44,433 nt of DNA, from the IMG/VR virus record IMGVR_UViG_3300027976_000072, positions 1 to 44,433 of that record; one strand, written 5' to 3'. Position 1 is the first letter of the stretch, and each line of letters begins with the position of its first letter. The translations under genes and the position numbers were made by a program. The DNA is from a virus. Its lineage: Duplodnaviria; Caudoviricetes. Below, one piece after another: positions 1 through 44,433 of this stretch. Below the pieces are notes generated by a model, which was given only the letters and a program-made list of their open reading frames with translations, did not search any database and was not told the origin of the DNA.

Positions 1-97
1 GGTTTACAGGAACTTCCTGATTGAATGTTAGCACATCCCTCTGTTGGTTTTGATTTATATAAATTCAATAACACATTAGAGTATTATTGATTAGTAA

Positions 98-126
98 ATA
101 AAGGGCATTTCACCCTTTATGTTTTT
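98..126. terminator. Intrinsic terminator-like hairpin downstream of the minus-strand ORF 125-277
   Basis: ATAAAGGG (98-105) / CCCTTTAT (113-120) inverted repeat with T/A-rich flanks, just after the ORF stop. Confidence 0.55.
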
Positions 127-277
127 ATTGCTCTTCTGCTATTTGATAGACAACATGAATGGGATTGTCTAATTCATAGGCTTTTATAGCCGCTATCATA
201 TTGTCAGCTTTTACACTTATAGAACCATGATTAGCTGAATTCATGTATTCCCTCCAAAATATTCTAAATGATTTCAT
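125..277 (-). CDS. Small hypothetical protein, 50 aa (MKSFRIFWREY...QIAEEQ); not in the ORF track
   Basis: Translated by hand, ATG 277 to TAA 125; preceded by AAACCCAACAATC, nearly identical to the leader of ORF 295-495; followed by a hairpin. Confidence 0.7.
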   Translation of the reverse strand: MKSFRIFWREYMNSANHGSISVKADNMIAAIKAYELDNPIHVVYQIAEEQ

Positions 278-294
278 GATTGTTGGGTTTGGGG

Positions 295-495
295 TTAAGG
301 AGCTTCTTTAAGTTGGCGATAAGCCAGTATGGATACAAATAGTGAAAGTATACCTAATCCGTAGGTAAAAACATCAGTTCCAATATTTGGAGTGAATTCA
401 CATGTGTAGTAGAATAGGTAAGTATAGCTACCCATTAAGAGTATTCCAAGAAGTGGGAACACTATTAGGTAAAGGAATCTGATAAGCAATCTCAT
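295..495 (-). CDS. Small membrane protein with two hydrophobic helices
   Basis: 66 aa, two hydrophobic stretches; shared leader motif AAACCCAACAGCC-ATG. Confidence 0.65.
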   Translation of the reverse strand: MRLLIRFLYLIVFPLLGILLMGSYTYLFYYTCEFTPNIGTDVFTYGLGILSLFVSILAYRQLKEAP

Positions 496-528
496 GGCTG
501 TTGGGTTTAGGATGAGTGTAAATGAAAG

Positions 529-553
529 AAAGAACTATTGTAGTTCTTTTTTT
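529..553. terminator. Hairpin with T-tract
   Basis: AAAGAACTA-TTG-TAGTTCTTT followed by further T's. Confidence 0.4.
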
Positions 554-586
554 GTGGATGTTTTTTAACTGACATAACAAGAAGGA

Positions 587-619
587 AGTTAGCTAATGTG
601 CAATGCACACTAGCTAACT
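587..619 (-). terminator. Long hairpin after ORF 624-878
   Basis: AGTTAGCTA.TGTGC...GCACA.TAGCTAACT inverted repeat 4 nt past the stop codon. Confidence 0.6.
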
Positions 620-623
620 GAAC

Positions 624-878
624 TCAAATCTCTCCTGCAGCCTCGCCTGCGAGGGTAAAGTAGAGACGATTATCCTCATGGAGGATAACCAAAGGTTCAC
701 CTTGGTCTATATCCCATTTCTCATTGCAAAAGCCAATGAGGTTACCCTTGGCGAAGATTCGGAGCTGGTCTCCAAATCGTTTAAACTGGAACTTCTTTAC
801 GTTGTGTAAAGATTTTGCTTTGGCCAAGGTAATAACCTTGCCTTCTAGCTTGCGAGCATTCTTTCTGCCTATTGCCAT
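624..878 (-). CDS. Hypothetical protein, 84 aa
   Basis: Natural-looking composition (basic N-terminus, beta-rich core), hairpin right after the stop. Confidence 0.75.
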   Translation of the reverse strand: MAIGRKNARKLEGKVITLAKAKSLHNVKKFQFKRFGDQLRIFAKGNLIGFCNEKWDIDQGEPLVILHEDNRLYFTLAGEAAGEI

Positions 879-1039
879 CTTTTTTCATGATTTAAGTCGG
901 GCATACTTGCCCTTCCAAATTTTCTAAGGGGCTGTTTTTCAGGGTGGTCCCTGCCTATGAACTTTCAACATGTTAAAAATTTTCAAAAAATTTTCAAATT
1001 TTTTTTTAGGTCCACTGTAACCCGATCAATATTTTTCCG

Positions 1040-1047
1040 TATACTTG
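1040..1047 (+). promoter_or_regulatory. Putative Bacteroidota-type -7 promoter element
   Basis: TATACTTG, one mismatch to the TAnnTTTG consensus, a few nt upstream of the first stem of the structured region; no clear -33 TTTG. Confidence 0.45.
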
Positions 1048-1050
1048 CAA

Positions 1051-1351
1051 TGGTGTTGAGCCTGGAATCAGAAACCAGATCACTCAACCGGTCCTTTTGC
1101 CTAGGTTTAGTTCAACTTAACGGGTGTCAGGAAGGGCTTAGGAGCAGTGAAGGTATTATAACCTGGAAACTTCTAAGACATCAAAAAGTTCTTTTTATAA
1201 GTATCTGGACTCACTTTAATGGCAATGGTAACGCTATATATATGTTAAAGAAGAGTGTGGTAGCCTTGGTTACAAGGAAGCACTGACAGAATATGAAGTA
1301 AAAGAATAGATTATAAAAACCTGTCTCGGGGAAAAAAAAACCGGGGACAGG
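1051..1351 (+). ncRNA. Candidate large structured non-coding RNA or 5' leader of the late operon
   Basis: Nested helices found by eye: 1051-56/1178-83 enclosing three hairpins (1057-1086, 1092-1136, 1137-1177); 1189-95/1300-06 enclosing 1209-1256 and 1257-1283; final hairpin 1320-1351; G-U pairs favour the + strand. Confidence 0.55.
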
Positions 1352-1386
1352 GAAGGGAACCTGTATCTAATTGTTACCTTTATAGT

Positions 1387-1434
1387 ATGAAACTTTACAT
1401 TACAACAGGGGAAACCAAATTACATAACACATGA
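1387..1434 (+). CDS. Possible 15-aa leader peptide (MKLYITTGETKLHNT) coupled to ORF 1431
   Basis: ATG 4 nt after TACCTTTA (-7-like box, 1375-1382); stop overlaps the next start (ATGA). Confidence 0.3.
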   Translation: MKLYITTGETKLHNT

Positions 1435-1685
1435 AGATATTAATAGATACGACAAATAAAACTGTACTGGTTAGTGACTACAATTCTAAATTAGAAGTTA
1501 TGCAATTTCTTTATAAGTTATTGCCTAAAAAAGAGTATAGCAACTATAGCATCGAGTTAAAGCCCTTTTCTCCTTTTCAATTTACTGGATGGGATACTAC
1601 AAAGGTTACTAATTTTTCAAAAATGTTTACTGGCGCTACTTTCAGTTCTCCAATACCTGAGTGGGATCCTACGCTAATTAAATAG
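1431..1685 (+). CDS. Small protein ending in one DUF285/BspA-like repeat
   Basis: WDTTKVTNFSKMFTGATFSSPIPEWD matches the WDTSxVTxMxxMFxxAxxFNxxIxxWD pattern. Confidence 0.7.
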   Translation: MKILIDTTNKTVLVSDYNSKLEVMQFLYKLLPKKEYSNYSIELKPFSPFQFTGWDTTKVTNFSKMFTGATFSSPIPEWDPTLIK

Positions 1686-1703
1686 AATTCTAACCTTTTA
1701 AAA

Positions 1704-1898
1704 ATGAGTCTGCAAATAGAAAAGTTATCTGAAGGGAAATTGTATAAATGTATCTTAACAGATATGAAAGTTCTTGTTTACCTTATAAAACCAAAGTCTC
1801 CTGGAATACTTGATAGGTGTTTCGGGAGGTACTTTGATGTAAAAGATCAGATATATAGACAGACTAGTATTAAAGACGGACAACTAGAAGACTTATGA
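1704..1898 (+). CDS. Hypothetical protein, 64 aa
   Basis: Co-directional, A-rich start context, ATGA overlap with the next ORF. Confidence 0.7.
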   Translation: MSLQIEKLSEGKLYKCILTDMKVLVYLIKPKSPGILDRCFGRYFDVKDQIYRQTSIKDGQLEDL

Positions 1899-2035
1899 TT
1901 ACTTGTATTAGGATAGAAAAACTAGATGGCGAACAAGTCAAATTCACATACTCAGATGGGACTATTGAGCTTTACCCATTATTTGAAATGCCTACAGATT
2001 TCCCAGAAGATGAGGACAATGATGATGAATTTTAA
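1895..2035 (+). CDS. Small acidic protein, 46 aa (MITCIRIEKLDGEQ...DEDNDDEF); not in the ORF track
   Basis: Translated by hand; ATGA overlap with 1704-1898; stop overlaps the ATG run at 2019-2027. Confidence 0.65.
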   Translation: MITCIRIEKLDGEQVKFTYSDGTIELYPLFEMPTDFPEDEDNDDEF

Positions 2036-2276
2036 CCTGGATGCGATATTTGAAGAGCAAGTGGGGTATCTTAAAATAGAACACTGTTCTAATAATACTA
2101 CGCTTGTGACTATATCTTCTACATGTTTAGAACATATTGTACACTGGGATGAAATTTTATATTCTCAAGAAGTAGATATATTAAGAAATAACAGCAGGAT
2201 AGAAAATAAAGAATTTGGGTTTAAAATACTTGACGATGGTAGGTATGAAAGAACTTTAAAAATACTGCATACATGA
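2025..2276 (+). CDS. Hypothetical protein (true start probably 2019-2025, not 1926)
   Basis: The upstream part of track ORF 1926-2276 is occupied by 1895-2035; ATGA overlap with 2273. Confidence 0.65.
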   Translation: MNFNLDAIFEEQVGYLKIEHCSNNTTLVTISSTCLEHIVHWDEILYSQEVDILRNNSRIENKEFGFKILDDGRYERTLKILHT

Positions 2277-2833
2277 ATTATAAAATACAAGTGCCGCACT
2301 CTACAGAAACCTTTGTGGATGCAGTGTCACTACTAGTATCTCCTACATTGACTAAACAAGAAAAAGCACTACTAGCACATTTGTTAACTCTTAATATAGA
2401 GTACAAACTATTGCCTATGAGACAAAGAATGGCTTTTATTCTTTCTTCTAGTACTAAAAAGTCAATGAGTGCAGCTTTAAATATTAAGACGACTCAGTTG
2501 TCTAATCTTATTAGGGCCCTTCAGAAAAAGCAACTATATGAAGAGCCCATATTAGAAGATGATAAACTTAACCAGCATCTTGATATTCCATCTGTCCCGG
2601 AAAATATTATATTTGCATTAATAAAACCTTTATCCCTACAAAGTGAGACAGAGACAAATACCCAACAGAGAGATACTACAAAAGATAGCGGACAAACACG
2701 GGTTGACCCTCCTGCAAGTGGAGGAATTATGGAAGCACTTAGGATTGTGGATAAGGAAAAACTTACCGCTGAAGAGCAAGACGCTGCACATAACGAATAT
2801 GGGAAAGATGATTCCCAACAGAGTGAACAATAA
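2273..2833 (+). CDS. Hypothetical protein, possible winged-helix/HTH DNA-binding protein
   Basis: LTKQEKALLAHL...KKSMSAALNIKTTQLSNLIRALQKKQL is HTH-like; polar tail overlaps the next gene. Confidence 0.65.
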   Translation: MNYKIQVPHSTETFVDAVSLLVSPTLTKQEKALLAHLLTLNIEYKLLPMRQRMAFILSSSTKKSMSAALNIKTTQLSNLIRALQKKQLYEEPILEDDKLNQHLDIPSVPENIIFALIKPLSLQSETETNTQQRDTTKDSGQTRVDPPASGGIMEALRIVDKEKLTAEEQDAAHNEYGKDDSQQSEQ

Positions 2834-2864
2834 AGAAACAGGAAATGATGGAGAAAAAGAATGA
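2643..2864 (+). CDS. HU/IHF-like DNA-binding protein (GTG start), overlapping ORF 2273-2833
   Basis: REILQKIADKHGLTLLQVEELWKHLGLWIRKNL...LHITNMGKM follows the HU pattern (ELIxxIAxxxGLSxxxVxxxxxxxxxxIxxxL...VxIxGFGxF). Confidence 0.65.
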   Translation: MRQRQIPNREILQKIADKHGLTLLQVEELWKHLGLWIRKNLPLKSKTLHITNMGKMIPNRVNNKETGNDGEKE

Positions 2865-3081
2865 AGTTACAAAAAAAGTACTTGAACTTAGGTTCAAAAG
2901 AGGAGATACTGTTCAGCACACACCTTCTGAAGAAAAAGGGATTGTAGTTGGATGTCAGTATCATCCTTATTCAGATAGTACCTATTATGTAGTAGATACT
3001 GGAGATGAGAACTTATGGGAAGATGTTACACTTATAGCTGTTAATAACACTGCAAAGCCTAAAGCGGGTTTTGGGAGATAA
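2845..3081 (+). CDS. Small SH3/KOW-like beta-barrel protein
   Basis: FKRGDTVQH...KGIVVG...YYVV pattern. Confidence 0.7.
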   Translation: MMEKKNEVTKKVLELRFKRGDTVQHTPSEEKGIVVGCQYHPYSDSTYYVVDTGDENLWEDVTLIAVNNTAKPKAGFGR

Positions 3082-3090
3082 ATTTTATAT

Positions 3091-3267
3091 ATGCCGACAG
3101 GAATTTACAGAGAAGGATATATAGAAACAGAAGAAAAAGGACTTATCTTTTTTAATTCTAAAACCCGCTGGAAAGTAGAAGGAGACTATATTGACGATGA
3201 ATGCTATATTTTTACTATTGAAAATTCTAAAGCAAAAATATTATCTAAGTGTCGCAAAAAGAACTAA
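3091..3267 (+). CDS. Hypothetical protein, 58 aa (MPTGIYREGY...); not in the ORF track
   Basis: Translated by hand; fills the gap between neighbouring co-directional ORFs. Confidence 0.6.
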   Translation: MPTGIYREGYIETEEKGLIFFNSKTRWKVEGDYIDDECYIFTIENSKAKILSKCRKKN

Positions 3268-3464
3268 AAAAAATAAAGAGTGTTATAGAGCATTGGCCAC
3301 TCGGGGGTTTTGTGTACCTCAAACACGATCCTGAACAATTGAAAAGAATGATTGTAGGGTTTACTGTATTTGAGAAAGATTTACTGTATTCCCTAAAGGT
3401 AGGCGAAAATGATTCTGAACATTATGACTATGAACTTGATTTTGAACCTAATGTGATAATATGA
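3249..3464 (+). CDS. Small SH3-like phage protein (GTG start)
   Basis: WPLGGFVYLKHDPEQLKRMIVG...HYDYEL, same beta-barrel pattern as 2845-3081. Confidence 0.7.
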   Translation: MSQKELKKIKSVIEHWPLGGFVYLKHDPEQLKRMIVGFTVFEKDLLYSLKVGENDSEHYDYELDFEPNVII

Positions 3465-3504
3465 AAATAGCTAGAGTAACATTTATAGAAATTAAATTTA
3501 CATC

Positions 3505-3993
3505 ATGAAAAGATTTGAACAGTTTGATAGTAAAAATGACTTTTGGAAAACCTTTCCAGAACTTTTGACGTACAGTATATTTAAAGAGCTTAAAGACACT
3601 GTAAAAACTTCATCAGAAACAATGTGGGCTTTGCATATTTGCGAGCACCCTAAGTCAATGGTTTTTAGCGACCCTAATAAACACAATAAATTTAAGCAGC
3701 AACTTGCCTCAATTAAAAACTTTCCAAAATTCGTAGAAGAATATAGGACCCGTGTTCTATCCCCTGCAGAAATGCAATTAATACGTTGGAAAGAAAACTT
3801 AGATAAAATCAACGACTATGCGAATACGTGCGATTTAAAAGAAATGAAAACTTCTGAGGTAAAGCACATTACAGATATCATGGAAAAAATACAGAAGCTA
3901 TTTCAAAATTATGATCTCATTCAACAGTCACTAAGAGACGAAGATAACAAAATCAACGAAAGAGAATCTTTATCAGAAACTGGAGAGATATAA
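3505..3993 (+). CDS. Helical protein upstream of terminase; candidate terminase small subunit
   Basis: 162 aa, helical/coiled-coil C-terminal half; function inferred from position only. Confidence 0.6.
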   Translation: MKRFEQFDSKNDFWKTFPELLTYSIFKELKDTVKTSSETMWALHICEHPKSMVFSDPNKHNKFKQQLASIKNFPKFVEEYRTRVLSPAEMQLIRWKENLDKINDYANTCDLKEMKTSEVKHITDIMEKIQKLFQNYDLIQQSLRDEDNKINERESLSETGEI

Positions 3994-4004
3994 ATAATAA
4001 GCCA

Positions 4005-4154
4005 ATGTCAGAACTAGAAATGCTTTTTGCAGTGAGAAAAGAGATCCGTGACCTGCAAGAATATACAAGAAAAAGGATCAATATACTTTTAGTTAAATTA
4101 ATAAAAATAGAAAAAGATGTCAACAAAGAAGACAAACAGAAAACCGGTGAGTAA
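4005..4154 (+). CDS. Small coiled-coil protein, 49 aa (MSELEMLFAVRKEI...); not in the ORF track
   Basis: Translated by hand; fills the gap 3993-4117. Confidence 0.5.
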   Translation: MSELEMLFAVRKEIRDLQEYTRKRINILLVKLIKIEKDVNKEDKQKTGE

Positions 4155-4671
4155 AAAGCCGGTGAGTAAAAAGCCGGTAGAAAACACTGCAGTTAATCTG
4201 CCTAGTAAAAGAGAACTTACAAATGCAATAATGTCTCTGGAGCAAAAAGTTAATATGATGTATAATTCTATGGCTACTGTAAATAGGAACCTAATTTTTG
4301 TACTTGATAAACTTACAGAAGAGACGCCTACTGTTTCTGAAACAGATTACTCACAAGAGTACTTAAGTGTACATGTGAATCATATGTTTAATAATACTTA
4401 TTATGATGATAAGGAAGAAAACTTTGTAAGGCTTACTCCAATTGTAGATGGTTGGACCCATGAAGAAGATAAAGGAACTTACACTTTTGACAAAGAAGGG
4501 GAGAAAACTTATATCATAGATGCGAAAGATGAACTTGCTGCCATGAAAGCTTTAAGAGAAAAACTTCGTGCTGCTGTAACCTTTGAACCAACGTTCTCGT
4601 TAAAAGTAGTTGAGGGAACTTCAGGAGAACTTTTACCTCTAACAGAAGTAATTGAAATAATGGAAAAATAA
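4117..4671 (+). CDS. Hypothetical protein with KKPVS repeats and a coiled coil
   Basis: 184-aa ORF ending 2 nt before the terminase start. Confidence 0.75.
   Translation: MSTKKTNRKPVSKKPVSKKPVENTAVNLPSKRELTNAIMSLEQKVNMMYNSMATVNRNLIFVLDKLTEETPTVSETDYSQEYLSVHVNHMFNNTYYDDKEENFVRLTPIVDGWTHEEDKGTYTFDKEGEKTYIIDAKDELAAMKALREKLRAAVTFEPTFSLKVVEGTSGELLPLTEVIEIMEK
4139..4178 (+). repeat. 15-bp tandem repeat (AAAAAGCCGGTGAGT unit, about 2.6 copies)
   Basis: Seen directly; encodes KPVSKKPVSKKPV. Confidence 0.85.
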
Positions 4672-4673
4672 GT

Positions 4674-6872
4674 TTGAATTTTTGGACAGGTATATCTAAT
4701 AGTTCTTATAAACTTTCTGAGATACCTTCTTTTAACCCAGTTACAGATCGATATGAGTATCTGGATTTTTGGAAGAGTGAGAAAAGAAAATGTATAGAAG
4801 GGACCTGGCAATCTGGTAAATGGATGCCAGGCCCTTTATACTTTTATATTAACTACTTCCATATCAAAGCCCAAGATATAAAGTCTGTCGGTGAAAAACT
4901 TATCCTTCCTTGGCTAAGAGACATTGACTGGGAGTTGTTTTTGCTTTATGAAGAGTGTAGAGGATTCTCTGGATTTTCTGGGGATAAGGTATATACCTGC
5001 AATAGATTCCTAGGCCCAGAAAAAGCTGTGCTTAAAGAGCTGGGAATCTTTGAGTTATATATTGAAAAAGGCTTAATAAGAAAGGAAGACCTTCTCAAAA
5101 CCTATACCCCAGCTAGAGATTATCTCAGAACAGTGCAGCTAACTGCAATGGGAAAGCCTTTATACGACAACAAGGCAAAGAACTTTATCTCTATGCAGTC
5201 CCGAGGTTCGGGAAAAAGTTTCTCCAGCGCTGCTATTATTGCACATAACTTTATTTTCGGAGGTTCGACAGACTATGATTATTATCTCCAAATAAAAGCA
5301 GAAGGAGGAGATGCAAAGTCTGACACTATAGTTGGAGCTATCGATACAAAATATTCTAAGCCTTTAATAGACAAAGTTCTTTTAGGTTATAGCAAACTAC
5401 CTGGGGAAGTCCAATATTTAGATACAACTTTTAGGGCCCCTTTCTATGTTGGCTTTAAAGGTTCTCCCAGAGAAAACAGAGACTTCACAAATAAACATGG
5501 TTCTGTAGTTTACCACAGAACTTTCAGAAACAACCCTCTTGCTGGTAATGCTGGTCGACCAAACTTGATGGTCATCGATGAGATTGGTTTCTTTGATATT
5601 TTAGCAGAAGCACTTGCGGGTGTGGAAGGTTCTCAAGTATCTCAGATACATAACAGACTTGTTATATGGATGTTAGGTACAGGAGGATATGTAAATGGAG
5701 GTTCTATAAACTATGTAGAACATATTTTTAGAGACCCTGAAAAATATAACTGTTTAGCTTTTGATGACGAGTGGGAGAAGCGAGGTAAGATAGGATACTT
5801 TGTACCTATTACTAAAGCTAACAATACTTTCAAAAAAGGAGAGAATCTAGTTACAGATTTAGAAACAGCTCTTAAATACGAGAACATCCAAAGACAAAAA
5901 AAGAAAGGGGATAGAAAGAAATACTCCGGACATATTATTAACTCTCCCTTAGTTCCTTCTGAAGTTTTCCTATTAACAGAAGGTACAAGATTCCCAACAA
6001 TACTTCTCAAAGACCACTTGCAAGAACTACTTGGGGGCTCTAGAAAATATTTAGTCGATCATTCTTATAGAGGTTGGATGAAATTTAATGACCAATCTGA
6101 GCCCTATCTAGATGTCTCCGAAAATGCTTTTCCAATAAGAAACTACCCAATAGGCAAAACCAACAAAGGTGTAGAAGAAGACCCAACAGGTTGTGTAGAG
6201 ATTTTCTTAAAACCTGTAAAAGGAGAACATGGAGACGTAGCAAGAAATAGGTATATCGCAGGAGCTGACGTTGTAGACAAAGACAGAGCTACTACTGATT
6301 CCCTTCCTTCTATATTTATCTACGACCGTTTAACAAATAAGATTTGTGCTGAGTATACTGGAAGAACAGATGATGCAAAGTTTTTCTATGAACAAGCCAG
6401 AATGTTGTGTTTATACTACAAAGCTAGCTTGATGTACGAGCAAAACCTTGTAGGTTTATTTACTTATTTCTCCCAACATAACAGTACTTATCTGTTAGCA
6501 GATACTCCTAGACAACTAAGAAACTCAGACACTTACAGAGAAAATACCAATACCGCTAAAGGTATCAACGCTAGTACAAAAGTTAATTCAACAGCAGTTG
6601 ACTTTATTGCTTCATGGCTTATCAGCCCAGTTGCAAAAGATAAAGAAGTAATGAACCTTACTACTATACAATCTCCAGCTCTTATTCAAGAGCTTATCAA
6701 GTGGAATACAAGTAATAACACAGATAGGGTTTCTGCTTTAGGAATGCTATTCTGGCACGAAGAGACTTTAAATAAAGTAGAGAGAGCGAACACAGAAAAA
6801 ACAATGGCTTTTGTAGAAAGCGAGTTTTTTGCTAAACGAGGATTAATATCACACCATGAGCAAGTATACTGA
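4674..6872 (+). CDS. terL: Terminase large subunit (crAss-like), TTG start
   Basis: Walker A QSRGSGKS, Walker B MVIDEIG, coupling motif GTGG, nuclease YIAGADVVD, YEQN and DRVSAL; directly upstream of the portal. Confidence 0.95.
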   Translation: MNFWTGISNSSYKLSEIPSFNPVTDRYEYLDFWKSEKRKCIEGTWQSGKWMPGPLYFYINYFHIKAQDIKSVGEKLILPWLRDIDWELFLLYEECRGFSGFSGDKVYTCNRFLGPEKAVLKELGIFELYIEKGLIRKEDLLKTYTPARDYLRTVQLTAMGKPLYDNKAKNFISMQSRGSGKSFSSAAIIAHNFIFGGSTDYDYYLQIKAEGGDAKSDTIVGAIDTKYSKPLIDKVLLGYSKLPGEVQYLDTTFRAPFYVGFKGSPRENRDFTNKHGSVVYHRTFRNNPLAGNAGRPNLMVIDEIGFFDILAEALAGVEGSQVSQIHNRLVIWMLGTGGYVNGGSINYVEHIFRDPEKYNCLAFDDEWEKRGKIGYFVPITKANNTFKKGENLVTDLETALKYENIQRQKKKGDRKKYSGHIINSPLVPSEVFLLTEGTRFPTILLKDHLQELLGGSRKYLVDHSYRGWMKFNDQSEPYLDVSENAFPIRNYPIGKTNKGVEEDPTGCVEIFLKPVKGEHGDVARNRYIAGADVVDKDRATTDSLPSIFIYDRLTNKICAEYTGRTDDAKFFYEQARMLCLYYKASLMYEQNLVGLFTYFSQHNSTYLLADTPRQLRNSDTYRENTNTAKGINASTKVNSTAVDFIASWLISPVAKDKEVMNLTTIQSPALIQELIKWNTSNNTDRVSALGMLFWHEETLNKVERANTEKTMAFVESEFFAKRGLISHHEQVY

Positions 6873-9276
6873 ACAATCCACATCAATAGTAGCCAACTTA
6901 GGCTTTCCTCCTCAAAAATTAAACGAGGCCAGTAAAGGAGATGCTTGGCATAAAAAGCATTTAGATTATGCGGAGTCTTTTGTAGTTTATAGTTCTTCAG
7001 ATGAAGATTATGAAAACATGAATGAGAACTATAATCTTCGTGTTAATGTTATAGATGTAAACAAATATGTTACCCAGTTAGACCCAAATAAAATGGGCAT
7101 GGATAAGTTCCCGGCTAAGTTTAAGCACGTAGGAATTGGAAATGCAAAGATCAATTTGCTATTAGGTGACTATGCAGGAATGGACAAAGACTTCAGGGCT
7201 TATGTGTCTAACAACGATTCTATAGGAATTGATAATAAAACAGATGAGCTTAAGAAAAAACTCCTCATTAAGATAGATTCTTTGGTTACTAATCAAGAGA
7301 TGCCAGAAGAGCAACTTCAAGAGGAATTAAAGAAATTGCAAGAATGGGCTAAGTACTCTTTTCAATCTATAGGAGAGAAAGTCGCTAATGCTATTCTCAA
7401 AAAAGAATTCATGGAGCATAACTATGAATTTGTTTTTTCTACAACTTTTGAAGATTTACTAGTTTCCGGAAGAGCCATAATGCTAGTAGACATAGTAGGT
7501 AAAAAACCTATTATGGAAAGGCTTCATCCTATGAATGTAAAGTCTATAGGAACTACAGACAGCATGTATCTCCATGAGAAAGATATTATCCTGATTACAG
7601 AATATATGTCTACTGGTAAAATACATGATAGATATTGGGATAAACTTAAAGAAGCCGAAGTTTCCAAATTAGAAAAAACTCCTCACTTAGGCCTTAGCTC
7701 AGGGAATCCTCATGATATAAATGGCGGAATGACTCTGCTTACAAATTCTGAAATAGGAAGTTCAGTAGAAGCTAATGTCATTCAAATGCTTAGCAAAGAT
7801 GAATATCGTAGTGCTAGTCATAATAATTCAGATAGAAATGCTCTAGGAGAATGGAGAGTAATTACAATTTTCTGGAAATCAAAAAGGAAAGTTGGGGAAC
7901 GTACATCGATAGACCCAGATACGGGCGATGAAAAGATAGACTACGTGAATGAACACTACGTAGCAGATACAGTTAGAGGAGAGACTGTAGATTGGAAATG
8001 GATTTCTGAGTGGAGAAAAGCAGAACGTATTGGCAAAGATATTGATCTCTATCATGGTCCAGTAGAGCATTCAAGCAAAAGTTTAACAAACATCTCTTAT
8101 GGTTTACCGCCTATTATAGGAATTACAGCATCTACTAATTCTTATAAAATACAATCTTTGTCGGATATCATAAAGCCTTTTGATATAGCTTATGATATTG
8201 GTTTTTGGAAAAGAGAACTACAAGTAGCTACTTATAAAGGTAAGGCAACTGCAGTAAACCCTTCAATGATACCAGCAGGATGGGACCCTCAGAAATTTTT
8301 GCACTTTGCTGAAATTGATAAAGTATTATTCCTCGACCCTACACAAGAAATTCTTAAAGGCCCTAACCAAGGAAAATCTGCGGGAATGTTCAACACGTTC
8401 TTTACTCAAGAAGTAAGCCTAGGTTCTGATGCAGAGTCTATTCAAATGCTTTCTAGATATCTTGAATCTATAGAATACACAATGGGAAAAATCTCAGGTA
8501 TTCATGGAGCTAGGGAAGGAGAAATAGGACAACGTACAGCTGTAAGAAATGCACAATCTGAATTAGAACAATTCTCTAAAATTACAGAAAAATGGTTTGT
8601 TATAGATAATCAGTTTAGGAGACTAGTAATTAAAAAGTTCCTAGAGGTCTGTAAGATAGCTTATTATAATACCCCTGAACGAGGGATGTATCTACTAAAC
8701 GAAATTGGGCAAGAATATATTAAAATCACAAAAGACTTCACTTTTGCAGAATACGATATACATATCCCTTCTTCTAAAATCAGTAAGAAACTATTTGATG
8801 AGTTGAAAGAGCTTGGGCATGCTGCAATGCAAAACGGCCAAGCTACTATGGAACACATGGCACAAATGCTTCTTACAGATTCTGCAGCTGAAAGAATACA
8901 ATTGCTTAAACAAGGAGCTAAGCAAATTCAAGAACAACAAGCTCAACAGCAACAAGCAGCTCTTGCTTCTGCAGAAAAGATAGCGCAGTTAGAATTTGAA
9001 AAGTTTACTAAAGAATTAGAAAACAATATAGAAGTAGCTCTTATTAATGCCGAGTCTAGAGATAGAGATTCTATAAGGAAATCTGCTCCCCAAGAAATAC
9101 AACAACAAGAAAATGATAATGCACCAAATTCTTTAGATGTAAGAAAAGTTGAACAAGCAGATAGACATCATACAAATAAAATAAGTCTAGAAAAAGAAAA
9201 ACTTGCTGAACAAAAACGTAAAAATTTAGAAGATGAAGCTATAAAACGTAAACAAAAGCAAGCGCCTAAAAAATAA
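6856..9276 (+). CDS. Portal protein (crAss-like)
   Basis: 806 aa after TerL; FPPQKL...KGDAW start, FEDLLVSG, ISGI...REGEI, Q-rich coiled-coil tail. Confidence 0.92.
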   Translation: MSKYTEQSTSIVANLGFPPQKLNEASKGDAWHKKHLDYAESFVVYSSSDEDYENMNENYNLRVNVIDVNKYVTQLDPNKMGMDKFPAKFKHVGIGNAKINLLLGDYAGMDKDFRAYVSNNDSIGIDNKTDELKKKLLIKIDSLVTNQEMPEEQLQEELKKLQEWAKYSFQSIGEKVANAILKKEFMEHNYEFVFSTTFEDLLVSGRAIMLVDIVGKKPIMERLHPMNVKSIGTTDSMYLHEKDIILITEYMSTGKIHDRYWDKLKEAEVSKLEKTPHLGLSSGNPHDINGGMTLLTNSEIGSSVEANVIQMLSKDEYRSASHNNSDRNALGEWRVITIFWKSKRKVGERTSIDPDTGDEKIDYVNEHYVADTVRGETVDWKWISEWRKAERIGKDIDLYHGPVEHSSKSLTNISYGLPPIIGITASTNSYKIQSLSDIIKPFDIAYDIGFWKRELQVATYKGKATAVNPSMIPAGWDPQKFLHFAEIDKVLFLDPTQEILKGPNQGKSAGMFNTFFTQEVSLGSDAESIQMLSRYLESIEYTMGKISGIHGAREGEIGQRTAVRNAQSELEQFSKITEKWFVIDNQFRRLVIKKFLEVCKIAYYNTPERGMYLLNEIGQEYIKITKDFTFAEYDIHIPSSKISKKLFDELKELGHAAMQNGQATMEHMAQMLLTDSAAERIQLLKQGAKQIQEQQAQQQQAALASAEKIAQLEFEKFTKELENNIEVALINAESRDRDSIRKSAPQEIQQQENDNAPNSLDVRKVEQADRHHTNKISLEKEKLAEQKRKNLEDEAIKRKQKQAPKK

Positions 9277-9363
9277 AAATAAAAGAAACAACTATTAGCC
9301 ACATTAAAAATATGTAGTTTTATGTAACTTTTATGAAAAATAAACAGTTAAAATAAAGAGAAA

Positions 9364-10494
9364 ATGATAAAGCCACTAGGAATAGAAATAATTACTCCTG
9401 ATTCAGAGAGAGGAAAGGAAATATTTAACAAATCAGAGTCAGAGACTCTAGACGTTATTTTTGATTTTAAAACCTCTGATGAAGAGGAAGAAGATGATAG
9501 TGAAAAAGAGGTTGAAGATAACAACCCTTTTGAAAGTATCATAAGTGCAAATAAGCCTTCTGATAAAAATACAGACAACTTAGGCAAGACAAATCCTCTG
9601 TACAGATTTGCAAAAACCCTTTATGATGAAGGATTAATTGAACTAGAAGAAGATGAAGATCTTACAAAGTTTGATACAAAACAATTTAAAGACAGAATTT
9701 CTGAAGCTATTGACAAAAAAGGCGAAGAAAAGAAAGAAGAGTATGTCAAGAACTTCTCAGGTGCCCGTAAGGTTTTCCTAGGCATAGCAGATTATTTTGA
9801 TGATGAAACAGAAGCTATTCAGGTCTCAAAAGACCTTGATCTTTTAGAAAGGATTACTGATGAGACTATCGAAGAAGATGAAAAGCTTGCTGAATTTATA
9901 GTTGCTAAAACACTTGCTAGTAAAAATTTCTCTAGGAAAGATTCTGAAAAGATGATTGAAGATCTTAAAGATCTAGGGAAATTAACAGAACGTGCAGTAG
10001 AATTCCGTCCAGGATTGAAAACTACACTTGATAATTATGTGGCTTCTAAAAAGACACAAAGAGCACAGCTTAAAGCTTTAAAAGAAAAGCAAGATACAGA
10101 TTACTATAATGATCTCTTTTCTGCTATAGATGAATCAGAAGAAATTCTCCCTGGTCTTAAAATGACAGAAAGAACTAAAAAACTTCTGAAAGAAAAAATG
10201 ATGAACCCAGTATACACTGACGAAAAAGGTCGTGCATATAACGATTTGGGTTACAAACAAAAACAACATCCTAAAGAATTCAATCTTGCGATTGAAATGC
10301 TTAACAGCTTAGGATTATTTGAATTCGATAAAAAAGGTGGCTACAGTCCAGATCTAAGTAAGATCTCAAAACTAGTAGAAACCAAAGTCAAAACTTCCGT
10401 AGACAAACTAGTTACTGATGAACAACAAATTTCAAGGTCATCTTCTAGTGCAAGTACAATGTTAGAAGAACTTAAAAGGGCTATGGGAAGTTAA
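9364..10494 (+). CDS. Acidic scaffold-like protein between portal and major capsid protein
   Basis: Very D/E/K-rich helical 376 aa in the conserved crAss-like position. Confidence 0.75.
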   Translation: MIKPLGIEIITPDSERGKEIFNKSESETLDVIFDFKTSDEEEEDDSEKEVEDNNPFESIISANKPSDKNTDNLGKTNPLYRFAKTLYDEGLIELEEDEDLTKFDTKQFKDRISEAIDKKGEEKKEEYVKNFSGARKVFLGIADYFDDETEAIQVSKDLDLLERITDETIEEDEKLAEFIVAKTLASKNFSRKDSEKMIEDLKDLGKLTERAVEFRPGLKTTLDNYVASKKTQRAQLKALKEKQDTDYYNDLFSAIDESEEILPGLKMTERTKKLLKEKMMNPVYTDEKGRAYNDLGYKQKQHPKEFNLAIEMLNSLGLFEFDKKGGYSPDLSKISKLVETKVKTSVDKLVTDEQQISRSSSSASTMLEELKRAMGS

Positions 10495-10520
10495 AAATAA
10501 AATAAAACAAATAACATATA

Positions 10521-12056
10521 ATGCAGAATCTATTTAAAAACCAAGTATACCAGGCCAAAGATATGAAGGCCTCGTTGCTACACAGCAACCATTTGTTCTC
10601 TATGTACCAACAGGAGCCACAGTTGCTATCACGATTTATTCGTCAACTAAGCCAGATGTACTTGAAAAGGTCTGCTGTCAATTTCGTTGAACAATTTGAA
10701 GTTATGGAGGTAGAGCAAGAAGAAGGCTTTTACCAATGGCTTGTCAAAGGGCAAGAAAACAAAAATGTCCCTTTGAAAGATGCTGAAACCCTAGATGGTG
10801 GAACTGTTTCTGGTAATACTTTCCCAGTAGCATATGGCTCTAACAGAGCACGTATCATCCTTGTATTCAATGAGCCTTTCTTCTCTAACACAGAAATTAT
10901 TAAAGGTGAAACTGATGATTATCACTTCCTTATTAAGCGTAGCTATGAAGAAGGTGGTCAGTACAAATACGAGACAGAACTTGTAAACGATGACCTAGAA
11001 ATTGCAGTTCCTCTTGAGGACCTTGCAATTGGAAAGCGTTTTGCAAAACTGTATGGTGCTGTACCAGGAACACTTTCTTATGAAGGTGCTCAGACTTGGT
11101 TCACTTCTCCTTTTAAAATGCAAAATAGACCAACAATGGTACGTGGAGAATTCCAAGTAGCAGGTTCCATGATTGAAAAAGGAATCAATGAGCCATTGTT
11201 GTTCCCGTTTTCTTTGAATGGTAAGACATATGAAGTATGGGTCAACTATATCGAAATGTTGGTGAAAGCTCAGGTTGATGAAATGGAAGCAATGGCTTCT
11301 CTATATGGTAAAAAGAACTGGAGTAATACCGGTCAAATATTGAACCTTGACGATAAGACCAAGTTTGAAATTACTACTGGAGCTGGATTCTTCGATCAAA
11401 TTGCCCCAGGTAATCAACATAAGTATAACACTTTTGATATTACTCACCTTTGTGAAATGGCCCTTGATATGTCTATCGGACGTATCCCAAGAGATGGAAA
11501 AGGCCGTCATCTTCACATCCTAACAGGAGAAAGAGGAGCAATGGAGATAGCTAAGTCTATCGATCAAAAGCAGTCTACTTCTAAGTTCTACGTTACTAAC
11601 CAGTCAGCTGCTAATGAAGCAGGAATGTCTGTTGGTAAAGGTGCACCTGGAAATATTGGACATGCAAATTCTCTGAAGTATGGTAGCCAGTTCACTGAAT
11701 ATCACTACTACAACGGAGTAAGGCTTACAGTTGAAATCCTTGATTTCTTGGATGATGATGTAACTTTCCCATCTAAGCATCCACTTGGAATGGGTAATGC
11801 AGAATCTCACCGTATGATCGTTATGGGTCTAGGGGAAGATTCTGGTATCAAAAGGATCAAAGTTAAAGGTCGTAATGATATCGTCCGAGTAATCCCTGGA
11901 CTACGTGATCCTTATACTCCTGGAGGAAAAGGATCAACTTCTCCAACACATGCATCTTCTAAACTTGATGGTTATGAAGTAGTTTGTGCTAAGTGGGGCG
12001 GTCTAAACATTGAGGATCCAACCAAGGTTCTTGATTGGCAGTTGAACATTGCCTAA
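10521..12056 (+). CDS. Major capsid protein (crAss-like, HK97 fold)
   Basis: 511 aa; SNHL, YQW, GAGFFDQI, LTGERG, QFTEY, ESHRM, PGLRDPY motifs; followed by a strong hairpin. Confidence 0.93.
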   Translation: MQNLFKNQVYQAKDMKASLLHSNHLFSMYQQEPQLLSRFIRQLSQMYLKRSAVNFVEQFEVMEVEQEEGFYQWLVKGQENKNVPLKDAETLDGGTVSGNTFPVAYGSNRARIILVFNEPFFSNTEIIKGETDDYHFLIKRSYEEGGQYKYETELVNDDLEIAVPLEDLAIGKRFAKLYGAVPGTLSYEGAQTWFTSPFKMQNRPTMVRGEFQVAGSMIEKGINEPLLFPFSLNGKTYEVWVNYIEMLVKAQVDEMEAMASLYGKKNWSNTGQILNLDDKTKFEITTGAGFFDQIAPGNQHKYNTFDITHLCEMALDMSIGRIPRDGKGRHLHILTGERGAMEIAKSIDQKQSTSKFYVTNQSAANEAGMSVGKGAPGNIGHANSLKYGSQFTEYHYYNGVRLTVEILDFLDDDVTFPSKHPLGMGNAESHRMIVMGLGEDSGIKRIKVKGRNDIVRVIPGLRDPYTPGGKGSTSPTHASSKLDGYEVVCAKWGGLNIEDPTKVLDWQLNIA

Positions 12057-12063
12057 TTAATTT

Positions 12064-12110
12064 ACAAGCAAAAAGGGGAAGTATAACTGCTTCCCCTTAA
12101 TGCTTGTTTT
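12064..12110 (+). terminator. Intrinsic terminator/processing hairpin after the capsid gene
   Basis: ACAAGCA..AAGGGGAAG-loop-CTTCCCCTT..TGCTTGT then TTT. Confidence 0.8.
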
Positions 12111-12127
12111 ACAACAATAAATTTTAA

Positions 12128-12259
12128 ATGGAGGGTAAATCAGCATTACAAGAAGCGTTAGAAAAACGTGACAAAGAAAGACAAGAAAAAATAGATGCAG
12201 GAGAACTTGAGGTCTGTAATATAGAAAACCCAGATGATTGTGACAGCTGCGGAGCTTAA
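12128..12259 (+). CDS. 43-aa protein ending in C-x7-C-x2-C-G-A; not in the ORF track
   Basis: Hand translation MEGKSALQEALEKRDKERQEKIDAGELEVCNIENPDDCDSCGA; fills the gap between the hairpin and 12287. Confidence 0.75.
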   Translation: MEGKSALQEALEKRDKERQEKIDAGELEVCNIENPDDCDSCGA

Positions 12260-12286
12260 TTAAAAAACAAAGAAAAACAAATTAAA

Positions 12287-13204
12287 ATGAGTGAAAACGT
12301 AAACAATCCATATCTTGAAAATAGAGTGGTAGAAGTAAAACCAGTACAAGCTGGTAAAAAATGGAACAAACTTTTGGTGAATGCTGCTGAAAAAGCAAAA
12401 GATCCACATTTGTTTAAAGGCACTGCAAAAGTGTATTCTGTTCCAAGACGTTCTTTTGAACAAGGTGGGTCACTAGTAGAAGTACTAGACTCTACTGAAA
12501 GAAAAATGGTTCCTGAGTATAATAAAGAAATGACTGAAAGAGAGTATTTTGAAGCTGTACTAAATGCAGATTTGAATATTCATTCTAGCGCTAGTTTCTT
12601 TTGGCAAGAAGATAAAAGAGGGAAGATCAGTATTGATGAAGAAGGTAGAACCCTTAACCTCAGAGACCCTTTGCATATGTTAAACTACAAAGTAGCTTTA
12701 GCTAATAAAAAATATATTGCGTCTTCCCCAGAAGAGTACCACGCTTTTAAAAGGCCTACACAAGAATTTGTAATCACAGATATCTCTAGAGAAAGAGATA
12801 GGCTTGTAGAGAAAAATCTTGAAAGAGGTAAGCAATACGCAGAGTTTATTAAGAAGTTTGAAAGCAAACAAAAAATGCTTGACTTCCTTCTTGTAGCAGG
12901 AATCAGAGTAGCTAAGAATCAAGACATGAAACAGATTCAGGCTTCTTACACAGAGCTTTTTGATAAGAGTCCTAAGCTATTTATAGAAATGACTAAGGAC
13001 CCATACTATGAAGAAAAGCTTATGATTTCTAAAGCTGTACACTTAAGTCTTTTTATAAAGAGACATGATGTATACACTACAGATTCTGGCCAAGAAATTG
13101 GTAAAATTTCTGATGTTGTTACTTGGATTAATAACCCAGAGAACCAAGCTTCAGTAATCAGAATAAAGTCTCAAATAGAAAACCAGTTTGAACAAGAGAT
13201 ATGA
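12287..13204 (+). CDS. Conserved crAss-like protein following the capsid gene, function unknown
   Basis: 305 aa, strong A-rich leader, ATGA overlap with the next gene; call by synteny. Confidence 0.75.
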   Translation: MSENVNNPYLENRVVEVKPVQAGKKWNKLLVNAAEKAKDPHLFKGTAKVYSVPRRSFEQGGSLVEVLDSTERKMVPEYNKEMTEREYFEAVLNADLNIHSSASFFWQEDKRGKISIDEEGRTLNLRDPLHMLNYKVALANKKYIASSPEEYHAFKRPTQEFVITDISRERDRLVEKNLERGKQYAEFIKKFESKQKMLDFLLVAGIRVAKNQDMKQIQASYTELFDKSPKLFIEMTKDPYYEEKLMISKAVHLSLFIKRHDVYTTDSGQEIGKISDVVTWINNPENQASVIRIKSQIENQFEQEI

Positions 13205-13968
13205 CCTCTATAGAACAGGCAGATAATTTACTGTTTTTATTGAACAGAGCTAATGCAGGAGCTAGTTTTTCGTATAGCGATAAAAAACTATCCCAGGTTT
13301 TGACTATGGCGCAATGGCACTATATCTACAGCTTTGTAAATAAAAAATCTAATGCAGGAATGTCTGGTCTAGAGGAAACAGAAATAAGGGGTCAGGGCCT
13401 TTCCAATTTAATGCGACAGGCCCTAGACTTACCTTCTTATACTCCACAAAGTATGTATGAAAACAGCAGAGTTTTCGACTTGCCTGAAGACTTTATGTGG
13501 GCTATAGATGAAACGGTTCTTCTTTCTAACAAAGATTGCGAAGATGTTAGGGCTCTTGTTATTCCTGTCAGACATGATGAGGTAGCAAGAAACATACGTA
13601 ACATTTATAAAAAGCCTGTAATAAATGCTGTTGATGCCAGAGTTTGGAGAATCTACCATAACTATAAAGAATATATCCCAGTAATATATCATCCTTTAGA
13701 TGATGTAGAAAAGACTTCAAAGACTACAAAAATTAATCGTCACGAACTGATACTGCCTGTTGAAACAACAAATACAAAATATTCTTTAAGATATTTGAAA
13801 CTTCCTGAGAGTATTATCGTAGACAAAAATGTGGGGAGCAATAATGTAGATTGTGAACTAGACCCCCAGGTTCATCAAACAATCGTAGAAATAGCTAGAG
13901 ATATAATGTTAGATACTGTGAAAGAACAAAAATCGCAGTCTACTGTAGATCTGGAAAATTTAGAATAA
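13201..13968 (+). CDS. Head-tail ring/adaptor protein
   Basis: LTMAQ, NIYKKP, LRYLKLP..I, CELDPQVHQTIVEIA pattern of crAss ring proteins. Confidence 0.75.
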   Translation: MTSIEQADNLLFLLNRANAGASFSYSDKKLSQVLTMAQWHYIYSFVNKKSNAGMSGLEETEIRGQGLSNLMRQALDLPSYTPQSMYENSRVFDLPEDFMWAIDETVLLSNKDCEDVRALVIPVRHDEVARNIRNIYKKPVINAVDARVWRIYHNYKEYIPVIYHPLDDVEKTSKTTKINRHELILPVETTNTKYSLRYLKLPESIIVDKNVGSNNVDCELDPQVHQTIVEIARDIMLDTVKEQKSQSTVDLENLE

Positions 13969-14007
13969 TTAACAATACATTTTTTAACTCATAATTTATA
14001 ATTTATC

Positions 14008-15249
14008 ATGCTTAGATTAGCAAATAATAAACATCAGGCTTTCATCGGAAAGACTGGTATAGTATACGGTGGAAGTACTGCAAATCCAGCAACTGCTCTT
14101 ACTGCTGGAACAGTCGTAACAAAAGACAACCTTGCAGATGGTGCAATCGCTGTCGTAACTCTTGGTAACAAGTTTCTCGAAAACAATGCGGCTCTTATTG
14201 CAGTAGATCGTTACAAAATAGTACAAGGACGAGGTGCAAGCAATCCTCTTTCTGTAACTGCCATTGTAAATAGAGCAAATACTGTCGCTAGTGCTAAAAG
14301 AAATGCTCCGGCAGTTCAGCAAGTGACAACTATTAGCTCTTTTACAGATGCTCTTACAGAAGATAGCTCTTCTTATTTTATCATCATTGAAAAACAAGAC
14401 AATGATGCTTCTCACAGACAAGGTTATTGGCCTTCTATTACTGGGCAGTTCAAAACAGATGCTAGTGCAACTGGTGCAGAACTTTCTCAAGGACTTGGAA
14501 GCGCTCTTTTTCAAAACACTTTGTTTGAAGCAGGAGATACTAAATATGTACGTGTTACTGTAACTTCCAACGGAACAGCAGGAGCTGATGTTGCAGATAC
14601 AGTTGTTGCTACAAGAAACAGCAAAAGTGTTGAAACAGCTGCTACTGCAGCTGAACTAACAACTGCTGAAATTGTTGCAGGAGCTGCTATTGAAATAGTA
14701 GGTGTTGGAGGTTTTTCAGATACTTATATCGTAGCTTCTACAGTAGATGGTGTAATTACTTTGACAACTGCTTACAGAGGAGACTCTGGTGCAGTGACTA
14801 CTGTTAAAGTTGTAGATACTCCTACTAGTTGGAGCATTGTTGTTCGAGGTGTACAACCTTCTTTCGATGTACTAAGGAATAGGGATTATGCTGTAAATCG
14901 TTTCAAAGTCAAAATTATGACTGGAGATGAAATGGCTCCTATGCCAGTAGTTAACACTACTAATGCTTATGAAGGCATCGGAACTTGGGAACAAGTTGCA
15001 ATGGACGAGTTTCTACATTGGGGATTCATTGGACAAGGGAGAGCTATCCTAGATACTCCTCCAGGTTCACGCCCTGCAGAAGTTGTGCAAGGTGCAGGTT
15101 ATGATACAATTTGCTTAGTAGAGACAAATACTATCCCAGGTATGACGTCTTCTTTTACAGCAGGTATTACCAACCTAATTTATGTGGACACTGCAGCTGA
15201 CCAACCTGGTTCAGCTATCGCTACACTATTTGGAGCAAGTTTCTCTTAA
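14008..15249 (+). CDS. Abundant structural protein, probably auxiliary capsid protein
   Basis: 413 aa, A/T/G/V-rich, AYEGIGTWEQVA motif, hairpin after the stop; synteny. Confidence 0.65.
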   Translation: MLRLANNKHQAFIGKTGIVYGGSTANPATALTAGTVVTKDNLADGAIAVVTLGNKFLENNAALIAVDRYKIVQGRGASNPLSVTAIVNRANTVASAKRNAPAVQQVTTISSFTDALTEDSSSYFIIIEKQDNDASHRQGYWPSITGQFKTDASATGAELSQGLGSALFQNTLFEAGDTKYVRVTVTSNGTAGADVADTVVATRNSKSVETAATAAELTTAEIVAGAAIEIVGVGGFSDTYIVASTVDGVITLTTAYRGDSGAVTTVKVVDTPTSWSIVVRGVQPSFDVLRNRDYAVNRFKVKIMTGDEMAPMPVVNTTNAYEGIGTWEQVAMDEFLHWGFIGQGRAILDTPPGSRPAEVVQGAGYDTICLVETNTIPGMTSSFTAGITNLIYVDTAADQPGSAIATLFGASFS

Positions 15250-15268
15250 GGTTCTTTCTCTGTTTTTC

Positions 15269-15312
15269 AACTGTCGGCAGGCTGGGTTTATCTCAGCCTG
15301 TTTGATAGTTTT
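15269..15312 (+). terminator. Intrinsic terminator-like hairpin
   Basis: CAGGCTGGG-TTTAT-CTCAGCCTG extended by AACTGTCGG/TTGATAGTT, then T's. Confidence 0.75.
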
Positions 15313-15332
15313 AATAAATTAATCGTAATAGC

Positions 15333-15824
15333 ATGAATACAAACCTGGTTAGAGTAGAAAATTTTTCGGATTTAAACAGTAAGATGGATTTATATTTATA
15401 TAAAACCAACAATACTAATCCTCAAATATATAAAATATCAATTCTTGATATCTTTTTCCCAGTAAGCCAAACTGAGATTGATTTTGGTTCTTTGCCAGTT
15501 GCTGAAATGGAGTTCACTATTTTGGATGCAAATGTAACAGCTACATCAAAGATAATAGCTTCGGTTGCTTACGATGCTCCGACAAATAAAGACCTTGATG
15601 AATTAGAAATGGATGATTTGCAAATAAAATGCGGGCAAGCAGCAGCAGGTTTATTCAAAATGTTTGTAAGGACAGCAGATGGAACATTGGTTTATCCTTT
15701 ACCACTAGAAGGCTTTGCTTTCAGTCTTGGAGTAGGTGCGACTATGACTTTGGGAGCGGATAATAATGACGCAACATCAACTGCAACTGCACCAGACTTT
15801 TCAGTATCTATAATTTCAACATAA
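15333..15824 (+). CDS. Small beta-rich putative virion decoration/fibre protein
   Basis: 163 aa in the structural block; no recognisable family. Confidence 0.6.
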   Translation: MNTNLVRVENFSDLNSKMDLYLYKTNNTNPQIYKISILDIFFPVSQTEIDFGSLPVAEMEFTILDANVTATSKIIASVAYDAPTNKDLDELEMDDLQIKCGQAAAGLFKMFVRTADGTLVYPLPLEGFAFSLGVGATMTLGADNNDATSTATAPDFSVSIIST

Positions 15825-15869
15825 ATTATACAGCCCAAAAAACACCAATAGTAAGCTAAACATACTTTA

Positions 15870-18155
15870 ATGATAGGAGTTCTCTCAAATATTCAAAATG
15901 CCTCTAATGACTTTGTTTTTAGAATACTTATAGAGCCTACTCCTAGTTCAGAAAGTATTGTTGTTCCTCCTGAGATAACTGACCCTGGGGAAATTGCAAC
16001 ATACATTGCTGAAGAACAAGCAAAGTATCCTTTATTTGTAGTTCCTTTTCAACTTGGTGGGACTTATGATCTTATTATTGATTGGGGAGATACTACAAGT
16101 AGCCCCAGTATAACAGCCTTTGATACTCCTGTAGATTCCCATAAGCATAATTATGCTTCCCCAGGAGTTTATACAATTACAATTTCTGGTACAGATCTTA
16201 GAAATTTCAGATTTAGTAATAGCGATTCTGCTAAAAAAGTAAGGGAGATTTTAAATTGGGGGTTCCTTGATATAGAAAACAACGGCTTAGGTTTCTTACA
16301 CGGATGTACTGGAATGACAATACAAGCTCAAGATTTTTTCAATCCTGGGCCTTTGACTTCATGTCAAAACATGTTTCATTCAAATTATGTCAATCCTAGT
16401 ATTCCTGGGATAGCTACTTGGGATGTTTCCGGAGTAGCAAGTTTCCAATACATGTTTGCTGGCAATTATCTTTTCAACGATAATATCTCTTCTTGGAACA
16501 TGGCTTCTGCAGTAAACTTAGAAGGTATGCTGAAGAGCTGTTATGTATTTAACCAACCTGTGGGAAATTGGGTTCTTCCAGCTACTTGCACAATCGTAGT
16601 AAGGTTATTTGAAGGTTGTTTAGATTTTGACCAACCTTTAAATTCTTGGGGGCCCTATTCTCTTAATTTCATTAACTTAAATTGGCTGTTTTATAATTGC
16701 CAAGATTTTAACCAAAGTCTTTCTACTTGGTTAAATGCTCCTAATCCTTGTAATAGTTTACATTATACTTTTAGAGCTTGTCATAGTTTTGACCAAAATA
16801 TAAATTCATGGAATATTTCAAATGTTACTGACCTAAGTTCCACATTTGAAGAAGCCTTTGTATTTGATAAGCCACTATCTAATTGGGATACTTCTTCTGT
16901 ACAAAATATGAGTTATACTTTTTCTTATGCAAAAAAGTTTAATCAGCCTTTAAATACTTGGGATACTTCTGCTGTCACTAACATGTTTGGAATGTTCAGG
17001 TTTGCACATAAGTTTAATCAAGTGTTAGACGGGGATGCTTTATGGGATACTTCTCTAGTTATTAGCATGGGAGTAATGTTCTATAATGCTCTCGAATTTA
17101 ACCAAGATGTATCAGATTGGAAGACAAGTTCTGTAACAGATATGAGCGGAATGTTTGCTGCGTCAAGTTTCAATTTTGGACCTTTAGCAACAGTAGGTCC
17201 AAAATGGGATGTAAGCTCTGTAACAGATATGAGTAACATGTTTAGACAATGTCCTTTTAATAAAGCGCTAACAGATTGGGTGACAAGTTCTTTAATAAAC
17301 ACAAATTATATGTTTTTAACAAATGCTTCTTTTAACCAAGAAGTATTTCATTTTAATATGTCTTCAGTTACCTCTGTAGCAGGAATGTTTTATGGAGCAA
17401 CTTCTTTTAATAAGACTGTAAATAGCTGGGACGTTTCTTTAGTTCAAGTCTTTGATGATCTTTTTAGAGGAGCAATAAACTTTAATAGAGAAGTAACAGA
17501 TTGGGCAACTGGTAGTGCTACTTCGATGGCACGTATGTTCTTCGGAGCTACACAGTTTAACAACGAAGGAGATATTCCATTGGTAAAAGATAGTGCTAAA
17601 TGGGATGTTAGTCTTGTAGAAAATATGAGCGGAATGTTTTATAACACTAAGATTAAACTGGGGTTATATAATTGGAATACTTCTTCTTGTACTAACATGA
17701 GTTCTATGTTGTATAACTGCACTCTTTTCAATGAAGATATCTCAGGCTGGGATGTAAGTTTTGTAACAGATTTTAATTACATGTTCCAAGGAGCTTCCAT
17801 TTTTAATCAAGCTATAGGTTCTCCAGGAACTTGGGACACTTCGGCAGCTTTGAGTATGGAAGGTATGTTCTTATACGCTTATGGGTTTGACCAGACACTA
17901 GAAAACTTCGATGTCTCTTTAGTAGGTTCCGGTATATCAGGACAAGGTTTTACTAATTTTCTTAATAGTGTGACACTTTCTACTGCTAACTATGATGCGA
18001 CTTTAAACTCTTTTGCTGGGCAAACTCTAATTTCAAATCAAAATTTTCATGGGGGATTGTCTAAGTATACTGCTGCAGGACAAGCTTCAAGGGATACTTT
18101 AACAAATCCAGGAGGATTAAACTGGACCATAATAGACCAAGGATTATTCCCATAA
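15870..18155 (+). CDS. DUF285/BspA-type repeat protein with N-terminal PKD-like domain
   Basis: IDWGD...HNYASPGVYTITISG (PKD-like), about 20 W(D/N)xSxVxxMxxMF...FN repeats, C-cap LSTANYDATL...WTIIDQG; no signal peptide. Confidence 0.9.
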   Translation: MIGVLSNIQNASNDFVFRILIEPTPSSESIVVPPEITDPGEIATYIAEEQAKYPLFVVPFQLGGTYDLIIDWGDTTSSPSITAFDTPVDSHKHNYASPGVYTITISGTDLRNFRFSNSDSAKKVREILNWGFLDIENNGLGFLHGCTGMTIQAQDFFNPGPLTSCQNMFHSNYVNPSIPGIATWDVSGVASFQYMFAGNYLFNDNISSWNMASAVNLEGMLKSCYVFNQPVGNWVLPATCTIVVRLFEGCLDFDQPLNSWGPYSLNFINLNWLFYNCQDFNQSLSTWLNAPNPCNSLHYTFRACHSFDQNINSWNISNVTDLSSTFEEAFVFDKPLSNWDTSSVQNMSYTFSYAKKFNQPLNTWDTSAVTNMFGMFRFAHKFNQVLDGDALWDTSLVISMGVMFYNALEFNQDVSDWKTSSVTDMSGMFAASSFNFGPLATVGPKWDVSSVTDMSNMFRQCPFNKALTDWVTSSLINTNYMFLTNASFNQEVFHFNMSSVTSVAGMFYGATSFNKTVNSWDVSLVQVFDDLFRGAINFNREVTDWATGSATSMARMFFGATQFNNEGDIPLVKDSAKWDVSLVENMSGMFYNTKIKLGLYNWNTSSCTNMSSMLYNCTLFNEDISGWDVSFVTDFNYMFQGASIFNQAIGSPGTWDTSAALSMEGMFLYAYGFDQTLENFDVSLVGSGISGQGFTNFLNSVTLSTANYDATLNSFAGQTLISNQNFHGGLSKYTAAGQASRDTLTNPGGLNWTIIDQGLFP

Positions 18156-18204
18156 CCTATTTGAATAAACTCCCGTATAATAGTATAGAATATAAAAACA
18201 GAAA

Positions 18205-19206
18205 ATGAAAAACATAACTTACACTTTTATTGCATTGCTGTTATTTATTTCTTGTAGCAAAGAAATAGATACTCCTATATTAGAAAAAACTCTTGTTGAA
18301 CTTGCAGCTGAGCATAAACCTTCTGATTTAGGAGATTATGAAATAGATCAAACTAGGATTCTTCTACTCGATACTAACATAGCGAGCTATTATACAGGGT
18401 ATGGAGAATATTTCCCGTATGTAGAATACTCTGCTCCTCAAGACCCGATTAATATCTCTAATTTAATTCATGGGGGAAATCCTTACGGAGACTTACGTGG
18501 TGCTATGGATACTGTCACAGGTGTAAAGTACAGAGCTTATTGGTTTGATGCTTTTTATAACGGTCTTTTCAGGAATTTTATTATCTACACAAAAGCTAAT
18601 GATGAAAATCAAAATTGGGTATATACTATAGACCAAGAGACTAATACTGCTGTTCTTATAGCAGGTGAAACTTTTGTGCAAACTCCTACAGGAAACAATC
18701 CTTTTGGATACGGTACAATGAAAGTTTATAATTCTACAGTAGCCATAACTAATGTGGGGCCCTATGATGTAAATCCTCTTATTGATTCTCAGGGAAAATT
18801 ATATGTAGATGCATATTGGGACTTAGAAGTTCAACTTATTGACGGTTTAACAGGAGATACTTTAAAAGGAAGGTCCTATTCTTTTATACGTACTGAAAGT
18901 ATACCTCCTACTACAATAACTGGAGTAGGCAGATTAAAAGCAGCTGATCCCGCTTTAGCCAACGGCTTATTTCCAACATATGATATATCCCCTTATGAGA
19001 TTTTATACAACGGTAATCTTGTAACTGTTTTTATTTACCCGGGTGCTTTGCACAGCTTTGCTTTAGGCGCAGGTAATACTTCCAATTCTACAATTATAGT
19101 CCAAGGATTTTTCAATGGGGATTTAATTAATATCCCAATGTCGAGGTTTTCTAAGATAATTTACAAGAGTAACAGAGGTCAAGGTGCAAGCTACCCACAA
19201 TACTAA
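18205..19206 (+). CDS. Lipoprotein of Bacteroidota type
   Basis: MKNITYTFIALLLFIS-C signal II peptide followed by SKEID. Confidence 0.8.
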   Translation: MKNITYTFIALLLFISCSKEIDTPILEKTLVELAAEHKPSDLGDYEIDQTRILLLDTNIASYYTGYGEYFPYVEYSAPQDPINISNLIHGGNPYGDLRGAMDTVTGVKYRAYWFDAFYNGLFRNFIIYTKANDENQNWVYTIDQETNTAVLIAGETFVQTPTGNNPFGYGTMKVYNSTVAITNVGPYDVNPLIDSQGKLYVDAYWDLEVQLIDGLTGDTLKGRSYSFIRTESIPPTTITGVGRLKAADPALANGLFPTYDISPYEILYNGNLVTVFIYPGALHSFALGAGNTSNSTIIVQGFFNGDLINIPMSRFSKIIYKSNRGQGASYPQY

Positions 19207-19265
19207 TACTAAACGGTTGCAGGAGACCCAGCGCAAGGCGAATTTTTAAACTATTGAATACTTTT

Positions 19266-19535
19266 ATGAACCAGGAAATACAAACCTTCGTAGATAGCAT
19301 CTCTACCGTATCAGATACAGTATCGAGGAACACAGGCGCAGTTATAGGCCTTGGAACGGGATACGCTGAAGTGGCCAATGGATACGACCTTATGCCCACC
19401 TATATATACCCCGACTGGCTCGTGTTCACTATGGATTTAGGGATTGTATTCCTGTATGGTGCTGTGGGCGCTCTGGGCGCTGCGCTTATCAATTGGATGT
19501 TGAAGAGATTCTTCGCTAGCAAAAACAAAATATGA
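19266..19535 (+). CDS. Putative holin (start ATG 19266 or TTG 19254)
   Basis: Small protein with hydrophobic Gly/Ala helix and basic C-terminus; ATGA overlap with the endolysin. Confidence 0.55.
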   Translation: MNQEIQTFVDSISTVSDTVSRNTGAVIGLGTGYAEVANGYDLMPTYIYPDWLVFTMDLGIVFLYGAVGALGAALINWMLKRFFASKNKI

Positions 19536-20170
19536 GAACAGCATCAAAACCCATAATGGCAGTAATAGTAGGGGCCATGATTGCTCTCGGAGTTTCCGTC
19601 TATGACTTCAGGGATGGGGAGGACTTCTCTGTTAAGGTTATTCCCGGACAGTCTTATGGAATAGCGGTCCATTTTGCAGAGACGTTTGGCGTAAGCTGTG
19701 CCGGATTAAAGAAAATTGGCATTGAAAGAGGCTTTAAGGATGCCTCTTATATCTCAGCATCTACATGGGATGGCTCATTGTGTATGTTCTCAGAGGTGGA
19801 AGAATCTACTTATGGAGTGAAGGCACAAAACTCCAAATACATAAGTACCGTCTTTCTGGGCTCAGGAGACAAGAAAGCCGCTACAAGAAAGACAGTTAAC
19901 ACGATGGTGGCGCAACTTATTATCATCGTGAAGGAGGTGGATAATCAAGGAGGTGTTATCAATGGCATCTACGCCCACAGGGACATACAACTACCCGGAC
20001 ACGGAACAGCTTGTCCAGGAGCAGTAGCTTATGCTCAATTGGTGTTGGATGGCTTCTATTCACACATTAAGGTGAATGGAGTAATGGTCCAGAATCCAAA
20101 CTTCAAGGAGGGTATATTCAAGGATTCTGATTTAATGGATGTATTCCTTAAAAAAGGAGTGATCAAATGA
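19532..20170 (+). CDS. Endolysin, N-acetylmuramoyl-L-alanine amidase (Amidase_2/T7-lysozyme type) with N-terminal hydrophobic anchor
   Basis: IAVH, RGFKDASY, AHRD and TACPG give the His/His/Cys zinc ligands and the conserved Tyr. Confidence 0.8.
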   Translation: MRTASKPIMAVIVGAMIALGVSVYDFRDGEDFSVKVIPGQSYGIAVHFAETFGVSCAGLKKIGIERGFKDASYISASTWDGSLCMFSEVEESTYGVKAQNSKYISTVFLGSGDKKAATRKTVNTMVAQLIIIVKEVDNQGGVINGIYAHRDIQLPGHGTACPGAVAYAQLVLDGFYSHIKVNGVMVQNPNFKEGIFKDSDLMDVFLKKGVIK

Positions 20171-20544
20171 TGATAGGAATTTTGAAGATGACGAACCTTG
20201 TTAAAAAATATTGGTGGTTAGTAATATTAATTATCTTAATACTGTTTGCACTACTTAGATCCGTGCCAATGACAAAAAGCATGTTTGAAAAATATAAAGA
20301 AACAGAAAAAACAAAAAAAGAAATAGTACAACTGAAAAAAAGTTATAATAAAACAGAAGAAGACTTAAAAAATGCACGTAAATACATTGATGAGTCTATT
20401 GATATTATTAAACAATACGAGAAAAAGATAAATGAACTTGGTAAAAAAACCCCTACTGCTCCTGTTATTAGGAAGTTTACTGATAAGCAGCGGGATGCTC
20501 TTTGGGCAAAATACTACATTGAACTTAATCCCAGAAAGGATTAA
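20167..20544 (+). CDS. Putative inner-membrane spanin
   Basis: N-terminal TM helix then coiled coil, right after the endolysin. Confidence 0.65.
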   Translation: MMIGILKMTNLVKKYWWLVILIILILFALLRSVPMTKSMFEKYKETEKTKKEIVQLKKSYNKTEEDLKNARKYIDESIDIIKQYEKKINELGKKTPTAPVIRKFTDKQRDALWAKYYIELNPRKD

Positions 20545-20872
20545 GTATGAAGGCGAACCTCGTATTATGTTTACATACCCTCAAGAAGATGTTTTACTAG
20601 ATATCTTGGGAAGATGTGTAGACATGAAGAGTGAAGTTTTTTGGAGTAAAAGTTTAAAAGATACCCTTTCTGTAAAGCTATATAAAACTAGCTCTGTTCT
20701 AAAAGTTGTATCTGATAGTTTGGCTATCCAAAAGAAAATATGCTTTGAATGCCAAGAAGACAAAAAAGATTTGCTTGAAGAAAGCATAAAGAAAAGTAAG
20801 TGGGATAAACGAGAAGATGGCTTTTTTTTAAGTCTAATTGCAACTCTTACCGTATTGCTCATTTTAAAATGA
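20432..20872 (+). CDS. Putative second spanin component, overlapping the previous gene
   Basis: Signal peptide, coiled coil, C-terminal TM helix; 113-nt overlap in another frame. Confidence 0.55.
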   Translation: MNLVKKPLLLLLLGSLLISSGMLFGQNTTLNLIPERIKYEGEPRIMFTYPQEDVLLDILGRCVDMKSEVFWSKSLKDTLSVKLYKTSSVLKVVSDSLAIQKKICFECQEDKKDLLEESIKKSKWDKREDGFFLSLIATLTVLLILK

Positions 20873-20905
20873 AACATTTAGAACTAATTAAACGTAGAAT
20901 AGAAC

Positions 20906-22786
20906 ATGGCTGATTGTGGAAGTAGTATATTAGAATCCATTGTTGTATCAGATATTAATAATAATCTGATTACCCTTACACAGGGAGACAAACTGACTGT
21001 AAAAACAAACAATCTTGGTGACGAGATTCTTAAGATTTCTACAGCAGGTGCTAACTTATTGGCAGTAACCTTGATGCCAGGGGCTGGTGTAGCAACTGAT
21101 GCCAGTACTGCAGACCCTTATGCAATATTGTATGACGGAACTACGTCTACTTGGACTAGGTTAATTTCCGAAGATGCAGGTAATAAACTAGTTGTAGGAA
21201 CTGACGGAGGATTATTTACATCTTTAGGTGCTGCAGACATAGGCACCATCTTTAAAATCTCTTCCGGAGATGATGGAGTTACTGTAGCAGAAGGGCCTTT
21301 TAATGTAGAACTAACAGACAGACTGCATTATTACTCTGATGGGTCTTTAGATTTTATTACAGACTTTTCTGCTGGTGTAGGTAAAATACAAGGTAAAGCG
21401 GTACTTTCTAGTACTTCTGGAAACCAACTTACTTTAGATGGCACTGGTCTTTTTGTACCTCAGACTAGCAACGTCATAACAACTCTTGCTTACACTAACG
21501 GAATTGTTACTTATACTAACGAAGCAGCTACAGTATTTAACTTGAATATTAATGCTTCTAATTTAAGAATAGCAGATACACATGATATCTTATTAAGTGG
21601 TATTGGAGCTATTACAAATATTCAAGCACTGTTTGATCAACTAGTGACACTTTCTGGTTCTGAAACTCTCACAACTCTTGGCTATAACTCTACTACTAAT
21701 AAGCTATCTTATTTAGATGAACTAGGTGCTATTACTTCTATAACACTTAATACTGGGCAAACTTCCATTTTAGGAACTAATACCCCAGTAATGCAAATGG
21801 ATGTATCGGGTACTGGCAGTGCACTAAACCCTTATATTTTAACACCTATCTTTAAAGGGAGATTCCCAGACTTATTAGATGTAAATATCAGTCAACAGAA
21901 TATTGGGGATATTGTATATTGGACAGGTAGTAGCTACGACTTAAAAACTCCTTCCACAACAAGCGCTAATACAAATAGCTACATCCGTTCCGTGATACTT
22001 GAAGGAGCAGTTCTAAAATTTGAAGAAGGTGGAGATGGAGATGCATGGTCTGGGGATATTAACTTTCAACCTTTAATAAGCAGCATTGGGAATAGCTTTG
22101 TTCAAACAGTTGCCTTAGTTGGAACAGACTTAACATTTACTGGAATAGGCTCAGCTTATAACGCTAGTGTACCCCTTGCTTCTTTAATAGGAGGAGGTTA
22201 TACTTTTAGTACAAAAGATAAACAAGGCACTATAACAGCTATTACTAATGCAGAAGTTTTAGGCATTATACCAAGTATTTCTACTACAGATTTAATAAAA
22301 ACAACTACAGTTGTAACTGGCTCGGGACATGATATAGAAATTGCTATTATAGGCACAGGTGCTAGTTCAGGTTTTACTACTATGCGCTGGGATATGGCTG
22401 CTCAAAAAGCTTATTGGGGAAGTAGTGAAACAGACCCAGTAGTAAAAGAGTCTTTTTCTATCACAGAATTTGCTAGAAATGCAGACTTAGAAGCACTTAT
22501 AAATGGTAAAATCTTCTTTGTTGTTCCTCAGTATATGGCAGGTAAAGCTATCAAAAGATACAAAGTAACTGTTCCTACAGCTCATACAGGAAGCGCTTTA
22601 ACAGGAGACCTCAGAGTAGACGGGGTATCTGTAAATAGTTTCTCTATTGCTGATGGAGTTAGTACTAAAAACGTTTCAGGTTTAAATATTATACTAGTAG
22701 AAGACCAACTTATAGATGTTGTATTAACAGCAGTAGGAACTACTACTCCAGGAACAGGAATGAATGTAGTTGTAACAATAGAATAA
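20906..22786 (+). CDS. Tail fibre-like protein
   Basis: 626 aa, G/T/S-rich; ISEDAGNKLVVGTDGGLF and LSSTSGNQLTLDGTGLFVP fibre repeats; DLLDV motif. Confidence 0.75.
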   Translation: MADCGSSILESIVVSDINNNLITLTQGDKLTVKTNNLGDEILKISTAGANLLAVTLMPGAGVATDASTADPYAILYDGTTSTWTRLISEDAGNKLVVGTDGGLFTSLGAADIGTIFKISSGDDGVTVAEGPFNVELTDRLHYYSDGSLDFITDFSAGVGKIQGKAVLSSTSGNQLTLDGTGLFVPQTSNVITTLAYTNGIVTYTNEAATVFNLNINASNLRIADTHDILLSGIGAITNIQALFDQLVTLSGSETLTTLGYNSTTNKLSYLDELGAITSITLNTGQTSILGTNTPVMQMDVSGTGSALNPYILTPIFKGRFPDLLDVNISQQNIGDIVYWTGSSYDLKTPSTTSANTNSYIRSVILEGAVLKFEEGGDGDAWSGDINFQPLISSIGNSFVQTVALVGTDLTFTGIGSAYNASVPLASLIGGGYTFSTKDKQGTITAITNAEVLGIIPSISTTDLIKTTTVVTGSGHDIEIAIIGTGASSGFTTMRWDMAAQKAYWGSSETDPVVKESFSITEFARNADLEALINGKIFFVVPQYMAGKAIKRYKVTVPTAHTGSALTGDLRVDGVSVNSFSIADGVSTKNVSGLNIILVEDQLIDVVLTAVGTTTPGTGMNVVVTIE

Positions 22787-23367
22787 TGGCAAAAGTTTGT
22801 ACAAATATATGTTTAGGTTTATCCTGTGATGGGTTATCAATTACAGACGTCTCTGGATTATACCCTGATAAAGCTATGGGGTGGCAATATAATCCAGGAG
22901 ATACAGCTGTACCTACTACAGATATAGATTCAATAACTCTAACAGTAACTGACCCAGAAAGTGTAATCACTGTTTATGCTATTCCTTCCGGTAACTATAC
23001 AGATCCGGCTTTACCTAGCATGTCTATAGCAGACATAGATATGGAACTTCCAGATGGTCTTTATACTTTTGAGTATCAAATAGAATTTTTGACAGAAGAA
23101 AATTGTGCTACAGCTTCAGTAACAACGATGTTAATCACAAAAAGTTTGTCTTGCTGTTTAAGGTCATTAGAAGCAAAAGCGCTTTTAGCTACTACCAGTA
23201 CAGAATATGAAAGCCTTATTAAAGAACATACTAAATTATCAATGGAATTACACGGACTATTAACTTCTGTAAATTCTGAATCAATAACGGACCCACTTTT
23301 AGTAAAAGATATAATTGAAGATCTTTCTACTAGATGCAAAGCCATATCTAAAAACTGCGACTGCTAA
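22786..23367 (+). CDS. Tail hub/fibre-cage protein
   Basis: LPDGLYTFEY motif and Cys-rich C-terminus (NCDC) as in crAss-like tail genes. Confidence 0.65.
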   Translation: MAKVCTNICLGLSCDGLSITDVSGLYPDKAMGWQYNPGDTAVPTTDIDSITLTVTDPESVITVYAIPSGNYTDPALPSMSIADIDMELPDGLYTFEYQIEFLTEENCATASVTTMLITKSLSCCLRSLEAKALLATTSTEYESLIKEHTKLSMELHGLLTSVNSESITDPLLVKDIIEDLSTRCKAISKNCDC

Positions 23368-24584
23368 TGTGCACATGTAATTCTTCTTCTTGTAATGGTG
23401 CCTGCGGGAGCCTTATTGTAAATAAAGGAACTTCAGGAAATCCTGGAGTTGGGATAAGATCCATTACCTCTTCTGTTGATTCTGTAGGCAATACTATAAT
23501 TAAAATCACTCTGACTAGTGGAGTTGTAAACAACGTTACTTTGCCAATAGGTTTACAAGGTTTGTCTGTACATCATTCTTCTATTACTACAAGTACTATT
23601 TCTAGTCTTACGCCTCCTACAGCGAGTCTACCAGGAGCAGTAGATACATATACACTATGGGCAGATGAAGCAGAAACTATTGCTATAGGGACTTATAAAA
23701 TATATAATGGAGCAGATGGTTTATCAGATTCTGTATTTTCCAATGTTGGTGGTGAAGCAGAAGTATTCCAAGTTGGTTCTGCGTATAACTTTAGAACTTT
23801 TAAGTCAGATAACTTAACTGTTACTCAAACTACGGATCAAATAAAAATAAATGACCCGAGATACCCCGTAGAGGTAGTTCTTACAAGTTCTTCGGGAACG
23901 TATGATCTTTTAATGGATAGTTACCAATACTATCAGCCTATTGAAATTACAAACAAAACCCTTTCCCCAGTTACAATTGTAATACCAGCTGGGTACTCTT
24001 TTGAGGAATGTCCGTATCTTATATCCCCTCTGCAACTAGTCTTGCTTCCTACAGGGACTTTACGTGTTTGGAAGTCTTTAAAAGAGACTGTTAATAAGGT
24101 TAGTATACTCTCTTATAAGTGCAAAGCTTATTCAAGAGAAGTAACAGACTTCCAGAATAACTTTAAGTATGACACAGATAGGATATATGTTAGAGCAACA
24201 GAATCTAGACAAATAACTATTGCAGGAAGACTGAGATTTGCAGGATCTAATATAAATGACAATGGAATTGTCTTTAAAATAGAAACTCCTTTTACTCCTC
24301 CTAGAGTAGTTTACTTTGAAGGAACTGCATTTATCAATGGAGGAAGCCCTTCTGTATTAACTTCTTTAGGACAACAAACTGCTTTCCCTGTAAGCTTTTC
24401 AGTAAGTCCTGCAGGAATAGTTACTCTTATAGGAGCAGCTGCACGTATTGGCTCTGTAGATCCTAGTCCTTTATCTGCTGGTTCTGATGTCAGATTTGTT
24501 AAAACTTACATTGACACAATAAGATTCACTGGAATATGGGATGGAGCAAACGCTATAAATACAGTTCCAATAAGCGATTCTTAA
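23367..24584 (+). CDS. Tail fibre/spike protein
   Basis: Cys-rich N-terminus, GNPGVGIRSI...ITLTSG and YNGADG fibre motifs, C-terminal beta domain. Confidence 0.7.
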   Translation: MCTCNSSSCNGACGSLIVNKGTSGNPGVGIRSITSSVDSVGNTIIKITLTSGVVNNVTLPIGLQGLSVHHSSITTSTISSLTPPTASLPGAVDTYTLWADEAETIAIGTYKIYNGADGLSDSVFSNVGGEAEVFQVGSAYNFRTFKSDNLTVTQTTDQIKINDPRYPVEVVLTSSSGTYDLLMDSYQYYQPIEITNKTLSPVTIVIPAGYSFEECPYLISPLQLVLLPTGTLRVWKSLKETVNKVSILSYKCKAYSREVTDFQNNFKYDTDRIYVRATESRQITIAGRLRFAGSNINDNGIVFKIETPFTPPRVVYFEGTAFINGGSPSVLTSLGQQTAFPVSFSVSPAGIVTLIGAAARIGSVDPSPLSAGSDVRFVKTYIDTIRFTGIWDGANAINTVPISDS

Positions 24585-24585
24585 A

Positions 24586-24831
24586 ATGACTTTTGAAGAA
24601 TTTCAAAATAAAGTAAAAGCATTACAATCTGCTTATGGTTCTAAAATAGAAATATTTAGAGTTAAAAGATCTTATGGATTATTCTGCAATGGCTTTTACG
24701 AAATATATGCTTATCGAGCCCTAAAATTCTTATCTTGCACTACAGAAGCAGAGTTCTTAGAAACCTGTGCTTGTGTTAGTCAAAAAGATATTCTACAAAT
24801 TTTGAATAAAGCCAGTGAAAGATTATGCTAA
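24586..24831 (+). CDS. Small Cys-containing tail-region protein
   Basis: 81 aa, tightly packed between tail genes. Confidence 0.7.
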   Translation: MTFEEFQNKVKALQSAYGSKIEIFRVKRSYGLFCNGFYEIYAYRALKFLSCTTEAEFLETCACVSQKDILQILNKASERLC

Positions 24832-25565
24832 GGCTAGAGCAAATAGTATCTCAATATGAAGAAGCACTGGATATTACAACTAGTGACTCAGATTTCTCTT
24901 ATGATTATTACGTGGATCTTACCAATCAGCAACGAGCTTTGCATATACGTAATGAGCAAAATAAGAGATCAAGGACGTTTGATGATACTATTGTTCAGAC
25001 AATAGGATGTTTTCCTATGAAGCCAGTAAGTTCTCTTATGTGCTGTGGCCAGGAAATTGAAGGATGCACTATACTTAGGTCTGTTGAGAAACTTCCTGAC
25101 ACAATAGAGTTCCATGATAAAGATGGGATAATCTCTGTAGGATCTCCTCAGATGACAAGTAAAAGACTTAATCATGTAGATTATCAAACTATACCTTATA
25201 GGGGCAGTAACAAAATCTCCTCTAAAGAAGTGTTCTCGTTTTTAATGGAAGGCTATTTATATCTTTATAGTAAATCTACAGATGTTCTTTCTATAAGATA
25301 CTTAATGATAAGAGGGATATTTGAAGACCCTACGTCTCTGGCTAAATTCAAATGCGAAGAAAATTCTGAAAAAGCTTGCTTTAATAAGCTTACCTCAGAT
25401 TACCCAATATCTACTTGGATGTGGGAATCTCTTGTAAAGCCTAATGTATTGCAACAATTAGGAAGAGAAGCTAGTATACCTAAAGATCTTACTAATGATA
25501 ATAAAGACAGAGAAGATGGCGAATCACAAAATGCACAGGCCAAAGGGGAGACTAGGCAACAATAA
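24825..25565 (+). CDS. Tail ring (tubular) protein
   Basis: QQRALHI, ILRSVEKLP, GYLY, GIFEDP, DYPI, PKDLTND motifs. Confidence 0.75.
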   Translation: MLRLEQIVSQYEEALDITTSDSDFSYDYYVDLTNQQRALHIRNEQNKRSRTFDDTIVQTIGCFPMKPVSSLMCCGQEIEGCTILRSVEKLPDTIEFHDKDGIISVGSPQMTSKRLNHVDYQTIPYRGSNKISSKEVFSFLMEGYLYLYSKSTDVLSIRYLMIRGIFEDPTSLAKFKCEENSEKACFNKLTSDYPISTWMWESLVKPNVLQQLGREASIPKDLTNDNKDREDGESQNAQAKGETRQQ

Positions 25566-26055
25566 CTCTGATATTACGACCCAAGATTTTTATAAGTTCT
25601 ATATGAAGGAGCTTAAAAAAGACCCTACAAGAATTTCTAGGGGTAAAATGCGTAAGGTATTTAATGATTTGACCAAAGCTATGATGGCTGAAGTACAAGA
25701 TGGGGGTAAAATATATATCCATAGAGTAGGTAGAATTTATGTAAAATTCATCAAGGTTCCTTTGATGGAAGAAGGTGAAATCAATCCTATGCTACCTATA
25801 AATTGGAAAGCTACTTTTGAATACTGGGAAAAACTTTACCCTGGTGTAACAAGTTTAGAAAGAAAGAGTATAAAGAATAAGCCTTTATTAAAATTTATAA
25901 ACGATCATACTAAACAGTATGTCGCTAAACATATGTTTCTAAGAACATTTTTCTTAGAGGACCAAAGTTGGAGATTTGATTTTTGCACAAAAAACAAAAG
26001 GGCTCTAGGGAAAATAATAAAAGAGGGCTCTAATAAAAGAGCTTTTATTGCATAA
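25516..26055 (+). CDS. IHF/HU-like protein of the crAss tail module (start 25516 or 25495)
   Basis: Basic; DFYKFY, IYIHRVGRIYV, INWKAT..YW, NDHT motifs; between two ring genes. Confidence 0.7.
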   Translation: MANHKMHRPKGRLGNNNSDITTQDFYKFYMKELKKDPTRISRGKMRKVFNDLTKAMMAEVQDGGKIYIHRVGRIYVKFIKVPLMEEGEINPMLPINWKATFEYWEKLYPGVTSLERKSIKNKPLLKFINDHTKQYVAKHMFLRTFFLEDQSWRFDFCTKNKRALGKIIKEGSNKRAFIA

Positions 26056-26057
26056 CT

Positions 26058-26816
26058 ATGGAAATTTATAATTACATATCTTATAAAGCTGTCCTCGAAC
26101 AAGCCAAAGATGACTTTAAATTCATTGTAGGCAATATTTCAGACTTAGAAGCTAAGCAATGGCTATCGAGATTAATAGGCTTAAGTGGGTCTTTCCATGT
26201 ACTTACAGATAAGACAGAGTTTCTTAAAGTAGAATTTGGGAAAGTAGAGACTCCTGATGACATGTCTGTGTTAATATCTGTCGCACAGTCTTGTGAAAAA
26301 ACCTTAGAAGAAGCAAAATGTAATCCGTGCAATGTTGCCCCTATGAAATGGAATACTGCAGATGTTAATTGTAAAAGACATTTTGTACCTATTGATTTCT
26401 ATGTGCACTCTAAGGCTAGGTATAATGTTAATGACAGCACTATTTTTACAAATTTTGATGAAGGTATAATCAGAGTATCTTATAAAGGTTTGCCCCAAGA
26501 TCAAAATGGGGACCCAGCTATCCCAGAAGAAGACTCTTGGCAAGAAGCTGCTATACATGAACTTGCTTGGAAAGTTGCAAGAAACATGTATCTTATGGAT
26601 AAGTTTGATGAAAGAAAACTTAATAGAATAGAAAAAGATAGAGATTGGTATTTTGCTCAAGCTGTCAACAAAGCTAAAATGTTCAATAGGCCACAAAGAG
26701 AAGTATTCAAAGACAACTGGATAAAGACAATAAAAGACCTTTATCCAGAAGATATTAATATGCATTCTTTAGCAGATAGAGAATACAGAAACTGGCACGG
26801 AAGCTACACTTCATGA
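26058..26816 (+). CDS. Tail ring (tubular) protein
   Basis: IFTNFDEGIIRVSYKGLPQDQNGDPAIP and WYFAQA motifs; directly before the muzzle gene. Confidence 0.75.
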   Translation: MEIYNYISYKAVLEQAKDDFKFIVGNISDLEAKQWLSRLIGLSGSFHVLTDKTEFLKVEFGKVETPDDMSVLISVAQSCEKTLEEAKCNPCNVAPMKWNTADVNCKRHFVPIDFYVHSKARYNVNDSTIFTNFDEGIIRVSYKGLPQDQNGDPAIPEEDSWQEAAIHELAWKVARNMYLMDKFDERKLNRIEKDRDWYFAQAVNKAKMFNRPQREVFKDNWIKTIKDLYPEDINMHSLADREYRNWHGSYTS

Positions 26817-29800
26817 AAGCACAAGCACATTCATATGCGTCTGTAAACAAGGACTTTAGTGTTGAGTTATTTCCAAATAACTTGATATACCAGTTACGTA
26901 ATGGTAGAATGACTACTGATGCAGAAATCGGTACTGAAGGAGGCGTCATTAATATTCGTGGGAACAAGTATAATTTTACTATCCCAGCAGGGAAGTATAT
27001 TCTTAACTATACTACAATTGTTGAGACTGTCTATTTAATTACTACTGATTCTTTGACTGAAGAAGGTGGTACTGGGTATATCTATAAAGTTGTAATAAGT
27101 CCTAAAACACTTGTTAGTGTAATTACTCTTATTTATTCTAGTCCAGATTTACTTCTATCTGTTTACAGAACTGTACAATCACATGGAATAAGAGAAAACT
27201 CTACAAAAGAAAGGTTGTATTTCTCAGAGCATAAATCTGAAACAAGAAGTTTAAACCTTATAACAATACCTGTAGATGCCCCAATAGAATTTACACAGCT
27301 TCATCCAGATGCATCTTTTTCTGCACCGATAGTAGAACATATTTTTGAAGGTGGAGATTTAAGAAGAGGTGTTTATGAGTATGCGTTTTACCTTACAACT
27401 TATGACGGCAAAAAGAGTTTATTATCTGAAAATTCTGTGCCTATTTCTTTAATAGGTTCAGCTTTCAATGACGCTAAAGATTACAGCGATTCTAAAATAG
27501 TAGATGAATCCCCAAATAGTACAAATTTCGGCAACACTTTTTCAGCTTCAAAGTCTGTAAAAATATCAGTAGACGTATCTCAATACCCAAGTAATTTATA
27601 TGACACTGTTACATTTGTGGCTATTTACAGCGGAGATAAATTTCTTCCCCCAGAGATAACAGCTATAGATACTGTTTCTCTTGTTAATAACAAAGCTACT
27701 TTTATTCATTCTGGTTTAGAATCTGAGGTTTTTCTTTCTTACAACGATTATGTAGATAACCGCTATCCTTTTTTTACAAATAAAACCTTTGCTGCAAAAG
27801 ATCAAGTGTTATTAGCTGGTAATACACGTTCTGCGACACTGACTTTAGATTATAATGCATCAACAAACAGATATTTAAAAACAGGAGAAACTTATGAAGA
27901 CTTTCATTTTAATCCTTATAACGATGAATCTGGAACTCACTTTACAACTCAACCAGATGGTACAATAGAAGATTGGCAAAATAATGACCAATATAAATAT
28001 CAAAACCCTACAGAAAATAATGGCAATTATTATTTAGGGGGAACAGGAGATAATATTGACTATACTTTTGTCTTACATGAATTAGACAGTGGCTTAGTTG
28101 CTAACAAAATTTCTCATAGTGATACACAAATTATAAATGAAATAGTTTCTTTAGAGCAAGATTATCCTTCTGGGTATCTAAATAACTTTAATTCTCCTTA
28201 TTTAAGATTCTTAAAAGGATATAAGCGTGGAGAAATATACCGTTTTGGAATTAGCTTTACTTCTAAAAAAGGAAACAAAAGTTTTGTAAAATATATTGGG
28301 GATATTAAAATGCCTGAACTTTCTGAGAGAGCAGGTTATGTTACTATTCCTGGAACTACCATAGATTATTTTCCTCTAGCTAGAACGACAGCATTTGTTT
28401 ATAATGAACAGATACCTTTAAATGGTGGATTAGCTTTACAAGACATTGCACCTGGGTACACTTATCAACAGACTTTTTTTGGTGTAGTATATGGGGTTTA
28501 TAATTTAGACTTTAACTATTTCCCTTATGATGTAGAAGGAATAGATGATGGACCTTCGCCTCCTGCTCAACTACATGTAGAAATAAGTATCAATGGGTTT
28601 CCTATAGTAAGTACAGAGATTTTTACATCAGTGGGCACTTCCCAAGGAACAGAGACCATACTTAACGGCATTCTTCTGCAACCAGGGGACGAAGTAGTAA
28701 TTACGATATCCAATGACGTTGACTCTAATTCAACGGTAAGTTTATCGGGAAGCTCTGTATTTAATTTAACAGGCACAGGTAAAAAAAGCCATTTTTATTC
28801 TTTGGGTTTAGAATTCAATGTAAAAAACATACCAGATGGTTATGACTCTTATCAGATATGTGCGGTTCAAAGAGAAGATAGATTTAAGACACGTCTAGCA
28901 CAAGGGTATGGTACAAAAAGTTTTGCTTTACAAAATGAGGATTATAGTATACCAACTAGATATGCAGCTGTAGGGAATCCTATATCACCTGTTAGTTTTT
29001 ATGCTACTACTGATAGTCCTCCTGGATTGGCCTCTTTTACGAGGGATACCCAAAATGATTTTTCACGTAGAGACTTAATTCCTCTTTGTTTCCCAGAAGT
29101 AAGCTACGGCACAATGGACCTAAGCACTTTTGGAAACTGTTATCTTAGACCTATAGGTTTGTATAGTGAAATAGTAGTAAGAGATGGTTTTAATCCTGCA
29201 AGTACTACAGACTATTTTGTAAGAAATAGAGGAAATAATAGTGACAATGCTGACGATACATTACCAAGAAAAATACGTGGGAAGTTCCATAGTACAGTAC
29301 CTTTCAATAGTATTGAGTTTTCAAAAGCTAAAGCATTTGAAAAGATTAAAGCCAGCGTAAAAAATCCGGGTACGTCTTATGCTGTCTTTACAGTAGGAGG
29401 CTATGAGTTTATAAATTATTTGTGGAATCATGACCAAGTAGACGGGAGTTTAGTTAATGGTTCAGGTCCATATGACATAAATTATGTCTCAAGATCTGGG
29501 ACTAAACAGTTTGTACAATTAGAAAGAGGGAATCATGAGCTTTTATTTGGAGGTAAAAATTATGCAGGCGGATCGTCTTTATCTATGGTCATATTTGATT
29601 ATACTAGATTATTACCTGAACATTATGGAGGCAACGGCATAGATGCCATTTCAAAAAATGTTTTTAAAGCTGTAACTAGGCCTATCTTCAAAACTGGCTA
29701 TACAAAAGTTTTTGGAGGAGATACTTATATTTCTTTTTATGACTCTCTTTATGGCATGTGGGATATTGGGGAAGGTAATGATACTAGTTCGGGTAAAAAG

Positions 29801-31312
29801 AGTTATCTTATCAACACTGTAATTCCAGTAGAATCAGATATCAATATTGATATCTCTCATGGAAAAACTATGTCTCATGGAGCTTCAAGAGAAGCTACTA
29901 GTTACAAAGTTCAAGAAACAGGTAATGATGTTGTAAGTAATTATTTTGACTATGAAGATGCTTATTCTATTTTCTCTTTAGGCAGACCTCAGTTTAGCCA
30001 ACCAATAAGATTCCTACCTGAAGAAGATGCCCCAACAAGAATCTATATATCTGACACTAAAATATATGGAGAACAAACAGATAGTTGGTCTAAATTTAGA
30101 ATAAACTCTTACAAAGACCTTGAAACATCTTTTGGTTCTCTGACTAAACTTGTTAGTCTTAAGGATAATATTTTATTCCTTCAAGAAGAAGGCATGGGCT
30201 TATTATCTATTAATCCTAGAGCTGTTATTACAGCTTCAGATGGAATAGCTACTACGCTAGGAACTTCTGAAGGACTAGAAAGATATCAGTATGTCTCTAC
30301 AAAAAGTGGAACAAAGCATCACTTATCTGTTGTAGTTTCAGATAACACACTATATTACTATGACGTAGTAAATAATCGTTGGATGTCTTTTACAGGGGGA
30401 GATAAAGGAGGTTTATCTTCTTTAGGTGAAGAAGCTGGATTTCAAAGTTTGTTCTTACAATACTTTGAAGATAATACTAACTTTCAGAATTTTGATAGAC
30501 CTTATGTCGAAGGAGGTATAGTATCTCACTATGACTCTACTAATAAAGAAGTTTCTCTAACTTTTCATGGCTTACTATGCCCAGAACTTATAGATGTCAA
30601 TGTTCCTCAAAATATCACCAATACTCATTTCTATGTAGAAGCTGGTGGAACTATGTATCAGGCTATTGGAGATTATTCAATAGATGCTAATTCTTATGGA
30701 GAAAAGCCATATGCAAACTTAGAAGACTATCAGAGTCTACTTATAACTGATCCAACAATACAGCAAGCTAACTCTATGACTTTAGCTTGGTCGGAGAAGA
30801 AAATGTCTTTTAATGATATCTATGACTACAAGCCTTTTATCTATGTAGGAGACAATAAGAACATGTTCTCTCCCGATCCTAGTAACCCAGAAAACTGTTA
30901 TATTCATAACAAAGGTAATTATGGGGAGTTCTATAATGTAACCTATCCGTTCCAGATCTCGTTAATACTAAATGGAAACGATGATAAGCCGTTAAACAAA
31001 ACCCTTGCATATACTGAATATAATGCAATAGTAAAAAAAGGCATTTCTCAGTTACAAGATAAGACTTTTGATACTGTAAGAGTTTATAACGATTATCAAG
31101 ATTCTTCTGAAATATCTTTAAATGCATTGCCAGATAATTCAGAGCACGAAAGAAGGTTTAGAAAATGGAGGTTTAATATGCCTTCTGATATTACTTCTGG
31201 TGATTACATGAGAGGGCCTTGGTCTATTCTTACACTCACTTGTGATAATACACAGAACTACTCTTTAGCATTGCAGACTTTAATTAATTACTACGAAACA
31301 CATGAGTACTAA
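26813..31312 (+). CDS. Muzzle / tail stabilisation protein
   Basis: 1499 aa; GYKRGEIYRFGI, YIGDIKMP, FGGDTYI, DSWSKF, RRFRKW, MRGPW motifs. Confidence 0.85.
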   Translation: MKAQAHSYASVNKDFSVELFPNNLIYQLRNGRMTTDAEIGTEGGVINIRGNKYNFTIPAGKYILNYTTIVETVYLITTDSLTEEGGTGYIYKVVISPKTLVSVITLIYSSPDLLLSVYRTVQSHGIRENSTKERLYFSEHKSETRSLNLITIPVDAPIEFTQLHPDASFSAPIVEHIFEGGDLRRGVYEYAFYLTTYDGKKSLLSENSVPISLIGSAFNDAKDYSDSKIVDESPNSTNFGNTFSASKSVKISVDVSQYPSNLYDTVTFVAIYSGDKFLPPEITAIDTVSLVNNKATFIHSGLESEVFLSYNDYVDNRYPFFTNKTFAAKDQVLLAGNTRSATLTLDYNASTNRYLKTGETYEDFHFNPYNDESGTHFTTQPDGTIEDWQNNDQYKYQNPTENNGNYYLGGTGDNIDYTFVLHELDSGLVANKISHSDTQIINEIVSLEQDYPSGYLNNFNSPYLRFLKGYKRGEIYRFGISFTSKKGNKSFVKYIGDIKMPELSERAGYVTIPGTTIDYFPLARTTAFVYNEQIPLNGGLALQDIAPGYTYQQTFFGVVYGVYNLDFNYFPYDVEGIDDGPSPPAQLHVEISINGFPIVSTEIFTSVGTSQGTETILNGILLQPGDEVVITISNDVDSNSTVSLSGSSVFNLTGTGKKSHFYSLGLEFNVKNIPDGYDSYQICAVQREDRFKTRLAQGYGTKSFALQNEDYSIPTRYAAVGNPISPVSFYATTDSPPGLASFTRDTQNDFSRRDLIPLCFPEVSYGTMDLSTFGNCYLRPIGLYSEIVVRDGFNPASTTDYFVRNRGNNSDNADDTLPRKIRGKFHSTVPFNSIEFSKAKAFEKIKASVKNPGTSYAVFTVGGYEFINYLWNHDQVDGSLVNGSGPYDINYVSRSGTKQFVQLERGNHELLFGGKNYAGGSSLSMVIFDYTRLLPEHYGGNGIDAISKNVFKAVTRPIFKTGYTKVFGGDTYISFYDSLYGMWDIGEGNDTSSGKKSYLINTVIPVESDINIDISHGKTMSHGASREATSYKVQETGNDVVSNYFDYEDAYSIFSLGRPQFSQPIRFLPEEDAPTRIYISDTKIYGEQTDSWSKFRINSYKDLETSFGSLTKLVSLKDNILFLQEEGMGLLSINPRAVITASDGIATTLGTSEGLERYQYVSTKSGTKHHLSVVVSDNTLYYYDVVNNRWMSFTGGDKGGLSSLGEEAGFQSLFLQYFEDNTNFQNFDRPYVEGGIVSHYDSTNKEVSLTFHGLLCPELIDVNVPQNITNTHFYVEAGGTMYQAIGDYSIDANSYGEKPYANLEDYQSLLITDPTIQQANSMTLAWSEKKMSFNDIYDYKPFIYVGDNKNMFSPDPSNPENCYIHNKGNYGEFYNVTYPFQISLILNGNDDKPLNKTLAYTEYNAIVKKGISQLQDKTFDTVRVYNDYQDSSEISLNALPDNSEHERRFRKWRFNMPSDITSGDYMRGPWSILTLTCDNTQNYSLALQTLINYYETHEY

Positions 31313-34300
31313 AAAGAAAAAACCCATATCTTATACGTATAGAAAACTAGGGAATTCTCCTCAGTCTCAAGCTCATAGTGTTGGAGGAGTTATGAAAGAC
31401 CTTGGGAATATATTTATAGAATCTGTCATGTCACCTATTGAAGGATTTACAGGGAAAAACATATACAAACCGAAATATGAAAATCACGTATTAGGGCAGG
31501 TAGCCAAAGGCGCTTCAGCTGTAGGAGCAATAGGTACAGATCTCGCAGGAAGTTACTTTATTCCTGGCTATGGATTAGCAAAAGCAGCTGTGCAATCTCA
31601 GACAGCTGACCCAGAATCTTTTTATGATACTAAACAAGTTAGAGGGGCAGACGGAATTTATCACCAAGAATATAATATTAAACCTGAAGATAAATGGGCA
31701 GAAGGAGCCAAAAAAGTTGGTTCAATAGCAGGAGATGTCATGTCTATGACAGGAACTACTGCTGCAGGAGCAGCAACAAAAGCAGCAGCAGCAGCAGCAG
31801 CAGAAAAAGCAGCAACAACAGCAGCAGCAACAGCAAAAGCAACAACAGCAGGAGCAAAAATAGCAGGAGCAGCAACAAAAGTAGGGAAAGCAGCAGCAAC
31901 AGCAGAAGGATTAGCAAACCTAAAAACAAACATAGCAGGATTAGGAAACCAAAAAGTTAATACTGAAGGAAACTCAAGTCCTCTTACAAATTCTATGGTT
32001 CAACCAACAAATTCTATGGTTCAGCCAGGAAGTTTTGGAACGGGGGCAATTGAATTCGGTGACGCTTATGGTGTCCCTCAAAGCGGATTTGCATATGGAG
32101 GACAATTAAAATACGGACTATTACATCCTTCAAGCACTCTATTAAATCCTTCAAACCCTTTAGCATATGGAGGACAGATAAACTACGGACCACTAGGGCC
32201 ATTAAACCCTTTAGCATATGGTGGTAGAATACCTTTAGCATATGGTGGTGAGAAAAAGGAAAAGAAACAAAAGCAAAAGAAAACTTCTGCAGACCCTACG
32301 GCATTTAAAGTAAATCATCCAGGTATTGATGTTGTTGGTCAAAGACCAGAGTCAAATATAGACTGGACTTTCATACAAGCCAGGGAAGGTTTTGAATTAC
32401 AAGGGTATGTCCCAGATAAAGAAAATTCTAATTCTGGTGTGACAATTGCTTCTGGTTATGATCTTGGGTCAAAAGGAGAAAAAGAGCTTGTTGGGCTACC
32501 TCCTGAACTAATTAAAAAACTTATTCCCTATTTAGGGCTTAAAAAAGAGGAGGCTGATAAAGTAGCTAGAAATCTTACAATTTCAAAACCAGAAGCTTTG
32601 CTTTTAAATGAGCATGCTAAAAGTCAAGAGGGCTATCGTCTAATGAATAATTATCAAGAAGCAACTGGGAGATCTTTCCAGGACCTTCCTATGAATAAAG
32701 CAACAGCAGTAGCTTCTATAGCTTTTCAACATGGAGACCTTACTACAGCAGCCCCTAAGTTCTGGGGCCAAGTCATAAGAGATGATTGGCAAGGAGCGTA
32801 TGATAATATTCTAGATTGGGATGGAACTGGGAAAGATTCTAAACACCAACCAAGAAGAAGGAAAGAAGCAACCTACCTAAACCCTAACGAAGAGTATGGT
32901 AAAAACCCATCTAAAGCAAGGGACTTTTATGAAAACAGCAAAAGAAAGTTAGGCCTAGCTTATGGGGGAGAAATAGATCCTCTAACAAACCAAAACTTTG
33001 GATATGGTGGAAGAGTACCTTACAGTCCAGGGGGAGATTTACAGGAAGTCAATGCAGGAGGCTCACATGAAGAAAACCCAATGGGGGGTGTTCCTGTAGG
33101 ACCTAATGCTAGTGTAGAACAAGGAGAGACTATAAAAGGAAATTTTGTTTTTTCTGATAGAATAAAAGTTACTGCAAAAATTACAGAAGAATTTGCTTTG
33201 CCTAAAAACTACGTAGGCAAGACTTATGCTGATGCTTCAAAGATTTCAGAAAAATATAACAAGCATAACGACCATATTGATGCAACTACTTCTGAACTAA
33301 TTACTGCTAGGCTAACAGAAGCTCAAGAAGCTTATAAAGAAATACATATGCCACAACCTCAAGGGCAACCTGGGGGAATGCCTCAAACAGCTCAGTTTGC
33401 ATATGGAGGCCGTATACCTATGTCTGAAGGAGGTTCAATGTTTCCTCTTCCAAAAAAGTACAGAGCCGTTTCAAATCCTTCTGTATCAAAAAGATTGTTT
33501 ATTGCTCTTCAAGCTCTCCCAGACTATGAGGGCTATAAAGATGATTGGACAATTACAGGCCTTACAAGAGATGCTGCTGTAAATGCAGAAGTTGGAGGAA
33601 AAGAAAATACAAAACATTTTGAGGGGCATGGAATGGATGTAAGTTCAAAAGAAGACTCCATAGGATTTATAGCTTGGTTAAAAACTGCCCCAGGTAAAAA
33701 ATGGAAAGAAGACTTTCATGTCACTCAACTAGATGAGAGGAAAAAGAAAGACGCACCTCATTGGCATTTCCAAGTAAACAAAGATGCAGACCGTTCCAAA
33801 ATTTTAAAATACTCTCAATATGAACAACAGTACGAGGAAAATAAAAATTCAGATGGGATGATAAATTATAAGACTTTTGAAAGTGGGAAAAGTAAAACTG
33901 CTTCCTCTTCTCTTAAACAAGAAAAAGACCTTATTGAATACATAATGGAAACAGGGGTATCTGAAGAAACTGCTAGAAATGTTATAAAAAATAGTGATAG
34001 AGATTTGTTAGAACTTTTTAACAAATACCCAGATGCAGCCGATGTAGAAATTGAAAGAGGTACTGTAATTGATTATTATGCAGAACAAGAAAGAAATGCT
34101 AGTGACGTAGAAACTCAAACAAATACTCGTGAACAATCTACAACTACAGCACCTACAAATACAGGTAGTTCAGAAGCTTCTGCAACTCCATCCCCAGTAG
34201 AGTCCGGTTCCGGCCTAATAGGGTATAGAAACACTTTATATTCACAAGCATTTGAACACTTGGAAAATATCTATGGTACTGACGTAGCCAAACAAATGAT

Positions 34301-35396
34301 GAAGGAATATGGACAAGAACTCTCTGGTGAGTTGGGAAAGGCAATCAATTCTGGAGGCCCTAATAACCCTGCAAATTATGAAGATTTTGGTGATTTAGTA
34401 ATTAGTCTAAGTCCTTATCCTAGTGATCCAAAGGAACAGGCCCCAAGTATACCTTCATTAAAAGTAGCAAGTGATCCAAATGAACAGCCCCTAGGAAAAG
34501 GAGTAGAGGCTCCAATACCTCTTCCCCCCAAAAAAGAGGCTCCCGGAGAGCCCTCTGGATACGACTATATTCAAGGAGACATGAACGTAGATAATAAGGT
34601 TGATCATCTTGATACTCGTAATTCAGATGGTACAGGAAGATGGGAACCTCATGTTCCTGGAAAGAGCAGAGGGGAAATTGCTCAAAGAGCAAAGGATGAA
34701 AGTGCTCGTAGGCAAATGGAACAGGATGCACTTGATGCACTTGGAGAACAAGGAAACCCTAGTTGGAAGTCTTACTTAGAGTATGCTCCAGTAGCTTATA
34801 ACATTGCAAGAGGTTTAAGTAAACCTGCTAGTTTAGATAAAAATGATTATACTTACAGTTCAAATGTAAAACCTTTTTCAACAAGTATAGAACCAGAATT
34901 GAGAGATTACCGTAATTCATATGCTAGTGCATTAGACACAGCAGCAGGAGCAACCTCTGATGCTGGTAGTTTATTAAGCAGTTTAGGTACTTACCAAGGA
35001 GTTTATAACTCTTCTGTTGGCCAAGCTTACACTGCTAAAAGAAATGAAGACGCAAGAAATATGTTAGCTTCTCAAGCTTCTCAAGATCAAGCTGCACAAT
35101 TTAACTCTAAAATGAAATATACCGTAGATGATTGGAATCAGAACTCTATTGATGCTACTAGAAATCATCTTGGGGCTGCTGCTACACAACTTGGTCAAAT
35201 AGGAGCTAATGAAAACACTAGAGCTTTATATGATGAATACGGAAGACTTGTAAGCCCAGATGTTACTTGGCCTCGAGCAACAGGAGCTAATGAAAACACT
35301 AGAGCTTTATATGATGAATACGGAAGACTTGTAAGCCCAGGTAAGCGTCGGCATCGAGCTTTTGGTGGGTACTTCTATGAGTCTAAAAATACATAA
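31302..35396 (+). CDS. Modular cargo/ejection protein with pesticin-type lysozyme and M15 zinc peptidase domains
   Basis: IDWTFIQAREG...GYVP...SGVTIASGYDLG...RRRKEA (pesticin C-terminal muramidase); R...N..VGG...KH..G..MD...HWH (M15); follows the muzzle gene. Confidence 0.8.
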   Translation: MSTKKKKPISYTYRKLGNSPQSQAHSVGGVMKDLGNIFIESVMSPIEGFTGKNIYKPKYENHVLGQVAKGASAVGAIGTDLAGSYFIPGYGLAKAAVQSQTADPESFYDTKQVRGADGIYHQEYNIKPEDKWAEGAKKVGSIAGDVMSMTGTTAAGAATKAAAAAAAEKAATTAAATAKATTAGAKIAGAATKVGKAAATAEGLANLKTNIAGLGNQKVNTEGNSSPLTNSMVQPTNSMVQPGSFGTGAIEFGDAYGVPQSGFAYGGQLKYGLLHPSSTLLNPSNPLAYGGQINYGPLGPLNPLAYGGRIPLAYGGEKKEKKQKQKKTSADPTAFKVNHPGIDVVGQRPESNIDWTFIQAREGFELQGYVPDKENSNSGVTIASGYDLGSKGEKELVGLPPELIKKLIPYLGLKKEEADKVARNLTISKPEALLLNEHAKSQEGYRLMNNYQEATGRSFQDLPMNKATAVASIAFQHGDLTTAAPKFWGQVIRDDWQGAYDNILDWDGTGKDSKHQPRRRKEATYLNPNEEYGKNPSKARDFYENSKRKLGLAYGGEIDPLTNQNFGYGGRVPYSPGGDLQEVNAGGSHEENPMGGVPVGPNASVEQGETIKGNFVFSDRIKVTAKITEEFALPKNYVGKTYADASKISEKYNKHNDHIDATTSELITARLTEAQEAYKEIHMPQPQGQPGGMPQTAQFAYGGRIPMSEGGSMFPLPKKYRAVSNPSVSKRLFIALQALPDYEGYKDDWTITGLTRDAAVNAEVGGKENTKHFEGHGMDVSSKEDSIGFIAWLKTAPGKKWKEDFHVTQLDERKKKDAPHWHFQVNKDADRSKILKYSQYEQQYEENKNSDGMINYKTFESGKSKTASSSLKQEKDLIEYIMETGVSEETARNVIKNSDRDLLELFNKYPDAADVEIERGTVIDYYAEQERNASDVETQTNTREQSTTTAPTNTGSSEASATPSPVESGSGLIGYRNTLYSQAFEHLENIYGTDVAKQMMKEYGQELSGELGKAINSGGPNNPANYEDFGDLVISLSPYPSDPKEQAPSIPSLKVASDPNEQPLGKGVEAPIPLPPKKEAPGEPSGYDYIQGDMNVDNKVDHLDTRNSDGTGRWEPHVPGKSRGEIAQRAKDESARRQMEQDALDALGEQGNPSWKSYLEYAPVAYNIARGLSKPASLDKNDYTYSSNVKPFSTSIEPELRDYRNSYASALDTAAGATSDAGSLLSSLGTYQGVYNSSVGQAYTAKRNEDARNMLASQASQDQAAQFNSKMKYTVDDWNQNSIDATRNHLGAAATQLGQIGANENTRALYDEYGRLVSPDVTWPRATGANENTRALYDEYGRLVSPGKRRHRAFGGYFYESKNT
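31764..31955 (+). repeat. Low-complexity GCA/ACA/AAA codon tract including (GCA)7
   Basis: (GCA)7 at 31782-31802; no T on the + strand from 31764 to 31860. Confidence 0.9.
31986..32027 (+). repeat. 21-bp tandem duplication (TNSMVQP x2)
   Basis: ACAAATTCTATGGTTCA(A/G)CCA twice. Confidence 0.9.
35201..35340 (+). repeat. Perfect 59-bp direct repeat with an 81-nt period
   Basis: 35201-35259 is identical to 35282-35340; encodes GANENTRALYDEYGRLVSP twice. Confidence 0.95.
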
Positions 35397-35398
35397 TT

Positions 35399-38095
35399 AT
35401 GCCAGGTCCTAATTCCCAACCTTCTACTTATGAGTACAAACCTTTAGACTATAAAACTGGTCTAGAGCTTCGTATGTCTCTTCAAAATAAAATTGATACA
35501 ACAAAACAAAATGTCAAAGATGAAGAATTAAAAGCTTTAGAGGAAGTCCCAAAAAGTTTCTTAGACCCTACAGCAACAGAAGGTGAACAGCAAAGAATCT
35601 TAAATGATTACAAAGGAATAGCGGATCAAATAACTGATCAATATTCTTTGGAGGGAGTCACACAAAAAATACATGCTATGAAAAAAAGCTTGTATGCTAA
35701 CCCTGATAGAAATTATCTTGAAAATGCGGTAAAAGGAGAAGAAGTTGTTAGACTTTGGCAAGCACAAAACCCAAATGGGTACAGTCCTTTAGATAAAATG
35801 ACTATTGCTGAAAGAAAAGAAGCAGGTGTGAGCAATAAAGATTGGGTGAATGACAGAGTTGCAACTGTAGATATCAACAATGAAGCTTATACTATACATA
35901 GCAAAATACCTGAGTTTATGCAAAATGTATCCCGAGGTGATTACACTGAAGCACAAGTCACTACTGCTATATACGATCAGTATACAGCATATAAACTAGA
36001 TGCACAAAAAGCTCAAGAACAAGGAGACTTAGGAAAATTAAATGCTATAACCGCAGCGTATAATGCAGAACTCAACGGACAGGATTATGAACCTGTAGGG
36101 GATATGCAAATAATTCGTAAAAGCTTTATGCAATGGTTAGAAAATAATGTAGAAAACGGAGCTACAGATGTGGGAAAGTTTTTCCAACTGCAGGAAAAAT
36201 ATGGAGAAATTCCAAAAGGAACAAGTAAGAAAAATTACACTTCTGCTATGATGGAAGCTTTAGATGCATTAGGAAGAACCACCTCTACTTTAGAACTTTC
36301 AGAAGAGGGTAAAAAGAAAGCAGCAAAGGAAAAAGCAGAAGAAGATTCAGGTGTTACTATTCTCGGAGGAGAGGGAAACACTAATTTGCTGTATAGACAA
36401 ACTATAAAACAACTCCAAGCTACTGAAGCTGATGATAATGCTCCCCCTGCTGAAAAAAGAGTAGCTATAGAACAACTTGATAAAGTAAACGCAATTGTAG
36501 AAAATCTTAACAAAAGTAATTTCTTTGAAGGTATTAAAAATCCTAAAGTTAAAGAGGAGTTTATTGATGTAATACTTGCTAATCCAGATGTAACTGAAAT
36601 GACAAAATTTTGGGAAGCACTTTCAAGCTATGCTGGTCAAGATTTAGTAGATGCATTTGAAGGTTCAGCATATTTAGAAGCTAGAAATAGAAACCCTCTT
36701 TTAAGAGCTATTTTAGATACTCCTTATAGGGATCGTGAAGGAATTCTTTCTTATACTCGTGATAATTTCTTAGCTATGTTTCTAGGGATACCTGCTAAGT
36801 CTGGAGCTAAAGATGCAGATCCCGCTATAGGTTTAGACGGAGCTTTAAACAGAATTATTATCGCAACTAAAGCACCAAATGATGCAAGACGTATGCTTAT
36901 GGCGTATGGAACCAGTGTAGCAGCTGGACATGCTGATACAGCTGAAAAATTAAAACTTATAAAGAAGTATCAAGAGTTACCTTCTGAAGAGAGGGCTAAA
37001 GCATCTACAATAACAAGTACTCCTAGAATCTTTAGAATGTCTTTTGCTGAAAAAGCCGAAGCAAAACGAGAGCTTCTACTAGCAGAAATAAAAATGAGCA
37101 GCGCAATATTTATAACAACTGTAGATGGTGACAAAAGACAAAAAGCTCCAATTGATCCAGAAGAATCTCACGCTTTAGCTGGCCTTATTATGAAAGCAAA
37201 TTTAAAAGCAGCTAATTTTTATATTGCTAATGAAGATAGTGGACCAACATTTAATTTAGAAATTCTTAATAAGGATCTTTTTGAATTATTAGATGGAAAC
37301 AAGGCAGATAAGGATCAATTTTTAATGAAAGCTTTCAAACTTTCTGAAGACAATTTATCTGGGCAAACAGAAATATCTTTTGCGCTTAAATCTGATTCTG
37401 CTATGCTCGAAACGTATTTTGGAAATAGTCAAGATCCGGAAATGCAAAATGTATATGAAAACATGATGTATAATAATGCTGCTAATAGCACTATTAACCA
37501 AGTACATTATACTGGGGATGATGCAATAGATAACAACTATAATCTTAATATACAAAATAGTATGGCAACTGCTTCTCAAAGGTTAGGCAAAGAAGTAGGG
37601 TACTCTAAAAATATTAAAGTTGGGGATAGATCTCTTGGAGAAGAGACTAATATACACCTGGAAGAAAAAACAGTTCTTGGGGCATCTGGGGTAAAAGATT
37701 TCCACGGTACAGTCATAAGACTAGACGGAGAAGCAGTGACAGTAGGGCAACATTTCAATAGAACTGAACCTCTTTTATTAAAAGCCACTACTACAGAAGA
37801 ATTAAATGCAGTAGCGCCTGAATTTATGAGTATGGCTACACAACTAATGAAGTTTTTGCCAGAGGAAAGAGAAAAAAGAGAATTAGTAGAAGACTTAATT
37901 AAGTTCAAACAAAAACTAAAAAACTTTAGCGACCCTGGTTCAGCTTTAGATATTGAAAAGTTAAAGACTTATTATGATATTGTAGCAAAATTAAGAAAGT
38001 CCGTGGAATCTTCTAATATATCTCAAAAAGAATATATCTTTGGTAATTCTAAAGATGTTGCTTTCTACTTATCTGATTTATACGACACCGATTAA
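35399..38095 (+). CDS. Putative cargo/ejection protein, 898 aa
   Basis: Large helical protein between two cargo genes; YEYKPLD N-terminus. Confidence 0.7.
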   Translation: MPGPNSQPSTYEYKPLDYKTGLELRMSLQNKIDTTKQNVKDEELKALEEVPKSFLDPTATEGEQQRILNDYKGIADQITDQYSLEGVTQKIHAMKKSLYANPDRNYLENAVKGEEVVRLWQAQNPNGYSPLDKMTIAERKEAGVSNKDWVNDRVATVDINNEAYTIHSKIPEFMQNVSRGDYTEAQVTTAIYDQYTAYKLDAQKAQEQGDLGKLNAITAAYNAELNGQDYEPVGDMQIIRKSFMQWLENNVENGATDVGKFFQLQEKYGEIPKGTSKKNYTSAMMEALDALGRTTSTLELSEEGKKKAAKEKAEEDSGVTILGGEGNTNLLYRQTIKQLQATEADDNAPPAEKRVAIEQLDKVNAIVENLNKSNFFEGIKNPKVKEEFIDVILANPDVTEMTKFWEALSSYAGQDLVDAFEGSAYLEARNRNPLLRAILDTPYRDREGILSYTRDNFLAMFLGIPAKSGAKDADPAIGLDGALNRIIIATKAPNDARRMLMAYGTSVAAGHADTAEKLKLIKKYQELPSEERAKASTITSTPRIFRMSFAEKAEAKRELLLAEIKMSSAIFITTVDGDKRQKAPIDPEESHALAGLIMKANLKAANFYIANEDSGPTFNLEILNKDLFELLDGNKADKDQFLMKAFKLSEDNLSGQTEISFALKSDSAMLETYFGNSQDPEMQNVYENMMYNNAANSTINQVHYTGDDAIDNNYNLNIQNSMATASQRLGKEVGYSKNIKVGDRSLGEETNIHLEEKTVLGASGVKDFHGTVIRLDGEAVTVGQHFNRTEPLLLKATTTEELNAVAPEFMSMATQLMKFLPEEREKRELVEDLIKFKQKLKNFSDPGSALDIEKLKTYYDIVAKLRKSVESSNISQKEYIFGNSKDVAFYLSDLYDTD

Positions 38096-38098
38096 TAT

Positions 38099-41000
38099 AT
38101 GCGGGACTTAGAAAAAATGATATCTAGTTTTGATGAACTAGAACCGCTTGAAAAAAAGTATACAGGTTCCCCCTCTTCAAAGAAAACTCCAGGAGAGGAA
38201 GAGGAAGAAGATGCTCCAAAAGTAAAAGAAAACCCTTTAGCTTTACTTTCTAGGTTAAAAAGAGAAGACCCTATAAGAGGAGAAATGGATCTTAGTAGTC
38301 TTCAAGGTTTTTCTAAGGGCCCAGAAGAAAGAGTAGGAAATGTCCTTGCTCCAAATGCAGATCCTTTTGAAGTAGCTGCTAGATCACAAAGCCTTGGGGA
38401 TAAGTGGTTTAATGGTATAACTAAAGCTGTTTTCAATACTGGTGTAACTTTAACTGGGTCTTTAGCAGCTATTCCACAAACAGTTTTTTACGGTTTAACT
38501 AATATTGCACAAGATACTCCTAAATATTTTGATGCATTATTTAACAGCGAAGGTGCTACAGATCTTACAAATAATCTGGAAAAAGTAGCAAAGGAAACAA
38601 TGTCTAGTTTTGTAGATGATATAAAAAATAACCCTATTGACACTTATACAGATAAGTTAACTGAAGGTATGCAACAAGGTCTTCCTAATTTGAAGACTAG
38701 AAGAGAAAGTGAAAATAGTCTTTGGCAATCTTTAGGAACTGCAAATTTTTGGGCAGATGATTTTGCTAATGGAGCTTCTTTTATTGCAGGAGTAATACTT
38801 TCTGAAATGGCTTTAAGTGCAATAACTGCTGTTACTTTGGGTGCTGGTGCACCTGCTCAAGCAATAGCAACTGCAAATTTTTTAAGAAAAAGCAAAAATA
38901 TTTTTAGGTCTGCTAAGAAAATGGAAGCAGTTACAGAGACTGCAAAGTTGATGCGTACTGCTAACAATTTGAATTACAGAGGGAGAATAATGAGGCAAAT
39001 TGTTTCAGGTTCTTTCTACGAAGCTTCCTTTGAAGCTAGGCATGCACAAAATGAAATGTTGAAAGCAGCTGTAGAAGAAGCGCAACTTGAAAATCCTGGA
39101 GCTACAGAAAAAGATATTGACAAGGAAACTTTAAAAAACATCAGAGATGCATCTAATGTTCTTTGGGCTGGAAACGTAGCACTAGTTAGTTTCTCTAACT
39201 TTACTGCTTTTGGTAAGACTTTTAAACTTGAAGGGCGTACTGCAGAAAGAGCCATTCAAAGAAAACTAATTGAAGAAGGAAAAGATAAAACTTGGAAACA
39301 AGTTGAAAAAAGCACTTTAGAAAAAGTGGGCTTAATAGGAAAGACTTGGACTAAAGGAGCTATCGCAGAAGGTTTTATTGAAGAAGGTGGACAGAGTTTG
39401 ATGGCTACTATGGCTGCTAACTATGTAGACCAAGCAAGAGACCCAGAGTATCTTGTAAAACCCTATGATATCATAGGGGAGTTTGCAAAAGCTTTCCAAG
39501 AAAAAAGGGGTGACCCAGAATTTCACAAAGAAATTTTTATAGGTTCTCTATTAGGTATGTTTGGGGGAGTTTTCTCTAGTCCAAAAAATGCTTTAAAAGA
39601 TAATCTCTTTACTCAAAGTGCAGATATTTGGAAAAACAGAAATCCAAAAATAGCAAGACAACTTGAAATTCTTAATAATACTAATGCTAATGAAGTCAAC
39701 AGAGCATCAATAAAAGCTAATGCAAGGCATACTTATCTTTCTAACAAAGCGTCAGAGCAATTAGCAGAAGGGGACCAATTTGGTTATCATGAGACCTCTG
39801 GTATGATGGATTTCAATTATTACTATACTCGGTATCAAATGGGTATGGATTCTGAAATAGCAAAAGATTTTGAAGACATAGGAAAACTCTCTGTTGAAGA
39901 GTTTAAACAAGAGTATCTTGCAGAAGAGACAGAATTAACAGAAGATGAAATAAGAGAAAAACAAAAAAGCTCCGTAGAAACTTCTTTGTTAAAAGCAGAG
40001 AGTTTTAAAAATGCTATAGAAACTATGGAAGATTTCTTTCCTGGGGAAGATAACTATCTAAAAGAAGGAGCTGCGTATCTTTTTTATAATCAAATAGATA
40101 CTTATAGAAGAGAAAGTAATATGTCTAGAGATATTCTAAATGCTATTCCGGAAGCAGGGGAAGAAGTTTTAGAATCTATGTTAAAAGGCCTTCCTATCCA
40201 AGAAATGGAAAAGGAGCATGCAGAAGTAGTTAAAAAAATCAGGAGGTACCAGAAAGAAATGCTACGAGTAACTCGTGCAAGAAATAAGAAAACAGGGGTC
40301 CCTTTAAATAAAACTTCTAAGGCAACCCCTCTTTATGAAGCTTCGCAAAAAGAAAAAGAATTGCATGCTGAGTTAATAGAAGAGCTAAAGCAAGACGAAT
40401 CTTTTTTAGAGTTGCTGAAAAATCATTCAGTGACTAAAAACATGTCTTCTGAGGAAGTTGTGGATTCTATTTTAGATCAATTATATATACAAGATTCTAT
40501 TGAACATAAGACTACTTTAAGTCTTACAAAGAGGGGAGATATTGTACGTATGGTCAATGATCTTTTTGCTGTTAGAAGCAAGAAGAAATTACTTGATGCT
40601 TTTGTAAATGGTTTAGCTTCTAAAGATGGGAATTTATTTAAGAAAAGTCCTAGGCTACAAGAATTTAAAAGTCTTATAGGTAAAAGAAGGGATAAAACTG
40701 ACCGTTACTTACAAGACTACTTTTTACAAAGAGCTGAAAACTCTGAAGCACTTTTAGATTCTGATCTTGCAGGGCTTGACCCTGCTTTAATACGTGCAGG
40801 AAGGCTTACTGCATCAAAAGCAGGACTTGTAAATAGAATAGGAGAACCTCTTTCTGAAGAAAATATAGATCCGGAATTAAAAGAAAAAGGCCCAATAAAT
40901 GAATTAGAGCAAAGAAGTGCTCAAGCTTTCACTCTTGATTATTTAGAAGCAATTACAAGTCTTATTAGATCTGCACAAAACCTTGATTCGGATGAGGCGA

Positions 41001-44000
41001 AAAAAACAGAGGAAGAAAAAACTGTAAGTGAATTAGCTGAAAAAAATAAAAAAACAAATCCTCCTAGTAGTGCAGGAGATCCTAAAGAAGCAGATTTCAA
41101 TAGCGAAGAAGAAATGTCTAATTTTGATTTTGATCCTGTTATGGGAGCAAAAACAATTCTTCGTAATGCCAGCACTTTTGAAAGGGCTAGTATGAAGATA
41201 GACAATATTTTTGTCTTAGATGAAAATAGAGATCCTATTGATTTAAAAGAAAAGTTTAAAGAGGGTACTCCAGGATGGCAAGAAAACAGAAATAAAAGTA
41301 AGGAGTTTATTTTCTACCGTGCTTTATATTCAATTTTTGAATTACAACAAGGTAATGCAACAGACCATGATCTTACAGATTCCAAAGGAAATAGAATTAA
41401 AGATTTAAAAGAAATTTTTTTTAGAACCCATGCTACTCCTGCTGAAGACATGTCTCCAGAACAAGTGGATGAACTCTTTATAAATCCATTTGAAGAAGAA
41501 GAAGAACTCGAAGAAACTGAAGAGGTTGAAGAAACTGAAGAGGTTGAATTAACCCCAGAAGAAAAGACTAAAAAGAATAAAATTGTTGTTGAAAAGGCAA
41601 ATAAAATTCTTATCCCAAAAAAGAAGCTTGTTGATAAGGAGCTTGCTAAGATTAAAAAAGGTCTAAAAAAGGGAGACACTATTACTGTTTTCAATGTACG
41701 TAAAGATGAAAATGATAATTCCGTATTTGTAGAAGAAGTCGTTGAAATTCTAGAATACTTCCTGCCTAAAGAATTAGGAGGAGAGCCTACTTATGAAAAT
41801 CGTTTTAAAGGGACAACAGAGGAAAGTGGTTTTGCATCCGCAAGTGAATTAGAAGATCACTTAACAAAAGCTTGGGAGGATTATGCTGAAGCTCTTGCAG
41901 ATCAAATTGAGAAGGAAGAAACTAGTAAAAAACCTTTACAAGTTAAGACAAATAGAATAAAGAAACAAAGAATAAAAGATCCTATTGTTTTAAGATTAGA
42001 AACCAAAGATGGTAAACCTGTATTAGTAAACGGTCAGCAAGTTACTTCTTGGATGCCAGAAGCTAGTTTTACTACAAAGACACCTGGAGAGCCTACATAT
42101 TTAAGATTTAATGTAAAGAAGTACTTTGCAAATAGAATGATTCCTTTTAGTTCAGCAGATCTTGTAGATGAAGATGGACTTGATAACTTAGACCGAAGGA
42201 TTGAAGAAGCCACTAAAAAAGACATTGTTCTTTTTGAGTTGAAAAAAGTTTTAAAAGCTTATAGGAATAAGAGAGAAAGCGCAAGAACTAAACAGCTGGA
42301 GTATCCCGCAGTATCTTTTGTGCTTAATCCTGGTAAACTAAGAAACAGAGATATTAATTCTCGTACTGAACTTCTTGACATTTTTGGAGGTTCAATGGAA
42401 GAACTGCAAAAAGGTATCAATGATGGAAGAGTTCATCTTCAATTTGTTGAGGGCCAAAAAAACAGTGTTGATGATACACTCATTAATAAAGAATATTTCT
42501 TTAGTAATTCTGATAAAGTTATAGGAGGACAAATAGCAGGATGGGCTGGGCAAGTTCATATTATAATCGATGGAATCTCTTATAAAATAGCTCCAAAAGA
42601 AATAGATGAAAGTGGTCGTAAAGATCTTTTTAATGTTATTGCAGCTGCAAATTCTGCTCTTGACTTAAGACTTAGAAAAGGAGCAGCAGAAAAACAAGAA
42701 GCCGCAAAAAAAAGAAGGGATAAAAGGAAAGATAAAAATAAAAAGGGGAAGAAGTCTTATTTCGCAAAAGATAAGGAAGACGAAAACTTTGAAGAAGTTT
42801 CAGAAGAATTAATTGAAGCGTTAGGTTTCCCTGAAGAAGTTATACTTCCTACAATTTCTAGGAAAAAAGGTGTTGTTAAACCTGGTAAAGTTACAATTTC
42901 AGATCACATCCGTGATATTGCAGGGATAACAATGGGTAATTTTAAAGATATGAGAGTCTATGTAGGAGATACTATGTTGACTGAAGAGCAAATAGAAGAC
43001 GAAGACGTCAGTTTAAAGGATGCTTATTTAAGTTTAAAGCCTGAAATTGTAAGTGCTATTGAAGAAAGAAACCTAGTTTACCTTACTACTAATCATTTAC
43101 ATAAACGTTTAAGGAGAATATACACAGACAGTTATTACTCAAAGCATTACATTTTTCACTATAGAGACCCAGATACTGGAAAATATACTCAAACTAGTTT
43201 TGCAGATTTAGTGCATAAAGGAAAAGACGGAAGTTTCACTCATGAAGACAAGCTACTTGAAAAGGTTCTTTCTGGTGCTAGGTATAGAATTCCAATTGAT
43301 AAAAAGAAAGGTATACACAGTGTCGTAAATAAAATGGGCGCTTATGACCGAGCAGAAGGAGCTTTCCAAGAAGAAGAAGTTCCACTTATGGACCACTTAT
43401 TTGGAGGAGAAAATACAAAAGCAGATATAGTAGGAACTCCAGAACCTTTTCAAAAAGAGAAGCCTAGTATAGACGATAGAATTACTTCTATGCAAATCCT
43501 TTCACCTTCAATACAATTATCTGCAGAAGGGACCATTGACCTTGGGCAAAAGAAAACTTCAAAAGATGACTCTGAAGATGATTCTGAAGATGATTCTGAA
43601 AATGAAGCTTTCAGTTTTGCAGACCCAGAGGCTGAAGAAAATGAAGAAACTACAGATGATATAGTTGAAAAAGAACCTGTTAAAAAAACAGCAAGAGGAA
43701 AGGGATTAAATATTCAAGCTGAAGAAGTAGTTCTTGAAGAAGAATCAAAAGGAAGACAAGTTAGAAAAAGACTTTCAAAAGAAGATGTAGAAAGAGTAAA
43801 AGATGGTAAAAAGCCAATATTTAGACTTTCAGAGGTAAGAGGTATTGATAATGTTCAAATACAGGCCATGATTCAATCAGGAGAAATTACTTTTACAGGT
43901 AAAGATAAAAAACCTTGTGCTAAAATGGGTATGAAGTCTGATAAATTTACTAAAGGTGGTTCTTGGGAAATGATTAAAGAGTTTAAAGGTGCTTCACATG

Positions 44001-44113
44001 AACGTGGAGGTATTGATATTGAAATAGGTAATAGTGGTATTAAGATGTCTGGAAAACAAGGTAAGTTTGAAGCTAAACATGGACTTGTGATTAATAAAAA
44101 ATCTTTAAGATGA
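38099..44113 (+). CDS. Giant cargo/ejection protein, 2004 aa
   Basis: N-terminal Gly/Ala hydrophobic segments, EASFEAR and EGFIEEGGQ motifs, charged helical body; position of the crAss virion-RNAP-associated giant genes; no DxDxD RNAP motif seen. Confidence 0.75.
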   Translation: MRDLEKMISSFDELEPLEKKYTGSPSSKKTPGEEEEEDAPKVKENPLALLSRLKREDPIRGEMDLSSLQGFSKGPEERVGNVLAPNADPFEVAARSQSLGDKWFNGITKAVFNTGVTLTGSLAAIPQTVFYGLTNIAQDTPKYFDALFNSEGATDLTNNLEKVAKETMSSFVDDIKNNPIDTYTDKLTEGMQQGLPNLKTRRESENSLWQSLGTANFWADDFANGASFIAGVILSEMALSAITAVTLGAGAPAQAIATANFLRKSKNIFRSAKKMEAVTETAKLMRTANNLNYRGRIMRQIVSGSFYEASFEARHAQNEMLKAAVEEAQLENPGATEKDIDKETLKNIRDASNVLWAGNVALVSFSNFTAFGKTFKLEGRTAERAIQRKLIEEGKDKTWKQVEKSTLEKVGLIGKTWTKGAIAEGFIEEGGQSLMATMAANYVDQARDPEYLVKPYDIIGEFAKAFQEKRGDPEFHKEIFIGSLLGMFGGVFSSPKNALKDNLFTQSADIWKNRNPKIARQLEILNNTNANEVNRASIKANARHTYLSNKASEQLAEGDQFGYHETSGMMDFNYYYTRYQMGMDSEIAKDFEDIGKLSVEEFKQEYLAEETELTEDEIREKQKSSVETSLLKAESFKNAIETMEDFFPGEDNYLKEGAAYLFYNQIDTYRRESNMSRDILNAIPEAGEEVLESMLKGLPIQEMEKEHAEVVKKIRRYQKEMLRVTRARNKKTGVPLNKTSKATPLYEASQKEKELHAELIEELKQDESFLELLKNHSVTKNMSSEEVVDSILDQLYIQDSIEHKTTLSLTKRGDIVRMVNDLFAVRSKKKLLDAFVNGLASKDGNLFKKSPRLQEFKSLIGKRRDKTDRYLQDYFLQRAENSEALLDSDLAGLDPALIRAGRLTASKAGLVNRIGEPLSEENIDPELKEKGPINELEQRSAQAFTLDYLEAITSLIRSAQNLDSDEAKKTEEEKTVSELAEKNKKTNPPSSAGDPKEADFNSEEEMSNFDFDPVMGAKTILRNASTFERASMKIDNIFVLDENRDPIDLKEKFKEGTPGWQENRNKSKEFIFYRALYSIFELQQGNATDHDLTDSKGNRIKDLKEIFFRTHATPAEDMSPEQVDELFINPFEEEEELEETEEVEETEEVELTPEEKTKKNKIVVEKANKILIPKKKLVDKELAKIKKGLKKGDTITVFNVRKDENDNSVFVEEVVEILEYFLPKELGGEPTYENRFKGTTEESGFASASELEDHLTKAWEDYAEALADQIEKEETSKKPLQVKTNRIKKQRIKDPIVLRLETKDGKPVLVNGQQVTSWMPEASFTTKTPGEPTYLRFNVKKYFANRMIPFSSADLVDEDGLDNLDRRIEEATKKDIVLFELKKVLKAYRNKRESARTKQLEYPAVSFVLNPGKLRNRDINSRTELLDIFGGSMEELQKGINDGRVHLQFVEGQKNSVDDTLINKEYFFSNSDKVIGGQIAGWAGQVHIIIDGISYKIAPKEIDESGRKDLFNVIAAANSALDLRLRKGAAEKQEAAKKRRDKRKDKNKKGKKSYFAKDKEDENFEEVSEELIEALGFPEEVILPTISRKKGVVKPGKVTISDHIRDIAGITMGNFKDMRVYVGDTMLTEEQIEDEDVSLKDAYLSLKPEIVSAIEERNLVYLTTNHLHKRLRRIYTDSYYSKHYIFHYRDPDTGKYTQTSFADLVHKGKDGSFTHEDKLLEKVLSGARYRIPIDKKKGIHSVVNKMGAYDRAEGAFQEEEVPLMDHLFGGENTKADIVGTPEPFQKEKPSIDDRITSMQILSPSIQLSAEGTIDLGQKKTSKDDSEDDSEDDSENEAFSFADPEAEENEETTDDIVEKEPVKKTARGKGLNIQAEEVVLEEESKGRQVRKRLSKEDVERVKDGKKPIFRLSEVRGIDNVQIQAMIQSGEITFTGKDKKPCAKMGMKSDKFTKGGSWEMIKEFKGASHERGGIDIEIGNSGIKMSGKQGKFEAKHGLVINKKSLR
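41493..41548 (+). repeat. Glu-rich tract with 18-bp tandem units (EETEEV)
   Basis: GAAGAAACTGAAGAGGTT repeated. Confidence 0.8.
43565..43600 (+). repeat. 12-bp tandem repeat x3 (DDSE)
   Basis: GATGA(C/T)TCTGAA three times. Confidence 0.85.
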
Positions 44114-44433
44114 AACAAGTAGAAGTAGAAGGCGGTGAAATTTCTTTAAAAAACTCACACGGTGATATAGTCATTATCCCAAAGAATAAAGCTAATTGGG
44201 TTAAACAAAAACTATCTGAAGGCTGTCATGTCTGTATAGATAGTTTAGTTGAGTCTCTACCAAGCATGAAAGACTATGCAGAAGATGGTACAGTTATACC
44301 AAAGGATAAAAAAGTTACTCAACAGAAGGAATATGATAGCGGTAATTTAACTACTTATGATGAAAATACGGATATTTATACTAGGGTTAAACCGTTAGAA
44401 GAGTTTACTATTACGGCAGAAGCTCCTCAATGG
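44110..44433 (+). CDS. 5' part of the next cargo-type gene (MKQVEVEGGEISLKNSHGD...), truncated by the window end
   Basis: ATGA overlap with 38099-44113; frame open to the end of the window by hand translation. Confidence 0.85.
   Translation, partial: MKQVEVEGGEISLKNSHGDIVIIPKNKANWVKQKLSEGCHVCIDSLVESLPSMKDYAEDGTVIPKDKKVTQQKEYDSGNLTTYDENTDIYTRVKPLEEFTITAEAPQW

Follow-up and report, generated by a model that had tools for sequence, protein, structure and literature searches.

The window analysed here, a stretch of 44,433 nucleotides, covers part of a crAss-like phage genome, in which the genes for the large terminase subunit (TerL), the portal, the Crass capsid, the ring and the muzzle proteins all lie on the plus strand, as identified by PHROG and Pfam matches. 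The nearest annotated terminase to its TerL is g094 of phage phi14:2, with 33% identity. By analogy with crAss001 and phi14:2 (bioRxiv 10.1101/2020.03.07.982082), leftward genes are presumably early and rightward genes middle or late. As the leftward genes begin at 878, the segment 1040-1351 considered in this work sits in the strand-switch interval, flanked by a conserved element on the left and by the first late-direction genes on the right, at a distance of 3.3 kb from TerL (Table 1). The first leftward ORF starts just left of this element and has no Pfam or PHROG match.

Table 1. Features around the strand switch of the crAss-like phage window
Feature	Position	Strand	Basis or remark
First leftward (early-direction) ORF, 84 aa	624..878	-	Called as a gene in a public collection
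Strand-switch element, ~100 nt	885..990	.	57 nhmmer matches, E < 1e-5
-7 box TATACTTG (1040-47), then CA and ATG	1039..1052	+	Candidate host RNA polymerase promoter
Orphan ORF, 78 codons	1050..1286	+	Covers domains 1 and 2; overlooked in the original prediction
Predicted domain 1, four-way junction	1051..1183	+	Stability ordinary: z -0.08, 80/200 shuffles
Predicted domain 2, three-way junction	1188..1307	+	Modestly well defined: z -2.11, 8/200 shuffles
GC-rich hairpin with T5 tail	1312..1351	-	Predicted leftward intrinsic terminator
Second box TACCTTTA, ATG at predicted +1 (1387)	1375..1434	+	From the sequence; likely start of the late-direction operon
Terminase large subunit (TerL)	4674..6872	+	PHROG and Pfam matches; synteny anchor, structural genes downstream

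The DNA around this interval has features of its own. On the minus strand, consecutive 120-nt windows across 373-910 fold well below their shuffles (z -3.2 to -5.3) and include a 15-bp hairpin at 587-619, making a structured early transcript possible, and the codon use of the leftward ORF 624-878 is atypical (GC3 0.48). Set against L103, the window shows 10 substitutions over its first 5 kb; 8 of them cluster in a small minus-strand ORF (125-277), which suggests local recombination or diversification; the substitution positions named are 162-212, 449, 474 and 554. Farther to the right, 31302-35396 encodes a cargo-type protein combining a Pesticin/lysozyme-like domain (PF16754) with a crAss_CARG1 domain. 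The polymerase motif D[FY]DxD is absent from the last three large ORFs before the point where the window, being a fragment, ends, so that the virion polymerase gene probably lies beyond it. Among the related terminases, P0109, P0112, P0114 and P0115 are about 1090 aa long and contain a PF14528 domain, accompanied in two cases by PF14890; we take these domains to be probably inteins with a homing endonuclease.

The original prediction, drawn by hand, proposed that 1040-1351 may form an undescribed RNA of about 300 nt with several junctions at the head of the late operon. The drawing itself is correct: every named helix is present where it was placed, and the fold coincides with the RNAfold minimum free energy (MFE) structure of 1040-1351, which comprises the closing helix P1 (1051-56/1178-83), the arm 1137-44/1170-77 with its inner AGGT/ACCT, the helix 1189-95/1300-06, a hairpin at 1264-68/1273-77 and a last hairpin at 1320-51 with an A9 loop. 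The imperfect middle arm of domain 1 does occur in the MFE structure but is poorly defined, pair probabilities in its outer part being 0.3-0.6; the suboptimal folds of domain 1 are near-identical.

Comparison with shuffled sequences leaves little that is exceptional in this architecture. The expectation of a fold more stable than that of shuffles did not hold for 1051-1307 (z -0.64, 49/200), and the significance of the whole region (z -1.70, with 6/100 shuffles folding as well) is due to the last hairpin. In a grid scan of the surrounding 12.7 kb with 211 windows of 120 nt on both strands (422 strand-specific windows), a z of -2.1 or lower is reached by 68, and the plus-strand windows starting at 1033, 1093, 1153 and 1213 give +0.6, +0.4, +1.5 and -0.6. 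The ensemble diversity of domain 1 is ordinary (94/200 shuffles), its 5' closing helix arises in 45 of 200 shuffles, and a junction with at least four arms appears in 53/200 shuffles of domain 1 and in 62/80 of 1051-1307; helices that abut each other in tight junctions are rarer (8/200 and 12/80, respectively). As many confident pairs as in domain 2, the ends of which were picked by hand, are found in 4/200 shuffles. The 84 pairs of 1051-1307 are matched by 9/400 shuffles, or by 28/300 when the two halves are shuffled apart, and an equal or larger pair excess is seen in 7 of 44 coding windows of the genome, each set against its own 10 shuffles. The preference for the plus strand, previously argued from G-U pairs, turned out to be compositional: shuffles, too, fold about 12 kcal/mol better on this strand (-70.2 vs -58.4), and the fold holds 11 G-U pairs against 12.1 in shuffles. 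The GC content of the interval, 39%, is at the top of the 25-39% seen at the equivalent place in 47 relatives.

The original prediction recognised no tRNA, tmRNA, riboswitch or ribozyme in the region, and the searches agree: ARAGORN found 0 tRNA or tmRNA genes, and the window has 0 Rfam 15 matches at the gathering cut-off. The best Rfam match in E-value mode is RgsA, with 20.4 bits against a cut-off of 88.4, and falls mostly in the upstream A/T tract. The standard set for conserved structured non-coding RNAs comprises at least three distinct homologues, significant covariation and stability beyond that of shuffles (PMC10690425); in the case of 1040-1351, only near-identical copies from the same phage are available in place of three distinct homologues. 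A special structured RNA is unsupported by these results, which do not refute it.

The GC-rich hairpin with its A9 loop, also part of the original drawing, is the only significant part of the fold, with z -4.73 on the plus strand (0/200 shuffles) and z -3.24 on the minus strand. An intrinsic (Rho-independent) terminator consists of a GC-rich stem followed directly by a U tract. No U tract follows the hairpin on the plus strand, while on the minus strand the GC-rich stem runs into T5, and the layout of hairpin and T-run is the same as at three leftward sites within the block of leftward genes, at -5199, -2878 and -2053. It differs from a classical terminator by a loop of 10-11 nt and by mismatches on the minus strand (-10 kcal/mol vs -17 on the plus strand), and the terminator scan tool did not list it. 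Hairpins resembling terminators occur on the minus strand in 14 of 48 equivalent intervals, which is an upper bound because some of them come from repeat arrays, and on the plus strand in 3 of 48. From its sequence, the 1312-1351 hairpin looks like a leftward terminator; alternatively, it could protect the 3' end of a plus-strand transcript.

A promoter-like box resembling TAnnTTTG had also been noticed just ahead of the first helix. It is indeed found at 1040-47, with a C in place of the near-invariant T at -8. In PMC6847099, T-12, A-11, T-8, T-7, T-6 and G-5 of the Bacteroidota sigma-ABfr -7 element TAnnTTTG are described as invariant, T-8 nearly so. The 1040 box and a second one at 1375 each agree with this element at 5 of 6 specified positions, differing from it by the C at -8 (1040), by an A at -5 (1375) and by the lack of a clear -33 TTTG. 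The 1039-1052 sequence agrees at 13 of 14 positions with a motif that 14 related loci carry without any change, and is the sole site within 2 mismatches in 52 kb on both strands. In Flavobacterium johnsoniae (F. johnsoniae), transcription starts 4-5 nt behind the box (PMC6847099), a spacing that would place the 5' end at 1052-53, past the ATG at 1050 and inside P1. Together with the C at -8, this position favours either an RNA or a weak promoter. A promoter matrix trained on the relatives ranks the 1040 site 1944 and the 1375 site 2720 of 104,230; both score poorly because of GC-richer upstream DNA, and neither promoter is established by it.

The ATG at 1387, behind the second box, opens a 15-codon mini-ORF (1387-1434) whose stop overlaps an ATG at 1431. 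The context of the 1375 box recurs only in copies of this phage, in one related locus (L089) and before g110 of phi14:2, which is listed among the mapped middle promoters of that phage (bioRxiv 10.1101/2020.03.07.982082). This second box implies that the late-direction operon probably starts after the candidate RNA. The ORF that begins at 1431 (1431-1685, 84 aa) contains a DUF285 fragment, and a full DUF285 repeat protein is encoded at 15870-18155. As for leftward transcription, a conserved sigma-70 promoter was considered and discarded, TTGACA-N17-TATGA being found in 10 of 57 intervals and absent from the window; the single 10/12 sigma-70-like leftward site at 1184-1155 is one of 20 where 17 are expected.

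The open reading frame 1050-1286 runs across both predicted domains. Its frame is open from 891, with a further ATG at 957. From the ATG at 1050, 78 codons are reached by 5 of 2000 shuffles, and the 131-codon open run by 6/2000 (9/2000 with block shuffles); with no fixed start and over six frames, a 78-codon run within 1050-1351 appears in 144/2000. In all 11 of 11 distinct related start contexts, the ATG is in frame with a downstream gene of about 100 aa. On the other side, the codon log-odds of the frame are -0.31, against -0.37 +/- 0.11 for the null and 0.23 +/- 0.13 for gene chunks, a score lower than that of all 37 presumed short genes, among which the minimum values are -0.30 and -0.22. 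The GC content hardly differs between the codon positions (0.43/0.38/0.42), Asp is absent, and the codon use is not that typical of the genome.

The encoded protein found no homologue among 1.84 billion representatives, where 8 matches were returned and the two best, which were inspected, are repeat proteins; nor was there a homologue in 5.8 billion proteins or in phage records. A public protein collection contains the neighbouring proteins and neither start of this frame (1050 or 957). Language-model recognition of the protein in the Atlas (1291) is within the range of shuffled proteins. A single-sequence structure model yields a four-strand meander with pLDDT 70-77 over residues 31-78; AlphaFold confidence was discarded as evidence for a gene because a shadow-frame control is equally confident (75.9). 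The fold search with this model gave a best Z of 5.8 and no Foldseek match at E <= 0.001, and the likeness to Whirly/PUR/PC4 folds (Z 4.3-5.5) is not significant.

Terminase searches collected at least 120 proteins and, with identities of 48-58%, about 100 viral loci, in which the 2273 gene, the 3505 gene and TerL follow one another in a conserved order. Within this framework, 1040-1351 has no homologue by blastn against phages and plasmids or by blastn and nhmmer over 102 related loci. Covariance models built on the single sequence gave a best foreign match with E 0.34 in 69 sources, inside the structural gene block, and no homologue in 26 whole records, the latter search having no independent positive control; the domain 2 model, run unfiltered on 8 sources, returned nothing below E 0.8. 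An exact 20-mer of the stretch was found in viral contigs only in the phage itself, and a first scan of genome contigs found nothing. A 22-nt match in a Chryseolinea genome was set aside as chance, since it lies inside a protein-coding frame with neither flanking similarity nor a repeat array. Two sequences came from the metagenome scan, a strain variant (L103) and a relative (L104) whose contig stops before the region. Closer relatives, at about 79% TerL identity, do exist, and in L104, a close relative, the small ORFs of the interval are already different and not shared. The near-identical copies (L001 and L103) are one base off the window in the A-run; the sole L103 substitution in domains 1-2, at 1148, falls in an internal loop and is non-synonymous in ORF 1050-1286. 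On these sequence comparisons, absence at 50% terminase identity means that 1040-1351 is not family-wide, and says nothing of lost function. Literature searches, as far as the texts were available, returned no description of either the RNA or the 885-990 element, and three of the six text supplements of PMC10690425 held no match; the 10,006 viral candidate RNA alignments of that study lie mostly outside this search and may bear on the novelty of the element.

In the relatives, the same interval is occupied by A-tracts, short repeats in both orientations and small genes. Short repeats in at least three copies are found in 22 of 57 equivalent intervals and in 0 copies in the window, so an iteron array can be discarded there. 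The arrays lie 200-700 nt right of the strand-switch element (e.g., in L054, L092, L051, L074 and L046) and, together with an AGGT-N2-3-ACCT palindrome, precede a gene of 90-100 aa or of 171 aa, an arrangement absent from the window that appears iteron- or operator-like. Of three interval genes tested in the relatives, one gives weak helix-turn-helix matches. A RepL or origin role for this small gene would be only an analogy to prototypic crAssphage (PMC10983915). A relic of these genes was sought at 1040-1351 and rejected, as there is no similarity to six families from the interval.

What is conserved at the strand switch is the element at 885-990. Each of its matches is the only one in its locus; they come from the window, L103 and another 55 loci (e.g., L054:2382-2498 and L012:4717-4823). 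Where a locus extends 4 kb or more upstream of TerL, the element is present in 44 of 49 cases, being missing from L005, L006, L011, L019 and L042. A leftward ORF starts 46-96 nt from the invariant G of the element in 45 of 47 distinct rows. The element consists of a GGG-N8-CCC hairpin or palindrome, then of rigidly spaced TTTAG, GGGT and GGTGG blocks and of A/T tracts. A stem of 3-7 bp between a G-run and a C-run is found in 47/47 rows, with a variable inner pair and loops of 3-11 nt of no fixed sequence, and the blocks behind it are spaced almost gap-free. A second helix was rejected, as mutual information and covariation reveal none, and the element has no Rfam match in seven loci. A degenerate pattern for the element type shared by the window and L012 retrieved these two and 21 chance matches. 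The profile weakly matches the strand switch of phi14:2, upstream of g111 (E = 0.0025; L107:8958-9044, about 97,957-98,043 of the phi14:2 record), and gives nothing significant in two end regions of crAss001.

The rigid spacing of the blocks points to a DNA site read by a protein, and we infer that 885-990 is a candidate early promoter or a candidate genome-end or packaging signal. Short terminal repeats have been reported for crAss001 and a pac site for crAss002 (PMC8042965). The contigs of L035, L061, L053, L045, L064, L071, L086 and others stop at most about 600 nt to the left of the element, those of L035 and L061 no more than 30 nt from it; these ends may represent the genome terminus or only assembly breaks. 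With the hairpin promoters of the N4 virion RNA polymerase, as described in PMC4496689, the element shares a short GC hairpin near the first early gene. It differs from them by having no conserved triloop, a single copy per locus and additional rigidly spaced blocks. The phi14:2 study reports early transcripts without common upstream motifs (bioRxiv 10.1101/2020.03.07.982082).

Taken together, the interpretation that we favour, with slightly less than an even chance of being right, is that 1040-1351 is an orphan small gene with incidental folding and not a new structured RNA. The host RNA polymerase would start at the 1040 box and transcribe a gene of recent origin or rapid evolution, the 78-codon frame 1050-1286, whose mRNA would take on the multi-branched fold incidentally. 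As a leftward terminator, the 1320-51 hairpin would keep antisense read-through out of the early region, and transcription of the late-direction genes would begin afresh at the 1375 box. In favour of a gene are the start context (13/14), the long frame, an interval that is a hotspot of small ORFs and the fold of ordinary energy (z -0.64); against it are the codon use resembling that of non-coding DNA, the lack of homologues, the spacing of the box and the C at -8. In our judgement, the frame explains the interval at least as well as an RNA does, and the gene leads narrowly.

Appreciably less probable, yet the nearest competitor, is a structured non-coding RNA, restricted to this lineage and about 260-300 nt long, started by the host polymerase at 1052 with its 5' end in P1; at the early/late switch, it would likely serve a protein as scaffold or sponge. 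The standard spacing of the box supports this possibility, as it gives a start at 1052-53 (PMC6847099) and P1 forms with a probability of 0.85 in a transcript from 1052, but a start at 1053 alters the fold of domain 1 and the closing helix is common in shuffles (45/200). A promoter-like motif at the expected place, the GC content at the top of the range over 48 intervals (25-39%), a well-defined domain 2 (4/200) with tight junctions (8/200, 4/200), an ORF that looks non-coding and the strain substitution at 1148, which spares the helices and alters an amino acid of the ORF, are all in its favour. On the other hand, the folding energy is ordinary, no homologue appears in 102 loci, 69 sources or 26 records, the interval is taken up in the relatives by short DNA repeats and small genes, the plus strand has no terminator, and the 78-codon frame behind a homologous start context would have to be a coincidence. 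A fuller version of this RNA, which we consider unlikely and a shade more so than its core, would be an undescribed, lineage-restricted multi-junction RNA of about 260-300 nt, made by the host polymerase at the head of the late arm, in the slot that repeat arrays and genes for DNA-binding proteins occupy in the relatives. It would have a task at the early/late switch or at the genome end, beside an order-wide element that is perhaps the unmapped entry signal of the injected polymerase.

Likeness to known phage RNAs is partial. The c4-type antisense RNAs of P1 and P7 expose loops complementary to a repeated leader motif. The candidate is likewise placed just after a phage strand switch, but none of its loops is significantly complementary to gene leaders and it has no Rfam match: an antisense-to-leader mechanism was rejected, the best 7-mer of the hairpin at 1266-72 matching 4/20 leftward leaders with 61/200 shuffles doing equally well, and no complementarity was found between the loops and 35 late leaders. 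The prohead RNA of phi29 is a multi-helix junction RNA encoded near packaging genes. This idea of a multi-helix junction near packaging genes is shared by 1040-1351, which differs in its setting (a crAss-type TerL/portal motor, with the stretch 3.3 kb from TerL), in not being conserved among TerL relatives and in having no Rfam match. The closest precedent is provided by two long non-coding RNAs of phi14:2 at the g004-g005 and g005-g006 junctions, detected by RNA-seq as abundant and early-direction (bioRxiv 10.1101/2020.03.07.982082). They belong to a phage of the same order, are of unknown function and lie not far from a strand switch, whereas 1040-1351 faces the late direction and is a prediction from sequence. 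Searched with the covariance models R1 and R2, the phi14:2 record gave no match.

A spacer close to the genome end that is inert or in decay, with frame and fold accidental and only the hairpin and the 1375 promoter functional, is doubtful and comes behind the RNA. The promoter at 1040 would have been weakened by the change at -8, ahead of captured or decayed sequence. This possibility is consistent with the C at a nearly invariant position of the element (PMC6847099), with the rank of 1944 of 104,230 given by the matrix trained on the relatives, and with an interval that is not conserved and has neither protein-like statistics nor RNA-like stability. Its weakness is that the matrix does not discriminate, scoring 1375 poorly too (rank 2720), and that a 13/14 motif and a long frame are both unlikely by chance. 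Finally, the alternative offered by the original prediction, a structured leader or attenuator of 335 nt for the late operon, agrees with a stretch that immediately precedes the first rightward genes and shares their strand but has become very improbable, given that a separate promoter-like box, with an ATG at its +1, follows the hairpin at 1375 and that the plus strand has no U tract behind the hairpin.

The weight of these readings for phage biology differs. If 1040-1351 is an orphan gene, it adds one more small gene and a terminator to a variable phage region and carries little general weight. If the RNA were true, a large structured RNA would be added to those of crAss-like phages, in which the long non-coding RNAs of phi14:2 have no assigned function. 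The 885-990 element is a robust conserved feature and a stronger lead than the 1040-1351 stretch. Conserved from uncultured phages to the cultured phi14:2, it is directly testable and constitutes the more useful outcome of this analysis.
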